From: Candidatus Brocadiia bacterium JP1
Lineage (GTDB): Bacteria > Planctomycetota > Brocadiia > Brocadiales > Bathyanammoxibiaceae
Assembly (NCBI GenBank): GCA_051388875.1
Contig: JBMFFR010000003.1
Coordinates: forward strand, 36,687-100,686
Length of the DNA stretch: 64,000 nt
Direction: 5' to 3'
The translations under genes and the position numbers were made by a program. Below the pieces are notes generated by a model that was not told the origin of the DNA, did no database searches, and worked only from the letters and a program-made list of their open reading frames with translations. Below are positions 1-64,000 of the stretch, piece by piece (position 1 is the stretch's first letter; every line of letters begins with the position of its first letter).

Positions 1-2
1 AA

Positions 3-491
3 AAAGCAGTGATTTGCATTGAGGCGAAATTTGGCAGTAAAAATCCAATAGCTAAAGAACGGGAAGAGATCTTTGGGGAAAAACCAAAGGGTAAACTAAA
101 ACTCATCGAGCGATATTACAAAAGAAATAAATTAATAGACACAGATCAAATATTCGATTTTAGCAATGCCCCCAAACTGTTTTATGAACAGTTATTTCGA
201 AACATAGTATTTGCGGCATCAATGGCAAAGTTTGAAAATAACGCTAGCTGGTATGTTGTTAATTTGCGCAATCAACATGTTATGAATTTAAAGCGCGGCA
301 AGCCTGAAAGCATGCCCATTATGAGAAATATTCGTTCAATGCTTAAACCCAAATATAAGAAAAGATTTACTCATTTGACGTGGGAAGATATGTACGAAAA
401 GGCTGTAAAAGGAGACTGTAAACTTGCTAATTTTATATGGTACTTAAAGAATAAAAGCCTTAACTGTGGCCGAGCGTTTAACATATTATAG
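3..491 (+). CDS. 5'-truncated ORF (open to the window edge), possible PD-(D/E)XK nuclease-fold protein
   Basis: The frame is open from nt 3. It carries a hydrophobic-E-x-K motif (VICIEAKF) typical of the PD-(D/E)XK core strand. By eye it is clearly more AT-rich than the rest of the window. No family was recognised. Confidence 0.35.
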   Translation, partial: KAVICIEAKFGSKNPIAKEREEIFGEKPKGKLKLIERYYKRNKLIDTDQIFDFSNAPKLFYEQLFRNIVFAASMAKFENNASWYVVNLRNQHVMNLKRGKPESMPIMRNIRSMLKPKYKKRFTHLTWEDMYEKAVKGDCKLANFIWYLKNKSLNCGRAFNIL

Positions 492-539
492 CATTATATG
501 AAAGCAGTAACGTAGGGTGGGTGAAACGCACCGAAATAA

Positions 540-975
540 TAAATGATTCCGCCTAAGGCGGATAATTTCCCCCTCACCAGTCCCTGCATTTCCCCCTTTG
601 AAAAGGGGGATAACGCAGTATGACCTTAAGGGAATAAAGGGGGAATTTGCTAAAGGGGGATTCCACTAATATTGTAAGGGCAGGTCTGATGTTGTAGGGG
701 CAGGTCTTGCACCTGTCCAAAAATCTGGGCAACCACAAGGGTTGCCCCTACAAGAAATAATGTCTTGACCTTAGCTACTGGGCGTGGTATAAAAATTTTT
801 ACAATAAGGCTTGTAGAAATATCTTGAGGTCTCTGAAAAAATCGTAAGATAACGCAATATGTCATGCTGAACTCGTTTCAGCATCCCTTAGACCCTGAAT
901 CCGCCTCAGGCGGATATGGTTCAGGGAGACCCTGAAACAAGTTCGGGGTGACTTAACAGTACTTTTTCAGAGCTC
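540..975. repeat. Field of short palindromic intergenic units
   Basis: Hairpins present: TCCGCCTAAGGCGGA (548-562); TCCCCCTTT-GA-AAAGGGGGA (591-610); TTGTAGGGGCA...TGCCCCTACAA (691-753) with inner GGGCAACC/GGTTGCCC; ATGCTGAA..TTCAGCAT (about 862-883); CCGCCTCAGGCGGA (901-914). Confidence 0.6.
831..972. repeat. MITE-like element copy 1 (termini CTCTGAAAAA / TTTTTCAGAG)
   Basis: The termini at 831-840 and 963-972 are inverted. The left end reads CTGAAAAA-N22-ATATGTCATGCTGA and matches the reverse complement of the right end of the element at 37060-37257. Confidence 0.5.
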
Positions 976-1015
976 TTATCTTATTAATTTTAATTAACCC
1001 GTTACAGGATTAGCT

Positions 1016-2215
1016 ATGATAGGTATCTCCAAATTATACTGCGGTACGGTTGAACCCTCGGATGCCCTGCGCTACGGCAGGGAGTCAAAGAGGCTTCCCT
1101 CTCACCTTTTGCAATTTTCCAGCGACAAGAAGCCGGTAGTAGTATGGAATATGGGACAGCGATGTAACCTGAAGTGCATCCATTGCTACTCCCAGTCCAG
1201 GGATATTGAGTATCCAAATGAGTTGACTACGCAGGAGGGTAAGGGCCTTATAGATGACCTTGCCCAGTATGGCATCCCTGTTATACTCTTCTCGGGGGGA
1301 GAACCGTTGATGAGGCCTGACCTCCTTGATTTGGCCTACTATGCCAAATCCAAAGGACTCAGGGCGGTAATCAGCACTAATGGCACCCTAATCACCAGGG
1401 AAAAGGCCAGGGAATTAAAGTCTGTGGGCCTGTCCTATGTGGGGATTAGCCTGGACGGTATGAGGGAGACCAATGACCGCTTTAGGGCAGTAGAGGGGGC
1501 CTTTGATATGGCAATACAGGGTATCCGTAACTGTCTGGCTGAAGACATAAAAGTAGGGCTGCGTTTCACTATAAATAAGGGTAACGCCAAAGATATACCA
1601 GATATATTTGAGTTGCTAAAGCAAGAAGGCATACCCAGGGTATGCTTCTACCACCTTGTGTATGCAGGAAGAGGCTCAAAGCTCATCAAGGAAGACCTTG
1701 ACCACGAAGAGACAAGGAAGGTTGTGGACTTAATAGTAGATAAGACAAAAGAGCTCCATGACCAGGGACATAAGATTGAGGTACTTACCGTAGATAACCA
1801 TGCTGATGGCCCTTACGTATATTTACGCCTTTTGAAGGAAAACCCCAAGCGGGCAGAAGAGGTATATCAGCTATTACAATGGAATGAAGGTAATAGTTCT
1901 GGGAAGGGTATTGGCTGCATAAGTTGGGATGGCTCTGTGCATCCCGACCAGTTCTGGCGCCACATAGTCCTAGGTAACTTGCGGGAGCGCCCATTTAGCC
2001 AGATATGGGAAGACATTTCTAACCCGATAATGGCGAGACTGAAGGATAAGAACAAGTATGTTAAGGGGCGTTGTTCACTATGCAAGTGGCTTAACATCTG
2101 CGGCGGAAACTTTAGGGCCAGGGCTGAAGCTTATTACGGAGACATGTGGGCTCCAGACCCCGCCTGTTACCTGACTGATGAGGAAATAGGGCTGGAAGCG
2201 GCGGTTGTCTGTTAA
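1016..2215 (+). CDS. Radical SAM/SPASM protein, AhbD/NirJ-like
   Basis: CxxxCxxC motif (CNLKCIHC). The N-terminus ISKLYCG...DALRYG resembles AhbD/NirJ-type enzymes. A Cys-rich C-terminal SPASM-like region is present (CSLCKWLNICGG). Confidence 0.8.
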   Translation: MIGISKLYCGTVEPSDALRYGRESKRLPSHLLQFSSDKKPVVVWNMGQRCNLKCIHCYSQSRDIEYPNELTTQEGKGLIDDLAQYGIPVILFSGGEPLMRPDLLDLAYYAKSKGLRAVISTNGTLITREKARELKSVGLSYVGISLDGMRETNDRFRAVEGAFDMAIQGIRNCLAEDIKVGLRFTINKGNAKDIPDIFELLKQEGIPRVCFYHLVYAGRGSKLIKEDLDHEETRKVVDLIVDKTKELHDQGHKIEVLTVDNHADGPYVYLRLLKENPKRAEEVYQLLQWNEGNSSGKGIGCISWDGSVHPDQFWRHIVLGNLRERPFSQIWEDISNPIMARLKDKNKYVKGRCSLCKWLNICGGNFRARAEAYYGDMWAPDPACYLTDEEIGLEAAVVC

Positions 2216-2548
2216 TCTGTTTTGGCCAAGAATCTGCTTAAAGTCCAATTCTTTTTTACTAGCCTTCGCGTTTATAAAAACACTCCCAAGCAATTTCGTC
2301 ATTTAGTGCCATAAAAATTTTTACTTTCAAGTGGGTGTTGCAAGAATAACTTAGGACAAGACGCCAAGGTTTATTCCTTCTTGAAAGCGTGAATATCTGG
2401 AACTATTGAACTGATGAGGAATTAAAGAAGAGGTTGGGGGAAAGCAGACGAAAAACCTTCTAAGAGTTCAGGCCATAGTAAAAGAAGACCGTAAAGGCTT
2501 TAAGGCCACTATGGAGAAAGAATTTCAGGGTTTTAATAAGTCTTTTAT

Positions 2549-3367
2549 CTAAAGAGCTATAATGCTAATGCTTTCCCTATCGGCAAACTTAACCATTTCT
2601 TCCTTATCAAGGATGAGTGTTTTGCCTGCTTCAATGGCCAGACAGGAAACCCCTGCGTCTTTGAGGGTCTTTACTGTTTCAGGCCCTATAGTGGGTATAT
2701 CAAAGCGGAAGTCTTGATTATCCTTTGCCACCTTGATGGCCACCACTGCCTTGCGGCCGAGTTTACCCCCGCGCTTCAAGGTCTCATCTGTTCCTTCAAT
2801 AGCCTCTACTGCTAACACCACCTTTTCTTTTACTACTATGCTCTGGCCTATCTGGTGATGGGCAAGTTCTTTAGCGATTGGCCAGCCATACTCCACGTCT
2901 TCCATCTCCCTTTGGGACGGACTTCTCCAGGTGAGGCAGCCTTTTTGAGCAAGTAGTTGAGGCACAAAAGTTATTGAACTTAGCAATTCAATACCATCGC
3001 TTGCCAGTTCTTGAGCAACGGCCTCAAGGAGCGTATGGTCATTTCTATCCCTTACCTTTCGGTAAAAGAGCATTATCCCTCTCCAATCCGGCCTGAACTT
3101 AAAGAGGCGGAAGCGGGAGTACATCTTAGACTTGGTAAGCCCACCTGCCATAACTGCCTTAGTGATCCCCTCTTGTTTTAGGATTCTGATGAGTTTGCCA
3201 AGCTGTGCCATTTTTATCCAGTAAAGGGCGGTTACATACTGTTTTATATCTGGGTTAGTCTCCCCCTCTACCCCGATCGCTACCACCTGTACGTTATTCT
3301 CCCTTGCCCCCTGAGCAAAAAGAATGGGGAATCGGCCGTTACCAGCTATGAGACCAATTTTCTCCAT
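2549..3367 (-). CDS. lpxI: UDP-2,3-diacylglucosamine pyrophosphatase LpxI-like (DUF1009)
   Basis: The N-terminus IGLIAGNGRFP and the overall look match the LpxI family. It lies directly downstream of lpxD. Confidence 0.7.
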   Translation of the reverse strand: MEKIGLIAGNGRFPILFAQGARENNVQVVAIGVEGETNPDIKQYVTALYWIKMAQLGKLIRILKQEGITKAVMAGGLTKSKMYSRFRLFKFRPDWRGIMLFYRKVRDRNDHTLLEAVAQELASDGIELLSSITFVPQLLAQKGCLTWRSPSQREMEDVEYGWPIAKELAHHQIGQSIVVKEKVVLAVEAIEGTDETLKRGGKLGRKAVVAIKVAKDNQDFRFDIPTIGPETVKTLKDAGVSCLAIEAGKTLILDKEEMVKFADRESISIIAL

Positions 3368-3379
3368 ATTAAGTGATTC

Positions 3380-4492
3380 TTAGGCAGTTGGGCCTTTGGT
3401 GAGCCTATCCTCTAGTTCTGCTATCTTTTTTTTAAGAGATCTTAGTAGTTCCATAATCTCTGGGAGTTTGTAAACTGCCATCTGGGTACGGCGTGCCTTC
3501 TGGATAGGTTCGGCTGGATAGCCAAGATAGGTCCCTCCGCTCGGGAGGTCATTGGTTACTCCCGAGCCAGCCCCTACTTTTACGTCATCTCCAACGGTAA
3601 CGTGTCCCACCACCCCCACTCGCCCTGCCAGTATGACACGGCTACCTATTTTGCTACTGCCTGCAATACCCACCTGGCCCACGAGCAGGGTATTCTCCCC
3701 AATCTCTACGTTATGGGCTATTTGTACCTGACTGCCCATCTTAGTGCCTCTGCCAATTCTTGTAGAACCAAGGGCCCCCCGCTGTAGCGTAGAATTGGCC
3801 CCAATTTCCACATCATCCTCCAGAACAGTGTTTCCTATCTGAGGGATAGGGAAATACCCATCCTCCGCTGGGGCAAAACCCAAACCGCTGCACCCTATAA
3901 CCGTATTGGCATGAACCCTTACCCTTTTTCCTATTATAGTACCGGGATATATTACCACGTTGGGATACAGGATGCTATCTTCCCCAACCTCACAGTCCTC
4001 TCCGATGTAGACATTAGATAGTACAACTACCCTGTCCGCAAGCTTTGCACGCTCACCAACAAAGGCCCCAGGGTATATGCTGATATCTTTACCCAGTATT
4101 GCTGTTGGTGAAATTGTGGCGGTGGGGTGTATGCCGAGAGGATGAGTTTCAACAGGTCTAAACAGTTCTACTGCTTTTGCAAAGGCCAGATAAGGGTTTT
4201 CAGTCACAAGGAGTGCGACCACGCTGTCTGACCTCTGGATATTCTCAAACTTAGGGGCTACAATGACGGCTGAGGCTTGTGTAGTGGTAAGTTTTTTTGA
4301 ATATTTCTCATTGGCAATAAATGTAATTTCCCCCTCTTTTGCCTCATCTATGGTCATGACCCCACGTATAAGTATACCCTCATGACCTACTACCCTTCCA
4401 CCCAGATGTTGGGCCAGCTCGGCAAGGGTTAAGCTCTTTTGGGCCCTAACCTTTTTGGTTACTGGAGATGTGTTGAGTATATTGTTAGCCAT
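3380..4492 (-). CDS. lpxD: UDP-3-O-acylglucosamine N-acyltransferase
   Basis: LpxD-type N-terminal domain (LTLAELAQHLGG...ITFIANEKY) followed by a long run of hexapeptide repeats. Confidence 0.9.
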   Translation of the reverse strand: MANNILNTSPVTKKVRAQKSLTLAELAQHLGGRVVGHEGILIRGVMTIDEAKEGEITFIANEKYSKKLTTTQASAVIVAPKFENIQRSDSVVALLVTENPYLAFAKAVELFRPVETHPLGIHPTATISPTAILGKDISIYPGAFVGERAKLADRVVVLSNVYIGEDCEVGEDSILYPNVVIYPGTIIGKRVRVHANTVIGCSGLGFAPAEDGYFPIPQIGNTVLEDDVEIGANSTLQRGALGSTRIGRGTKMGSQVQIAHNVEIGENTLLVGQVGIAGSSKIGSRVILAGRVGVVGHVTVGDDVKVGAGSGVTNDLPSGGTYLGYPAEPIQKARRTQMAVYKLPEIMELLRSLKKKIAELEDRLTKGPTA

Positions 4493-4751
4493 CTGAACTG
4501 ATTCTGAGACCAGCCTGTATTTTTCTAATCAACATAGCTTGACATAGAGGTCAGAAAGGGTTATTTTTGTAAAGCCTCGTATAAGAACTAGATAATAGAC
4601 CTACCTAGCGGCTTTGTCAATAGAGTAAACTCTTGGTTAATTAATTGGTCTGGTAAAGGGTAGCAATGGGAAGATGAAGCTTTCAGAGACCCTCTTAAGC
4701 AAAGTAGAAATTTATTGGATTTAAAATCAAGTACTTAATAATCTTCTAGAT

Positions 4752-6167
4752 ATGTTACCCTATGTTCTCCTAATCAACCCGTGGGTTCACGATTTTACGG
4801 CCTTTGATTTGTGGTCAAAGCCTCTCGGCTTACTTTACATTGCTTCTATTTTAAGGCACTCTGGTTATAGAGTGCATCTTATAGATTGTCTTCATTACGA
4901 AGAAGAATTCCAAGTGTACCCCAAGAAGCAGAAGCCAAACGGTACAAGGTCTTTTTACTACGAGGAGATAGACAAACCGTATGTCTTCCGTGGTATACCC
5001 AGGCGTTTCAAACGTTATGGCATGCCTCCCCAAGAGTTTCTGGCAAAGTTAAGTGGTTTACCGAGACCTCTACTGGTATGCGTTACCTCTCTCATGACGT
5101 ACTGGTATCCTGGGGTATTTGAGGCTATCAGGATGGTGAAATCTGTTTTCCCGGACGTGCCGATTGCCCTTGGTGGTATTTATGCCAGCCTCTGCTATAC
5201 TCATGCTAAAGAAAAGTCAGGTGCGGACTATGTTATTCAGGGGCCTGGGGAGTTAGGGGTATTGGGTTTAGTGGATAGACTTTCACAGAGCTTAACTAAC
5301 GATGAAGGAATGGCGTTGGCTACTGCTAAAAGGAGTCAGTGGGAAGATAGGGATTATTCTAAGTTAAAGATATATGTAGAAGAAGATTCTTTACCTGCTT
5401 ACGACCTTTATCAGAATTTAAAATCTGTTAGTCTGCTCACGTCCAGGGGTTGTCCTTTCCGATGTACATATTGTGCCAGCTATCTACTCGGGCCAAAATT
5501 CGTTCGTAAAGAACCACAGAGGGTGGTGGAGGAAATAGAATATTTTATTAACGCACTGGGTGTGAAAGATATTGCTTTCTATGATGACGCCCTGCTGGTA
5601 AATTCTTCCTCACATATTATTCCCATAATTGAACTGCTAATACAAAAGGGAATAAAGGCCCGATTCCATACACCTAACGGCCTTCATCCCAGATATATAG
5701 ATCTTTCTTTGGCAAAGTTACTATGGGAGGCAGGTTTTAGAACCATCCGACTTGGTTTTGAGGGCACCTCTAGCAGGATGCAATTGGCCTCCACCAATAA
5801 GGTCAGTAGTCAGGAACTAGAAAATGCTGTAAAATGTTTAAGGCTAGCAGGGTATTCCAAGAAGGATATAGGTGTATATCTGCTTGTTGGTTTGCCTGGG
5901 CAAGGTGTTGAGGAGGTAAAGGAGGCTATGGAGTTTGTTAATAAAATAGGAGCCAGGATAAAGTTGGCCGAGTACTCACCCATCCCAGGGACAGAGGAAT
6001 TTCAGAAGGCGTCTCTTATTTGTCCAGAGGTGGTTTGTGAACCCCTTACTCATAATAAGTCCACCTTTACCATCAAGGGGATGGGGATAGAGTATAATTG
6101 TCTTGAGGGGATAAAGTCTATGGCTAAGCACCTTAATGCAGGATTAGAAAGCACTTGTGTAGTATAG
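4752..6167 (+). CDS. B12-binding-domain radical SAM protein
   Basis: N-terminal B12-binding-like region (LLINP...PLGLLYIASIL) and a CxxxCxxC motif (CPFRCTYC). Confidence 0.85.
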   Translation: MLPYVLLINPWVHDFTAFDLWSKPLGLLYIASILRHSGYRVHLIDCLHYEEEFQVYPKKQKPNGTRSFYYEEIDKPYVFRGIPRRFKRYGMPPQEFLAKLSGLPRPLLVCVTSLMTYWYPGVFEAIRMVKSVFPDVPIALGGIYASLCYTHAKEKSGADYVIQGPGELGVLGLVDRLSQSLTNDEGMALATAKRSQWEDRDYSKLKIYVEEDSLPAYDLYQNLKSVSLLTSRGCPFRCTYCASYLLGPKFVRKEPQRVVEEIEYFINALGVKDIAFYDDALLVNSSSHIIPIIELLIQKGIKARFHTPNGLHPRYIDLSLAKLLWEAGFRTIRLGFEGTSSRMQLASTNKVSSQELENAVKCLRLAGYSKKDIGVYLLVGLPGQGVEEVKEAMEFVNKIGARIKLAEYSPIPGTEEFQKASLICPEVVCEPLTHNKSTFTIKGMGIEYNCLEGIKSMAKHLNAGLESTCVV

Positions 6168-6254
6168 AGTGGCTGCACAGCGTGATTAAAAACACAGCCT
6201 AAAGGGTGCGGCTACATTTATTATTGTAGTACAAACTATTGTGGATTATAGTTT

Positions 6255-7646
6255 ATGCTAATTATTATTAATATATTTTTAACGTTTTTACTTTCCATGG
6301 CACAGCCCCTTCCGGCCGCCCCTCCTGAGGATACCCAGGCAAAGCCTACCTTGAATACTCAACAGAATTTTTGGTGTTGGTATCATGCAAAGAACCCACT
6401 TCGGGAGGTACCAGCTACTTATCCTGTTACCAGGGAATTTTGGACCTGGTATTTGCAGGTGATGCCACCGGAGAATATAAAGGTGAAGGCTACATGCAGG
6501 GGGATTGGGCAAAATGTTTATGTGTTTGTAAATGATGTGGACTGGCAGAGGTCAGTAAGCCAGGCGGATGTGGACAAGATAATAGAGGTCTTTGACCGTA
6601 CAACCCCTGCTGACCCTAATAAAGGGATATATCAGATTGCTACAGAAGTATTTGGCTCCCCTCCTGATAAAGACGGCGACCCGAAGATATACCTGCTTAT
6701 CTCTGAACTAGGGGAATTCAAGGGACACCATTTTGACGGTTTTTTTAGATACATAGACCAGACCAATGAGAAGGGTAGCAACAATTTAGAAATACTTTAT
6801 CTGGATGCTCATCACCCGGCTAGTGAATACCACCTCGGTGTACTCGCCCACGAGCTACAACATCTTATTCACTGGCGCTACGACACCGAAGAAGAAGGAT
6901 GGGTAAATGAGGCCCTCTCAGAAGTGTGTATGATACTTTGTGGTTATTATACGGATAAGCGTCACGTTGAGACCTTCCTTACGCGTCCGGATAGGCCACT
7001 GATAACAACAGGGCACGGTATGGTTAGCTACGGGGCTTGTTTACTATGGGGCACTTACATTTACGATAGATTGGGCGTTGAATTCCTTGGTAGGTGGGTA
7101 AAAGAGCCTGCACAAGGGATAAATGGGTTTGAGGATGCCCTAAAACATATGGCTTCTAAGGATACTTTTGACAGCCTATTTGCTGACTGGGTTGTTGCCC
7201 TATTTTTAAATGAACCAGAGGTGCAAAACGGGCTTTACGCCTATAAATTTTTATTCCTTCCTTTTAGCCCTTTTAGTGAGAACATTAGCTCCTACCCTGC
7301 TGGAGGTGAGGCTGAAGTAAATGGCTACGGGATTGATTATATTAAGTTCTTGCTACCAGAACAGAAAGGCAGGCTGAATATAACAATAAAAGGGGATTCC
7401 CCCAATCTTTTAACAACCGTGATAGAGCCTAATAAGGAGTCACCACCGTTTACTAAAATCAATAGGTTCAGGGCAAAAGAATCCCGCATCCTTATAGATA
7501 ATAGTAGTGTAATTGGACAAAAGGAGGCCATTCTGGCGATTACCGCCCTTGAGATTACAAAGAAGCCCGTAAAATACCACTTCGCGGCTACATGGGAGAA
7601 GACTGTACGCAAAGATGAGTTTGGTGCTGCTGTAGACCCGGAGTAA
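6255..7646 (+). CDS. Secreted HExxH zinc metallopeptidase-like protein (gluzincin-type)
   Basis: Signal-peptide-like N-terminus. HELQH is followed 16 residues later by NEALSE, resembling the thermolysin-type NEAxSD third zinc ligand. Confidence 0.55.
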   Translation: MLIIINIFLTFLLSMAQPLPAAPPEDTQAKPTLNTQQNFWCWYHAKNPLREVPATYPVTREFWTWYLQVMPPENIKVKATCRGIGQNVYVFVNDVDWQRSVSQADVDKIIEVFDRTTPADPNKGIYQIATEVFGSPPDKDGDPKIYLLISELGEFKGHHFDGFFRYIDQTNEKGSNNLEILYLDAHHPASEYHLGVLAHELQHLIHWRYDTEEEGWVNEALSEVCMILCGYYTDKRHVETFLTRPDRPLITTGHGMVSYGACLLWGTYIYDRLGVEFLGRWVKEPAQGINGFEDALKHMASKDTFDSLFADWVVALFLNEPEVQNGLYAYKFLFLPFSPFSENISSYPAGGEAEVNGYGIDYIKFLLPEQKGRLNITIKGDSPNLLTTVIEPNKESPPFTKINRFRAKESRILIDNSSVIGQKEAILAITALEITKKPVKYHFAATWEKTVRKDEFGAAVDPE

Positions 7647-7792
7647 AGTAGATGGACTGCCAATGTGGCAGGCTAATAATATGATACGCTGGATAATAGA
7701 TATGAACTTTCAACAAGTCTTGGAATTTTATAGGTTTACGGAGTCATTTCAAGGGGGCCGACTGGTATAAAATTTGCTAGTTTAGTGTTCAA

Positions 7793-8251
7793 ATGGTGCT
7801 CCATTTTCCTCAAACCGAGGGTAGATACTCACTGCTTATTACTGATGAGGACGAGAGTTATCTAAAGTCCTTACGGGAGACCTTTGAGCCTAAAGGGTAT
7901 AACACTTATTTAGCCAGCAGTGGCAAAGAGGCTATTGAGATAGCTCGCGAGGTAATCCTCCACGCACTGATAATAGATACCCACCTGCCTGATATCAGTG
8001 GTCTGGAGACCTTTGGATATATAAAGCGAGAGATAAGGTTGACCCTCCCTTGTATATTCCTTTCAGATAATGCTACAAAGGAGCTTAAGTTAAAGGCACT
8101 CTCTGCAAATGCCTATACGCTAATCTCTAAACCTGTAAAGCTGGAGGTAATACTTTTTGCAGTAGAACAACTAATAAAGAAATACTATGCGAGTAAAGGG
8201 GATTTATTGGTTTACCTTACGGAAGGGAAACCGCCTTCAATGGGTCCATAA
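7793..8251 (+). CDS. Stand-alone response regulator receiver domain
   Basis: CheY-like layout: acidic pocket LLITDEDE, phospho-acceptor context LIIDTHLPDISG, and SKP near the C-terminus. No output domain. Confidence 0.75.
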   Translation: MVLHFPQTEGRYSLLITDEDESYLKSLRETFEPKGYNTYLASSGKEAIEIAREVILHALIIDTHLPDISGLETFGYIKREIRLTLPCIFLSDNATKELKLKALSANAYTLISKPVKLEVILFAVEQLIKKYYASKGDLLVYLTEGKPPSMGP

Positions 8252-8319
8252 TCTCTTGGTTGACCCAATATGGCAGAAAAGGTAGGCTATGGTGTATTTT
8301 CAGGAAAGGAGAAGGAACT

Positions 8320-8613
8320 ATGAAGGCTAAGATAAAGCCGCTAGGAGAAAGGGTATTAGTAAAAAGGCTTGAACCAGAAGAGAAGACCGCAGGTGGGATA
8401 GTCCTGCCTGATACCGCTAAAGAAAAACCCAGACAGGGCAAGGTAATAGAACTTGGAGAGGGGAAATTATTGGGAAGTGGGGAACGAGTGAAGATCTCCC
8501 TTAAGAAAGGGGATAAGGTGATATTCACCTCCTATGCAGGTACAGAAGTCAATGTTGAAGGGGAAGAGTATCTACTAATGTCACAAGATGAAATCTTAGC
8601 TGTAATAGAGTAA
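8320..8613 (+). CDS. groES: Co-chaperonin GroES
   Basis: MKAKIKPLGERVLVKR... is canonical GroES. The ATG at 8320 has the upstream SD AAGGAGAAGG. The ORF-track start at 8260 is probably too long. Confidence 0.95.
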   Translation: MKAKIKPLGERVLVKRLEPEEKTAGGIVLPDTAKEKPRQGKVIELGEGKLLGSGERVKISLKKGDKVIFTSYAGTEVNVEGEEYLLMSQDEILAVIE

Positions 8614-8640
8614 CTTAGCTGCGAAGAGAGGGGAAGATAA

Positions 8641-10269
8641 ATGGCGGCAAAAAAGATCCTTTATAAACAGGAAGTTGCTGAGGTAATAAAGAAGGGGGTC
8701 TCAAAGGCTGCTCGGGCAGTCAAGGTTACGCTGGGACCTAGGGGAAGGGAAGTAATAATAGCCAAGAGTTTTGGCTCCCCGACAATAACAAAGGACGGGG
8801 TCACAGTGGCTAAGGAGATTGAGCTAGAAGACCCGTATGAAGATTTAGGAGCAAGGCTAGTAAAAGAGGTAGCCTCTAAGACGAGCGATGTTGCAGGAGA
8901 TGGCACCACTACTGCCACTATACTGGCTGAAGCTATATTCCTGGAGGGCTTGAAAAATGTTGCCGCAGGGGCTAACGCTATGGCCCTACGCAAAGGTATA
9001 GAAAAGGCTACTGAAAAGGTGGTAGAGGAGCTTAACAAAATGAGCATCCCAGTAGCTGGAAAAAAGGAAATCATGCAAGTGGCTACTATCGCCTCCAATG
9101 GGGATAAGGAGATAGGTCAGTATATAGCAGATGCTATGGAGAGGGTGGGTAAGGATGGGGTGATTACAGTAGAGGAGGGGCGGTCACTCCAAACTACTAT
9201 AGATTGGGTTGAGGGTATGCAATTTGATAAAGGTTATCTATCCCCTTATTTTGTTACCTCGGCTGAGACTATGGAGGCGGTGCTTGAGAGGCCCTACATT
9301 CTCGTCTACGAAAAAAAACTCTCACAAATAAGAGACCTTATCCCTTTACTGGAAAAAGTATTTGGGGCAGGGAGGCCCCTACTAATTATTGCTGAGGATA
9401 TAGAGGGAGAAGCATTAGCTACCTTAGTGGTGAATAGACTAAGAGGGGTTCTGTCCTGTTGTGCCGTTAAAGCCCCGGGTTTCGGTGAAAGAAGGAAGGC
9501 TATGCTGGGGGATATTGCGGTAGTAACAAAAGCTAATGCTGTCTTTGAAGACCTCGGCATTCAACTGACAAGCCTGAACATCTCGGACCTTGGCAGCGCA
9601 AAAAAGGTGGTAGTAACTAAAGATACTACTACAATTATAGAAGGGGCTGGGGATAGGGAGTCTATAAAGGGGCGAATAGAACAGATTCGTAAGGAACTAG
9701 AAATCACTACCTCTGAGTATGACAGAGAAAAACTCCAGGAGAGGCTGGCTAAATTGTCGGGTGGTGTAGCTAGAATAAATATTGGGGCGGCTACGGAGGC
9801 TGAAATGAAGGAGAAAAAGGCACGAATGGAAGACGCTATACATGCCACCCGTGCTGCTGTGGAGGAGGGGATATTGCCCGGGGGTGGGGTTGCCCTCCTT
9901 AAGGCATCCAGCGTACTTGATACTTTAGAGCTTTTAGGGGATGAGCGCACCGGCCGAGAAGTATTACGTTCAGCCCTAAAAGTACCTATCAAGCAGCTGG
10001 CGGAAAATGCAGGTGTTGATGGAGGAGTTGTGCTATATAAAGTAGAGTCCCTACTGGCAGAAAAGGCCAATAAGGGTTTTGACGCCGCCGAGGGAAAGTA
10101 TGCAGATATGATAGAGTCAGGGATTGTTGACCCAACGAAAGTAGTAAGGACCGCCTTGCAAAATGCCTCCAGTATAGCGGCCCTGCTGCTTACTACCGAT
10201 GCCCTTGTCGGAGAGATACCTGAAGAGAAAGAAGAGACACCAGCAAGCCCCCATATGCATCCCCATTAA
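8641..10269 (+). CDS. groEL: Chaperonin GroEL
   Basis: Canonical GroEL motifs ([19 protein letters not shown]). The C-terminus is PHMHPH rather than the GGM repeat. Confidence 0.97.
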
Positions 10270-10445
10270 GGTAACTCTACCTGTTCAAAATTTGTGGATA
10301 GGCATGGAGGTCTGTCTCTGCGTCTTTAGTTACCCGTAAAGTCCACCGCAGGTATGGCGTGGCCTTGACCTACCCACCCTTGATTTCTACCACGGATTGC
10401 TTAATATAGCGCTATAAATTTCTGCCTTACTCGGTAGGGGACTAA

Positions 10446-11426
10446 ATGTACCAAAAGGTCTTCCTCCTTGCATTAGCAGTCCTTTCTGTAAACCTTCTGT
10501 CCAGGTTCTACGGCTTCTGGGTTATTTCACAAGGGGCCACGCGACGTAAAAAAGGACTTCTCTTTTGGCCTGCTATTTTTATCCAACTACTGGTACCATT
10601 ACCCTTTCCAGTGGAGTATACACTGCTCAAATTCCTCCTCTTAAGTAATACCTGTTTGCATGTGTTCAAGCTCATTGATTATTACCACAGGTATGATTTC
10701 CTCCCGGAGAGGGATAAAAATTTCAAAAGATTCTTCCATTCGTTTGAGTGCATGTATACTACAAATATAAGGAAGAGTTTTGTGAGGGAATCGCCCATAG
10801 TTAGCCCTAGAAGCGTCATCAGTAAGGGTTTACTATACATCGTGCTAGGTATGGCCTGTCTTTTACTGAACAGACATTACGGTTGGTGGAAGGTTTCGCC
10901 CCTGATGGACTATTTTACGCTGGGGGTAGAGTATTATTTCTTGTGCGTAGGGCTGGTGTATTTTGGAGTGGGTATCCATAGGGGGATGGGCTACCGTGTG
11001 AACGGCTTTTTCCGTGAACCCATTAGGGCGCGCTCCCCTCTGGAATTCTGGGCTAGATGGAATATACCAGTACACGAGTGGTTAAGGGATAATATCTATA
11101 AAAAGCTGGGTGGCCATCGCCACCGCTATAGGGGCCTATTTGCAACATTCTTTCTTAGTGGTCTATTTCACGAGTATATTCTTAGCATGGCCTCCAATAC
11201 GCTCAACGGTTACATGCTGGCCTACTTTATGATACAATTCCTGGTGCTTGTCTCTTCCATGTACTTAAACATTGTATTGAAAAACCAGTTAGCGAACTAC
11301 CCTAGGGTAAGGTCGGCTAGGTGGTTTAGGGGTGTATCCCGTCTGCTGACCTTTACTTGCATACTCTTACCAGTTCCCCTTTTTATACACAATTTTAAGA
11401 AGGTCTTCCCGATACATAACTTTTAG
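10446..11426 (+). CDS. MBOAT-family membrane O-acyltransferase
   Basis: Polytopic membrane protein with FWARWNIPVHEWL and the conserved His context SGLFHEY. Confidence 0.7.
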   Translation: MYQKVFLLALAVLSVNLLSRFYGFWVISQGATRRKKGLLFWPAIFIQLLVPLPFPVEYTLLKFLLLSNTCLHVFKLIDYYHRYDFLPERDKNFKRFFHSFECMYTTNIRKSFVRESPIVSPRSVISKGLLYIVLGMACLLLNRHYGWWKVSPLMDYFTLGVEYYFLCVGLVYFGVGIHRGMGYRVNGFFREPIRARSPLEFWARWNIPVHEWLRDNIYKKLGGHRHRYRGLFATFFLSGLFHEYILSMASNTLNGYMLAYFMIQFLVLVSSMYLNIVLKNQLANYPRVRSARWFRGVSRLLTFTCILLPVPLFIHNFKKVFPIHNF

Positions 11427-11516
11427 TCCTTTTTGCTTTCAAATATTTACAAAAGAAGGCCTTTTTAGTAATATCTTGCTTCAACTTTTTGGGATTTCAA
11501 GATAAAGGAGGCATTA

Positions 11517-11837
11517 ATGGTGACCGGTGCAAATAATGAGGGCACAATTTACGTAGCCCGGTGGACTCATACGCCAGAGAACTGTCCCGGAAGGAGTAGG
11601 GAGGGGGCAGAGATGCTCAGCAAATTCTGGGCAAGCCGTGAAGAGGCTGCTAAAAAGGGGGTAAATATTTTAGGCGCCTACGTAGCTGTAACTGAACATG
11701 AGTATTACATAATTGTTCAGGCAAAAGATTATACTTCTTTGGTGGAGTTTTTTTTACCCCTTGCACCCACCCAAACAGGCTCATTCAGGCCAGTCATGTC
11801 TATGGATGAGTGGATAAAGATTAATAAACCGAAGTAG
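11517..11837 (+). CDS. Small soluble hypothetical protein (DUF3303-like impression)
   Basis: SD AAGGAGG lies upstream of the ATG. 106 aa with no TM segment. The family assignment comes from memory only. Confidence 0.5.
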   Translation: MVTGANNEGTIYVARWTHTPENCPGRSREGAEMLSKFWASREEAAKKGVNILGAYVAVTEHEYYIIVQAKDYTSLVEFFLPLAPTQTGSFRPVMSMDEWIKINKPK

Positions 11838-11904
11838 GTGTGGCCTTTTTAGGGGCTGGCCTCCTCTGAAAAGACTTAATTTGGTATGGAGAAGCGAGTC
11901 ATAA

Positions 11905-12483
11905 ATGCATTTTTCAAGAGGGGTTAATTTGATAAAATCGGGGCAACCAATGGCGTCTTTGCTTAGAAATAAGGAAGCCCTGGGTAAGGAATTAGTAGCC
12001 AGGGCCTATCTCCGTGGGGACTTTATGCTTAGCTCTGGCAAAAGGAGTAATTACTTCTTTGATAAATACCTCTTTGAAACCGAGCCTGAGCTACTTGATG
12101 CGGTAACGAGGTATCTTTCGGAGATGCTTCCTGCGGGGACGAATAAGCTGGCAGGGGTGGAGTTGGGGGCAGTGCCTCTTATAACTGCTTTATCTTTAAA
12201 GACTTACATCCCTTTTGTTATTGTCAGGAAAGTTCAAAAGTCTCATGGGACGGCCCGACTTATTGAGGGTAAGCTTAACGGTGGAGAAACAGTAGTCCTG
12301 GTTGAAGATGTGGTAACCAGTGGGCAGCAGGCCCTTAATGCGGTAAAGATTCTTGAAGAAGCAGGGGGAAAGGTTCTAAAGGTAATCTGTGTGGTTGACC
12401 GTGAAGAGGGGGGTAGAGCAAATATAGAGTCAGAAGGACTAACCTTTGAATCCCTTTTTACAAAGACCAGCCTGGGCGTGTAA
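11905..12483 (+). CDS. pyrE: Orotate phosphoribosyltransferase
   Basis: PRPP-binding motif VVLVEDVVTSG and an N-terminal YLRGDFMLSSGKRSNYFFD. An alternative start ATG lies at 11950. Confidence 0.88.
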   Translation: MHFSRGVNLIKSGQPMASLLRNKEALGKELVARAYLRGDFMLSSGKRSNYFFDKYLFETEPELLDAVTRYLSEMLPAGTNKLAGVELGAVPLITALSLKTYIPFVIVRKVQKSHGTARLIEGKLNGGETVVLVEDVVTSGQQALNAVKILEEAGGKVLKVICVVDREEGGRANIESEGLTFESLFTKTSLGV

Positions 12484-12559
12484 TGAGGAGTGGGATTCAG
12501 CAAAAAAATCTATCTCTTCCCTATTGGAAAAGCGGGTTAAAGGGGGGTTCTTAAATGTT

Positions 12560-12599
12560 CACACCTTCCCCCTTGCTAAAGGTGGGATTCGTAGGTGTG
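12560..12599. repeat. Dispersed hairpin unit (TCCCCC..GCTAAAGG..GGGA family)
   Basis: Outer stem CACACCT/AGGTGTG encloses TCCCCCTTGCTAAAGGTGGGA. Related units occur at 591-660, 15597-15639 and 22146-22218. Confidence 0.5.
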
Positions 12600-12667
12600 T
12601 CTATTATAAATAAGTTTAAAGACTAGTTTTCCCCATTCTGCCGTAAGTATATTTAATATTTCAAGAT

Positions 12668-14137
12668 ATGAAAGAGAAAGAGCAAATAGGAAAACCAACT
12701 AGAGAAGCCTGTGTTTCTGGCACTCAAGATGTCCTGGTAGAGCGGTACGCCAGTCCGGATATGGCTTATAACTTCTCTGAGAAAAGGAAGCACATACTCT
12801 GGAGAAGACTCTGGATTGCCCTTGCGGAGGCTCAGCAGGAACTTGGACTGCAAGTGGTGTCAGGGGAACAAGTTAGTGAGATGCGTCAACATGTAGAAGA
12901 TATTGATTACGAAAAGGTAAAAGAGATAGAGTCAAGGATAAGGCATGAGGTTATGGCCCACCTCCATGTCTATGGCCTTCAGTGTCCTAAGGCAAAGCCA
13001 ATCATACACTTAGGTGCTACCAGCGCGTATGTGTTAGATAATGCTGATTTGATAATCCTCCGCGAAGGGCTAGAAATTTTAAGGAGGAGATTGGTAGGGG
13101 TTATAAATGAGTTAGCCCAACAGGCCCAGCGACACCGCTCACTTGTTACGGTTGCCTTTACTCATTATCAACCCGCTACCCTCACTACAGTGGGTAAGCG
13201 TATGAGTCTTTGGCTACAGGACTTCGTAATGGACCTGGAGGAAATGGAGTTCCGGCTTAATAATCTAAAATTCCTCGGGGCTAGAGGGGCTGTGGGTACC
13301 CATGCCAGCCTTATGGCCCTATTTGGTGATGAGGAGAAGGTGAAGGCCCTGGAGCGCCTGGTGGCGGACAAGATGGGTTTTAAAGGGTGTTACCCGGTGG
13401 CAGGACAGACCTACCCAAGGAAGGTAGATGCTCAAGTGCTGGCATGCCTTTCTGGGATTGCCCAATCTGCCCATAAGATGACTAACGACATTAGATTGCT
13501 ACAAAACCTTAGAGAAATAGAAGAACCGTTTGAGGCAGAGCAGGTAGGCTCGTCAGCCATGCCACAGAAGCGTAACCCCATCCTTTCAGAGAGGGTAGCA
13601 GCGCTTGCCAGATACGTCCTGTGTAGTAGTTTGAATCCTGCCTTCACAGCGGCGGGTCAATGGTTTGAAAGGACTCTTGATGACTCTGCTAACCGCAGGC
13701 TCAGCCTCCCTGGAGCCTTCCTTGCCACAGAGGCCATACTCAATCTTATCCATAACATCGCAGCAGGATTGATGATTTATCCAAAGGTGATTGACCGACA
13801 CGTAAAAGAGGAGCTCCCCTTCCTTGCCACTGAGCGCATACTGATGGAGGCAGTGAAAAAGGGTGGCGACCGCCAGTTGCTCCACGAACGTCTACGGACG
13901 CATGCCATGGAAGCCGCAAGGGTGGCAAAGGAAGGAGGGGATAACGACCTGCTGGTGCGGATAACCAGCGACGCCGCCTTTTCTAGTATCAAACCTAGTT
14001 TGCAGGAGTTACTGGACCCAAAAAACTTCATCGGCCGAGCCCCCCAACAGGTGGAGGAATTCTTAAGAGACGTGGTTGAGCCACTGCTTGGGCGGTGCAA
14101 GGACTTGATAGGTAAACCTGTGCAAGTAAGAGTATAA
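12668..14137 (+). CDS. purB: Adenylosuccinate lyase
   Basis: Fumarate-lyase signature GSSAMPQKRNP and a PurB-like N-terminus (RYASPDM). Confidence 0.9.
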   Translation: MKEKEQIGKPTREACVSGTQDVLVERYASPDMAYNFSEKRKHILWRRLWIALAEAQQELGLQVVSGEQVSEMRQHVEDIDYEKVKEIESRIRHEVMAHLHVYGLQCPKAKPIIHLGATSAYVLDNADLIILREGLEILRRRLVGVINELAQQAQRHRSLVTVAFTHYQPATLTTVGKRMSLWLQDFVMDLEEMEFRLNNLKFLGARGAVGTHASLMALFGDEEKVKALERLVADKMGFKGCYPVAGQTYPRKVDAQVLACLSGIAQSAHKMTNDIRLLQNLREIEEPFEAEQVGSSAMPQKRNPILSERVAALARYVLCSSLNPAFTAAGQWFERTLDDSANRRLSLPGAFLATEAILNLIHNIAAGLMIYPKVIDRHVKEELPFLATERILMEAVKKGGDRQLLHERLRTHAMEAARVAKEGGDNDLLVRITSDAAFSSIKPSLQELLDPKNFIGRAPQQVEEFLRDVVEPLLGRCKDLIGKPVQVRV

Positions 14138-14319
14138 ATTGGTTTAAGAACGCTTTAAGAGTGTGTTTCAATTAACCCAGGACTGCTGGTGTCTTTTTTA
14201 GCCTTTCAGCCAGAATTATATGATTTTCTGAGTATAAAATGCAGTTGGAGTATTTATAAGTGCCTCTACTTGAACAGCTTTTATGGCGTCTGGTTTTACT
14301 GAGGTTCAGGTTTGATTCA

Positions 14320-14347
14320 TTGACAAAAGCTGCGCCTGTGCTAAAAT
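14320..14347 (+). promoter_or_regulatory. Sigma70-type promoter candidate
   Basis: TTGACA (14320-14325), 16-nt spacer, TAAAAT (14342-14347). It lies about 180 nt upstream of thiE. Confidence 0.45.
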
Positions 14348-14525
14348 GCCCATGACTTTTTAGACCCCTGGTGAACTATGTAACTACTTGAGTGGTTTGA
14401 AGATATGAGACAGCATGTAAGAATTGAGAAAGATGAGGCTAGATACTATGTAACAGAGGTTATCTGCCTTGTTGTGGTTTTTATACCAAGCAGGCTTGAC
14501 AATAGAAGAGTTTAATGGTTTGTGA

Positions 14526-15182
14526 TTGCCTTTCATGTACAACTTTCAAAAACTTAGGCTTATGCTTATTACAGATCAAAGCACCAGCCAGCTGCCATTG
14601 ATAGAGGCGGTGAAGTTGGCCCTGGAAGGGGGCGTAACGGCGGTTCAGCTCAGGGAGAAAGACCTTGAAAGCAAGAATCTCTTTTTACTGGCAGAGGAGC
14701 TCAGGGAATTGACCTTGCGTTACGGGGCAGCTTTGATAATAAATGATCGGGTGGATATAGCTCTTGCCACAGAGGCGGATGGAGTGCACTTAGGAAGACA
14801 TTCTATGCCTATCAGCGTGGTAAGAAGGCTGCTCGGCTTGCCTGGGTCGTGTAAGTTTTTGGGTTTTTCAGCCCACAACATTCAAGAGGCAGTTGGTGCA
14901 GAGGAAGGGGGGGCAAATTATATTACGCTCAGTCCTATATTTCCGTCTAAGGATAAAGGTCCGCCAATAGGTACGCGGGCAATATCACTGGTAAAGGAAT
15001 ATCTGAGGATACCTGTAATTGCCCTTGGAGGAATAAAGGAGGAGACAGCGGCAGAGGTGATGGAGAACAAGGCAGATGGACTAGCCGTAATTTCAGCCAT
15101 AATTGACCAGGCCGACCCCAAAAGCAGGGCACAGGCCCTTAGAAAGATTGTGGATTTCTGGTTTTCTCAACAGAAGGATTGA
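14526..15182 (+). CDS. thiE: Thiamine-phosphate synthase
   Basis: ThiE-like sequence (LMLITD..., VQLREKD, INDRVDIALA, ADGVHLG). The start is uncertain: TTG at 14526 or ATG at 14535. Confidence 0.85.
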   Translation: MPFMYNFQKLRLMLITDQSTSQLPLIEAVKLALEGGVTAVQLREKDLESKNLFLLAEELRELTLRYGAALIINDRVDIALATEADGVHLGRHSMPISVVRRLLGLPGSCKFLGFSAHNIQEAVGAEEGGANYITLSPIFPSKDKGPPIGTRAISLVKEYLRIPVIALGGIKEETAAEVMENKADGLAVISAIIDQADPKSRAQALRKIVDFWFSQQKD

Positions 15183-15574
15183 AGATGTCGCTACTTAAAC
15201 ACATAAAGTTTAACGAACAAGGTCTAGTACCTTCTATTATTGTGGATGCTATAGATGGTAGGGTATTAACCCTGTGCTATATGAATAAAGAGGCGGTGGA
15301 GAAGACGCTTGAGACTGGGCTGGTACACCTTTATAGGCGTTCCCAAAAGCGGTTGATGCTCAAGGGCGAGACCTCTGGCCATACCCAAGCCGTTAAGGAG
15401 GTGTTTGTTGACTGCGAGGGTAACTCTCTGCTCTTTAAGGTGGACCAAAAAGTGGCTGCTTGCCATGCTGGCTATCGTTCTTGCTATTATAGGGGCTTGA
15501 ATCTTAATAGCGGAGAGTTGGAGATAAAAGAGAAACAATTGTTTAACCCAAAAGAAGTATATTCTAACCCTTAG
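15179..15574 (+). CDS. hisI: Phosphoribosyl-AMP cyclohydrolase (monofunctional HisI)
   Basis: GLVPSIIVD..., SGHTQ and DCEGNSLLFKV...ACHAGYRSCYY are HisI hallmarks. Its start overlaps the thiE stop. Confidence 0.9.
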   Translation: MKMSLLKHIKFNEQGLVPSIIVDAIDGRVLTLCYMNKEAVEKTLETGLVHLYRRSQKRLMLKGETSGHTQAVKEVFVDCEGNSLLFKVDQKVAACHAGYRSCYYRGLNLNSGELEIKEKQLFNPKEVYSNP

Positions 15575-15596
15575 AAGGCCCTAAAAACATGATAAG

Positions 15597-15639
15597 GTGG
15601 GATTTTCAAACCTCCCTTCCCCTTTTGCTAAATGGGGAT
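15597..15639. repeat. Dispersed hairpin unit (same family as 12560-12599)
   Basis: GGTGGGATTTTCAAACCTCCC followed by TCCCCTTTTGCTAAATGGGGA. Confidence 0.5.
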
Positions 15640-15961
15640 ACTTAACGTTTTTGTTAAGTAAATTTTGGGATGTCTGAATTGCTTATCCTAAGCCTGAAGA
15701 AAAAAGCCTTGAAAAGATTTATTTCTATGATATATTAAATTGTCTATGTTTCAGGGGTAGACATAACATTCTTTTGAAAGGCTAAAATTAATTTGGGTAC
15801 GGCCTTCCATCCTGAAAATAAATTCCTTTAAAAAGGTGTTATATTATATCAATTGTTAGCTATGGGTATTTAGGGCTTTATAGCATAAATGGGGTTAATG
15901 GTGAGAGGGTATTGCTAGGTGATTGAGGGGTAGTGGGATAACTTCACGAGGGGAGGGAAGA

Positions 15962-16639
15962 ATGGGCAAAAAGGTGGAGCTTTATTTAAAGTTTTTCAGT
16001 GTAATGATGCTATTAGGTATAGCAATGGGATGTGCAGAGACGGACGAGTTAAGGAGTCAGACTCGTCGCCAGGCTATCACCATCCGTGACCAACAGGAAG
16101 AGATGGAAAAATTAAAGAGAGACTTGGCGATGTATCAGGATAGGGCAGAGAGAGAGGCCGCTGAGAAGAGGAGACTATTTGATGAGTTGGACAAGCTTGC
16201 TAAGGCTATAGGGCATGGTGCCACTGTAAGGGAGACCCCGGAAGGGCCGGTGATTCAACTGCCAGAGATAATACTCTTTGACTCCGGTATGGCCACATTA
16301 AAACCCGAAGGTGAGACGGCCCTGAAGAAGATAGCTGACCACTTGGTGGCTAACCCCAGAGAACATCTAAGGATAGACGGACACACAGACTCTGACCCAA
16401 TTGTGAGGACCAAATACATGTGGGACTCTAACCATCATCTCTCTGCCGGTAGAGCCCTTAGCGTATTAAAGTATCTTACTAAACAGGGAGTAGAGGAAGG
16501 CAGAATATATATTGCAGCCTACGGTCCTAACCGACCAGTGGCTAGTAATAATTCAGACGATGGTAAGAGGAAAAACCGCAGGGTTGAGTTCTTGCTGGTT
16601 GCTGCTTCTCCAAGACCAGAAGAAGGCAGTCCGCAGTAA
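15962..16639 (+). CDS. OmpA/MotB-domain (peptidoglycan-binding) lipoprotein with coiled coil
   Basis: The ATG at 15962 has the upstream SD GGGGAGGGAAG. Signal peptide with ...AMGC. OmpA-like C-terminus (RIDGHTDSDPI, NRRVEF). Confidence 0.85.
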   Translation: MGKKVELYLKFFSVMMLLGIAMGCAETDELRSQTRRQAITIRDQQEEMEKLKRDLAMYQDRAEREAAEKRRLFDELDKLAKAIGHGATVRETPEGPVIQLPEIILFDSGMATLKPEGETALKKIADHLVANPREHLRIDGHTDSDPIVRTKYMWDSNHHLSAGRALSVLKYLTKQGVEEGRIYIAAYGPNRPVASNNSDDGKRKNRRVEFLLVAASPRPEEGSPQ

Positions 16640-16664
16640 CAGGATTCTTAGCTTTTAAGTACTT

Positions 16665-18437
16665 ATGGTGAGTAAAAAGGATGTAGCTAGATCTGAGGAA
16701 AATCGTCTCTGGAGTTTCTTTACCTCAGTAAAACTAGCAGTTGTACTTATTTTTCTAATAGCCATTGCCTGTGGTCTTGGTACATTCATAGTACAGGATA
16801 AGGGCACAGAAGAATATAATGCGAGGTTTGGGGAAGGCCTGGCTTATTTCTTGCAGGTTACCCAGATTACGCAAGTATTCCACTCCTACTGGTTTACCTT
16901 TTTACTGGTATTACTGGTAGCTAACCTGGTTTGCTGTACCATATATCACTGGCGAGGAACCCTCTTACAGACAGGCTTCCTACTTACCCACATCAGCATA
17001 CTCCTCATACTAGTGGGGAGTATCACAGGTCTCTGGTTTGGGCAGAAAGGGGTGCTTTGGATTGCCGAGGGCCAGAAGGCTAACCAGTTTCACCTCAGAG
17101 ATGGTACCCCCAAACCCTTACCCTTTGAACTTTATCTGGACGCCTTCATTACAGAGAAGTATCCATCAAAGTACGACCTTCTTTCCTATATAAAAGACCA
17201 GCACAAGGAGGGGTTCCTCTCAACTGAACTAGGCAAGCCTCAGGCTATACAAAAGAGTCCTTATGTGGTAACCGTAAAGGATTACATCCCCGATGCAGCC
17301 CTTCTAGAGGAGGCCATAAACACTTCTGAGGAGGTAAAAAACCCGGCCATTTTTGTCCAACTTTACGGTTCGGAGACCGTTACGGTGGAAGGGTGGCTAG
17401 TGGCTAAGGATCGCAACTGGTATGTGGACAGGAAAAGGGATCTCAAGTTGGAATACCATTGGGCGGAATCTGAGGAGGAACTCCAGAGGTTCGGCGTAAG
17501 CAATCCCTCCAAGCCAAAACTCACCCTTCGTCTGAAAGATAAGGCTATTGCCCAGGAGTTGGTGGCAGAACCGGGTAGGAGTTACACGTGGGAAGGATAT
17601 AATGTAAAGATTATGGACTTTGCCCTGGATTTCGTTCAGAGGGTAAAGCCGCTGAGGGAGCAACAACCCAATAACCCTGCTATATTTATTGAACTGGATG
17701 GTCCCCAGGGGAAAGAGAGCCGATGGGTATTCGCAAACTTCCCGGATTGGGACGAAATGCATCCAACTAAATATAAAGAACTCAAGCTGCTCTGTGAGAT
17801 ACCTGAGGACCTTTCTTTTGTAAATCAACAGATTAAGATACTCCAGGGGCCGAATGATAAGCGCGTGCTAGCTTACATCAAAGGGGATAAAGTGGTAGAG
17901 AGTTTCCAGTGGGAGCTGGATAAGAAATATGATATCGGTGATTCTGGGAGCCAGATTAAGGTCACGAAATTTTACCCCTCCTTTGGGGTGAAACAATCTG
18001 TGGTAAAGAAGTCTGACGACCTCAAGAAACCGGCCCTTTTCGTGGAAATTGATGGACCAAGGGGGAAAATGGTAGATTGGGTTTTTGCAGAAGCTCAACA
18101 AGCCACGGCCTATAAGGATGGTAACTTTTTTCTCCTTTACAAACAAATGGGAGAAAACATCAAGGACTGGAAGAGTAAGCTCAGGATAGTGGATGGTGGG
18201 AAAACGGTGGCAGAGAAGACCATAGAGGTAAATGACCCATTAAAATATAAGGGTTACGCCTTTTACCAGGCTAGCTACGACCCTCAAAATGAGAAACTCT
18301 CCGGTTTACAAGTGGCAAATGACCCGGGTGTTCCCCTGGTCTACTTTGGTTTCTTCTCACTTTGCTTTGGTATTATATTCATATTTTACATAAAGCCTTT
18401 GCTAAGGCGTAGGATGTCTGCCACAAGTAATAATTGA
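16665..18437 (+). CDS. resB: Cytochrome c biogenesis protein ResB/Ccs1 (System II)
   Basis: ResB-like N-terminal TM segments, a large periplasmic domain and a C-terminal TM segment. It lies immediately upstream of ccsA. Confidence 0.85.
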   Translation: MVSKKDVARSEENRLWSFFTSVKLAVVLIFLIAIACGLGTFIVQDKGTEEYNARFGEGLAYFLQVTQITQVFHSYWFTFLLVLLVANLVCCTIYHWRGTLLQTGFLLTHISILLILVGSITGLWFGQKGVLWIAEGQKANQFHLRDGTPKPLPFELYLDAFITEKYPSKYDLLSYIKDQHKEGFLSTELGKPQAIQKSPYVVTVKDYIPDAALLEEAINTSEEVKNPAIFVQLYGSETVTVEGWLVAKDRNWYVDRKRDLKLEYHWAESEEELQRFGVSNPSKPKLTLRLKDKAIAQELVAEPGRSYTWEGYNVKIMDFALDFVQRVKPLREQQPNNPAIFIELDGPQGKESRWVFANFPDWDEMHPTKYKELKLLCEIPEDLSFVNQQIKILQGPNDKRVLAYIKGDKVVESFQWELDKKYDIGDSGSQIKVTKFYPSFGVKQSVVKKSDDLKKPALFVEIDGPRGKMVDWVFAEAQQATAYKDGNFFLLYKQMGENIKDWKSKLRIVDGGKTVAEKTIEVNDPLKYKGYAFYQASYDPQNEKLSGLQVANDPGVPLVYFGFFSLCFGIIFIFYIKPLLRRRMSATSNN

Positions 18438-18481
18438 GGTAGATTCGCCTTTGGTTAAAATAATACAGGAGGGTATTTAAG

Positions 18482-19306
18482 ATGATAAACATTAATATTA
18501 CCCTGGTAGCCTTTTGCATAGTTTCCATTGCTTATATTGTTAAAGAGGTATGGAAGCCTGAAATTCTAAGAAAGGGTGCAGTGGCTATCTTTGTGGCTGC
18601 TTTCCTCCTTAATACTGCACTGGTGGTAAACAGGTGGCTGGAGGCAGGGCATGCCCCCTTTTCTAATCTCTACGAATCGTTGGTCTTTTACGCCTGGTCT
18701 GTGGGGTTTGCCTATCTGATACTTGAGTATATGTATGGTATGAGGGTGGTAGGGGCCCTTTCTGCTGTATTGATAATGTTACTTCTGCTTTATGCCTCTA
18801 CTACGGATGAAAGCATTAGACCACTAATGCCGGCGTTACAGAGTAACTGGCTGACCATACATGTGGTAACCTATTTTATCGGTTACGGCGCGCTGGGAAT
18901 ATCTTTTATTACGGCCCTTCTTTTCCTTGGGGGATGGGTTCGCTCTGGGAAAAATCCGAGTGAAAATGTGCAGGCATTTGATAAGCTATCTTACAAGATA
19001 GTAGCCTTTGGTTTTCCCTTCCTTACGCTGGGGCTGGTCACAGGGGCGGTATGGGCTAATAAGGCGTGGGGTACTTATTGGTCGTGGGACCCAAAGGAGA
19101 CTTGGTCACTCATCACCTGGTTAATCTATCTGGGCTACTTGCATATGCCACTTGTCTTACCCAGGATGAATATAGACAGGGCTAAGATACCTTTGATACA
19201 GAGTACATGTCTAGTGCTTGCCTTTTTGGCGGTAATCTTCACGTACTTAGGACTTGCCTATCTGCCTTCCGCCTCAGACAGCGAACACATTTATGGCAAC
19301 AAGTAG
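18482..19306 (+). CDS. ccsA: Cytochrome c biogenesis protein CcsA/ResC
   Basis: Tryptophan-rich WWD motif WGTYWSWDPKETW in a polytopic membrane protein. Confidence 0.9.
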   Translation: MININITLVAFCIVSIAYIVKEVWKPEILRKGAVAIFVAAFLLNTALVVNRWLEAGHAPFSNLYESLVFYAWSVGFAYLILEYMYGMRVVGALSAVLIMLLLLYASTTDESIRPLMPALQSNWLTIHVVTYFIGYGALGISFITALLFLGGWVRSGKNPSENVQAFDKLSYKIVAFGFPFLTLGLVTGAVWANKAWGTYWSWDPKETWSLITWLIYLGYLHMPLVLPRMNIDRAKIPLIQSTCLVLAFLAVIFTYLGLAYLPSASDSEHIYGNK

Positions 19307-19607
19307 TGGGGGCGCAAGAGGCACGTCTCAGAAGGTGAGGGCCCACGTCCTGGTGCAGGGTAGAGTACAAGGGGTGTTCTTTAGGGCTACTACTTGCGAT
19401 AGAGCCGAGGCCTTAGGGCTAACCGGCTGGGTTAAGAACACAAGTGATGGCCGGGTGGAGGCTGTGTTTCAAGGACAGAAGGAGAATGTGGAAGAGATAA
19501 TCCAGTGGTGCCATAAGGGCCCACCGGGTGCCGTTGTAACAGGCGTAGAAGTTGCTTGGGAAGAGCCAAAAGCCGAAGTTAAGAATTTTTCAATAAAATA
19601 CTGGTAG
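19293..19607 (+). CDS. acyP: Acylphosphatase
   Basis: VQGRVQGVFFR motif and GWVKN...DGRVE. The ATG at 19293 overlaps the ccsA 3' end by 14 nt. Confidence 0.85.
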   Translation: MATSSGGARGTSQKVRAHVLVQGRVQGVFFRATTCDRAEALGLTGWVKNTSDGRVEAVFQGQKENVEEIIQWCHKGPPGAVVTGVEVAWEEPKAEVKNFSIKYW

Positions 19608-19637
19608 ACTTTTAGTCAGTATCTGCAAGGATTTTTC

Positions 19638-19665
19638 TTGAATAAAATTATAGCGGTTGTATAAT
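19638..19665 (+). promoter_or_regulatory. Sigma70-type promoter candidate directly abutting a start codon
   Basis: TTGAAT (19638-19643), 16-nt spacer, TATAAT (19660-19665). The ATG at 19675 follows 9 nt later with no SD. Confidence 0.5.
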
Positions 19666-19674
19666 TCTCACATT

Positions 19675-20001
19675 ATGAAAACTAAAGACAAACCATTGGT
19701 AAAAAAAGAAGAGAACCTGGCAAAAGCACAACAAGAAGTGCGCCATAGACTGGAAAGGTGGTTGAAAGGTACCTCCTATAGATTCAATCCAGATACTTCT
19801 ACCGTAGACACAATTATAAAGGGACTTGCTTTAAGGAAACAAAAGTATGGAGAGGAATTGTGTCCGTGCCGTGTCGTAGCCCAGGATGCGCAAGAGAATA
19901 AAAAAATTGTCTGCCCCTGCATTTATCATGAGGAAGAGATAAACCAGCATGGAGTATGTTTTTGTGGGCTCTTTGTTGGACCTAACTATAAACCAGATTA
20001 G
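19675..20001 (+). CDS. Ferredoxin:thioredoxin reductase catalytic-subunit-like protein
   Basis: CPC-x14-CPC-x12-CFC cysteine pattern similar to the FTR beta CPC...CPC...CHC pattern. The ORF-track TTG start at 19657 lies inside the predicted promoter. Confidence 0.6.
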   Translation: MKTKDKPLVKKEENLAKAQQEVRHRLERWLKGTSYRFNPDTSTVDTIIKGLALRKQKYGEELCPCRVVAQDAQENKKIVCPCIYHEEEINQHGVCFCGLFVGPNYKPD

Positions 20002-20777
20002 AAGCCACCAAGCAGTTCTTTCACCTTAGACGTTATATCCTTGCTACGTACCAGGGCTTCTCCAACAAGGATTGCGCTTACCCCGGATTTCTCAAGCACT
20101 TCTACATCTTCTCTTCTGCTTATACCACTCTCACTTACCACCAGCCTATCTTTTGGGATAAGGGGCAGGAGCCTTAAGGTGGTGGCCAAATCAACTTTAA
20201 ATGTGTTTAAATCCCTGTTATTTATGCCGATTAATCTAGCTGGGGTATTTAGTACCTTTTTTATCTCTTCCTCCGTGTGTACTTCCACAAGGCAGGCTAG
20301 GCCTAATTCTTTAGCCACCTTCAGGAAAGACTCCATAGTTTTTTCATCCAGCAGCCTAGCTATAAGCAAGGCGGCATCGGCCCCCGCTACCCTTGCTTCG
20401 TATAGTTGGTAAGTGTCTATAATAAAATCCTTCCGTAAAAGTGGTAGGGAGACTGCCCTTCTGACATTCTCCAGATTGGAAATACTACCGTGGAAGAATC
20501 TGTTATCTGTAAGTACAGACAGGGCATTGGCACCGGCACTCTGATACTCAAGGGCAAGCTTTACCGGGTCAAGCCCCGCCCTCAATACCCCGGCAGAAGG
20601 GGATGCCGCCTTTATCTCTGCAATGAGCTTTATCCCCTTGCCCGCCCTTAAAGTGGCCTCAAAGTCCTTTGTAGGGGCAAGCCTTGATAGCTTCCCCTCT
20701 AATTCTCCGAGACTCACCCTCTTTTTGTTTTCTGCTACTTCTTGAAGTTTGTGCCTGTATATTTCGTCAAGAATCAA
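19998..20777 (-). CDS. trpC: Indole-3-glycerol phosphate synthase
   Basis: TrpC-like sequence (IAEIKAASPSAG, LSVLTD, LRKDFI, GINNRDL). No other trp genes are nearby. Confidence 0.9.
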   Translation of the reverse strand: MILDEIYRHKLQEVAENKKRVSLGELEGKLSRLAPTKDFEATLRAGKGIKLIAEIKAASPSAGVLRAGLDPVKLALEYQSAGANALSVLTDNRFFHGSISNLENVRRAVSLPLLRKDFIIDTYQLYEARVAGADAALLIARLLDEKTMESFLKVAKELGLACLVEVHTEEEIKKVLNTPARLIGINNRDLNTFKVDLATTLRLLPLIPKDRLVVSESGISRREDVEVLEKSGVSAILVGEALVRSKDITSKVKELLGGF

Positions 20778-21079
20778 GGTCTACACCTGCTTTCTAAAGG
20801 TAATCGCATTATTTTAGCATGCAATTTGTTTAGAGACAATGTAGGCGTATTAGTTAGTATTTATCAAAATTAAAAAACTATATACAAGAGAGCAGGTACA
20901 AAGAAAGTTTTACATGAGGTGCTATTTAGTCTTTGGGCCAAGCATTTTCACTTGAAATTTACTCCTAGAGGTGTTATATTTTTGTTTCTTAGAGTTTTAC
21001 AGTAGAAAGGAATAAATAAGATATTATTGCCCATGGGTTTACCCATGTACCTGCAAGGTAGAGTGGAAAGGAGAAGATT

Positions 21080-21787
21080 ATGCTAGTGGGCCCGAAGGGA
21101 CTTACTATAATAACAATACTAATGGGTTTAATCACTATACTCTTTGCAGGGCTCGCCTTAACCGCCACAAGTAAGTATCGTACCCAGCGCCACAGAGTGA
21201 CCGAACTGGAGGAGAAACTTCTAGCCGGTAGGGCAGAGCTCGTTAAAATACCGCAGATTCAGCTTCAAGTGCAGGAAGAACAAAGGAATGCAAAGGAAAA
21301 GGAAGAAGAGATTGTCGGCGTTAAGGACGAATTGGAGTCCCTACAATTAGAATACGATGATTTCAAACACGAACACGAACTCTTAGCTGTAGCCAAGGCA
21401 GTTTCTGATAGGGAATTGCAGCAGAGGGAGATTGCTCTTCAGGAGGCAAGGGCTACAGTAGCAGCCCTGGACGACAGAGTTAAAGAGCTAGAAGATGCAA
21501 AGGTCCAATTGGAGAGGCAGATTAAAGACCTTGACCTTGATTATAGGGCAGCCCTTACGAAGATTAAGAACCTTGAGAAAGAGAGGGTAGGAGGAGGCAG
21601 TGTATCTATGCCTCCCCAGCACGAGACAGTCTCTACAACCCCTGAGGCAGGCTCAGAGCTACAGGGCCTCAGGGCTAAGGTTTCAGAGCTAACAAACGAA
21701 CTCGTAACCCTCACAAAGGAAAAACAACAGGCCGAGAGAATAGCGGAAGAACTGCAGCGGCGCCTGGCAGCCCTGCCGACTCAGTAG
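21080..21787 (+). CDS. Membrane-anchored coiled-coil protein
   Basis: N-terminal TM helix followed by a long heptad-like charged region. No family was recognised. Confidence 0.55.
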   Translation: MLVGPKGLTIITILMGLITILFAGLALTATSKYRTQRHRVTELEEKLLAGRAELVKIPQIQLQVQEEQRNAKEKEEEIVGVKDELESLQLEYDDFKHEHELLAVAKAVSDRELQQREIALQEARATVAALDDRVKELEDAKVQLERQIKDLDLDYRAALTKIKNLEKERVGGGSVSMPPQHETVSTTPEAGSELQGLRAKVSELTNELVTLTKEKQQAERIAEELQRRLAALPTQ

Positions 21788-21807
21788 TAATAGATTTGAC
21801 CCCCTTT

Positions 21808-21880
21808 GCCCCCATCGTCTAGTGGCCCAGGATGCCAGGTTCTCAGCCTGGAGACTGGGGTTCAAATCCCCATGGGGGTA
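21808..21880 (+). tRNA. tRNA-Glu (anticodon CUC)
   Basis: Cloverleaf: acceptor GCCCCCA/UGGGGGU, anticodon stem CCAGG/CCUGG with loop UUCUCAG, T-arm UGGGG-UUCAAAU-CCCCA. CCA is not encoded. Confidence 0.9.
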
Positions 21881-22145
21881 CTCCTTATACCACAAAGACT
21901 TACAGAAGATTATTAAACCTGCCTTCATTTTTTATGCCGTTTTAATACTATGAATTTTATTGAACACTCCCAATGCCCCCATCTTATATATTAAAAAACG
22001 TTTTGGTAATTTTTGCTTTTTCTACTCCCACACAATTCCTTACAAGGTTTATAGCTGAGATACTGAGTAACCCGAACTTAGGACAAAAATTCGGACGCAG
22101 TAAAAAGACGTTCTGTTTCAAATATATGGGAATCTTTCCTTTAGT

Positions 22146-22218
22146 AAAGGGGGAGGGGGGCATTTTCAAATGCCCCTTTGCCTCTTCGTGCCTAAGGCAG
22201 ATCCACCGTTGGCGGAAA
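22146..22218. repeat. Dispersed hairpin units
   Basis: AAAGGGGGA, the hairpin GGGGCAT-TTTCAA-ATGCCCC (22157-22176), and TGCCTAAGGCAGATCCACCGTTGGCGGA. All are related to the units at 548-660. Confidence 0.5.
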
Positions 22219-22371
22219 TTCTCCTCCAGCGAAACGTCTTTTCCCCTAAGTGGAGTGGGTGGTTGAGTTGCAAGTGTTTATAATGTAAGAAGTTATGACT
22301 TTAGCAAACTAGTTTTTGAAAACGCGGGAGATTGAGTTAAAATACCCTGTCTGAATTTTAGACAAGGAGGA

Positions 22372-23325
22372 ATGGATTTTATGGCCCTTTATTTAGTAAC
22401 CGGTGGTGCGGGGTTTGTAGGTTCTCATCTGGTGGAGAGGCTTCTTAACCGGGGGGATAGGGTAAGGGCACTTGATAACCTGGATACAGGGCGGAAGGAA
22501 AATCTCTCTAATTTTTTAAAGGAGATTGATTTCTATAAGGGGGATATAAGGGATGCAAGGGTGATGAGGAAGGCCGTTAAAGGGGTGGACTATGTGCTTC
22601 ATGTAGCGGCCCTGCGGTCGGTTCCCCGTTCGGTGGATAATCCCCTTGCTAGTAACGAGGTTAATATTCAGGGGACGATCAACGTCCTTTGGTGGGCAAA
22701 ACAGGCCGGGGTAAAGAGGGTAGTATATGCCTCTTCTTCAATGGTCTATGGGGAGGACCAGGCTATGCCGCTCAGAGAGAGCTATACGCCTTCGCCCAAG
22801 TCCCCGTACGCCATCTCAAAATTGGTGGGGGAGCAGTATTGTGGGGTTTTTTATAAAATCTACGGACTGGAGACGGTGTGTCTCAGGTACTTTAATATTT
22901 TTGGGCCGCGGCAGAACCCTTACTCCCAGTACGCCACTGTGGTCCCTGTGTTCATACGGGCAGGGCTTGATGGAAACCAGGTGGAGGTCCACTGGGATGG
23001 GCTTCAATCCAGGGATTTTACATATGTGGAAAATACGGTGGATGCAACGCTACTGGCCGCTACTGCGCCGGGCGTGGCGGGGATGGCCTTTAATGTGGGT
23101 TGCGGGAGGGATTATTCTATACTGGACCTCCTAAAGGCTATAGAAAAGATTGTAGGAAGGTCCATCCCGTATATCAATACGGAGCCAAGGAAGGGGGATG
23201 TGAGGCGTACACTGGCAGACGTCTCTTTAGCTGAAAAACTGCTGGGCTATCGGGTGAGCGTGGGATTTGAAGAGGGCCTGGAGAGGACTGTGGAATGGTT
23301 TAAGAGCCGTAAAGGAAAGGATTAG
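22372..23325 (+). CDS. NAD-dependent nucleotide-sugar epimerase/dehydratase (SDR family)
   Basis: Rossmann motif VTGGAGFVGSH and the catalytic YxxxK (YAISK). Confidence 0.85.
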   Translation: MDFMALYLVTGGAGFVGSHLVERLLNRGDRVRALDNLDTGRKENLSNFLKEIDFYKGDIRDARVMRKAVKGVDYVLHVAALRSVPRSVDNPLASNEVNIQGTINVLWWAKQAGVKRVVYASSSMVYGEDQAMPLRESYTPSPKSPYAISKLVGEQYCGVFYKIYGLETVCLRYFNIFGPRQNPYSQYATVVPVFIRAGLDGNQVEVHWDGLQSRDFTYVENTVDATLLAATAPGVAGMAFNVGCGRDYSILDLLKAIEKIVGRSIPYINTEPRKGDVRRTLADVSLAEKLLGYRVSVGFEEGLERTVEWFKSRKGKD

Positions 23326-23462
23326 GTTGCTTTGCCGTCCGCCTCAGGTGGAATTTTCGTAGTTACAGTCTCTCGTGTTTTTTGTGTATCTCCTGTACGC
23401 ACCTTAGAGGATGCAGCTATATCAGCGTTTGCCTGATAATGATGGGTTCCCGACAATAATAT

Positions 23463-23816
23463 TTATATCCCCTTTTCTTCTTCCACCCCTGTATGAACAC
23501 CTCCTGTCCTAATGTGGACAGCCGTAGCTACGTCGCTTACATATATTCTTCCGTCCCCCGGCTGTCCTGTACGTGCCTTTTCCAGGATGAGATTTACAAC
23601 ATTTTCGGCCTCTGTATCGGGGACTACTATCTCTAGTTCAATTCGGGTTACTGCGTCAGTAGAGAACGGCCTACCGCGCCAGATTCTGGTAGGTCCTTTT
23701 TGTTCACCGTAACCTGTGACAGGTATGGCAGTTAAGCCATGAAAACCTGCATCGTGAAGCGCATGTCGTACCTCTTCAAATTTTTCTGGCCTGATAATAG
23801 CCTCAATTTTTTTCAT
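23463..23816 (-). CDS. P-II family nitrogen regulatory protein (divergent T-loop)
   Basis: It aligns along its whole length with GlnB (MKKIEAIIRP..., GDGRIYV). The T-loop reads GYGEQKGPTRIWRGRPFSTD. Confidence 0.85.
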   Translation of the reverse strand: MKKIEAIIRPEKFEEVRHALHDAGFHGLTAIPVTGYGEQKGPTRIWRGRPFSTDAVTRIELEIVVPDTEAENVVNLILEKARTGQPGDGRIYVSDVATAVHIRTGGVHTGVEEEKGI

Positions 23817-24080
23817 TATTTGCTCCTAAAATTAGTCAATTGTTGTAGGGGTTATTCATTATACTTTTAAAGGTTTGTTTGTCAATGGAAAGAGTTGTTA
23901 TGGGAAAAACAGTCAAATACATATTTTTTGTTTATATAGCTAATTTTAATTGACAAATCAAGCAAATTAGTGTATGCAGATTAATAATATCCATCTTTAT
24001 CCATTATTTAGGCGTGTCGCTTTAAGGCGGTAAAAGGGGCCAGCAGGGGATGGGTCTTGTAATAAAAGAGGAATGGCTTG

Positions 24081-26159
24081 ATGGCATTTAAACCAAAAAA
24101 AGGATTATTTAGTCTCAGGGCCAAATTCGGGATACTCTTTGGTGTCTTTTTCCTTCTTACTGCCGGGGTATTAGGTACGAGCTTTTACCATATATTCCAT
24201 CTACGGGGAGAAGCGCAACATATTAACGATGCAGGTAGTGAGAGGATGAGGTCTTATAAACTTGCCTTTCTTTTAAATGAGTATGTTACGGGGGGGCAAG
24301 CAGTCAGGGATTCTCTTAAAGCTCAAATATACAAAGAGGTTGAAACTTTTGAAGAGATAATGTTTAGCCTGAGGGATGACCATGAAGGAAGGAGGTTGCT
24401 TAGTGTTGAGGGTGCTGCTGTACCTTCTGGGAAAACGGATAGTGATATTCATGCAAGCCTCACCCTGCATATTAAATTCTTCCAGAGTGAACTTAAGCCC
24501 GGGATTTTACAGGTCTTAGAGCCTATCTCTCCTGAAGAGAGTCTCAAATTATTAAACGAGGTTAAGAGTATAGTACCTATGTTTGTCAATGAGATTGATA
24601 AAACAGTAAAGATGATGGAGGAACATGTTGAGGGTGAGCTAGCGCAGTTTATGACCATAGAATTCATCCTGATGTGTCTGGTTGTGGCTTTTACTATTTT
24701 CAGTGTCTTCTTTGTAGGATTGGCCATTCTGAGACCGATAAATAAGGTGCATCGGGGTGTAAGGGCATTTGCCAAAGGCAAGTTGGATGAAAAGATTACC
24801 GTTCGGGGCATGGATGAGATAGGGGAGCTTGCTAATGGGTTTAATGACATGGCGGAGGAGTTGGCCAGGGAATATCGTCTGATTAATGAACGAAACGGGC
24901 AATTAAAGGAACTTAATAAGTTATTGAAAGAGACCTCCCTAAGAGACTGTCTCACAGGTTGTTATAATAAATACTATTTCCAGGAGGTTTTGAGGACTGA
25001 ACATCATGAGGCAAAGAGGTATGGACGCCCCCTTTCATTATTGATGCTAGACCTTGACCATTTTAAGACGGTAAACGACCTGTGGGGGCATCCTTTTGGT
25101 GACTTTGTGCTGAAGGAGTTTGCTATATTAATAAAGGGGCAACTCAGAACCCCGGATATAGTCTGCCGGGTAGGTGGTGAGGAGTTTATCGTATTGCTGC
25201 CGAGTACAACAGAGGAAGGGGCACTGGAGGTGGCAGAGAAACTCAGGAAGACGGTGATGGGGCATAGTTTCAGTAATGGGGATAAATGCTGCCAACTTAC
25301 CGTAACGATCGGGGTATCCTCCCGCAGTGAGCTTAATGTATATACGTGGGCTGACCTTTTAAGGCACGCAGATGAGGCCGTACGGGAGGGTAAGATACAG
25401 GGTAGGAATTGCACGGTTAGCTGGGAAGAGGTTTATAATAGTGCACTTACCGCCAGAGGAATAGAAGCACAGGACCTTGTAGCTTTACGAGAAAAATTTA
25501 TGGTGGCCGGGCACAACTACAAGAGGGCTTATATGGAGACTGCAATGGTCTTATGTAAAACGTTAGAGACAAGGGATAACTATAGCATGAAGCATTCCTA
25601 TCAGGTGGCTGATTATAGTGTAAAACTAACTAAGAGCTTAGACCAGCCCAACGAAAAGGTAGAGGTGATAAGGAATGCGGCTATACTGCATGATATCGGT
25701 AAGATAGGTATACAAGACGATATACTGATGAAAGAGGGACCTTTGAAAGAGGAAGAGAAAGAAATCATCAAGAAGCACCCTTGCATTAGTCTTAGTATCC
25801 TGGGGAATATAAGCCTTTTGAATGAAGAAATGCCGATTATCTATCACCACCATGAGAGATGGGATGGTGGTGGTTATCCAGTCGGGCTTAAAGGGAAAGA
25901 TATACCCCTTGGGGCGAGGATACTGGCTATAGCGGATGCCTATGAGTCTATTACTAATGATAGACCCTATCGGGAGAAGAGGTCGTCTGAAGAGGCTTTT
26001 AAAGAACTTAAGAAGTATGCTGGCTCTCAATTTGACCCAGAATTGGTACCGATGTTTATTAGCGTGATGCAGAAGGTGTTAGAGCAAGAAAATCTGGTAG
26101 AAGAAGTCCCACAAGCCCTGTCACTAGAACCATCCATAGCCCTGGTGAGCAAAGACTAA
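24081..26159 (+). CDS. Sensor protein: PilJ/NarX-type periplasmic domain, HAMP, GGDEF and HD-GYP
   Basis: INDAGSERMRSYK sensor motif, a HAMP region, GGEEF, then HDIGK and HHERWDGGGYP. Confidence 0.9.
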   Translation: MAFKPKKGLFSLRAKFGILFGVFFLLTAGVLGTSFYHIFHLRGEAQHINDAGSERMRSYKLAFLLNEYVTGGQAVRDSLKAQIYKEVETFEEIMFSLRDDHEGRRLLSVEGAAVPSGKTDSDIHASLTLHIKFFQSELKPGILQVLEPISPEESLKLLNEVKSIVPMFVNEIDKTVKMMEEHVEGELAQFMTIEFILMCLVVAFTIFSVFFVGLAILRPINKVHRGVRAFAKGKLDEKITVRGMDEIGELANGFNDMAEELAREYRLINERNGQLKELNKLLKETSLRDCLTGCYNKYYFQEVLRTEHHEAKRYGRPLSLLMLDLDHFKTVNDLWGHPFGDFVLKEFAILIKGQLRTPDIVCRVGGEEFIVLLPSTTEEGALEVAEKLRKTVMGHSFSNGDKCCQLTVTIGVSSRSELNVYTWADLLRHADEAVREGKIQGRNCTVSWEEVYNSALTARGIEAQDLVALREKFMVAGHNYKRAYMETAMVLCKTLETRDNYSMKHSYQVADYSVKLTKSLDQPNEKVEVIRNAAILHDIGKIGIQDDILMKEGPLKEEEKEIIKKHPCISLSILGNISLLNEEMPIIYHHHERWDGGGYPVGLKGKDIPLGARILAIADAYESITNDRPYREKRSSEEAFKELKKYAGSQFDPELVPMFISVMQKVLEQENLVEEVPQALSLEPSIALVSKD

Positions 26160-26358
26160 GTATAGGCCCATGAAGGGTCTGGGCATAGATAAGTCCATCG
26201 CAGGGCCAACTTAAGAATTTCCATTCATAGTATTGAGTTCAGGATACAAATCCATCCCACCAGAATACGATTTTTTGTCTTATTATCAATAACAGTTGCT
26301 TTGTTTATTGCAATATATTCAATCATTGAGTAAAATTTGCTTTAAGAAGGTTACTGTG

Positions 26359-27567
26359 ATGGGACAAGGATCTCCGACACCGCAAAGACCAAGAATTCCG
26401 GTAGCTCACGGCAGGACTGCCCATAAAGGGCCGGAAAGGGGACACGGTCTTTTTTACTATCTTATCCTACTGTGTTTCTTCGGTAGTTTTATACCTTATC
26501 TTATAACCACCGCACTCACCTGTAGTGCTGTAAAAGGCTCCTTCAGGAGAGAGGTATTTAATCACCTGATTTCTGTAAGAGACATAAAAAGGGGTCAGTT
26601 GGAGCATTATTTCTTAGATAGAAAGGCGGACACTTATGCCTTAGCCACTAGCCCCCTGATTGTAAGGGCAGCCGCCTCTTTTATTAATGGCTTTAAGCAG
26701 GGTGGACTTGAAGGTAATCTTTATAAGGAGGCCGATATTAACTACGGCCGTATGTTAGAAGATTTCTGTAATGCCCATGAATATTACGATATATTTGTAG
26801 TGGACATGGAGGGGAATATAGTAGTCAGTGCAAGGGACTTTCCTGTACAGGGCAAGAACATACCTAAGAACTATCCGGATAGCCCTCTATCAGAGACGTT
26901 TAAGCGAGGTATGGAAGGTATCAACATAGGAGATATGAGGTGGTATGAGCCTTACAGGGGGCCGGCTATTTTTGTTTCTGCCCCTCTTGTCCTGAGGCGA
27001 GCTGAAGAAAGAACCATGGTAGGCGTTATAATAGCCCATATAAACCCCATAAAGATAAATGAGATAATGGCTCAGAGGTCGGGACTAGGTGAAACGGGGG
27101 AGACTTATGTAGTGGGGCAAGATTTTTTGATGCGTTCGGATTCCCGTTTCTTTCAGGACTCAACGATGCTAAGAAAGAGTGTGGATACTGTTGCGGTTAG
27201 AGAGTCCCTGGCAAATCAACCCAACTGTAAGGTAATTAATGACTACCGGGAGCAGAAGGTCCTTTCCGCCTATGTACCAGTAGAGATAACTGAAGGTATA
27301 CGCTGGGCACTTATTGCGGAGATAGATGTGAGAGAGGCGTTAAATCTTGAGGATACCATTTCTGGCCGTGTGATCTATTTAACGTTGGCTATAATTCCTT
27401 TTTGGGGGGTTATTCTTTTTATATTTTATAGGCTTATCAGGGCCTGGCACAGGCAGGAGATGGTGCATATTGCAGCACATCCTCATGCCACTGGTCATCC
27501 TCCTATACCGGGGCCGCATTCCATAGTGGACCCCCATACCACCCCTCCTCATGGCCCGAAGGCGTAG
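26359..27567 (+). CDS. Membrane protein with Cache-like periplasmic domain and no output domain
   Basis: Two TM segments flank a Cache-like region of about 300 aa (YVVGQDFLMRSDSRF). The short cytoplasmic tail is His/Pro-rich. The ATG at 26359 has the SD AAGAAGG. Confidence 0.55.
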   Translation: MGQGSPTPQRPRIPVAHGRTAHKGPERGHGLFYYLILLCFFGSFIPYLITTALTCSAVKGSFRREVFNHLISVRDIKRGQLEHYFLDRKADTYALATSPLIVRAAASFINGFKQGGLEGNLYKEADINYGRMLEDFCNAHEYYDIFVVDMEGNIVVSARDFPVQGKNIPKNYPDSPLSETFKRGMEGINIGDMRWYEPYRGPAIFVSAPLVLRRAEERTMVGVIIAHINPIKINEIMAQRSGLGETGETYVVGQDFLMRSDSRFFQDSTMLRKSVDTVAVRESLANQPNCKVINDYREQKVLSAYVPVEITEGIRWALIAEIDVREALNLEDTISGRVIYLTLAIIPFWGVILFIFYRLIRAWHRQEMVHIAAHPHATGHPPIPGPHSIVDPHTTPPHGPKA

Positions 27568-28658
27568 AGGTAGCCATCGGTAGAACCTAAGTAAACTGTG
27601 CCATCGGGACCAATAGCGGCCGAGGAGAACTCTATGGGACCATCTGTCTTATAGCTCCATTTGACCTTGCCGTCCGAGCCTATGGCATAAAAGGTCCCAT
27701 CCCTTGAACCTATGTAAACCGTGCCGTCCTTTCCTATAGTGGGTGAGGCCACTACGGTAAAGTCAGTGGGAAAGTGCCATTTCTCCTTGCCTTCAGGGCT
27801 GACGGCAAAGACTATACCCTCCCCAGAGCCTATATATATGTTGCCCTCTTCATCAATGGCAGGGGAAGAATCAATGTCATAAGCAGTTTTAAAAACCCAC
27901 CTCATATATCCCTCGGAGCTAACTGCATAGAGGTTGCCATCTCCGGAGGTGATGTAAATTGTATTGCCATCCTTGCCTATAGCAGGGGAAGAGTTTATAA
28001 TGTACTGCGTCCTGAAGGCCCATTTGCTCTTGCCCTCTGAGGTGAAAGCATATAGGCGGTCGTCCTGGGAGCAAAAGTACACAGTCCCATCTGGTGCAAG
28101 AGCTGGAGAGGAAATGGAGATATGGTCTTGCGTCCTGAAGGCCCATAGGGGTTTACCCTCTTTATCTATTGCGTGGATTTTCATATCCCAGGCGCCTACG
28201 TAAATGGTGCCATCAGGGCTAATGCAAGGGGAGGAAGGGATGCCGGTCCCTATACGACAAGTCCATTTCTTTGAGCCATCCGGATAGAGGGCATAGAGGT
28301 AACCGTCCCAAGAGCCAAAATAGATTATACCCCCTTCGCCCAGGGCGGGGGAGGACTCTATTGAATCGGCAGTGTAGAATGCCCAGCGTAGGCTGCCATC
28401 TGGATTAATGGCATAAAGTTTGCCGTCCTTTGAACCAATATAGATGGTGCCCTCTTGTGCTATAGAGGGGCTTGCTGTTATAGGGCCACTGGTTTTGAAT
28501 CGCCACTTGAGCGTGCCTTCCTGTGCCCCAATGAAAGGACTTTGTCCTGTGTGTCTGACATCGTGCCGAAACATGGGCCAGGGGGTATCCATCAGTTGTG
28601 CATGGGCCTGAGCGAGTAAGGTCAGAAGGGATAATATGATGATGAAAAGGGTTTTCAC
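27549..28658 (-). CDS. PQQ-like beta-propeller repeat protein (BamB-like), secreted
   Basis: About eight repeats of the type G(T)IYIGSxDGxLYA. The GTG start at 28658 has a perfect SD AGGAGG (28665-28670) 6 nt upstream. Signal peptide KTLFIIILSLLTLLAQAHA. Confidence 0.85.
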   Translation of the reverse strand: MKTLFIIILSLLTLLAQAHAQLMDTPWPMFRHDVRHTGQSPFIGAQEGTLKWRFKTSGPITASPSIAQEGTIYIGSKDGKLYAINPDGSLRWAFYTADSIESSPALGEGGIIYFGSWDGYLYALYPDGSKKWTCRIGTGIPSSPCISPDGTIYVGAWDMKIHAIDKEGKPLWAFRTQDHISISSPALAPDGTVYFCSQDDRLYAFTSEGKSKWAFRTQYIINSSPAIGKDGNTIYITSGDGNLYAVSSEGYMRWVFKTAYDIDSSPAIDEEGNIYIGSGEGIVFAVSPEGKEKWHFPTDFTVVASPTIGKDGTVYIGSRDGTFYAIGSDGKVKWSYKTDGPIEFSSAAIGPDGTVYLGSTDGYLYAFGP

Positions 28659-29442
28659 TGCAGTCCTCCTAATCTTTCTATCAGCGGGTTGTGCTACAAC
28701 AAGGGGCATTGTCCCAAGACGAACATTTACCATTGAAGAGGCACGTCACTATATAGGTATTAACTCTCTCAGGGTCAACACCATTAAGGCTAAGGTAGAT
28801 GTAACCATAAAATCGCCGGAACTTGAATCGCCACTATCCTGCCAGGGGTACCTCCGTATAGAACGGCCCAGGAAGCTTAGGGTTGTTTGTAGCAAATTAT
28901 TTAACACTGTTTTTGATATTGTATCCAATGGTAAAGAGTTTTGGCTTTATGTGCCGACAGAAAAAAAGATTTACACGGGTGTGGCCGATGAGGGTCTCAG
29001 TTATCTTGGGCTTAATTTCTCTCCAAATGATATAGCTGGTCTGCTGGATTTTGAAGAAATCATCTCTAAGAAGCGAATACTTTTTAAACCTGTGCCTCAG
29101 CATTGGGAGCTTCATGTGTTTGATGCCCAGGGTGCTCCTTACTGTAAACTCCTTATTGATAAAAAAACTTTGCTGGTGTCATACATTGAATCTTTTAATC
29201 CAGACGGTAGCCTTAAGATGCAGGCCACCCTTGGGGAGTATCAGACAATTGAGGATTGCCATCTGCCACGACATCTAGATATTTACTGGCCAAAGGGTGA
29301 CGTACATCTGGCACTTCATCTAAACAAGTTGGCTGTCAACGAGAAATTGGACCCGAAGGTCTTTCAAATCTCAGCACCCAAAGGGGTTAAGACTATGAGG
29401 GTAACTGAAACGTACATCGGTCCCAAAACGGCCTCTCAATGA
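28636..29442 (+). CDS. Lipoprotein, LolA/LolB-fold-like (DUF4292-like impression)
   Basis: Canonical lipoprotein signal MMMKRVFTAVLLIFLSAGC. The fold assignment comes from memory only. Confidence 0.6.
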   Translation: MMMKRVFTAVLLIFLSAGCATTRGIVPRRTFTIEEARHYIGINSLRVNTIKAKVDVTIKSPELESPLSCQGYLRIERPRKLRVVCSKLFNTVFDIVSNGKEFWLYVPTEKKIYTGVADEGLSYLGLNFSPNDIAGLLDFEEIISKKRILFKPVPQHWELHVFDAQGAPYCKLLIDKKTLLVSYIESFNPDGSLKMQATLGEYQTIEDCHLPRHLDIYWPKGDVHLALHLNKLAVNEKLDPKVFQISAPKGVKTMRVTETYIGPKTASQ

Positions 29443-29526
29443 TAAACGAAGGTGTAAATTCACCTTGGAAGATTATACTCTTATCTGTATTAGTTACAAG
29501 TCCGGTAGTGATTGAGCATTTGGTAT

Positions 29527-30717
29527 CTATTTACTTGAAGTTGATTGAGCTAGGGTGTTAAGTAGAAACTGGATTTGCTCATGCGTGTGCTCACTCATAA
29601 CTGTTATCCTGAGGCGGCTTGTACCTTCTGGTATGGTAGGGGGGCGTATTGCTGTTACTAAGAGGCCTTTTTCAAAAAGGGATTTGGACATGGCTACCGC
29701 CTCTTCCGCAGCGCCTATTATAATTGGGAATATGGGTGACTCAGCGTCTTGTGCTTTAATTCCCTTGAGGCCGTGCACTTTTGCCCCTTCTTGCAGGTAT
29801 CGGACATTCCTCCATAGGGCCTCCCTTCTGGAAGGTTCTTCTTCTATAATTTTGAGGGCCTCCATTGCGGCTGCGCATGCCGCCACTGGTAGGGCAGTGG
29901 TATAAATGAAGGGCCTTGATTTGTTCCTCAAATACTCAATGAGCGTCTTGCTTCCTGCTACAAAACCTCCAACACCACCGAGTGCCTTGCTAAATGTGCC
30001 CATATGTATATGCACCTCTTTTTCTAACCCGTAGTGCTCTACTGTGCCGTGGCCCTTTTTACCCAATATGCCGGTGCCGTGGGCATCATCCACCATTAGT
30101 ATAGTCTTGTATCTCTGGGACAACTCTACAATATGCGGCAATGGGGCAAGGTCTCCATCCATGCTGAATACGCCATCTGTAACTATAAGTCGCCTTCTAT
30201 ACTGAGAGGATTTCCTCAAAACATCCTCTAATTCTTGCATGTCTTTATGTGCGTATACACGGAAGTCAGCCCCTGAGAGCCTACACCCATCAATGATACT
30301 TGCATGGTTGAGTCTGTCACCTATGACAATATCCCCCTTCCCTACTATGGCAGTTATTGTGCCCAGGTTGGTCATGTAGCCGGAGGGAAAGGTCAGGGCA
30401 GCTTCTGCACCCTTAAAGCGGGCAAGCTCAGCCTCAAGTGTCTCGTGAATAGTGGTATTACCTGATACTAGCCTGGATGCCCCTGCACCCCACCCATAGC
30501 GTTCAATAGCCTCTTGAGCCGCCCGTTTTAACCTTGGATGTTCAGCCAGCCCAAGATAATTATTGGAACAGAAACAGACGTAGTACGTGCCATCTAGTTT
30601 AACGAAGGGTCCTTCTGCGCCCTCTAGAGAGAGGAGGTTACGATAAAGCCCTTTCTGACGTAACTCGTGTAACTCGTTTTCTGCGAATAACAGCTCATCC
30701 ATAACCCAGGAAATCAC
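29527..30717 (-). CDS. bioF: 8-amino-7-oxononanoate synthase / alpha-oxoamine synthase family PLP enzyme
   Basis: AOS-family sequence with the PLP lysine context GTFSKALG and DDAHGTG. Confidence 0.8.
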   Translation of the reverse strand: MISWVMDELLFAENELHELRQKGLYRNLLSLEGAEGPFVKLDGTYYVCFCSNNYLGLAEHPRLKRAAQEAIERYGWGAGASRLVSGNTTIHETLEAELARFKGAEAALTFPSGYMTNLGTITAIVGKGDIVIGDRLNHASIIDGCRLSGADFRVYAHKDMQELEDVLRKSSQYRRRLIVTDGVFSMDGDLAPLPHIVELSQRYKTILMVDDAHGTGILGKKGHGTVEHYGLEKEVHIHMGTFSKALGGVGGFVAGSKTLIEYLRNKSRPFIYTTALPVAACAAAMEALKIIEEEPSRREALWRNVRYLQEGAKVHGLKGIKAQDAESPIFPIIIGAAEEAVAMSKSLFEKGLLVTAIRPPTIPEGTSRLRITVMSEHTHEQIQFLLNTLAQSTSSK

Positions 30718-30924
30718 TCCTTTTTAAATTTCTGGCAACATTTCCTAAGCCGATGTCTAAAATGAACGCCAATGTAGACTAACGAAGGTTATTTATATTT
30801 AATAAGCAATAATCTTAGCAGGTTTCAAGTACTTTTGGTAAATGGCCCAAAAAGCCATTGGCTGCCGTTTACTTCAAAAACTTTTGTGTAACTTTGAGGT
30901 GTGTACTTTGGTGGAAGTCGTTTC

Positions 30925-32259
30925 TTATTCCTGCGGCAAGTATATCACATATCCTCTTGGTGGGGCCCAGAAATCGCACCAGCCCTCTTCTTGTGTCCAT
31001 TTTTCTTGGGGGATTCCAGAGTCGTTATGCCCCCTCCAGGCCCCGGGGACGAATTTGGTGTTTCTCCACTTTGTTCTAACCCGTGCCCCGTTCCATCCAT
31101 CCCCGCGGTTATTCATTACAAAAATTAACCCTTTCTGGGTATTAAAACCGTTTCTTTGCATGATATAGAGAGTGTCATCCACATAAAGAATAGAAGTTGT
31201 ACCAGCGGCGTAGTGCTCGTGTATTCTGACAAGCTCTGCGATACCACTTTTGTTATCTTCTTGACCTAGATTCCAGTTGTAATAGTCCTGCCAGAATACG
31301 CAGGGATAACCTTCATGGGTCAGGATAAAGGCATAGGCTAGCATCTTGTTGTTTATGATGGGATTGTCGCGCACAATATCGTGGTTTTCCACGAAGGTCA
31401 CCGCCTCATGGGGCCTGTCCTTGAATAATACTCCACCTTCCGTAAGATTCCTCAAACTGTATCCGTAGGAGTCACAGAGGTTCTTCAGTCTGTCTCTTAA
31501 TGGGAAATCAAAGGCACTTGCAGGATTGTCTGACCATGCGTTTGTCTCATCAAGCCAGTCATCAATAGTGCGGTCACTATCCCAGCACTCACCCACACCG
31601 AAAGGTTTATAAGATTTTGCATTTTTGATAGCTCTTAACTCTTGAATGGCGCGCACCATCCAGCCACCGTAGCCTTTAACGCAGTCGTATCGGAAGCCAT
31701 CAAAGTTTATTTCCTCCAACAGCCACCTGGCATATTCAATGAGTTGAGTATACACGTATGGATTCCTGTGGCAGAGGTCGGGCATATCTCCGAATGTTGC
31801 CTCATCCCAAATCTCATATAGCGAGGGATGAAAGCATTTAGAATCTCGCAGGAACTTTCCGCTTTTCGGGGTAAACTTTGTCCATCTCTCCTCGTTGTCA
31901 AGCGGATTTTGTTCCTTCACATCGCCTCCGCTATTATGGTTTAGTACGAGATCAGCATACACCTGTATATTGTTTTTATTGGCAAGCTGAATTAGTTCAA
32001 TCAATTCCTCTTTTGACCCGAACCAGGTGTTTATTGAGTCTTTTTGGTGAATATCTCCAAGGTCATAATAATCGTATGGGTCATACCCCATGGATGGGCC
32101 TCCGATATTTGCAGCCTTACTTACCGGTGGCAACCATAGTGCAGTAAAACCTATCTTGCTTAGTGAGGGAACCTTACTTTTGACATGGTTCCACCACTGA
32201 TACTCTGTGCCTTCTAGTCTCGGACAATCCCAGTAAAAGGCTTGCATAATTACACCCAT
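30925..32259 (-). CDS. GH13 alpha-amylase, no signal peptide
   Basis: MGVIMQAFYWD..., GFTALWLPP, GYDPYDYYDLG and DLVLNHN are GH13 hallmarks. The ATG at 32259 has the SD GGAGGGG (32262-32270). The longer ORF-track start would overlap the upstream gene. Confidence 0.85.
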   Translation of the reverse strand: MGVIMQAFYWDCPRLEGTEYQWWNHVKSKVPSLSKIGFTALWLPPVSKAANIGGPSMGYDPYDYYDLGDIHQKDSINTWFGSKEELIELIQLANKNNIQVYADLVLNHNSGGDVKEQNPLDNEERWTKFTPKSGKFLRDSKCFHPSLYEIWDEATFGDMPDLCHRNPYVYTQLIEYARWLLEEINFDGFRYDCVKGYGGWMVRAIQELRAIKNAKSYKPFGVGECWDSDRTIDDWLDETNAWSDNPASAFDFPLRDRLKNLCDSYGYSLRNLTEGGVLFKDRPHEAVTFVENHDIVRDNPIINNKMLAYAFILTHEGYPCVFWQDYYNWNLGQEDNKSGIAELVRIHEHYAAGTTSILYVDDTLYIMQRNGFNTQKGLIFVMNNRGDGWNGARVRTKWRNTKFVPGAWRGHNDSGIPQEKWTQEEGWCDFWAPPRGYVIYLPQE

Positions 32260-32302
32260 AATTCCCCTCCTGTTTTTATCGCAAGAGATTTCCGCCCTAT
32301 TT

Positions 32303-32572
32303 CTAGTTAAGTAGACGTAGCTTTCTTGAAAGTTTAAGATGTTTGACCCATTGCTGGTCTGATAACTCCGAAACCGCACGGGCCGAAAGCGTTGCGGTGA
32401 TTAGCTGTTTTCCAACAACACCCTCTCTAACCCCTAATTTTTCTAAGAATGTTGCTTCTGCGGCAGTTATTGAGTGTGTGGTATAAATAAAGACTGCGAG
32501 TATAGGCTGCTCAGGGTCTTGAATCTCACCGAGCACAGCGGCAAGTGATGCATCTATTTTCTTATAATCCAT
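32303..32572 (-). CDS. 89-aa protein homologous to the N-terminal (propeptide-like) domain of the adjacent S8 peptidase
   Basis: Pairwise similarity seen by eye: MDYKKI/MKYEKI, LAVFIYT/TAVFIHC, LEKLGVRE/LAKYGIRV, ITATLSA/RTAFLPL, LSDQQWVKHLKLSRKLRLL/LSEDKAVKRIIPSRYLRLL. Confidence 0.6.
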   Translation of the reverse strand: MDYKKIDASLAAVLGEIQDPEQPILAVFIYTTHSITAAEATFLEKLGVREGVVGKQLITATLSARAVSELSDQQWVKHLKLSRKLRLLN

Positions 32573-32742
32573 ACTGAATTTTATTTCCTATACGTTTACG
32601 CTAAAAATATAGGCTTGCAAGTGCCTCTAGTTTTAGAGGTAAGAGTGGCCAGGGCTAAGTACTTGTGTTAATTATACTTACAACAAAACACTACTTGTTT
32701 CACCAACTTGGTATTCCTCCGAGGCTGGGTATATTTTAGGCA

Positions 32743-34503
32743 TTAAACGGTTCCAGCCATTCCGGACATGTTGAGTAATCCAAAACCCCATTTAATGTCA
32801 AAAGTTCCATTAGACTTGCCTGGAATTGAGCAGTGCGTACGCAGCTTTGTTTTAACCTGACCAGGGTCAAGTGACGAGTTACGCTCCAGGAGTAATGCGA
32901 TAATGCCAGTGACGAATGGTGTCGCCATGCTGGTTCCTGCGTTAATACGATAACTTGGCGTGACAACATAGGCTGCTGGAACTAAAGAATCAGCGGAACG
33001 CGCTGCTGTAATCATAGCCCCTGGTGCTGCCAAGTCAGGCTTCTGGCTGTCATTGCGTAGCGGGCCTTCACTGCTAAAATCAGAGATTTCATCCAGGTCA
33101 AGCCCTACCGATTGCGTATTGTTGCTAATATCTTTCCACTGTACTTTTGTGGTGTAGGAAGCAACCGTAATAGCGCTGGCAGAGGCTCCCGGCGAACCAA
33201 CCTTAAGTGTATCGTGAACACTTTTCCCGGTAAAAATGACATCCAAACGATTGCTGTCGTCTAATACCCACACGTCTACCCGTCCCTTGCTAATTGTTAC
33301 ACCTCGCAACAACAGCCGCCAGGTCCCCGCAGTGACTGGAGTAAACGAGCTTGGCTGGCGAACCTCTACTAAGAAATTATGGTCGCCGTTAGCAGGGTCA
33401 GGGCCAGGGGTAGCGATAAGTACTCTTCCATCTGGCAGGATGTAAGTCTGTTCCGATGGGCCAGAAGTTTTAATTCCTTGATAGGGTGTCTGGAACCCAC
33501 CGGGTGATTGAACCGCTACCTCCATCTTGTCATTGCCTGAATACCAGCCGTTCTGTAGGACGGTGCTAATGGCATCCATGCCAGAAGAAGCTGGTACTTT
33601 AAAGCGGATCTTTCGTTTGCTACCTTGAGACACGGTGGTTTGTGCGTGGATATTGTCGTTACCTTCATTGCCGGCTGCGCAACAGACGATTCGCCCGGGA
33701 CCAGACTCACTATCAATAATTTGGGATAACGGATCGCTGCCATCGTGGGCATCGTAGTGTGCTCCCAAGCTGAGATTGACTACTGCTGAGCGTCCTAGAT
33801 TGCGTGCAACGCGGAATATATAGCGGATACCATCGGCAATGTGGGCATCTAATAAGTCTGATTTAACAATGACCAATTCTACCCCGGGTGCTACTCCACC
33901 AAAGGAAGCATCCTGACCAGCAGCGATTCCAGCGACATGGGTGCCATGGCCATTGGTATCGCGGGAGGTTGTCAATAGAGTTCCGGTTACCTCGGCCCCA
34001 TAGCCACCTTCTGGTACACCTGTGCCAGATAGAGTTTGGTCCCAAATGCTTCGTATGCGGCCCGTGAAAGCGGGGTGGTTGGGGTCTATACCAGTATCTA
34101 CCACACCCACGATAACCCCTTTGCCGCTCAGTCCAGTAGTGTTACGGAATGGTGGGAGGCTCACTTTGCCCGGAGCAACATCCATGAGAAGGCGTAAATA
34201 ACGGGATGGGATAATACGCTTAACGGCTTTGTCTTCAGACAAAGGGTCTAAACTCTCCAGGGGCAAGAACGCTGTTCTGACCCTGCCCTTGGGCTGATTA
34301 ACTCTGATACCATACTTGGCCAGGTGCTGAAGGCTTGGTTCTGCTTCACAATGGATAAAGACGGCTGTTCTAGGTGGTTTTGGACTGCCCTCAGCTGAGA
34401 CCAAGCCCATTGCCCGCATGTGTAGGGCTAAGCCCTTCTGCCCTTCCTTTTGGTAGTCTTCCATCGCCGTCATAAGTCCTGGAGCAATTTTCTCATATTT
34501 CAT
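32743..34503 (-). CDS. Subtilisin-family (S8) serine peptidase, no signal peptide, large insert between the His and Ser motifs
   Basis: Catalytic triad contexts VGVVDTGID, HGTHVAGI and GTSMATP. SD GGGAGGG lies upstream of the ATG. Confidence 0.9.
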   Translation of the reverse strand: MKYEKIAPGLMTAMEDYQKEGQKGLALHMRAMGLVSAEGSPKPPRTAVFIHCEAEPSLQHLAKYGIRVNQPKGRVRTAFLPLESLDPLSEDKAVKRIIPSRYLRLLMDVAPGKVSLPPFRNTTGLSGKGVIVGVVDTGIDPNHPAFTGRIRSIWDQTLSGTGVPEGGYGAEVTGTLLTTSRDTNGHGTHVAGIAAGQDASFGGVAPGVELVIVKSDLLDAHIADGIRYIFRVARNLGRSAVVNLSLGAHYDAHDGSDPLSQIIDSESGPGRIVCCAAGNEGNDNIHAQTTVSQGSKRKIRFKVPASSGMDAISTVLQNGWYSGNDKMEVAVQSPGGFQTPYQGIKTSGPSEQTYILPDGRVLIATPGPDPANGDHNFLVEVRQPSSFTPVTAGTWRLLLRGVTISKGRVDVWVLDDSNRLDVIFTGKSVHDTLKVGSPGASASAITVASYTTKVQWKDISNNTQSVGLDLDEISDFSSEGPLRNDSQKPDLAAPGAMITAARSADSLVPAAYVVTPSYRINAGTSMATPFVTGIIALLLERNSSLDPGQVKTKLRTHCSIPGKSNGTFDIKWGFGLLNMSGMAGTV

Positions 34504-34642
34504 AGCATGTCCCTCCCTACTAAATGTGTTACAGCATTCTAATGTTTATCTTATTTTTGAACAGGGGTTTACTCTTTTAAGATACCCAATCAAGAATTTT
34601 AGTGGTGTGTTCCTGTGCGCTAATTCTGAATTTGTCATCTCG

Positions 34643-36190
34643 TTATCTCCAAAAGGTCTTATCTAGAGTTCTATATTGGACGGCCTCCGAGACATGTTCG
34701 GCACGGATGTCGGGGCTGCCTTCTAAGTCAGCAATGGTGCGGGAGAGTTTTAACACCTTGGTGTAGCCTCTGGCTGATAGGCCCATCTCCACCATGGCAG
34801 ACTGAAGGAGGGTTTCTGTCTGTGCGTCAACGATACAAAATTGTTTTATTAATCGGCCGGACATCTGGGCATTGGTGGTTAGGCCATACTCTTTGAGTCT
34901 CTCCATCTGGGTTGCCCTGGCGGTTGAGACTTTTTCCCTTAGCTGGGTGGAGTACTCCCCAGTAGGGTTACTGGTCAGGTCTCTATGCTCAAGCGCTGGT
35001 ACCTCTATATGGATGTCAATCCTGTCCAGCAATGGGCCAGAGACCTTGGAAAGATAGCTTTGAATCTGATGAGGGGTACAGCGACAGCGCTTTTTAGGAT
35101 GGGTGTAGAAACCACAAGGGCATGGGTTCATTGCTGCCAGTAGCATTATCCTTGCGGGGAAGGTGACGGCGCTTGAGGCCCGAGAGATAGTTATTTCACC
35201 GGTCTCCAGTGGTTGACGAAGGGACTCCAGGACGTTTCGGTTGAACTCAGGTAGTTCATCAAGGAAGAGCACCCCGTTATGGGCAAGGGTAATCTCTCCG
35301 GGTTTTGGGGAAGTACCACCACCCACCAGGCCCGCCTCGCTAACGCTATGGTGTGGGCTGCGGAAGGGGTGTCTGGCCACCAGGCACTCGCCGCCTGAGG
35401 TAGGTTCATCCAGCAGGCCGCACACGCTGTAAATCATGGTGGTCTCAAGTATTTCCTGGAAGCGGAGTTGCGGGAGAAGGGATGGGAATCGTTGGGCAAG
35501 CATTGTTTTGCCGCTTCCCGGTGGTCCTACCATGAGGATGTTGTGTCCGCCTGCGGCCGCTATGACTAGCGCCCTCTTGGCGTGTTCTTGACCCTTCACT
35601 TCTGCAAAGTCTACATCATACTGGTTGAAGTTTTTGAGGGTATCCTGAAGGTTTAGCTTAATGGGTGTGATAGAAAGTTGACCGCTAAGGAAACCTACCG
35701 CCTCTGCAAGGTTTTTTATGGGGATGACCTCCAACCCTTCTACAAGTGCGGCCTCCGTGGTATTCTCGGCTGGAAGGATAATCCCACGGTAACCCTCTTT
35801 TCTGGCCTTCAGGGCCATAGATAGACAGCCCTTTATTGGTTTGACCTGACCATCAAGGGAGAGTTCTCCAATAACCATATATTCCTCCAGTCTCGGGTAT
35901 TCTACCTGCTTACTGGCCATAAGGAGGCCTAGGGCCATGGGGAGGTCAAAGGCGGGGCCTTCCTTTTTCATATGGGCAGGCGCCAGGTTAATGGTGATAT
36001 GGTCGGAGGGGAAACGGTATTGACTATTAGTTATGGAGGCCTTTACTCTATCACGACTCTCCCTTACTGCCTGGTCTGGGAGTCCTACGAGTACAAACTG
36101 GGGCAGAGACCCCCTTGAAACGCAGACTTCTATCTCTACGATATAGGATTCAATACCCTTTATCCCTGCACTGAAGACCTTTGTCAGCAT
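34643..36190 (-). CDS. comM: YifB/ComM-family Mg-chelatase-like ATPase
   Basis: Lon-like N-terminal domain, Walker A GPPGSGKT, and a ChlI-type C-terminus. The likely start is MLTKVFSAG at 36190. Confidence 0.9.
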   Translation of the reverse strand: MLTKVFSAGIKGIESYIVEIEVCVSRGSLPQFVLVGLPDQAVRESRDRVKASITNSQYRFPSDHITINLAPAHMKKEGPAFDLPMALGLLMASKQVEYPRLEEYMVIGELSLDGQVKPIKGCLSMALKARKEGYRGIILPAENTTEAALVEGLEVIPIKNLAEAVGFLSGQLSITPIKLNLQDTLKNFNQYDVDFAEVKGQEHAKRALVIAAAGGHNILMVGPPGSGKTMLAQRFPSLLPQLRFQEILETTMIYSVCGLLDEPTSGGECLVARHPFRSPHHSVSEAGLVGGGTSPKPGEITLAHNGVLFLDELPEFNRNVLESLRQPLETGEITISRASSAVTFPARIMLLAAMNPCPCGFYTHPKKRCRCTPHQIQSYLSKVSGPLLDRIDIHIEVPALEHRDLTSNPTGEYSTQLREKVSTARATQMERLKEYGLTTNAQMSGRLIKQFCIVDAQTETLLQSAMVEMGLSARGYTKVLKLSRTIADLEGSPDIRAEHVSEAVQYRTLDKTFWR

Positions 36191-36383
36191 GGTCTTTATC
36201 TCGGAATACCTTTGGAAGGATACCCTTGTTTCAAATATTTTGCAAGACAAAAGAGGTCAAGAGAAGGTCCTTTAGTTTATACAAGAATCCTCAGGTTTAA
36301 ACATTTTATTCACAAGTACTTGATACCTAAAAAGTTCCGTTTGTGGTCAAAGAAGGGGGGATGAGTGATTGCAGTGGATGTAT

Positions 36384-36556
36384 ATGAATAAAGAAAGTAT
36401 TGTCGGTGATTTGATAAACTTTTATGGGATGGTTTAGAGACCCATCAAAGAGAATGGGTTTTCCCGTATGGAAAAGTTATAGGGGACGTTAACATGTATA
36501 TTAAAGAGATTAAGCCTGTATTTTCTAGTTGTGTGGGTAAGGGGGCTTACAGCTAA
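36384..36556 (+). pseudogene. Possible decayed gene remnant
   Basis: It reads MNKESIVGDLINFYGMV*RPIKENG..., then after a frame change NMYIKEIKPVFSSCVGKG. Coding-like segments are broken by stops and a frameshift. Confidence 0.3.
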
Positions 36557-36686
36557 AAAAGGAAGAGGTGGCCACTAATCGCTTATCACTCGGAGGGCCT
36601 GGATCACAGCAAGGCCATCCAGATATAAAGGCTTGACCCATTGAAGTGGTGGTGTATATAATATTTCAAAAAAAGAAATACAGCTA

Positions 36687-36881
36687 ATGGATTGGCTCTA
36701 TATTTTATTCGTTATCTTGACCTTTGCGCTTATAGTCCTAACTGTGCGGAAATATTGGAGAAAGTGGCCCACACGGGTAGAGGACAAGTTAGAGAAGATT
36801 GACAAGAGGTTGGGGGGCTCGTACCAGGTGGGCTCGCTTGAGGGTGGCCTTAATCACGAGGAAAAAGGGGCAACCGGTTAG
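36687..36881 (+). CDS. Small single-TM protein (64 aa)
   Basis: Preceded by TTGACC...TATAAT (36633-36662). N-terminal TM helix WLYILFVILTFALIVLTV. Confidence 0.45.
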   Translation: MDWLYILFVILTFALIVLTVRKYWRKWPTRVEDKLEKIDKRLGGSYQVGSLEGGLNHEEKGATG

Positions 36882-36919
36882 AGACTCTCAATCTGTCCTT
36901 GAGCTAAAGGGGGATTAGT

Positions 36920-37048
36920 GTGAATTATAATCTAGAAGGTATGGAGGTTAAGAGGGGAGAGGGGAAAATACCCTGGTTTCTAAACCTCGCCTTTCTGATA
37001 CTTATACTCTGGGCAATATACTATCTATGGGAAAATGTTTTAAAGTAG
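36920..37048 (+). CDS. Unannotated 42-aa single-TM protein, FixP_N/CcoP-N-terminus-like
   Basis: GTG start 5 nt after the SD AAAGGGGGA. It translates to VNYNLEGMEVKRGEGKIPWFLNLAFLILILWAIYYLWENVLK. It falls below the ORF-track size cut-off. Confidence 0.45.
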   Translation: MNYNLEGMEVKRGEGKIPWFLNLAFLILILWAIYYLWENVLK

Positions 37049-37059
37049 AATTAAGACTT

Positions 37060-37257
37060 CTGAAAAACTCTGAGCAACTGTCATTCCTTCGCTCCGCTCA
37101 GGACGAGTATGAGGGAGTGAAACAAAGGGGAAGGGTCTAGATTCTTCACTTTGTTCAGAATGACCCTTTGGGTTAGATTCTTCGCTTCCCCTTCGCCTTT
37201 GGCTCAGGGCTTCGGCTTACTCAGAATGACATATGGATAGCAAAAATGATTTTTCAG
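37060..37257. repeat. MITE-like element copy 2 (termini CTGAAAAA / TTTTTCAG)
   Basis: Inverted termini lie at 37060-37067 and 37250-37257. Internal units are of the GTCATTC...GAATGAC and GATTCTTC type. The right end, reverse-complemented, matches the left end of the element at 831-972. Confidence 0.5.
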
Positions 37258-37266
37258 GGGTCTGGA

Positions 37267-38760
37267 TTACCTTCCCCCCATTGCAAGGAATAATACCTTT
37301 TCAGGGGTGGCCTCTTCTTTGCGCAACTCGCCCATGATTCTTCCGTTATGCATTACCAGTATCCTGTCACTATGGTCTATAACCTCTTGGAGTTCGGAAG
37401 ATATTAGTATTACGGCGGCGCCTCTATCAGCAAGCTCTCTTATAAGGCTATGGACTTCTTCTTTTGCACCCACGTCAATCCCGCGGGTAGGCTCATCAAA
37501 GATAAAGACCCTTGCTCCCTTGAGTAGCCATTTTGCAAGGACTACCTTCTGCTGGTTACCACCGCTGAGGTTTATTACCTTTTGCTCAAGGCTTGGGGTT
37601 TTAACCCTCAGGTTTTCCACCATCTTGCGTGCGGCACCGCCTTCTTTCTTGCCGTTGACAAAGCCAAGGTTAGCAAAGCTAGGGAGACTGGCTAGACTTA
37701 TGTTTTCCCTTACTGCCATATTTAGCACTAGCCCCAGCCCTTTCCTATCTTCTGGAACAAGTACTACCCCCGCCCTTGTAGCGTAGATGGGGGACTTGAA
37801 GTGTACAGGGCGCCCAAGTATGAGTATCCTTCCTTTATCCAGTGGGTCCAGTCCGTAAAGCGCCCTTGCAAGTTCTGTCTTGCCTGCCCCTACCAGACCT
37901 GCGAGGCCTAAAATCTCTCCCTCTGTTACAACCAGGTTAATATCTTCAAGGATGCCTCTTCTTGTTAGCCCCTCTACTCTTAATATTTCTCGCCCGAGGG
38001 CTACTTCTTTTCTAGGAGTGGCTTTTGTAAAGACTTTACCCAGCATTAGTTCAATGAGCCTTTCTTTAGTGATGTCCTGGAGCTTGCAGGTTTCCACCAG
38101 TTGCCCATCCCTCAGTACGGTGACGCTATCAGCAATCTCAAATATCTCTTCTAAGCGATGGGATATGTAGATTATTCCTTTTCCCTCCGCTTTTAGAATT
38201 CGGATAATGGAAAAGAGCGTTTCTGTTTCCTTCATACTCAAGGTGGCAGTGGGCTCATCCATTGCAATTACCACGGCTTCTTTGGCTAGTGCCTTGGCGA
38301 TCTCCACTAGCTGTTGTTGCGCAACGCCAAGGTTGGCCACCTGTTCTTTGGGACTGAAAGTGGCGCCTAGTTTTTCAAGATAACGGGTAGTCTCCATGTA
38401 CATCCTGTTATGATCTACGAAACCCAATCGGTTGCGGGGTTCCATTCCTAGAAAGATGTTTTCAGCCACTGTTAAATGGGGGACAAGGTTAAACTCTTGG
38501 TAAATAATGCTGATGCCTAAATCCATGGCCTTTTTAGGGGAGGTGATGTTTAGTCGTGTGCCATCCATAAAGATGTCCCCAGCGTCCATTTGTATAGCAC
38601 CTGAGAGTATTTTTAGTAGGGTGGATTTGCCTGCGCCGTTTACCCCCAGAAGGGCATGGACCTCCCCAAACATGACCTCAAAATCTACCCCATCCAGGGC
38701 TCGGACACCCGGGTACTCCTTCCTTATGCCCCTCATAAGGAGTTTATTTGAAAGGGTCAT
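37267..38760 (-). CDS. Sugar ABC transporter ATP-binding protein (duplicated ABC domains, RbsA/MglA-like)
   Basis: Two Walker A motifs (GVNGAGKST, GLVGAGKTE) and the signature LSGGNQQK. Confidence 0.9.
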   Translation of the reverse strand: MTLSNKLLMRGIRKEYPGVRALDGVDFEVMFGEVHALLGVNGAGKSTLLKILSGAIQMDAGDIFMDGTRLNITSPKKAMDLGISIIYQEFNLVPHLTVAENIFLGMEPRNRLGFVDHNRMYMETTRYLEKLGATFSPKEQVANLGVAQQQLVEIAKALAKEAVVIAMDEPTATLSMKETETLFSIIRILKAEGKGIIYISHRLEEIFEIADSVTVLRDGQLVETCKLQDITKERLIELMLGKVFTKATPRKEVALGREILRVEGLTRRGILEDINLVVTEGEILGLAGLVGAGKTELARALYGLDPLDKGRILILGRPVHFKSPIYATRAGVVLVPEDRKGLGLVLNMAVRENISLASLPSFANLGFVNGKKEGGAARKMVENLRVKTPSLEQKVINLSGGNQQKVVLAKWLLKGARVFIFDEPTRGIDVGAKEEVHSLIRELADRGAAVILISSELQEVIDHSDRILVMHNGRIMGELRKEEATPEKVLFLAMGGR

Positions 38761-39666
38761 TTAATCTTTTTTAGGTAGGGATTCTATGTCTATTATCCCT
38801 GTTTCTATAGGGATTTCAAAGGGGACGGTTGACCCCTCTAGGAAGGCAGCCACAGTTTCTATCGTAACTTTTCCTATGTTTTCTGGATACTGTACGACGT
38901 CAGCCTTGAGTGGGCCACCCTTTTTTATGGCCTGTATAGCCTCGGGCGTGGCATCGTAACCAACAACAAAGATGTCGCGTCTATTAGCCGCCTCCAGGGC
39001 GGCAACGGCTCCCAGGGCTGTATTATCATTTATTGCAAAAATCCCCTTTATCGCTGGGTGTGCAAGGAGCATGTTTTGCATGATTATCATAGCCTTGTCT
39101 CTATCACCACCGGCGGAGGGTTCGTCCACCACTTTCATATTTGGATACCCCGCTAGTGCCTCCTTAAAGCCAGCTACACGTTCCTGGACGCTTGTTACTT
39201 CAGGATGGTCTATTATGCCAATCTCCCCTTCATTGTTAAGCAATTTGGCCAGGTAATGTCCTGCCAGGCGGCCACCCTGGCGGTTATCAGAGGCTATATG
39301 GCATACTACCCTTGCATCTTTTGACCTTATATCAGCGGTAAAGACAGGGATACCTGACTTGTTGGCCTTTTCAATGGCCGTTCCTATACCTATGGAATCT
39401 ACGGGGCATATCACCAGGGCGTCTACCCTTTGTACTATAAAATTTTCCACTTGGGCGGTTTGCAGATTAAGGTCCTTTTCAGCAGATTGTATGCTGAGCT
39501 TAATCCCCCTCCTTTTTGCCTCCTCTTGCAGTCCCCTTTCAAGCTCCTGATAGAAGACGTCACGGGTAAGCAGGGTGACGCCCACCAGGGATTCCTTCTT
39601 TTTTGCCCCTGTTTCAACTGTAATAATTAAAAGCAATATAGAAAGTATAATAAAGTTCTTAATCAT
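38761..39666 (-). CDS. Periplasmic sugar-binding protein (RbsB/LacI-fold type)
   Basis: Signal peptide and periplasmic-binding-protein type I sequence. Its stop abuts the ATPase start. Confidence 0.85.
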   Translation of the reverse strand: MIKNFIILSILLLIITVETGAKKKESLVGVTLLTRDVFYQELERGLQEEAKRRGIKLSIQSAEKDLNLQTAQVENFIVQRVDALVICPVDSIGIGTAIEKANKSGIPVFTADIRSKDARVVCHIASDNRQGGRLAGHYLAKLLNNEGEIGIIDHPEVTSVQERVAGFKEALAGYPNMKVVDEPSAGGDRDKAMIIMQNMLLAHPAIKGIFAINDNTALGAVAALEAANRRDIFVVGYDATPEAIQAIKKGGPLKADVVQYPENIGKVTIETVAAFLEGSTVPFEIPIETGIIDIESLPKKD

Positions 39667-39746
39667 CTATTTTCGTATTATTAGAAGAATGTAAACGTAT
39701 ATATCATATTTAGGTGCTTGTCAAGGCAAGTTCACTCAGGTGTTGA

Positions 39747-39775
39747 TTGACAGGGGTAATAGGGGGTGATATATT
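39747..39775 (+). promoter_or_regulatory. Sigma70-type promoter candidate directly abutting a start codon
   Basis: TTGACA (39747-39752), 17-nt spacer, TATATT (39770-39775). The ATG at 39785 follows 9 nt later with no SD. Confidence 0.5.
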
Positions 39776-39784
39776 GCCGATTAG

Positions 39785-40570
39785 ATGTTCAACAAAATAA
39801 GGCTAGCAATAGTTAGGAGCAAGCCCTTTCGGGTGCTATACACGGCTTATGGCTGGGTATTGGTTTGTGGTATTTGGGCCATTTGCTATGCCCTTGCGGT
39901 GATAGCCTCAGTAGGAAGCAATAGGAAGTTTGAGATATACAGCCTTTTTTGTAGGACTGCTGCCAAAGTCATTGTAAAAGGTTTAGGTATGAAGGTTCGG
40001 ATAGAGGGTAGAGAGAATATACCCAATACTGAGCCTTTTATATTTATTTGTAATCATCAGAGTCATTTTGACATCAAACTGGTATTTGCCTTTGTCCCAA
40101 GAAACTTCTGTTTCGTCTCTAAGGAAGAAGTGACTAAGATTCCTATATTAGAGGGTTACATGAAGGTGGCCGACCATGTTGGTATACCAAGGGAGGAGAG
40201 CAGGAGGGCTTACCTTGTCTTACAAGGGCTCATAGAAAGGGCAAAGGCGGGAAAGACTTTGGTCATATTTCCTGAGGGCACAAGGAGTCCCGACGGGCGA
40301 CTGCAACCATTTAAGAGGGGAATTGCTTATGTGGTGCTGAAGTCAGCTAGAAGTGTTATTCCTATGATTATTCTTGGTAGCCGTAAATTTCTGCCAAAGG
40401 GGAGTTTGTTATGCAATCCTGAGTATAGGGAGATAACCATAAGGTTTGGCAAGCCTGTTAGCTTTCCATTAATGGAAAGAGTGTCTAGGGAAGACTCTCT
40501 CTTGGTAGCGGAGAAGCTAAAACAGGAGGTGCAGGCGCTCTTAGAAGAAAGGGAGGCAGTTTGTGTCTGA
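39785..40570 (+). CDS. plsC: 1-acyl-sn-glycerol-3-phosphate acyltransferase
   Basis: HxxxxD motif (NHQSHFD) and FPEGTRS. Confidence 0.85.
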   Translation: MFNKIRLAIVRSKPFRVLYTAYGWVLVCGIWAICYALAVIASVGSNRKFEIYSLFCRTAAKVIVKGLGMKVRIEGRENIPNTEPFIFICNHQSHFDIKLVFAFVPRNFCFVSKEEVTKIPILEGYMKVADHVGIPREESRRAYLVLQGLIERAKAGKTLVIFPEGTRSPDGRLQPFKRGIAYVVLKSARSVIPMIILGSRKFLPKGSLLCNPEYREITIRFGKPVSFPLMERVSREDSLLVAEKLKQEVQALLEEREAVCV

Positions 40571-41159
40571 GGAAAGACCCAAACCCTTTGAGGATGTCAT
40601 TAATTGTGGCAGGGATATAATATTTAAACCCCAGATATTCTTTCAAGAGATGACTCTAGCGGGTGGTTATTTAAGGCCCCTTTTCTTTGCCTCTACTGTT
40701 TTCCTTATTGTATTTACATACAACGCATTGTTAGTGATTACCGGTCTTTCCTTTCCTAATGGGCAGGAGGTGAAGGGAGAGTCGCCGGTAGATGTACTGC
40801 TGAGAGCACCTATACTTTACGCTCTTTGGGTGGTTGGCCTATTTGGGGGGGCTGCCCTTCTACACCTATCCTTTAAACTCCTTAACGGTAAGGCCTCCTT
40901 TCTTGGTACTTTCTGTATTTTTGCCTATAGTTCAGTATCAAATCTCTTAAGTGTTGTGCCTTTCCTGGGGCAGTATCTTTCCCCTATATATGGTATAGTC
41001 TTAATCATGTTGGGTGGGCGATATATGCATGGTTTGTCAAACCCTAGGGCTATAATTGCCGCCCTTATACCGGCGTTAATGATTTGGGTAGTAGTCTTTG
41101 TCCTTCTCTATACGGGGGTGTTACCATTGGAAAAACTGAAGGAGGGGTTAAGGCACTGA
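40563..41159 (+). CDS. Yip1-like polytopic membrane protein
   Basis: GTG start overlaps the plsC stop. Five predicted TM helices. The family call is tentative. Confidence 0.5.
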   Translation: MSEERPKPFEDVINCGRDIIFKPQIFFQEMTLAGGYLRPLFFASTVFLIVFTYNALLVITGLSFPNGQEVKGESPVDVLLRAPILYALWVVGLFGGAALLHLSFKLLNGKASFLGTFCIFAYSSVSNLLSVVPFLGQYLSPIYGIVLIMLGGRYMHGLSNPRAIIAALIPALMIWVVVFVLLYTGVLPLEKLKEGLRH

Positions 41160-41161
41160 GT

Positions 41162-42088
41162 TTAAGTGGTTCTTAAAAGGTACTCAAAGGCGCTCATGAC
41201 AGCTGTGGCAGCTTGACCAGAGGCTATAACTATCTGTTTGTCCTTTACATTGGTAACATCGCCAGCGGCAAAGAGTCCCGGGGTGCCGGTCCAGGTGTCG
41301 CAATCCACTATTATTTCTCCACGCTCGTTCATTTGTACCAATTCCTTTGCAAAGTCACTGTTGGGTAATAATCCTATTTCTACAAAGACGCCATCCACTG
41401 TAAGGCTCTTGTATTCGTCTCCCTTCGGAAATGTCTTTATTGTAACCCCTTTTACCATTTCATGGCCGACAATGGCTTCTACCACGTAGCCTATTATCTT
41501 TTCAATGTTGGTGGCCGCTTTGACGTTCTCTATGAGAGGTGCCTCATTAGCCCTCCACTCACGGCGAGATATAAGATAGACTTTGTTTGCAATCCTTGAG
41601 AGTTCAAAGGCGGCGGACAGGGCAGAGTTTCCCCCGCCGACTACTGCTACATTGGCATCAGCAAATAGGGGAGCGTCGCAAGTGGCACAATAACTAACGC
41701 CCTTACCTCTGTATTTATCTTCACCCTGGACGCCCAGTTGTCTTGGTTTGGCACCGGTGGCTATTATGCAAGATTTGGCTGTGTGTTCCTTGCCAGAGTT
41801 AGTCTGGACGACGAAGACCCCATTACTATGTGAAAGCCTCGTAATTTTTTCCCCAAAATGTCTTTCTATATCAAATTTATCCATCTGTGAGCGGAACTTC
41901 TCCACCAGCTCTGGGCCAGTTATGTAGGGGAAACCGGGGTAGTTCTCTATGCCGAAGGTAGTGGCCACTTGCCCCCCAACATCCTCACTAAGCATAATAA
42001 TGTCTATTCTCTTTCTGGCGGCGTAGATTGCGGCAGTCATACCGGCTGGGCCACAACCAAGTATCATCAATTCGTGGACAGAGCCCAT
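41162..42088 (-). CDS. trxB: Thioredoxin-disulfide reductase
   Basis: FAD motif GCGPAG, the redox CATCDA motif and NAD(P)H motif GGGNSA. Confidence 0.9.
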   Translation of the reverse strand: MGSVHELMILGCGPAGMTAAIYAARKRIDIIMLSEDVGGQVATTFGIENYPGFPYITGPELVEKFRSQMDKFDIERHFGEKITRLSHSNGVFVVQTNSGKEHTAKSCIIATGAKPRQLGVQGEDKYRGKGVSYCATCDAPLFADANVAVVGGGNSALSAAFELSRIANKVYLISRREWRANEAPLIENVKAATNIEKIIGYVVEAIVGHEMVKGVTIKTFPKGDEYKSLTVDGVFVEIGLLPNSDFAKELVQMNERGEIIVDCDTWTGTPGLFAAGDVTNVKDKQIVIASGQAATAVMSAFEYLLRTT

Positions 42089-42112
42089 AAGTAGAGTTCA
42101 GTATGTCTTAGG

Positions 42113-42355
42113 TCAACTCTTTTGCTCTTCAAGAATCTTTTCAATCCTTGTCTGATCAAAGCCTATCATCACCTCTTCGCCAGCAGATATGACAGGCACA
42201 CTGCGACCCCCGCTGATGCGAATCATTTCCTTAAGGGCCTCTTTGTCCTGAGTGACATTATACTCTTTGTATGGGATGCCTTTTTTCTTGAAGTAATCTT
42301 TGGCTTTTACACAATAAGGGCAGGTAGGTGTTGTGTAAATCTTTATATCAATCAT
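42113..42355 (-). CDS. Glutaredoxin/NrdH-like small redoxin
   Basis: 80 aa with a TCPYC active site, and VP and GF motifs of the glutaredoxin fold. Confidence 0.85.
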   Translation of the reverse strand: MIDIKIYTTPTCPYCVKAKDYFKKKGIPYKEYNVTQDKEALKEMIRISGGRSVPVISAGEEVMIGFDQTRIEKILEEQKS

Positions 42356-42485
42356 GAGTTAGCTCCTTTAAAGAGGATTAAGAATATTCATCAAAAATGA
42401 TATTATTAAAATCAGTAAAAAAGTTCAAGCAGAAAGGGGATGACCTGCTTGACAGGGGTTTTATTTCTGGTATATTAGACTTCGG

Positions 42486-42562
<77 letters not shown>

Positions 42563-42605
42563 TAACTTTTATTTTGTTATTTTTCTAGTTGAAGAGGATT
42601 TTAGA

Positions 42606-42665
42606 GGCACGAATCTAAGCCAGCAAACATTTCAGAGGAGAGGCTTGGGTTTGTGCCTTTTTTAT
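42606..42665 (+). terminator. Long hairpin plus U-tract (intrinsic terminator or csp 5' element)
   Basis: GGCACGAAUCUAAGCC pairs over 16 bp (including G:U pairs) with GGCUUGGGUUUGUGCC, followed by TTTTTTAT. Confidence 0.55.
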
Positions 42666-42701
42666 TTGTAGTTAGATACATTAGAGAAAGGGAGACTAAA
42701 A

Positions 42702-42905
42702 ATGCCAAAAGGCAAGGTTAAATGGTTTAGTGACAAAAAGGGCTACGGGTTTATTACGTCAGACGATGGCAAGGATTTGTTTGTCCATCACACTAGTATC
42801 AAAGGTGAAGGGCGCCGAACCCTTAGAGAGGGTGATGATGTAGAGTTTGAGGTAAAACAAGGTCCAAAAGGGGAGCAGGCAGTTAACGTAGCAGTGAAAC
42901 GTTAA
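42702..42905 (+). CDS. cspA: Cold-shock protein
   Basis: [16 protein letters not shown] (RNP1) and DLFVHH (RNP2). Confidence 0.95.
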
Positions 42906-42963
42906 AGATTAGACCCTCGCTAGGTTTTAGTTAGCAGTTAATTGTTTCAATAAGAGTGGAGTA

Positions 42964-43269
42964 ATGGATGTAGTAAAAATCTCGGAATATCGTGGTGAGT
43001 ACTTTAAGATTCTTCAGGGGACTGAGCGCTCACAGTCAGGTGTGATGACCCTTGGGGTGGGAAAGGACACAGGTGAGGGGGATGTTCACCCAGGAGACCA
43101 GATTATCTACGTAGTGGAAGGAAAGGCCTTCCTGAGGTTAGGCAAAGAAGAATTTGTTGGGGAGGCTGGTAGCCTAGTTACCATTCCTGCCGGCACACAT
43201 CATTATGTACGGAATGAAGGGAATGTACCTTTATTCATTCTTACTATATACGCCCCGCCAGTTTATTGA
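42964..43269 (+). CDS. Cupin-domain protein
   Basis: About 100 aa with a cupin-like GD..Y...G and P.G..H pattern (HPGDQIIYVVEG, IPAGTHHYVRNEG). Confidence 0.75.
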   Translation: MDVVKISEYRGEYFKILQGTERSQSGVMTLGVGKDTGEGDVHPGDQIIYVVEGKAFLRLGKEEFVGEAGSLVTIPAGTHHYVRNEGNVPLFILTIYAPPVY

Positions 43270-43295
43270 TATAAACCACTTAGAGTAGGCTCTTT

Positions 43296-44039
43296 TTACG
43301 GGTTCCGCAGTACATTAAGTATTTCTTCGGGGTCTGGGCGAACCATAAGGTTGGTAGTTGCACGTATCCAGCGGACAAAGCCCTCTTTATTTACAATTAG
43401 TGTGGCTGGTCTAGAGACGTCTCCTCCTTTATAGCCACCCTTTGCATGTAGAAGCCCATACTTTGTAACCACTTCCATCTTGGGGTCTGAAAGGAAGATT
43501 AAGTTGAGATTGGTCTTTTGCTTATAGGCTGCCAGGGATTCTGGGCTATCACCGCTAATGGTGATGACCTTAGCCCCCAATCTTTCTATCTCAGCGAGTC
43601 TTGCTCCAAGACCTTGGAGCTCTGCCCGACAGCCGGGTCACCATACGCCCCGATAAAACACTATGACTGCCCCATACTTCCCTTTCAGGCTGGAGAGGGC
43701 GAATGAGTTACTCTGATAGTCCAAAAGGGTGAAATCGGGTGCTGGCTGGTCTATGGACACCTTGACCTCTGCCGGGGATAGCTTGGCATAAATGAAGCGA
43801 ATATAAACGAATAGGGATGAAACCAGCAGGGCAAGAATTAGCGGTGCAATAGTCCAGGCAGACTTTTCCTGCTTTAAATTGTATATGGCCCAAGCTATCG
43901 CAACCAGTAGGATTATCAAGTTGGGTATTGCTGTATTCCTGACCCAGGGAACTCCTAACAGTAAGAAAAAGCTGGTTACCCCTAATAGGGCTAATATGAG
44001 TGGACCAATTTGTAAAATTCTTAGCTTCATATTGAACAC
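43296..44039 (-). CDS. Membrane-anchored peroxiredoxin-like/AhpC-TSA redoxin, probable selenoprotein (TGA at 43638-43640 read as Sec)
   Basis: Two same-frame ORFs are joined by a single TGA at the W-C-P-x-C position (FYRGVW-U-PGC). Three N-terminal TM helices. A downstream hairpin is present. Confidence 0.7.
43603..43620 (-). promoter_or_regulatory. Candidate bacterial SECIS apical hairpin
   Basis: The mRNA reads GCUCCAA-GGUC-UUGGAGC and starts 17 nt after the UGA. Confidence 0.55.
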
Positions 44040-44055
44040 AGGGATTGCTAGTTAT

Positions 44056-45108
44056 TTATTCAAACGATTCGTACCTTAAGACTTCCTCCAAGCGTTTCCT
44101 TTGAGATTCTACCTCATTTAATTTTTCATACAAGTGTTCTAACCTTTCTGTAATTTTAGAGCGTTCTTTGTCAAATTGTTCCGACTGTTGAGCTAGATGT
44201 CCATCCACTTCCTTTTTTGGCAAAAATAGTCTTTTTTCAGTTCGTACTATTCTTGGTCTTCCTATAGGTCTTCCCTCTTCATCCATGTTCTCAATAGTCC
44301 TTTCTGTAACTTCCTTAGATTCTTCTTCGGACTGTTGTTTTAGTTCAATGCGTTGCCAGTTTAAATAATCCCTTGTACGGGCATCAAAGTCACTAAGCGT
44401 GCCCCTTATTTGCACAATTTCATCCCTTATTTTTGCGAACAGCAAATCGGCCTCATATAGTTGGGCTTCCTTTTCGTCAATGGTTTCCCACCAGTCTTTT
44501 GGTATAGACCTTACTTCTCCTTCAATTTTGCTGGCTTTCTCTTGGGTATTTGCCTCATGGTAGGCTGCTTTTGCGGTCGCAATGTTTCCAAGCTTTCTAT
44601 AAGTATCTCCAATCAATTCCAAGGCCTGCGAGTTTTGGGGATTATGTTTGAGGACTTCCTTTAGTGTGCTTATGGTCAGGCCGTTTAAACCCTCTGCATA
44701 GTAGAGCATAGCTGTTTTTAAAAGCCCGACTTCTTGCGGACTCCACCGGGATAGGCTTTTCTCTTTTGACCTGTGGAAATATTCCGTGGCTATCGCATTA
44801 TTACTATCCAGGAGCAGTACCCAGCGGAGATTTTCTACTGCTTGGTCATATTCTCCAAGGTAGTGATTGGCAATTCCCAGGAGGAGATGAGCCTCTTTGT
44901 TTAATGTGTCTTTTTTGAGGATAAATTCACACAGCCTAGCTACTTGCCTGTATTGTCTTGCCTTCAGTCCTTCATCTGCCATCTCTAGGAGCAAATCGGT
45001 ATCACTAGCGGCACTCCTCTCTTCATGAGGAAGTTGCGTGGAGCTTTGGGCATAAGTGGGCGTGCCTGATAGAGTAAGAAGCAACAAAAAAGGGCAAGTT
45101 AACCTCAT
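44056..45108 (-). CDS. Secreted TPR plus coiled-coil protein
   Basis: Signal peptide, TPR-like repeats, and a charged coiled-coil C-terminal half. Confidence 0.6.
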   Translation of the reverse strand: MRLTCPFLLLLTLSGTPTYAQSSTQLPHEERSAASDTDLLLEMADEGLKARQYRQVARLCEFILKKDTLNKEAHLLLGIANHYLGEYDQAVENLRWVLLLDSNNAIATEYFHRSKEKSLSRWSPQEVGLLKTAMLYYAEGLNGLTISTLKEVLKHNPQNSQALELIGDTYRKLGNIATAKAAYHEANTQEKASKIEGEVRSIPKDWWETIDEKEAQLYEADLLFAKIRDEIVQIRGTLSDFDARTRDYLNWQRIELKQQSEEESKEVTERTIENMDEEGRPIGRPRIVRTEKRLFLPKKEVDGHLAQQSEQFDKERSKITERLEHLYEKLNEVESQRKRLEEVLRYESFE

Positions 45109-45148
45109 ACCTTCCCCTCTCCTTGAGAAGGTTCGTTGATACTATTGT

Positions 45149-45244
45149 TTACTTCTTCTGCCTCATTCTTCTTAAACGGCGCCTGAGGATATACTTCTTT
45201 CTATTGAGTCTGTGTTTCTTTTTTCCCTCATAACCTGCTGCCAT
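45149..45244 (-). CDS. Unannotated 31-aa highly basic peptide
   Basis: ATG lies 5 nt after the SD AAGGAG (45250-45255). It translates to MAAGYEGKKKHRLNRKKYILRRRLRRMRQKK. Confidence 0.4.
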   Translation of the reverse strand: MAAGYEGKKKHRLNRKKYILRRRLRRMRQKK

Positions 45245-45308
45245 AAATTCTCCTTTAATAAATATTTTTATTTTAGAAATTATCAGAAATTAATGCGGTG
45301 TCAAGTTG

Positions 45309-45746
45309 CTACTGTTTTGGATATAGTGCCCTCTGGCGTAACTCCTCCGCATTCTTTAGCAACTCTGCACGAATTTCTTTAGGGGGTCTAAACTCTTTAG
45401 GTTCAAGTGTAAAGTTAAAGGTTCTTTCATCTTTTAAGGTTACTGGCACGATTAGCTCTGTGGCTAAATCAATCGGGAAAAATTGATAGTAGGGAGGGTT
45501 AAGATTTGCCATCATAGTGAGCCTGTTGTGCGTGAGTCTTCCATCACTATCCCTTTTTTCTATAGTAATCTTTCTAACTCCGTAGTAGGTGAAGGGCATC
45601 TTAACAGGGCTTTCCCCTACAAGTTGGTCATCCAGAAATATCTGGGCACCAGGCGGGTCTGTGTTTATCACCATATTCCTGGTAACGCAACCACCCCAAA
45701 TAAACATTGATACGAGGATTAAAATCTTATTAAAGGAAAAACACAT
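45309..45746 (-). CDS. PEGA-domain protein, probable lipoprotein
   Basis: PEGA-like DPPGAQIFLDDQLVGESP. The signal sequence ends in WGGC. Confidence 0.65.
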   Translation of the reverse strand: MCFSFNKILILVSMFIWGGCVTRNMVINTDPPGAQIFLDDQLVGESPVKMPFTYYGVRKITIEKRDSDGRLTHNRLTMMANLNPPYYQFFPIDLATELIVPVTLKDERTFNFTLEPKEFRPPKEIRAELLKNAEELRQRALYPKQ

Positions 45747-46200
45747 GGGCCTCTAGACTCTCCAGGTTTATCACTCCAGCGGAAGGTCTGTTAAACACCC
45801 AGCCCCCGCACTCCCCAGGGTTTATGAAGAGGGGCTTGCCTTCTTTTATCTCAAATTCGTGGGTATGGCCGTAAATGAATATATCAGCTTGCTCAATCAA
45901 TTTCTGCCGTACTTGTTCCTTATAGTGGGCTAGAAGGATACGCCTCCCGGCAAGCTCAAAAAGGTAGGGAGGTTCGTGTACTTCTTTACAAAGTGCCCTG
46001 AGACCGATTTTCTCGCCGTCGTTATTACCAAAAACTCCTACCAGCCTGATACCGGATTTAAGTAACGCCTTCATAGCAAATGGCGCCACAAAATCTCCGG
46101 CGTGGAGGATACACTCCACCCCTTCCTTAAAGAACTTCTCAACAGCCTTCTGGATTGTGTTGAGGTTATCGTGAGAGTCTGCAAGTACACCAACTTTCAT
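45730..46200 (-). CDS. YfcE/MJ0936-family metallophosphoesterase
   Basis: Motifs DSHDN, GDFV, GNNDG and GHTH. Confidence 0.88.
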   Translation of the reverse strand: MKVGVLADSHDNLNTIQKAVEKFFKEGVECILHAGDFVAPFAMKALLKSGIRLVGVFGNNDGEKIGLRALCKEVHEPPYLFELAGRRILLAHYKEQVRQKLIEQADIFIYGHTHEFEIKEGKPLFINPGECGGWVFNRPSAGVINLESLEAHVFFL

Positions 46201-46377
46201 AATCTCTATACCTCAAGAATTTTATACTTCATCATGTTTTCCTCTTCTGTTTATTCCTCACCTACACCTATACCATATCTGTACACCCAGAAGGTGAACA
46301 GCCATAGACCGTAGAACCACCTTCAGCCGAGGGCTTTACTATTACGTTGTTTTTCCGTTGAAATTCCTCAAAATAAC

Positions 46378-46471
46378 TGGCGGAGAGGCCGGGATTCGAA
46401 CCCGGGGAAGAGGAAATAACCCCTTCAATGGGTTAGCAACCCACCGCTTTCAGCCGCTCAGCCACCTCTCC
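46378..46471 (-). tRNA. tRNA-Ser (GCU), long variable arm
   Basis: The reverse complement folds as acceptor GGAGAGG, anticodon loop UUGCUAA, a long variable arm and T-arm GGGUUCGAAUCCC. CCA is encoded. Confidence 0.9.
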
Positions 46472-46627
46472 ACATTAGAAAAATACAATATATATGCCAA
46501 AAGAATTATATCCTTTGCTACTTTAGGGGTCAATTAAAAATAAAACATGACAGTAGATACGTCTAAGCAGATACTTCTGGCCCCTTGGGTAATAGTATAT
46601 ATAGGAGTGTAGAGTCGGCCTTTCTGC

Positions 46628-47182
46628 TTAAATTACCCCTAAGCCCTTCATTAAGAAGAGGATCTTTGCCGAGTCCTCAAGGGCTGAGGTGTAACAGAGG
46701 GCCTCCTCAAGGGTTTTTCCTACTGAGAAACTTCCGTGCCCCTTAACCATCACTACTTTATACTCCCGAAGTAATTCGGCCACTATTCTGCCAACCTCTT
46801 TAGAGCCTACGACCTCTGTGGTATCTATTATCGGCACTTCTCTAAGTAAAATAGCCCCTTCTGCATCCCTGGGCCTTATATTTTTTTCTACCAGGGACAG
46901 GGCGATGGCATGGGGTGGGTGGGCATGAAGGACTGCGCTTGCCGTTGAGTGGAGGTATATCTCCCTGTGTACAGGTAACTCAAAGGAGGCACGCTTTACT
47001 GCGGGACCAGTTTCATTCAACCCTAGCTTTATAATGTCTCCCCTATTTAGACAACCTAACATACTGGCATGACGGGTTATAAAGATTTTGTCATTTTTCC
47101 TTATACTTGCGTTGCCGCCGTGTGAGGTGATTAGGCCCAGGTAGAGTAATTGCTGGCCAACTCGTTGGAATATTTTTAGCAT
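46628..47182 (-). CDS. Class II aldolase/adducin-family protein
   Basis: SHGGNAS and the metal-binding HAHPPHA context. Confidence 0.8.
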   Translation of the reverse strand: MLKIFQRVGQQLLYLGLITSHGGNASIRKNDKIFITRHASMLGCLNRGDIIKLGLNETGPAVKRASFELPVHREIYLHSTASAVLHAHPPHAIALSLVEKNIRPRDAEGAILLREVPIIDTTEVVGSKEVGRIVAELLREYKVVMVKGHGSFSVGKTLEEALCYTSALEDSAKILFLMKGLGVI

Positions 47183-47601
47183 TTGTTATAGGACATAATG
47201 ATGTAAGTGCTTATATTATAATATGTTACTAACATAAACAGCCCCAATGAAGCCTATTAAACTCTTGGCAAAGATACACAAAGTAAGTTAATTAGGCAAG
47301 GGCGTTTTTAGCTAACTGGATTTTGGATAAACGTTTGTACATTATCTAATTTTTTGGCCTAAGAGGTTTTGCTTTTTAAGATGTGTGTTAGGGGTTTCTC
47401 TTTTTTTCGCTAAAGGATTATTTTATAAATGCTTCCGGTGCAACTGTTTTCTGGGTGTATGATTCTGTCGGAGTTAGGTGGAAGCGTGTTTGACATAAAA
47501 GCATATATTTGTTATAAAATCTTTTCTATTCTGATAGTAAGGTTTAAATAAATATAAGAGGAGGATTAAAGATTTTTTACGCAGCATTATTAACAGCGGG
47601 T

Positions 47602-48288
47602 ATGATTCTTACAGGTTCTTATTCCTTGGCTGAGGAATGTTTACAGGATGGCATCTTGGGGCTTACCATGGAGGCTGTCCACGCCAAGTTTGGTCCACCT
47701 ACTTATTATTATCTTGAAGAGGTACCTTATCGCAGGTACTGGCTTTATCCGGTAGAGGATGCAAGTAAGGTAGAGCCAATGTTTTGGGCAGACCCTTCTA
47801 TCCCAAGGGACGATGTATTTCCTGTGGAAAAGGCGGGCAAAAAGTTCCTTTACAGGGTTCAATATGCTTGGGATAAGCGCCAAGAGCCACATGTACAAAA
47901 GGTGAAGAAATACAGGGTTTACCTGAAGGATAATTCCGTGGAACTTCAAGATCTTGCTAACGCAGTCAGCGAGTTTGCTCCGGGGGTAAGGGGCGACATC
48001 TTATGCTTTAAGAGCCGTCAGATTAATACTAACAGGGTGATTGTGACCTTTTTATTGCCTGAGACCTCTGAACTGGCTGGCTTGATAGCTAATAACTTTA
48101 GGGAGCCTGCTCAGTCTAATGCAGAGCAATGGGGGGTCTCTTATGAGGTGGTTCTCTGCGACGGAGAAGAAGATGTATCCCTTAAGAGCAAGGTGTATGA
48201 GGTTATAATAAGTCCTGGCAGCAAGCGCCGTTTTCTGGGCTTTAAGCGACTGGGATATAGTGAGATTGCTAACCCGTTTTCTTCTTAG
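47602..48288 (+). CDS. Hypothetical protein (possibly starting upstream at ATT 47572)
   Basis: Long ORF behind a good promoter (TTGACA-17-TATAAA near 47490-47520) and GGAGG at 47560-47564. No family was recognised. Confidence 0.55.
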   Translation: MILTGSYSLAEECLQDGILGLTMEAVHAKFGPPTYYYLEEVPYRRYWLYPVEDASKVEPMFWADPSIPRDDVFPVEKAGKKFLYRVQYAWDKRQEPHVQKVKKYRVYLKDNSVELQDLANAVSEFAPGVRGDILCFKSRQINTNRVIVTFLLPETSELAGLIANNFREPAQSNAEQWGVSYEVVLCDGEEDVSLKSKVYEVIISPGSKRRFLGFKRLGYSEIANPFSS

Positions 48289-48360
48289 GTCTCAAAGATA
48301 TTAGGGTGGGCTAGTTGGCATAGAAATAAGGGTTAGTACCAAAAATGCGGGTAAATTAAA

Positions 48361-48618
48361 TTGAAAAAGAAGACAATTATTCTGGGTTTAGGGCTGGATT
48401 GTAAGGACGGGCACAAGAGGATTACAAAGGGGGAGGAGTTTCTCGTTTACGGGGGTTCCCAGGAAACCCATGAGCATATGGTTGAAAAGGCGCAAGAGTT
48501 TAATGAAGCTGTGAAAGAGACTGGCAAGTCATATAGCGAACTATCTAAAAAAGAGTACTTAAAGATAATTGAAAAGATAGGTGAGTCTAAGCTCCACTGG
48601 CTCTGTCCTGAAGACTAG
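48361..48618 (+). CDS. Hypothetical 85-aa protein
   Basis: TTG start with a weak RBS. Charged and soluble. Confidence 0.4.
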   Translation: MKKKTIILGLGLDCKDGHKRITKGEEFLVYGGSQETHEHMVEKAQEFNEAVKETGKSYSELSKKEYLKIIEKIGESKLHWLCPED

Positions 48619-48703
48619 GGGCAAGGGCATTCTTCCTTTTATATCCCCTCTGTTCATCTACTACATTTCTGACCTTTTAGCGTCTTGACCATGTATTTTT
48701 GAA

Positions 48704-49999
48704 ATGGACACAATAACCACGCTCAGGAAAAAAGTAAAGGAAAGTCTTAAATTTGCCTTTGTAGAGGGGGCACCGACGGGTATTGCTTTTGGCATAATGG
48801 ATAATTTTGTAAATCCATTGGCAGTAGCTCTTGGGGCTAATAACATCCAGATAGGTATACTTAACTCCCTGCCAAGGCTCTTTGTGTCGCTATTTCAGCT
48901 AAAGACGGCAGATATAGTAGAGAGGCTTGGTTCAAGGAAGAGGCTTATAGTGCCAATGGTTTTTCTGCACGCCCTTTCTTTTTTATCCATTGCCTTTACA
49001 ACCTTTTTACCCAGAGATAAAGCCCTTGTGTTGTTAATCTTTGGCTATGCATGGTGTATGGTATCTGCCCATTTTGCTGGGCCTGCATGGGGGTCAATGA
49101 TGTCCGAGCTTGTACCTGTGAGGCGTAGGGGAAGCTATTTCGGCAGACGAGACAGGTTGCTGGGTTTAGTCTCTGTCCTGAGTATTTTCCTAGCCGGGCA
49201 TTACTTGAACTGGAAGAAGGAGGAGGTGCTAGCCGGTTTTTTTGTGACTTTTCTAGTAGCAGGCATAGCAAGGGCGTGCTCTGGTTATCTTATTACGAAG
49301 ATTTATGACCCGCCCCTAAAAATTAAAGGGGAACATTATTTCTCTTTCTGGGACTTCTTGAAGAGGGTTCCAGAGGGTAACTTCGGGCAATACGTGGCTT
49401 TTGTGGCTGTTATCCACTTTGCTGTTCTGATGTCAGGACCCTTTTTTGCGGTGTTCATGTTGAGAGACCTGCAATTTTCCTATCTTACCTATTCTATGCT
49501 GATGATGATGGCTCAGCTTTGTGCTATTCTCTCAGGGCCATTTTGGGGGAGGTATGCCGACAAGGTGGGTAATCTCAGGGTACTAAGAATCTGTTCCTGT
49601 ATTTTACCGATTCTGCCCATGCTATGGATTGTGTCCCAGGATATACGTTACCTCTTTTTTGTCCAGATCCTTAGTGGGATGACCTGGGGAGGATTTAACC
49701 TCTGCGCAGTGAATTTTGTCTACGAATCCGCCATTCCCGAAAAGCGGACCAGGTGCATTTCCTATTATAATTCTATTAATGGCATAGCTGCCTTTGTGGG
49801 GGCATTCTTGGGGGGATTTCTGGCCAGTCACCTTCCCCCTATAGAGGGTTATCGTCTGCTATCACTATTTTTACTTTCCGGTACCCTAAGGGCGCTGGCT
49901 GGAGTATTCCTGCTGACCAGGGTGAAGGAGGTAAGGTGGTTGGAACTTCCTAACAAACTTGAGACCGGTCGTCTGGTAAGGGTTGAAACCAGACTCTAG
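48704..49999 (+). CDS. MFS transporter
   Basis: About 12 TM segments with an MFS-like loop RRRGSYFGRRDR between TM2 and TM3. Confidence 0.8.
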   Translation: MDTITTLRKKVKESLKFAFVEGAPTGIAFGIMDNFVNPLAVALGANNIQIGILNSLPRLFVSLFQLKTADIVERLGSRKRLIVPMVFLHALSFLSIAFTTFLPRDKALVLLIFGYAWCMVSAHFAGPAWGSMMSELVPVRRRGSYFGRRDRLLGLVSVLSIFLAGHYLNWKKEEVLAGFFVTFLVAGIARACSGYLITKIYDPPLKIKGEHYFSFWDFLKRVPEGNFGQYVAFVAVIHFAVLMSGPFFAVFMLRDLQFSYLTYSMLMMMAQLCAILSGPFWGRYADKVGNLRVLRICSCILPILPMLWIVSQDIRYLFFVQILSGMTWGGFNLCAVNFVYESAIPEKRTRCISYYNSINGIAAFVGAFLGGFLASHLPPIEGYRLLSLFLLSGTLRALAGVFLLTRVKEVRWLELPNKLETGRLVRVETRL

Positions 50000-50013
50000 G
50001 GGAGAGACTGCCG

Positions 50014-51240
50014 ATGATTAAGGCCCTCCTGATATTTTTCCTCACTTACTTTATCATCTCTGCGCAGCGGATTAGCTGGTTATGGCTAGATAGGCCCACC
50101 GGTGCCTTGCTGGGCGCAGTGCTTATGGTGGGCCTTGGGGTAATGCCACTGGAGGAGGCTTATAGGGCCATTGACTTCAATACAATAGTGCTGTTACTGG
50201 GGATGATGATAGTCATAGCTTATTTAAAGATAGCTAATTTCTTTGAGTATCTAGCTTATGCACTGCTAAATTGGTCCCGGAGCGCAGGTGGCTTATTATG
50301 CTTTGTAAGTTTATTCAGTGCCGTACTTTCTGCTCTCTTTATAAACGACACCATTTGTCTGCTCTTTACACCATTACTCCTTACCGCCCTGAGTAAGACC
50401 AGTTTAAACCCTGTACCCTTCCTTATCGCCCTTGCCACTTCTTCCAACATAGGTAGCGTGGTAACACTAACGGGCAACCCTCAGAATATGATTGTGGGTG
50501 TACTCTCTGGTTGGTCTTATTGGAAATTTTGTCTATACATGTTGCCAATCGGGTGTCTTGCCCTGATACTCAATGTAACAGTAATATATTTCTTCTTTCG
50601 CAAGGACCTGGCACAGCGGGGATTTGACCATCTAGACCTCTCTGTACCTCTGCTGGACGGAGACCTTATGACAAGGCTTGGTATAGTCTTGGTGGGTATT
50701 TTTCTGGGTTTTACCTTTTCAAGAAACCTGCCCCTTGTCTCACTGATGGGTGGTACGGCTGCGCTGGTGTTTTCTGGAGTTAAGCCCTCTTATGTTATGG
50801 AGAGGATTAACTGGTCTCTCTTGTTGTTTTTTGCTTGTCTATTTATAGTGGTGAGCGGGGTAAAGAAAGTGGGGGTTGTAGACATGCTTTACATGTGGAT
50901 AGAGCCCCTTTTGGGTCAATCCCCCTCTGAGCAGATAGTGGGTTTCAGTATATTTTCTGTGGTGGCCTGTAATCTTGTATCTAACGTGCCTTACGTAATC
51001 CTGGCCAGTCAGTGGATAGATAGGTTCTCAGACCCTCTTGTGATGTGGTTAGTGTTGGCTATGTCCAGCACCTTTGCAGGAAATCTTACTATTGTAGGCT
51101 CAGTTGCCAATATGATTGTTATGGAGCTTTCAAGGGATACTGTTCACATCGGGTTTTTAGAGTTTTTAAAGGTGGGGCTTACCGTTACCTTACTTTCTGT
51201 AACCGTGGGTGTGGTAATAATAATTACCTTTTTTTGTTAG
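50014..51240 (+). CDS. ArsB/NhaD-superfamily (citrate-transporter-like) anion permease
   Basis: Polytopic protein with ...LTGNPQNM... and ...GSVANMIV... hairpin motifs typical of this superfamily. Confidence 0.8.
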   Translation: MIKALLIFFLTYFIISAQRISWLWLDRPTGALLGAVLMVGLGVMPLEEAYRAIDFNTIVLLLGMMIVIAYLKIANFFEYLAYALLNWSRSAGGLLCFVSLFSAVLSALFINDTICLLFTPLLLTALSKTSLNPVPFLIALATSSNIGSVVTLTGNPQNMIVGVLSGWSYWKFCLYMLPIGCLALILNVTVIYFFFRKDLAQRGFDHLDLSVPLLDGDLMTRLGIVLVGIFLGFTFSRNLPLVSLMGGTAALVFSGVKPSYVMERINWSLLLFFACLFIVVSGVKKVGVVDMLYMWIEPLLGQSPSEQIVGFSIFSVVACNLVSNVPYVILASQWIDRFSDPLVMWLVLAMSSTFAGNLTIVGSVANMIVMELSRDTVHIGFLEFLKVGLTVTLLSVTVGVVIIITFFC

Positions 51241-51292
51241 TATGTATAGAAGTGCTTCAGTATTTCTAGAAAGGAGCGAACACAAAGCATTT

Positions 51293-51925
51293 TCAGTGTA
51301 TTTCCAGGATTTTTTCCTTCTCCAGGGCCTTTTCTATTATCTGGAGTCTGTTTTTAATAGCCCCTATTTCTTTGCCAAAGTGCTGATATTCTAGTCGTAA
51401 CACCCTTACCTCCTCAATCATGAATTCCCTGACATTTGCCTGTGACTTTAGGGATGCTGCCACCTGCATCTCCAGATTTTGCTTTATGTTTTCTATCCTG
51501 TTGGCCAAAGCTTTTAGTTCTACATCGCTGTCAAGATAGCCACGCTCATGGATAGTTTTTAAATGTTTTATCGTTTTTTCCATTGCATCTAACTGTGCAA
51601 GCTCTTTTTCAATTGTTGACCTTAAGCGAAAGGTTTCTTCCCTTATCTCGTTTATGTCTTTAAGTCCAGAAACAATTTCCTGCCATTGCAAGAGTTTTGT
51701 ATTTATTGTTTCTAAAGATGTCTGTATACCTTTAAGTTGCTCTTCCAGGGCGATTTGCCCCTTTCTTAGCTCTTCCTGACCCGTAGTTGTTTCAGTTATT
51801 TGTTTGTTAACGGTCTCCTGCAATGTTGAGGTCTCACCTCTCACATATTCCTCAACCCACTTCTGAGAGGTGCAGCCCTGACAAAAACCAATAAAAAGCA
51901 TCAAAAATAGCGCTGTTTTTTTCAT
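51293..51925 (-). CDS. Secreted coiled-coil protein
   Basis: Signal peptide followed by heptad-rich sequence. Confidence 0.6.
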   Translation of the reverse strand: MKKTALFLMLFIGFCQGCTSQKWVEEYVRGETSTLQETVNKQITETTTGQEELRKGQIALEEQLKGIQTSLETINTKLLQWQEIVSGLKDINEIREETFRLRSTIEKELAQLDAMEKTIKHLKTIHERGYLDSDVELKALANRIENIKQNLEMQVAASLKSQANVREFMIEEVRVLRLEYQHFGKEIGAIKNRLQIIEKALEKEKILEIH

Positions 51926-52054
51926 TTTTCCCTCTAATTAAGTTCTCAAATAAATTATTTTGTATTATTTCTATAAAAAATTGAATCATATGGGAAGAAA
52001 TAAATTGCTATCTGGTGCTGGTATGGGTGAAGTAACTGTTTTGTTAATAATGTC

Positions 52055-52849
52055 TTAGGGCGTGTAAGAATTATTTTTCAGCATCTCCTTTAACTCCAAG
52101 GCATTCTTTACTGCCCACCCCTCAGCGTCGTTGTTAAAATATATATATGCACGCTTACCTTGTGCTAACAAATCTTTGACCCTCTTGGAATCTTTCCTGA
52201 GGAACGCCTTGTTGTAACGACCTGCGTAGGGGCCCAATTCACCCTGTGTACCGTGACGTCTGAGGTAGGCGAAGTCGGCCGTTATAGCTAGGTTCTGGGG
52301 CATGCCCGGCCAGTCGGCCTCACAAACGGCCATGTTGGCCTCCCCGAGTAAGTTATAAATTTCCTCATCAATCCAACTGGTGTCTCTGAACTCAAAGGCA
52401 TGGCGATACGCACTATAAGGTCTTAGTAATTGAATGAAGTCTTTTAGTCTCTCCACGTTCTTTTTGTAACGAGGAGGTAATTGCCATAGGACCACTGAAA
52501 GTTTTTCTTTTAAAAGGCATGCCCTGCTGAAATATAGTTGTGAGGGTTCCTTACAGTCTTTTAGCTTTTTTACGTGTGTAATGAACCTACTACCTTTTAA
52601 GGCAAAGGTAAAGCCTTTGGGGGTCCTTTCATACCACGATTTAAAGGCTTCCTCCGAGGGCAAACGGTAGAAGGCCACGTTGATCTCTACCGTATCAAAG
52701 TACTCCACGTAATATTCAAGCCACTTCCTTTGTGGGAGACCCTCGGGATAGAAAACATCCCCTCCCCAGTGGTCATATATGAAACCACTCGTGCCTACAA
52801 ATGCGGCGGGGGTCTTTCGTGCTTGCTTTACGGTGTGTTCTTGTATCAA
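52055..52849 (-). CDS. DUF72 (YecE-like) protein
   Basis: GTSGFIYDHW...YPEGL...WLEYY...FDTVEINVAFYRLP is typical of DUF72. Confidence 0.88.
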   Translation of the reverse strand: MIQEHTVKQARKTPAAFVGTSGFIYDHWGGDVFYPEGLPQRKWLEYYVEYFDTVEINVAFYRLPSEEAFKSWYERTPKGFTFALKGSRFITHVKKLKDCKEPSQLYFSRACLLKEKLSVVLWQLPPRYKKNVERLKDFIQLLRPYSAYRHAFEFRDTSWIDEEIYNLLGEANMAVCEADWPGMPQNLAITADFAYLRRHGTQGELGPYAGRYNKAFLRKDSKRVKDLLAQGKRAYIYFNNDAEGWAVKNALELKEMLKNNSYTP

Positions 52850-52861
52850 TCTCTTTTATAA

Positions 52862-54013
52862 TCACTGTTTCTTAGCAGTAGAATCTTTAAGCTTATGTCT
52901 TAGCTCTTCCAGATATGCACTATCCGTAAGTAAACGTGGAGCATCGTATGCTTTATCTATTTCTACTACTCTTTCCATCAATTTTACGGCTTCTTCAATC
53001 TCGTTCCGCTTTTCTTTGGCACGGGCTATAAAGCCAAGTGTGGTTGCCTCCCCTGAAGGGTCTTTTATTTTCTGCAGGATTTTTAAAGCCTTTTGGTGAT
53101 AATACTCTGCATCAGAATATTTACCCATCCCATAATAGATATGGCCGACATAGTTTAGTGTATCAAGCTCTTCTTGACCAGTTTCGGTTTTCCCAAAAAT
53201 TTTCAGGGCCTCCTTGAAGTAGTCAAGTGCCTCAGGATATTTTCCTTGTTTGTAATTCAGCACTCCAATAGTACTCAGAGCGAGCCCCTCGCCGATGCTA
53301 TCACGTGTCCGCTTGAAAAACTGTTGTGCCCCCTGCAAACAAGGTAGTGCTTTATCATAGCTCTCCTGTTCAAGGTTAATCACGCCGATAGTGTAGAGTG
53401 TGAAGCCCTGCCCTGGGCGGTAGCGTGCCACGTTAAAGGCGTTAAATGCCTTTTGCAGGTCTAGCAGGGCTTGTTGAAGGTCACCCGTTCGGTGGCGCAA
53501 AACCAAGGCCCTTTTGAAGTAGGCGTGGCCCTGGATACTGCCCCATTTCCTGTTCTCCAAAACCTTTAGACTCTCATTATAGGCCAGCTCCGCTTCCGCC
53601 CACCTCTCTTCGTCAAAGTAGGCATTGCCAAGGTTGTAGTGTAGATAGGCTTTGGACTCAGAGTCATCGGGTACGTATATGAGCGCTTCCTGGAATTTCT
53701 CAATAGGCACAGCACGCCCCTTCTTGAGTGGATTGAATGCCTGAACACCCTCTGCAAAAAGGGTCTTTGCCCTTGCTTGAATATCAGGGTCAAATATGGT
53801 TTGAAGGAGTTCTTGTACTAGCTTTCTATTAAACACCTCTTCGGTTATGTTGACATGAGAATTTATGGTAATTGTGCCTCCTGGTTTTATCCGCACGGTG
53901 AATTCCCTGGCTTCTGGAACGGATTCAGCATGCACCACAGGGGAAATTAATCCCACTGCCAGTATTAAAACTATGGCGATGATAAAAATAGTGGTGTTCC
54001 GGTTTGACATCAT
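52862..54013 (-). CDS. Membrane-anchored TPR repeat protein
   Basis: The start MMSNRNTT overlaps the stop of the upstream nitroreductase (ATGATG/TGA). One TM anchor and several TPR units. Confidence 0.75.
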   Translation of the reverse strand: MMSNRNTTIFIIAIVLILAVGLISPVVHAESVPEAREFTVRIKPGGTITINSHVNITEEVFNRKLVQELLQTIFDPDIQARAKTLFAEGVQAFNPLKKGRAVPIEKFQEALIYVPDDSESKAYLHYNLGNAYFDEERWAEAELAYNESLKVLENRKWGSIQGHAYFKRALVLRHRTGDLQQALLDLQKAFNAFNVARYRPGQGFTLYTIGVINLEQESYDKALPCLQGAQQFFKRTRDSIGEGLALSTIGVLNYKQGKYPEALDYFKEALKIFGKTETGQEELDTLNYVGHIYYGMGKYSDAEYYHQKALKILQKIKDPSGEATTLGFIARAKEKRNEIEEAVKLMERVVEIDKAYDAPRLLTDSAYLEELRHKLKDSTAKKQ

Positions 54014-54543
54014 TCTATAACCACAATGGCCTTTTCTTTTGGCATCCTTCTTGGTGCAATGGGGTGTTCGGCTGGGTAGCCGACAGGGATTATTGCCACT
54101 GGACGCAGGTAGCTTGGGAGTTTCAGAATTTCGGTGACACCCTCTTCCTGGAAGGCCCCTATCCAAACAGTAGCAAGGCCAAGCTCATGGGCCACAAGTA
54201 GCAGATTTTGGATGCTGGCGGCAACGTCCTGTAAGGCATATAGTTCCTTGCCGCGACTGCCGTAATAGGTCCCTATCCTGTGGTCTGCACAGCAGACTAC
54301 TACCAGAGGTGCCTCAGCGATAAAACTCTGCCCCCAGGCGGATTTTACCAGTTGTTCCTTTATATGTTTATTATAGATGAAACAAAATTTGCGGCTCTGG
54401 AGGTTTCCTGCACTAGGGGCCCATATCAGGGACTCTATTAGCTGGTCCACTAAGTCCTTGGGGATAGGCTTACTCTGGAAGCGTCTGATACTGCGTCTTT
54501 CCTTTATTACCTGTAGCACGGTCATTGGTTCATCTCCCTTCAT
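54010..54543 (-). CDS. Nitroreductase-family flavoprotein
   Basis: RRSIRRF motif and PSAGN. An alternative start lies at 54525. Confidence 0.85.
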   Translation of the reverse strand: MKGDEPMTVLQVIKERRSIRRFQSKPIPKDLVDQLIESLIWAPSAGNLQSRKFCFIYNKHIKEQLVKSAWGQSFIAEAPLVVVCCADHRIGTYYGSRGKELYALQDVAASIQNLLLVAHELGLATVWIGAFQEEGVTEILKLPSYLRPVAIIPVGYPAEHPIAPRRMPKEKAIVVIE

Positions 54544-54735
54544 ACTTATAGGCTGTTTTCAAACATTCTAATAAATTACTGGGCAGCTTGCCAGTTATAG
54601 AAAAGCAGGAGCCAAAAATTTGTAACTCACAGCCCTATATTTCATAAGGACTTGCAAGATTTTACTTGACAACTATACAAGGTGTGGTATTATTTTTATG
54701 CTTTTTGACAACAAGTAGTATATAGGACGCAATCC

Positions 54736-55206
54736 ATGCAATGCCCCTTTTGCAAGCAGGACAATGACAAGGTAATCAACTCCAGACCTGCCATGGATGG
54801 GCTGAGCGTAAAGAGGCGAAGGGAGTGCCTTGAATGCGGCAGGCGATACACCACCTATGAGCGTGTAGAGCAGACCCCCCTAAGAGTTATAAAAAAGGAT
54901 GGGCGCAGGGTGCCCTTTGACAGGAGTAAGATTCGTTCGGGTATAGAAAAGGCGTGCGAAAAGAGGCCTGTGCCGGCAGAAAAAATAGAGACGGTTGTGG
55001 GTGAGATAGAGAGGGATATATATCAGAAGTTTGATAAAGAGGTGCCCACCAAATACATTGGCGGACTGGTGATGAATAAACTCAAAACCCTTGACCACGT
55101 GGCATACGTCCGATTCGCAAGCGTCTATAAGGAATTCAAAGACCTCTCTGAATTTATGGAAGAGGCCAAGGCCTTGATGGGGAAGAAGGAAGAGAGAAGA
55201 AGGTAA
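54736..55206 (+). CDS. nrdR: Transcriptional repressor NrdR
   Basis: Zinc ribbon CPFC...CLEC followed by an ATP-cone. Confidence 0.95.
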
Positions 55207-55246
55207 TTATAAATGACAAATAAAAAACTTTAAGGGGGGAGAATGT

Positions 55247-55504
55247 ATGAAGGTGCTTGTAACGGCGATTGTAAACGGTGATACTTTTGAGGCAGTTTGC
55301 GAAGGACAGCCTATGCGCGTGCGTATAGCAGGCTACGATGCAGCAGCAGGGAGCGCGGTGGCCTTCTTCGCCAGAGAAACCCTTGAGGCCAAAATACTGG
55401 GACGATGGGTCAGGTTGGTACTAAGAGGGAAGGACGATTACGGCAGAATGGTTGCGGATGTGTATGTATTAAACCAAGAGGTAGTAGTGTGCGAAACGCC
55501 CTAG
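55247..55504 (+). CDS. 85-aa truncated SNase/OB-fold-like protein
   Basis: Strong SD AAGGGGGGAG. VNGDTF...VRIAGYDAAAG...DDYGRMVADVYV parallels staphylococcal nuclease (DGDT...VRLxGVDTPE...DKYGR), but the TPE segment is replaced. Confidence 0.5.
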   Translation: MKVLVTAIVNGDTFEAVCEGQPMRVRIAGYDAAAGSAVAFFARETLEAKILGRWVRLVLRGKDDYGRMVADVYVLNQEVVVCETP

Positions 55505-55616
55505 TTAGAGGTTGCAGGATTAAGACGTGCGAGACAAGCTCGCACGCTACAAGGATAAAAGTTAAATGTTTAGTAGGTAAGCCTACAGAAACACCATCGC
55601 ATAACGGAGGAAACCC

Positions 55617-64000: not shown

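What the first reader, a model, noticed from the sequence alone, without database searches (positions are those of the whole stretch)
43296..44039. In-frame TGA at the redox cysteine of a membrane-anchored peroxiredoxin-like protein, with a GGUC-loop hairpin downstream: probable selenocysteine recoding
The minus-strand ORFs 43638..44039 and 43296..43580 share a frame. Only one TGA (43638-43640) interrupts them, and the codons in between read PGCRAELQGLGARLAEIERL with no stop. Joined, the protein reads ...GAVIVFYRGVW-[TGA]-PGCRAELQ... In AhpC/TSA-type redoxins this position carries the first Cys of the W-C-P-x-C motif, so the gene encodes U-x-x-C. On the mRNA, 17 nt after the UGA, lies GCUCCAA-GGUC-UUGGAGC (43603-43620): a 7-bp stem with a GGUC apical loop. 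As I recall, this is the same loop sequence as in the E. coli fdhF SECIS. The N-terminal 100 aa contain three predicted TM helices, so the redoxin domain probably faces outward. Gene callers would report two fragments or a pseudogene.
Basis: partly seen in the sequence, partly recalled or inferred. Interest (0 to 1): 0.75.

Follow-up and report, generated by a model that had tools for sequence, protein, structure and literature searches.

The report
Membrane-anchored peroxiredoxin-like selenoprotein gene
The apparent broken gene is almost certainly one intact gene for a membrane-anchored redox protein whose in-frame TGA is read as selenocysteine; this is a known kind of recoding that gene callers routinely mis-annotate as two fragments.

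Summary
One TGA (43638-43640, minus strand) interrupts a 244-codon reading frame (44030..43296). The joined product matches Pfam AhpC-TSA end to end across the TGA. A 7-bp hairpin with a GGUC loop starts 17 nt after the UGA and meets all four published bacterial SECIS constraints.

Comparative evidence decides the case. Of the 150 best library relatives of the N-terminal fragment, 142 end at exactly this column (…F[YF]RGxW). In all 8 relatives whose DNA I could read, the codon is TGA. The frame then continues through xxC, for 112-117 codons in the six contigs that reach a stop. Each has a hairpin in or near the same register, with compensatory base changes. Two Cys-form relatives encode the same ELRGL peptide without the hairpin.

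TGA is an ordinary stop in this window (10 of 45 genes). The Sec machinery (selA, selB, selD, tRNA-Sec) is not in the 64 kb, and I could not search the rest of the genome, a Brocadiales-related planctomycete.

Sec-containing Prx-like UxxC proteins have been catalogued since 2004-2008, so this is a new member of a known kind. The three-helix membrane anchor and the strong predominance of Sec forms may be undescribed details.

The parts
43296..44030 (-). Complete selenoprotein gene: ATG 44030-44028, Sec-UGA as codon 131, stop TAA 43298-43296; 244 residues.
   Evidence: Single frame with one TGA. Pfam AhpC-TSA matches across the TGA. The start at ATG 44030 (MKLRIL...) rather than GTG 44039 is inferred from the orthologue in L154, which begins MKAKIL.
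43638..43640 (-). In-frame UGA read as selenocysteine (U131 of the U-P-G-C motif).
   Evidence: The column is Cys in Cys-form homologues. It is TGA in 8 of 8 membrane-anchored relatives and 7 soluble relatives. 142 of 150 library relatives end here.
43603..43620 (-). SECIS-type hairpin: 5' arm 43620-43614, loop GGUC 43613-43610, 3' arm 43609-43603. The loop lies 24 nt after the UGA.
   Evidence: -9.1 kcal/mol and meets all four bSECIS constraints. Same-register hairpin in relatives, with compensatory changes. Absent in Cys forms.
43629..43631 (-). Cys134 codon (TGT), second residue of the UxxC redox pair. It aligns with the peroxidatic Cys of BCP-type peroxiredoxins.
   Evidence: Invariant column in alignment A1. 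Alignment to PDB 2ywn.
43779..44030 (-). N-terminal membrane domain: three hydrophobic helices (about residues 6-25, 38-52 and 62-82), a conserved Arg31 in loop 1 and a K/R-rich loop 2.
   Evidence: Hydropathy and charge profile of this protein and 129 relatives. No Pfam family matches this part.
43368..43754 (-). Thioredoxin-fold AhpC/TSA (Prx-like) domain, residues 93-221.
   Evidence: Pfam PF00578 at 102 bits and PF08534 at 58 bits. Nearest solved structure is the BCP 2ywn, E 2.9e-16.
45309..46200 (-). Upstream same-strand genes (metallophosphoesterase 45730-46200, PEGA-domain protein 45309-45746) that form a conserved neighbourhood with the selenoprotein gene. In this window a TPR gene (44056-45108) lies between them and the selenoprotein gene.
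   Evidence: Pfam. Metallophos - PEGA - split Prx-like gene - cupin (opposite strand) recurs in L154. L155 shows a cut upstream ORF (no Pfam on record), PEGA, the split Prx-like gene and a cut ORF on the opposite strand.

Best explanation
The region 44030..43296 (minus strand) is one gene for a 244-residue membrane-anchored, peroxiredoxin-like selenoprotein.

- **Shown.** The frame, the domain match across the TGA, and the hairpin are in the sequence. The TGA and the hairpin are conserved in relatives.
- **Inferred, translation.** When the ribosome reaches UGA at codon 131, SelB carrying Sec-tRNA(Sec) is held in place by the hairpin 17 nt downstream (GCUCCAA-GGUC-UUGGAGC). Selenocysteine is inserted and translation runs on to TAA at 43296-43298.
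- **Inferred, topology.** Three N-terminal helices anchor the protein with the N-terminus in the cytoplasm. The thioredoxin-fold domain sits on the outer face of the cytoplasmic membrane.
- **Inferred, chemistry.** U131-P-G-C134 cycles between selenol/thiol and selenenylsulfide. The protein would act as a thiol-disulfide oxidoreductase or thiol-dependent peroxide reductase. The substrate and the reductant are unknown.
For: 1. A single frame with one TGA, and AhpC-TSA profile positions 1-123 of 124 matched across it.
2. The TGA column is the first Cys of the CxxC motif in Cys homologues. The second Cys is invariant.
3. 142 of the 150 best library relatives of the N-terminal fragment end at ...F[YF]RGxW, exactly this column. 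These relatives are cluster representatives at 50% identity.
4. All 8 such relatives read at DNA level have TGA there, and the frame continues through xxC...EL[QRH]GL. It runs 112-117 more codons to a stop in six; two contigs (L160, L161) end first. Two of them (L159, L162) end at a genuine TGA stop.
5. The closest relatives (52-54% identity) are syntenic with the window.
6. The hairpin satisfies the bSECIS model: loop of 3-9 nt, stem of 4-16 bp, G in the first two loop positions, 16-37 nt from the UGA, MFE at or below -7.5 (model; test, 0.9% of the window's TGAs do as well).
7. Across 9 sequences, 88.9% of stem cells pair, against 33-48% when the partners are slid. Two pairs show compensatory changes (C-G to G-C and U-A; A-U to G-C in four sequences). 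The covariation score is 0.302 against 0.164 in shuffles, and 0 of 500 shuffles reach it.
8. Two Cys-form relatives (TGC, TGT) encode ELRGLG and ELRGLA at the same place but form only 3 of 7 and 2 of 7 pairs there. Their best bSECIS-like energies are -1.0 and -4.7 kcal/mol.
9. TGA is a normal stop in this window (10 of 45 genes) and never occurs in frame in those 45 genes. A reassigned genetic code is therefore excluded.
10. Some Planctomycetes carry full Sec machinery (PMC4807772).
Against: - No selA, selB, selD or tRNA-Sec lies in the 64 kb. The rest of the genome could not be searched.
- No Rfam family matches the hairpin.
- The 66-nt segment does not fold better than its shuffles (z = -0.48).
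- The stem overlaps conserved coding sequence. The covariation rests on 9 related sequences and the Cys-form control on 2.
- The E. coli-type bulged U is absent from the stem.
- No read data, expression data or protein data were available.
Confidence: 0.87

Rival explanations
1. It is a selenoprotein-type gene left as a relic. The lineage inherited a Sec-form gene, but this genome has lost the Sec machinery, so translation stops at codon 131 and only a truncated membrane peptide is made.
For: No Sec machinery or other selenoprotein gene lies in the window. The FtrB-like gene at 19657-20001 resembles a double-selenoprotein family but is an all-Cys form here.
Against: The downstream 113 codons are intact and still match the domain profile. 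The hairpin is a perfect 7-bp stem. Its only difference from orthologues at 52-54% protein identity keeps a pair (U-A here, U-G there). That is not what decay after loss of Sec decoding would produce.
Confidence: 0.06
2. It is an ordinary pseudogene. A recent nonsense mutation (TGC or TGT to TGA) inactivated a Cys-form peroxiredoxin-like gene.
For: TGA is one step from either Cys codon. Gene callers treat the gene as two pieces.
Against: The same codon is TGA in 8 of 8 relatives from independent samples and implied in 142 of 150 library relatives. A SECIS-type hairpin lies at the right distance and covaries. The downstream frame carries no further lesions.
Confidence: 0.03
3. It is a sequencing or assembly error at a single base, and the true codon is TGC or TGT.
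For: Read support could not be inspected.
Against: Orthologous contigs from different projects (Logan, ENA, JGI and NCBI records) all show TGA at this codon. The hairpin accompanies TGA forms only, not Cys forms.
Confidence: 0.02
4. It is a naturally split gene, or the UGA is read through by an ordinary tRNA (Trp or Cys) without selenium.
For: Near-cognate read-through of UGA exists in bacteria at a low level. That is general knowledge and was not tested here.
Against: The downstream part is always in frame and begins immediately with xxC, with no conserved start codon. The stop sits on the catalytic residue. A conserved structure fitting the SelB-binding model would be unnecessary.
Confidence: 0.02

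Closest known systems
Prx-like thiol:disulfide oxidoreductase selenoproteins ('Prx-like 1', PF00578, UxxC). Predicted by Kryukov and Gladyshev in 2004, catalogued in the Sargasso Sea and GOS selenoproteomes (PMC2398784) and listed in the 2026 review PMC13188914.
   Same: AhpC/TSA (PF00578) thioredoxin-fold domain with Sec as the first residue of a UxxC redox motif, and a bacterial SECIS hairpin inside the coding sequence just after the UGA.
   Different: This protein carries a roughly 85-residue N-terminal domain with three membrane helices that has no Pfam family. I found no mention of such an anchor in the papers read. Direct homology to the reference sequence WP_010940744.1 was not tested.
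NCBIfam NF040769, SelL-related redox protein (bacterial relatives of the eukaryotic Prx-like selenoprotein SelL).
   Same: It is the best-scoring curated NCBIfam model for the domain, and it too is a Prx-like fold with a redox pair at the same place.
   Different: The score is 58.4 bits against a cut-off of 120, and only profile positions 1-103 of 173 match. It is not a member by NCBI's own threshold. The soluble TGA-bearing subfamily found here (L074 and others) also stays below the cut-off at 78 bits.
BCP/PrxQ peroxiredoxins (for example PDB 2ywn and 2cx3) and the Sec-containing peroxiredoxin PrxU (TxxU).
   Same: Same fold. C134 aligns with their peroxidatic Cys.
   Different: The Pro and Thr of the PxxxTxxC catalytic motif are replaced (FYRGVW-U-PGC against FYPKDDTPGC). 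Sec sits at the Thr position, not at the peroxidatic position as in PrxU. The PrxU model scores 35.6 bits against a cut-off of 270.
E. coli fdhF SECIS element.
   Same: A hairpin in the coding sequence after the UGA, with an A-GGUC-U apical loop context. By the numbering, the GU of that loop is the G23-U24 that SelB needs.
   Different: The loop lies 24 nt after the UGA here, against 18 nt in fdhF. The stem is a perfect 7 bp without the bulged U17 that E. coli SelB requires.

Membership tests
Bacterial selenoprotein gene (Sec-UGA plus bSECIS) | In-frame UGA at a position occupied by Cys in homologues | tested here: met
   The column is the first Cys of CxxC in Cys homologues, including the membrane-anchored Cys forms P0021 and P0079.
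Bacterial selenoprotein gene (Sec-UGA plus bSECIS) | Hairpin that meets the bSECIS model: loop of 3-9 nt, stem of 4-16 bp, G in the first two loop positions, 16-37 nt between UGA and loop, MFE at or below -7.5 kcal/mol | tested here: met
   Loop GGUC, stem of 7 bp, spacing of 24 nt, -9.1 kcal/mol. The model is as given in PMC13188914.
Bacterial selenoprotein gene (Sec-UGA plus bSECIS) | UGA and the downstream frame conserved in orthologues, with Sec/Cys pairs within the family | tested here: met
   8 of 8 DNA-checked relatives have TGA and the frame continues past it, to a stop after 112-117 codons in six. 142 of 150 library relatives are truncated at the column. Cys forms exist.
Bacterial selenoprotein gene (Sec-UGA plus bSECIS) | Structure of the SECIS supported by covariation | tested here: met
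   Two stem pairs show compensatory changes. 88.9% of cells pair, against 33-48% when slid. 0 of 500 shuffles reach the score. The sample is small (9 sequences) and the stem overlaps coding sequence.
Bacterial selenoprotein gene (Sec-UGA plus bSECIS) | selA, selB, selD and tRNA-Sec present in the same genome | not testable with these tools
   None lies in the 64-kb window. The source contig (367,693 bp, NCBI) and the other contigs could not be fetched.
Bacterial selenoprotein gene (Sec-UGA plus bSECIS) | Selenium shown in the protein (75Se labelling or mass spectrometry) | not testable with these tools
   This needs an experiment.
Pfam AhpC-TSA (PF00578) | Score above the gathering threshold | tested here: met
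   102 bits against 26, profile positions 1-123 of 124, spanning the TGA.
Canonical peroxiredoxin (BCP/PrxQ/AhpC) | PxxxTxxC catalytic motif | tested here: not met
   The Pro is replaced by Arg and the Thr by Sec. Only the Cys is kept (alignments).
NCBIfam NF040769, SelL-related redox protein | Score above the curated cut-off | tested here: not met
   58.4 bits against 120.
NCBIfam NF040737, PrxU (Sec peroxiredoxin) | Score above the curated cut-off | tested here: not met
   35.6 bits against 270.
Prx-like 1 / Prx-like thiol:disulfide oxidoreductase selenoprotein family | PF00578 domain with a UxxC motif | tested here: met
   Homology to its reference sequence was not tested.
Rfam RNA families | Match to any curated model at the hairpin | tested here: not met
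   Nothing at gathering thresholds. At E up to 10 there are only chance-level hits on the opposite strand. I do not know whether Rfam holds a general bacterial SECIS model, so this result carries little weight.

The most novel reading that the evidence does not exclude
The three-helix-anchored form is a distinct family of extracytoplasmic selenoproteins that has not been catalogued. In this family selenocysteine, not cysteine, is the rule: about 142 Sec-type clusters against 3 Cys-type found here. The membrane domain has a conserved loop (Arg31, Pro28, Pro36) and no Pfam family. It might couple the UxxC site to a membrane-borne electron source.
Probability: 0.3. Interest if true: 0.45.

Novelty: new member of a known kind. 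Interest (0 to 1): 0.33.

Why it matters
The gene should be annotated as one selenoprotein rather than as two fragments or a pseudogene. The same correction applies to well over a hundred diverged clusters in public protein collections that end at ...RGxW.

If confirmed, it would show that this Brocadiales-related planctomycete decodes UGA as selenocysteine. It would also place a selenol/thiol redox centre on the outer face of the membrane. For specialists, the notable points are the strong predominance of Sec over Cys forms in this subfamily and the membrane anchor. The recoding mechanism itself is textbook.

Tried and rejected
- **Rfam.** Scans at gathering thresholds and at permissive E-values found no SECIS family.
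- **Protein search with the joined sequence.** It returned only 18 distant hits, the best at 35% identity, and missed the truncated relatives.
- **Genome and metagenome pattern scans.** They found no close orthologue. Several hits that ended at residue 132 turned out to be unrelated thioredoxin-fold proteins matched through IDQPAPDF. The scans did uncover a soluble subfamily with TGA at the same column.
- **Representative search with the joined protein.** The N-terminal fragment was used instead.
- **Fetching the source contig.** Look-ups of the window's thioredoxin-reductase-like protein and of the 100%-identical GroEL failed. The Sec machinery therefore could not be sought elsewhere in the genome.
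- **Other selenoprotein genes in the window.** A scan for further TGA-joined ORF pairs gave only noise. The FtrB-like ORF that hits a double-selenoprotein model is an all-Cys form ending in TAG.
- **Reassigned genetic code (TGA as Gly or Trp).** Rejected because TGA ends 10 of 45 genes in the window.
- **Structure prediction.** Not run.

Full report
**1. The observation**

On the minus strand, ORFs 43638..44039 and 43296..43580 lie in one frame and are separated by a single TGA at 43638-43640. Translating 43296-44039 gives ...GAVIVFYRGVW*PGCRAELQGLGARLAEIERLGAKVITISGD... with no other stop before TAA at 43296-43298.

The hairpin GCUCCAA-GGUC-UUGGAGC occupies 43620-43603. Seventeen nucleotides separate it from the UGA, and 24 nt separate the UGA from the apical loop.

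With Cys written at the TGA, the joined protein matches Pfam AhpC-TSA over profile positions 1-123 of 124 in one stretch that spans the TGA (E 2.8e-29, 102 bits against a gathering score of 26). It also matches Redoxin. The two ORFs are therefore halves of one domain, not a chance pair.

**2. Is the TGA at an active-site cysteine?**

In alignment A1 and in tblastn against 153 fetched loci, the column holds the first Cys of F-Y-R-G-V-W-C-P-x-C in the closest homologues. The second Cys (C134 here) is invariant.

In BCP/PrxQ-type peroxiredoxins the same columns read T-P-G-C. The TGA column is thus the Thr of the PxxxTxxC motif, and C134 aligns with the peroxidatic Cys. The alignment to the nearest solved structure, PDB 2ywn (E 2.9e-16), shows the same.

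The Pro and Thr of the peroxiredoxin catalytic motif are missing. The protein is therefore 'Prx-like' with a thioredoxin-type UxxC pair.

**3. Comparative evidence**

This is the decisive part. A full HMMER scan of 1.84 billion cluster representatives with the exact N-terminal fragment (130 aa) gave 172 hits. Of the best 150, 142 are predicted proteins that end in ...F[YF]RGxW, which is exactly the column before the TGA. Their median length is 138 residues. Only three full-length Cys forms of the membrane-anchored type were seen: P0021 and P0079 and P0001.

I fetched the DNA for eight of the truncated relatives, from Logan, ENA, JGI and NCBI records. All eight show the same picture:
- The stop is TGA.
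- The frame continues at once with xxC...EL[QRH]GL. It runs 112-117 codons to a stop in six; L160 and L161 reach the contig end first.
- The gene caller had listed a second AhpC-TSA fragment downstream in the six contigs long enough to hold one.
- Two of them (L159, L162) terminate at a real TGA stop, so TGA is read two ways within one gene.

The closest relative, L154 (52% identity), has the same neighbourhood as the window: metallophosphoesterase, PEGA protein, split Prx-like gene, and a cupin on the opposite strand. L155 (54%) shows the PEGA gene, the split gene and cut flanking ORFs in the same places.

A separate soluble subfamily (L074, L075, L078, L087, L010, L091, L098; motif FNRGFx-U-PFC) also has TGA at this column. 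It carries a different hairpin, UGGCGC-AGUU-GCGCCA.

**4. The hairpin as a SECIS element**

The 2026 review PMC13188914 gives the bacterial SECIS model as follows:
- an apical loop of 3-9 nt;
- an upper stem of 4-16 bp;
- G in one of the first two loop positions, usually followed by G or U;
- 16-37 nt between the UGA and the loop;
- MFE at or below -7.5 kcal/mol.

The window's hairpin (loop GGUC, 7 bp, 24 nt, -9.1 kcal/mol) meets all of these. Of 1834 TGA trinucleotides in the window, 0.9% have an equally good ungapped hairpin and 2.2% reach -7.5.

All eight relatives have a hairpin in or near the same register, at -7.3 to -14.0 kcal/mol. On the nine-sequence alignment A2, counting the pairs gives these results:
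- 88.9% of stem cells pair, against 33-48% when the 3' partners are slid by 1-3 columns.
- Two pairs show compensatory changes: columns 24/35 (C-G to G-C and U-A) and columns 26/33 (A-U to G-C in four sequences).
- The covariation score is 0.302 against 0.164 in shuffles, and 0 of 500 shuffles reach it.

Column 24 is the third position of a Leu codon. It covaries with the second position of a Gly/Glu/Ala codon, which coding constraint alone does not explain.

As a control, two Cys-form relatives (L164 with TGC, L165 with TGT) encode ELRGLG and ELRGLA at the same place. They form only 3 of 7 and 2 of 7 pairs in that register, and their best bSECIS-like hairpins are -1.0 and -4.7 kcal/mol.

Several weaknesses remain. 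The sample has nine related sequences and two controls, and the stem lies in conserved coding sequence. The 66-nt segment does not fold better than its shuffles (z = -0.48). Rfam has no match.

The sequence TGACACGGCCCATCGGTTGCAGGTCTGCACC... is 100% present in fdhF of over 5400 genomes. By the numbering in review PMC8659212 (G23 and U24 in the apical loop, U17 bulged), its GGUC is the loop, 18 nt after the UGA. The element here has no bulged U, and its loop lies 6 nt further from the UGA.

**5. Alternatives**

- **Reassigned code.** Excluded. TGA ends 10 of 45 annotated genes in the window and never occurs in frame in them.
- **Fresh nonsense mutation or base-calling error.** Neither explains why independent contigs and 142 diverged clusters share the stop at the catalytic residue together with a covarying hairpin.
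- **Naturally split gene.** It would not keep the two parts in frame with no start codon.
- **Relic gene.** This is the only rival I cannot dismiss: a Sec-type gene in a genome that has lost Sec decoding. The window holds no selA, selB, selD, tRNA-Sec or other selenoprotein gene. The intact downstream frame and the perfect stem argue against decay.

**6. Organism and annotation state**

GroEL of the window is 100% identical to a protein on an NCBI contig of 367,693 bp. The nearest named relatives are Candidatus Hypogeohydataceae bacterium YC41 (81%) and Candidatus Brocadiales MAGs (70-74%).

The window carries anaerobic ribonucleotide reductase genes (nrdD, nrdG, nrdR) and the alternative haem-biosynthesis gene ahbC, which suggests an anaerobe. 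Some other Planctomycetes have complete Sec machinery (PMC4807772). I found nothing on Brocadiales.

**7. Protein architecture and likely function (inference)**

Residues about 6-25, 38-52 and 62-82 are hydrophobic, in this protein and in 129 aligned relatives. Loop 2 carries on average 3.35 Lys/Arg. The segment after helix 3 carries 0.59 Lys/Arg and 1.25 Asp/Glu. The N-terminal tail carries 1.7 Lys/Arg.

By the positive-inside rule, the N-terminus and loop 2 are cytoplasmic. Loop 1 (with Arg31, 85% conserved) and the redox domain face outward. The membrane part has no Cys and no Pfam family.

The most likely chemistry is a selenol/thiol to selenenylsulfide cycle at U131-x-x-C134. That would serve disulfide reduction or peroxide reduction outside the cytoplasm. 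The electron donor is unknown.

**8. Comparison with what is known**

Sec-containing Prx-like proteins with PF00578 and UxxC are an established predicted family. The review lists 'Prx-like thiol:disulfide oxidoreductase, PF00578, UxxC/UxxU'. The GOS study counts 225 Sec sequences and 2,740 Cys homologues for 'Prx-like 1, pfam00578, UxxC'.

No curated NCBIfam model reaches its cut-off. The best is the SelL-related redox protein at 58.4 bits against 120, and PrxU scores 35.6 against 270. That explains why annotation pipelines split the gene.

This is therefore a new member of a known kind. Two details may be new: the three-helix anchor, and the strong predominance of Sec forms (about 142 clusters against 3). 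I found neither mentioned in the papers read, but I did not search exhaustively.

**9. Verdict**

My confidence in Sec recoding is 0.87. The missing piece is the Sec machinery of the same genome.

Noticed in passing
L074:304, L075:285, L078:1931, L087:609, L010:1426, L091:2556, L098:966 (TGA positions): A soluble Prx-like subfamily without membrane helices, including a Candidatus Promineifilaceae MAG contig, has TGA at the same active-site column (FNRGFx-U-PFC[RQ]RHMAQLR). It carries a different conserved hairpin, UGGCGC-AGUU-GCGCCA, about 19 nt after the UGA. It stays below the cut-off of the NCBIfam SelL-related model (78 bits against 120).
   Followed up: partly
window 19657-20001 (+): A 114-aa ORF matches the NCBIfam 'FtrB family double-selenoprotein' model (72 bits, below the cut-off of 160). 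Here it is an all-Cys form (CPC...CPC...CFC) that ends in TAG, so it gives no evidence for or against Sec use in this genome.
   Followed up: yes
window 36251-37266: About 1 kb holds no ORF longer than 64 aa. It lies downstream of a sugar-type ABC transporter ATPase (37267-38760) and binding protein (38761-39666), where a permease gene would be expected. Rfam finds nothing there. Two small hydrophobic ORFs lie on the plus strand (36687-36881 and 36920-37048).
   Followed up: no
window 41162-42355 (-): A thioredoxin-reductase-like flavoprotein (308 aa) and an 80-aa glutaredoxin-like protein (CPYC) sit 1-2 kb from the selenoprotein gene on the same strand. A tRNA-Met, a cold-shock gene and a cupin gene on the other strand lie between them. 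A functional link as the reductant system is possible but untested.
   Followed up: no
window 8641-10269 (+), whole window: GroEL is 100% identical to a protein on an NCBI contig of 367,693 bp. The nearest named relatives are Candidatus Hypogeohydataceae (81%) and Candidatus Brocadiales (70-74%). The contig-lookup tool would not return this record.
   Followed up: partly
window 6255-7646, 16665-18437, 26296-27567 (+): Three long ORFs (463, 590 and 423 aa) have no NCBIfam match at E up to 1e-5.
   Followed up: no
window residues 26-37 of the selenoprotein (about 43920-43955, minus strand): The short loop between helices 1 and 2 is the best-conserved part of the membrane domain across 129 relatives (Pro28 69%, Arg31 85%, Thr33 50%, Pro36 58%). 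That hints at a functional role beyond anchoring.
   Followed up: no
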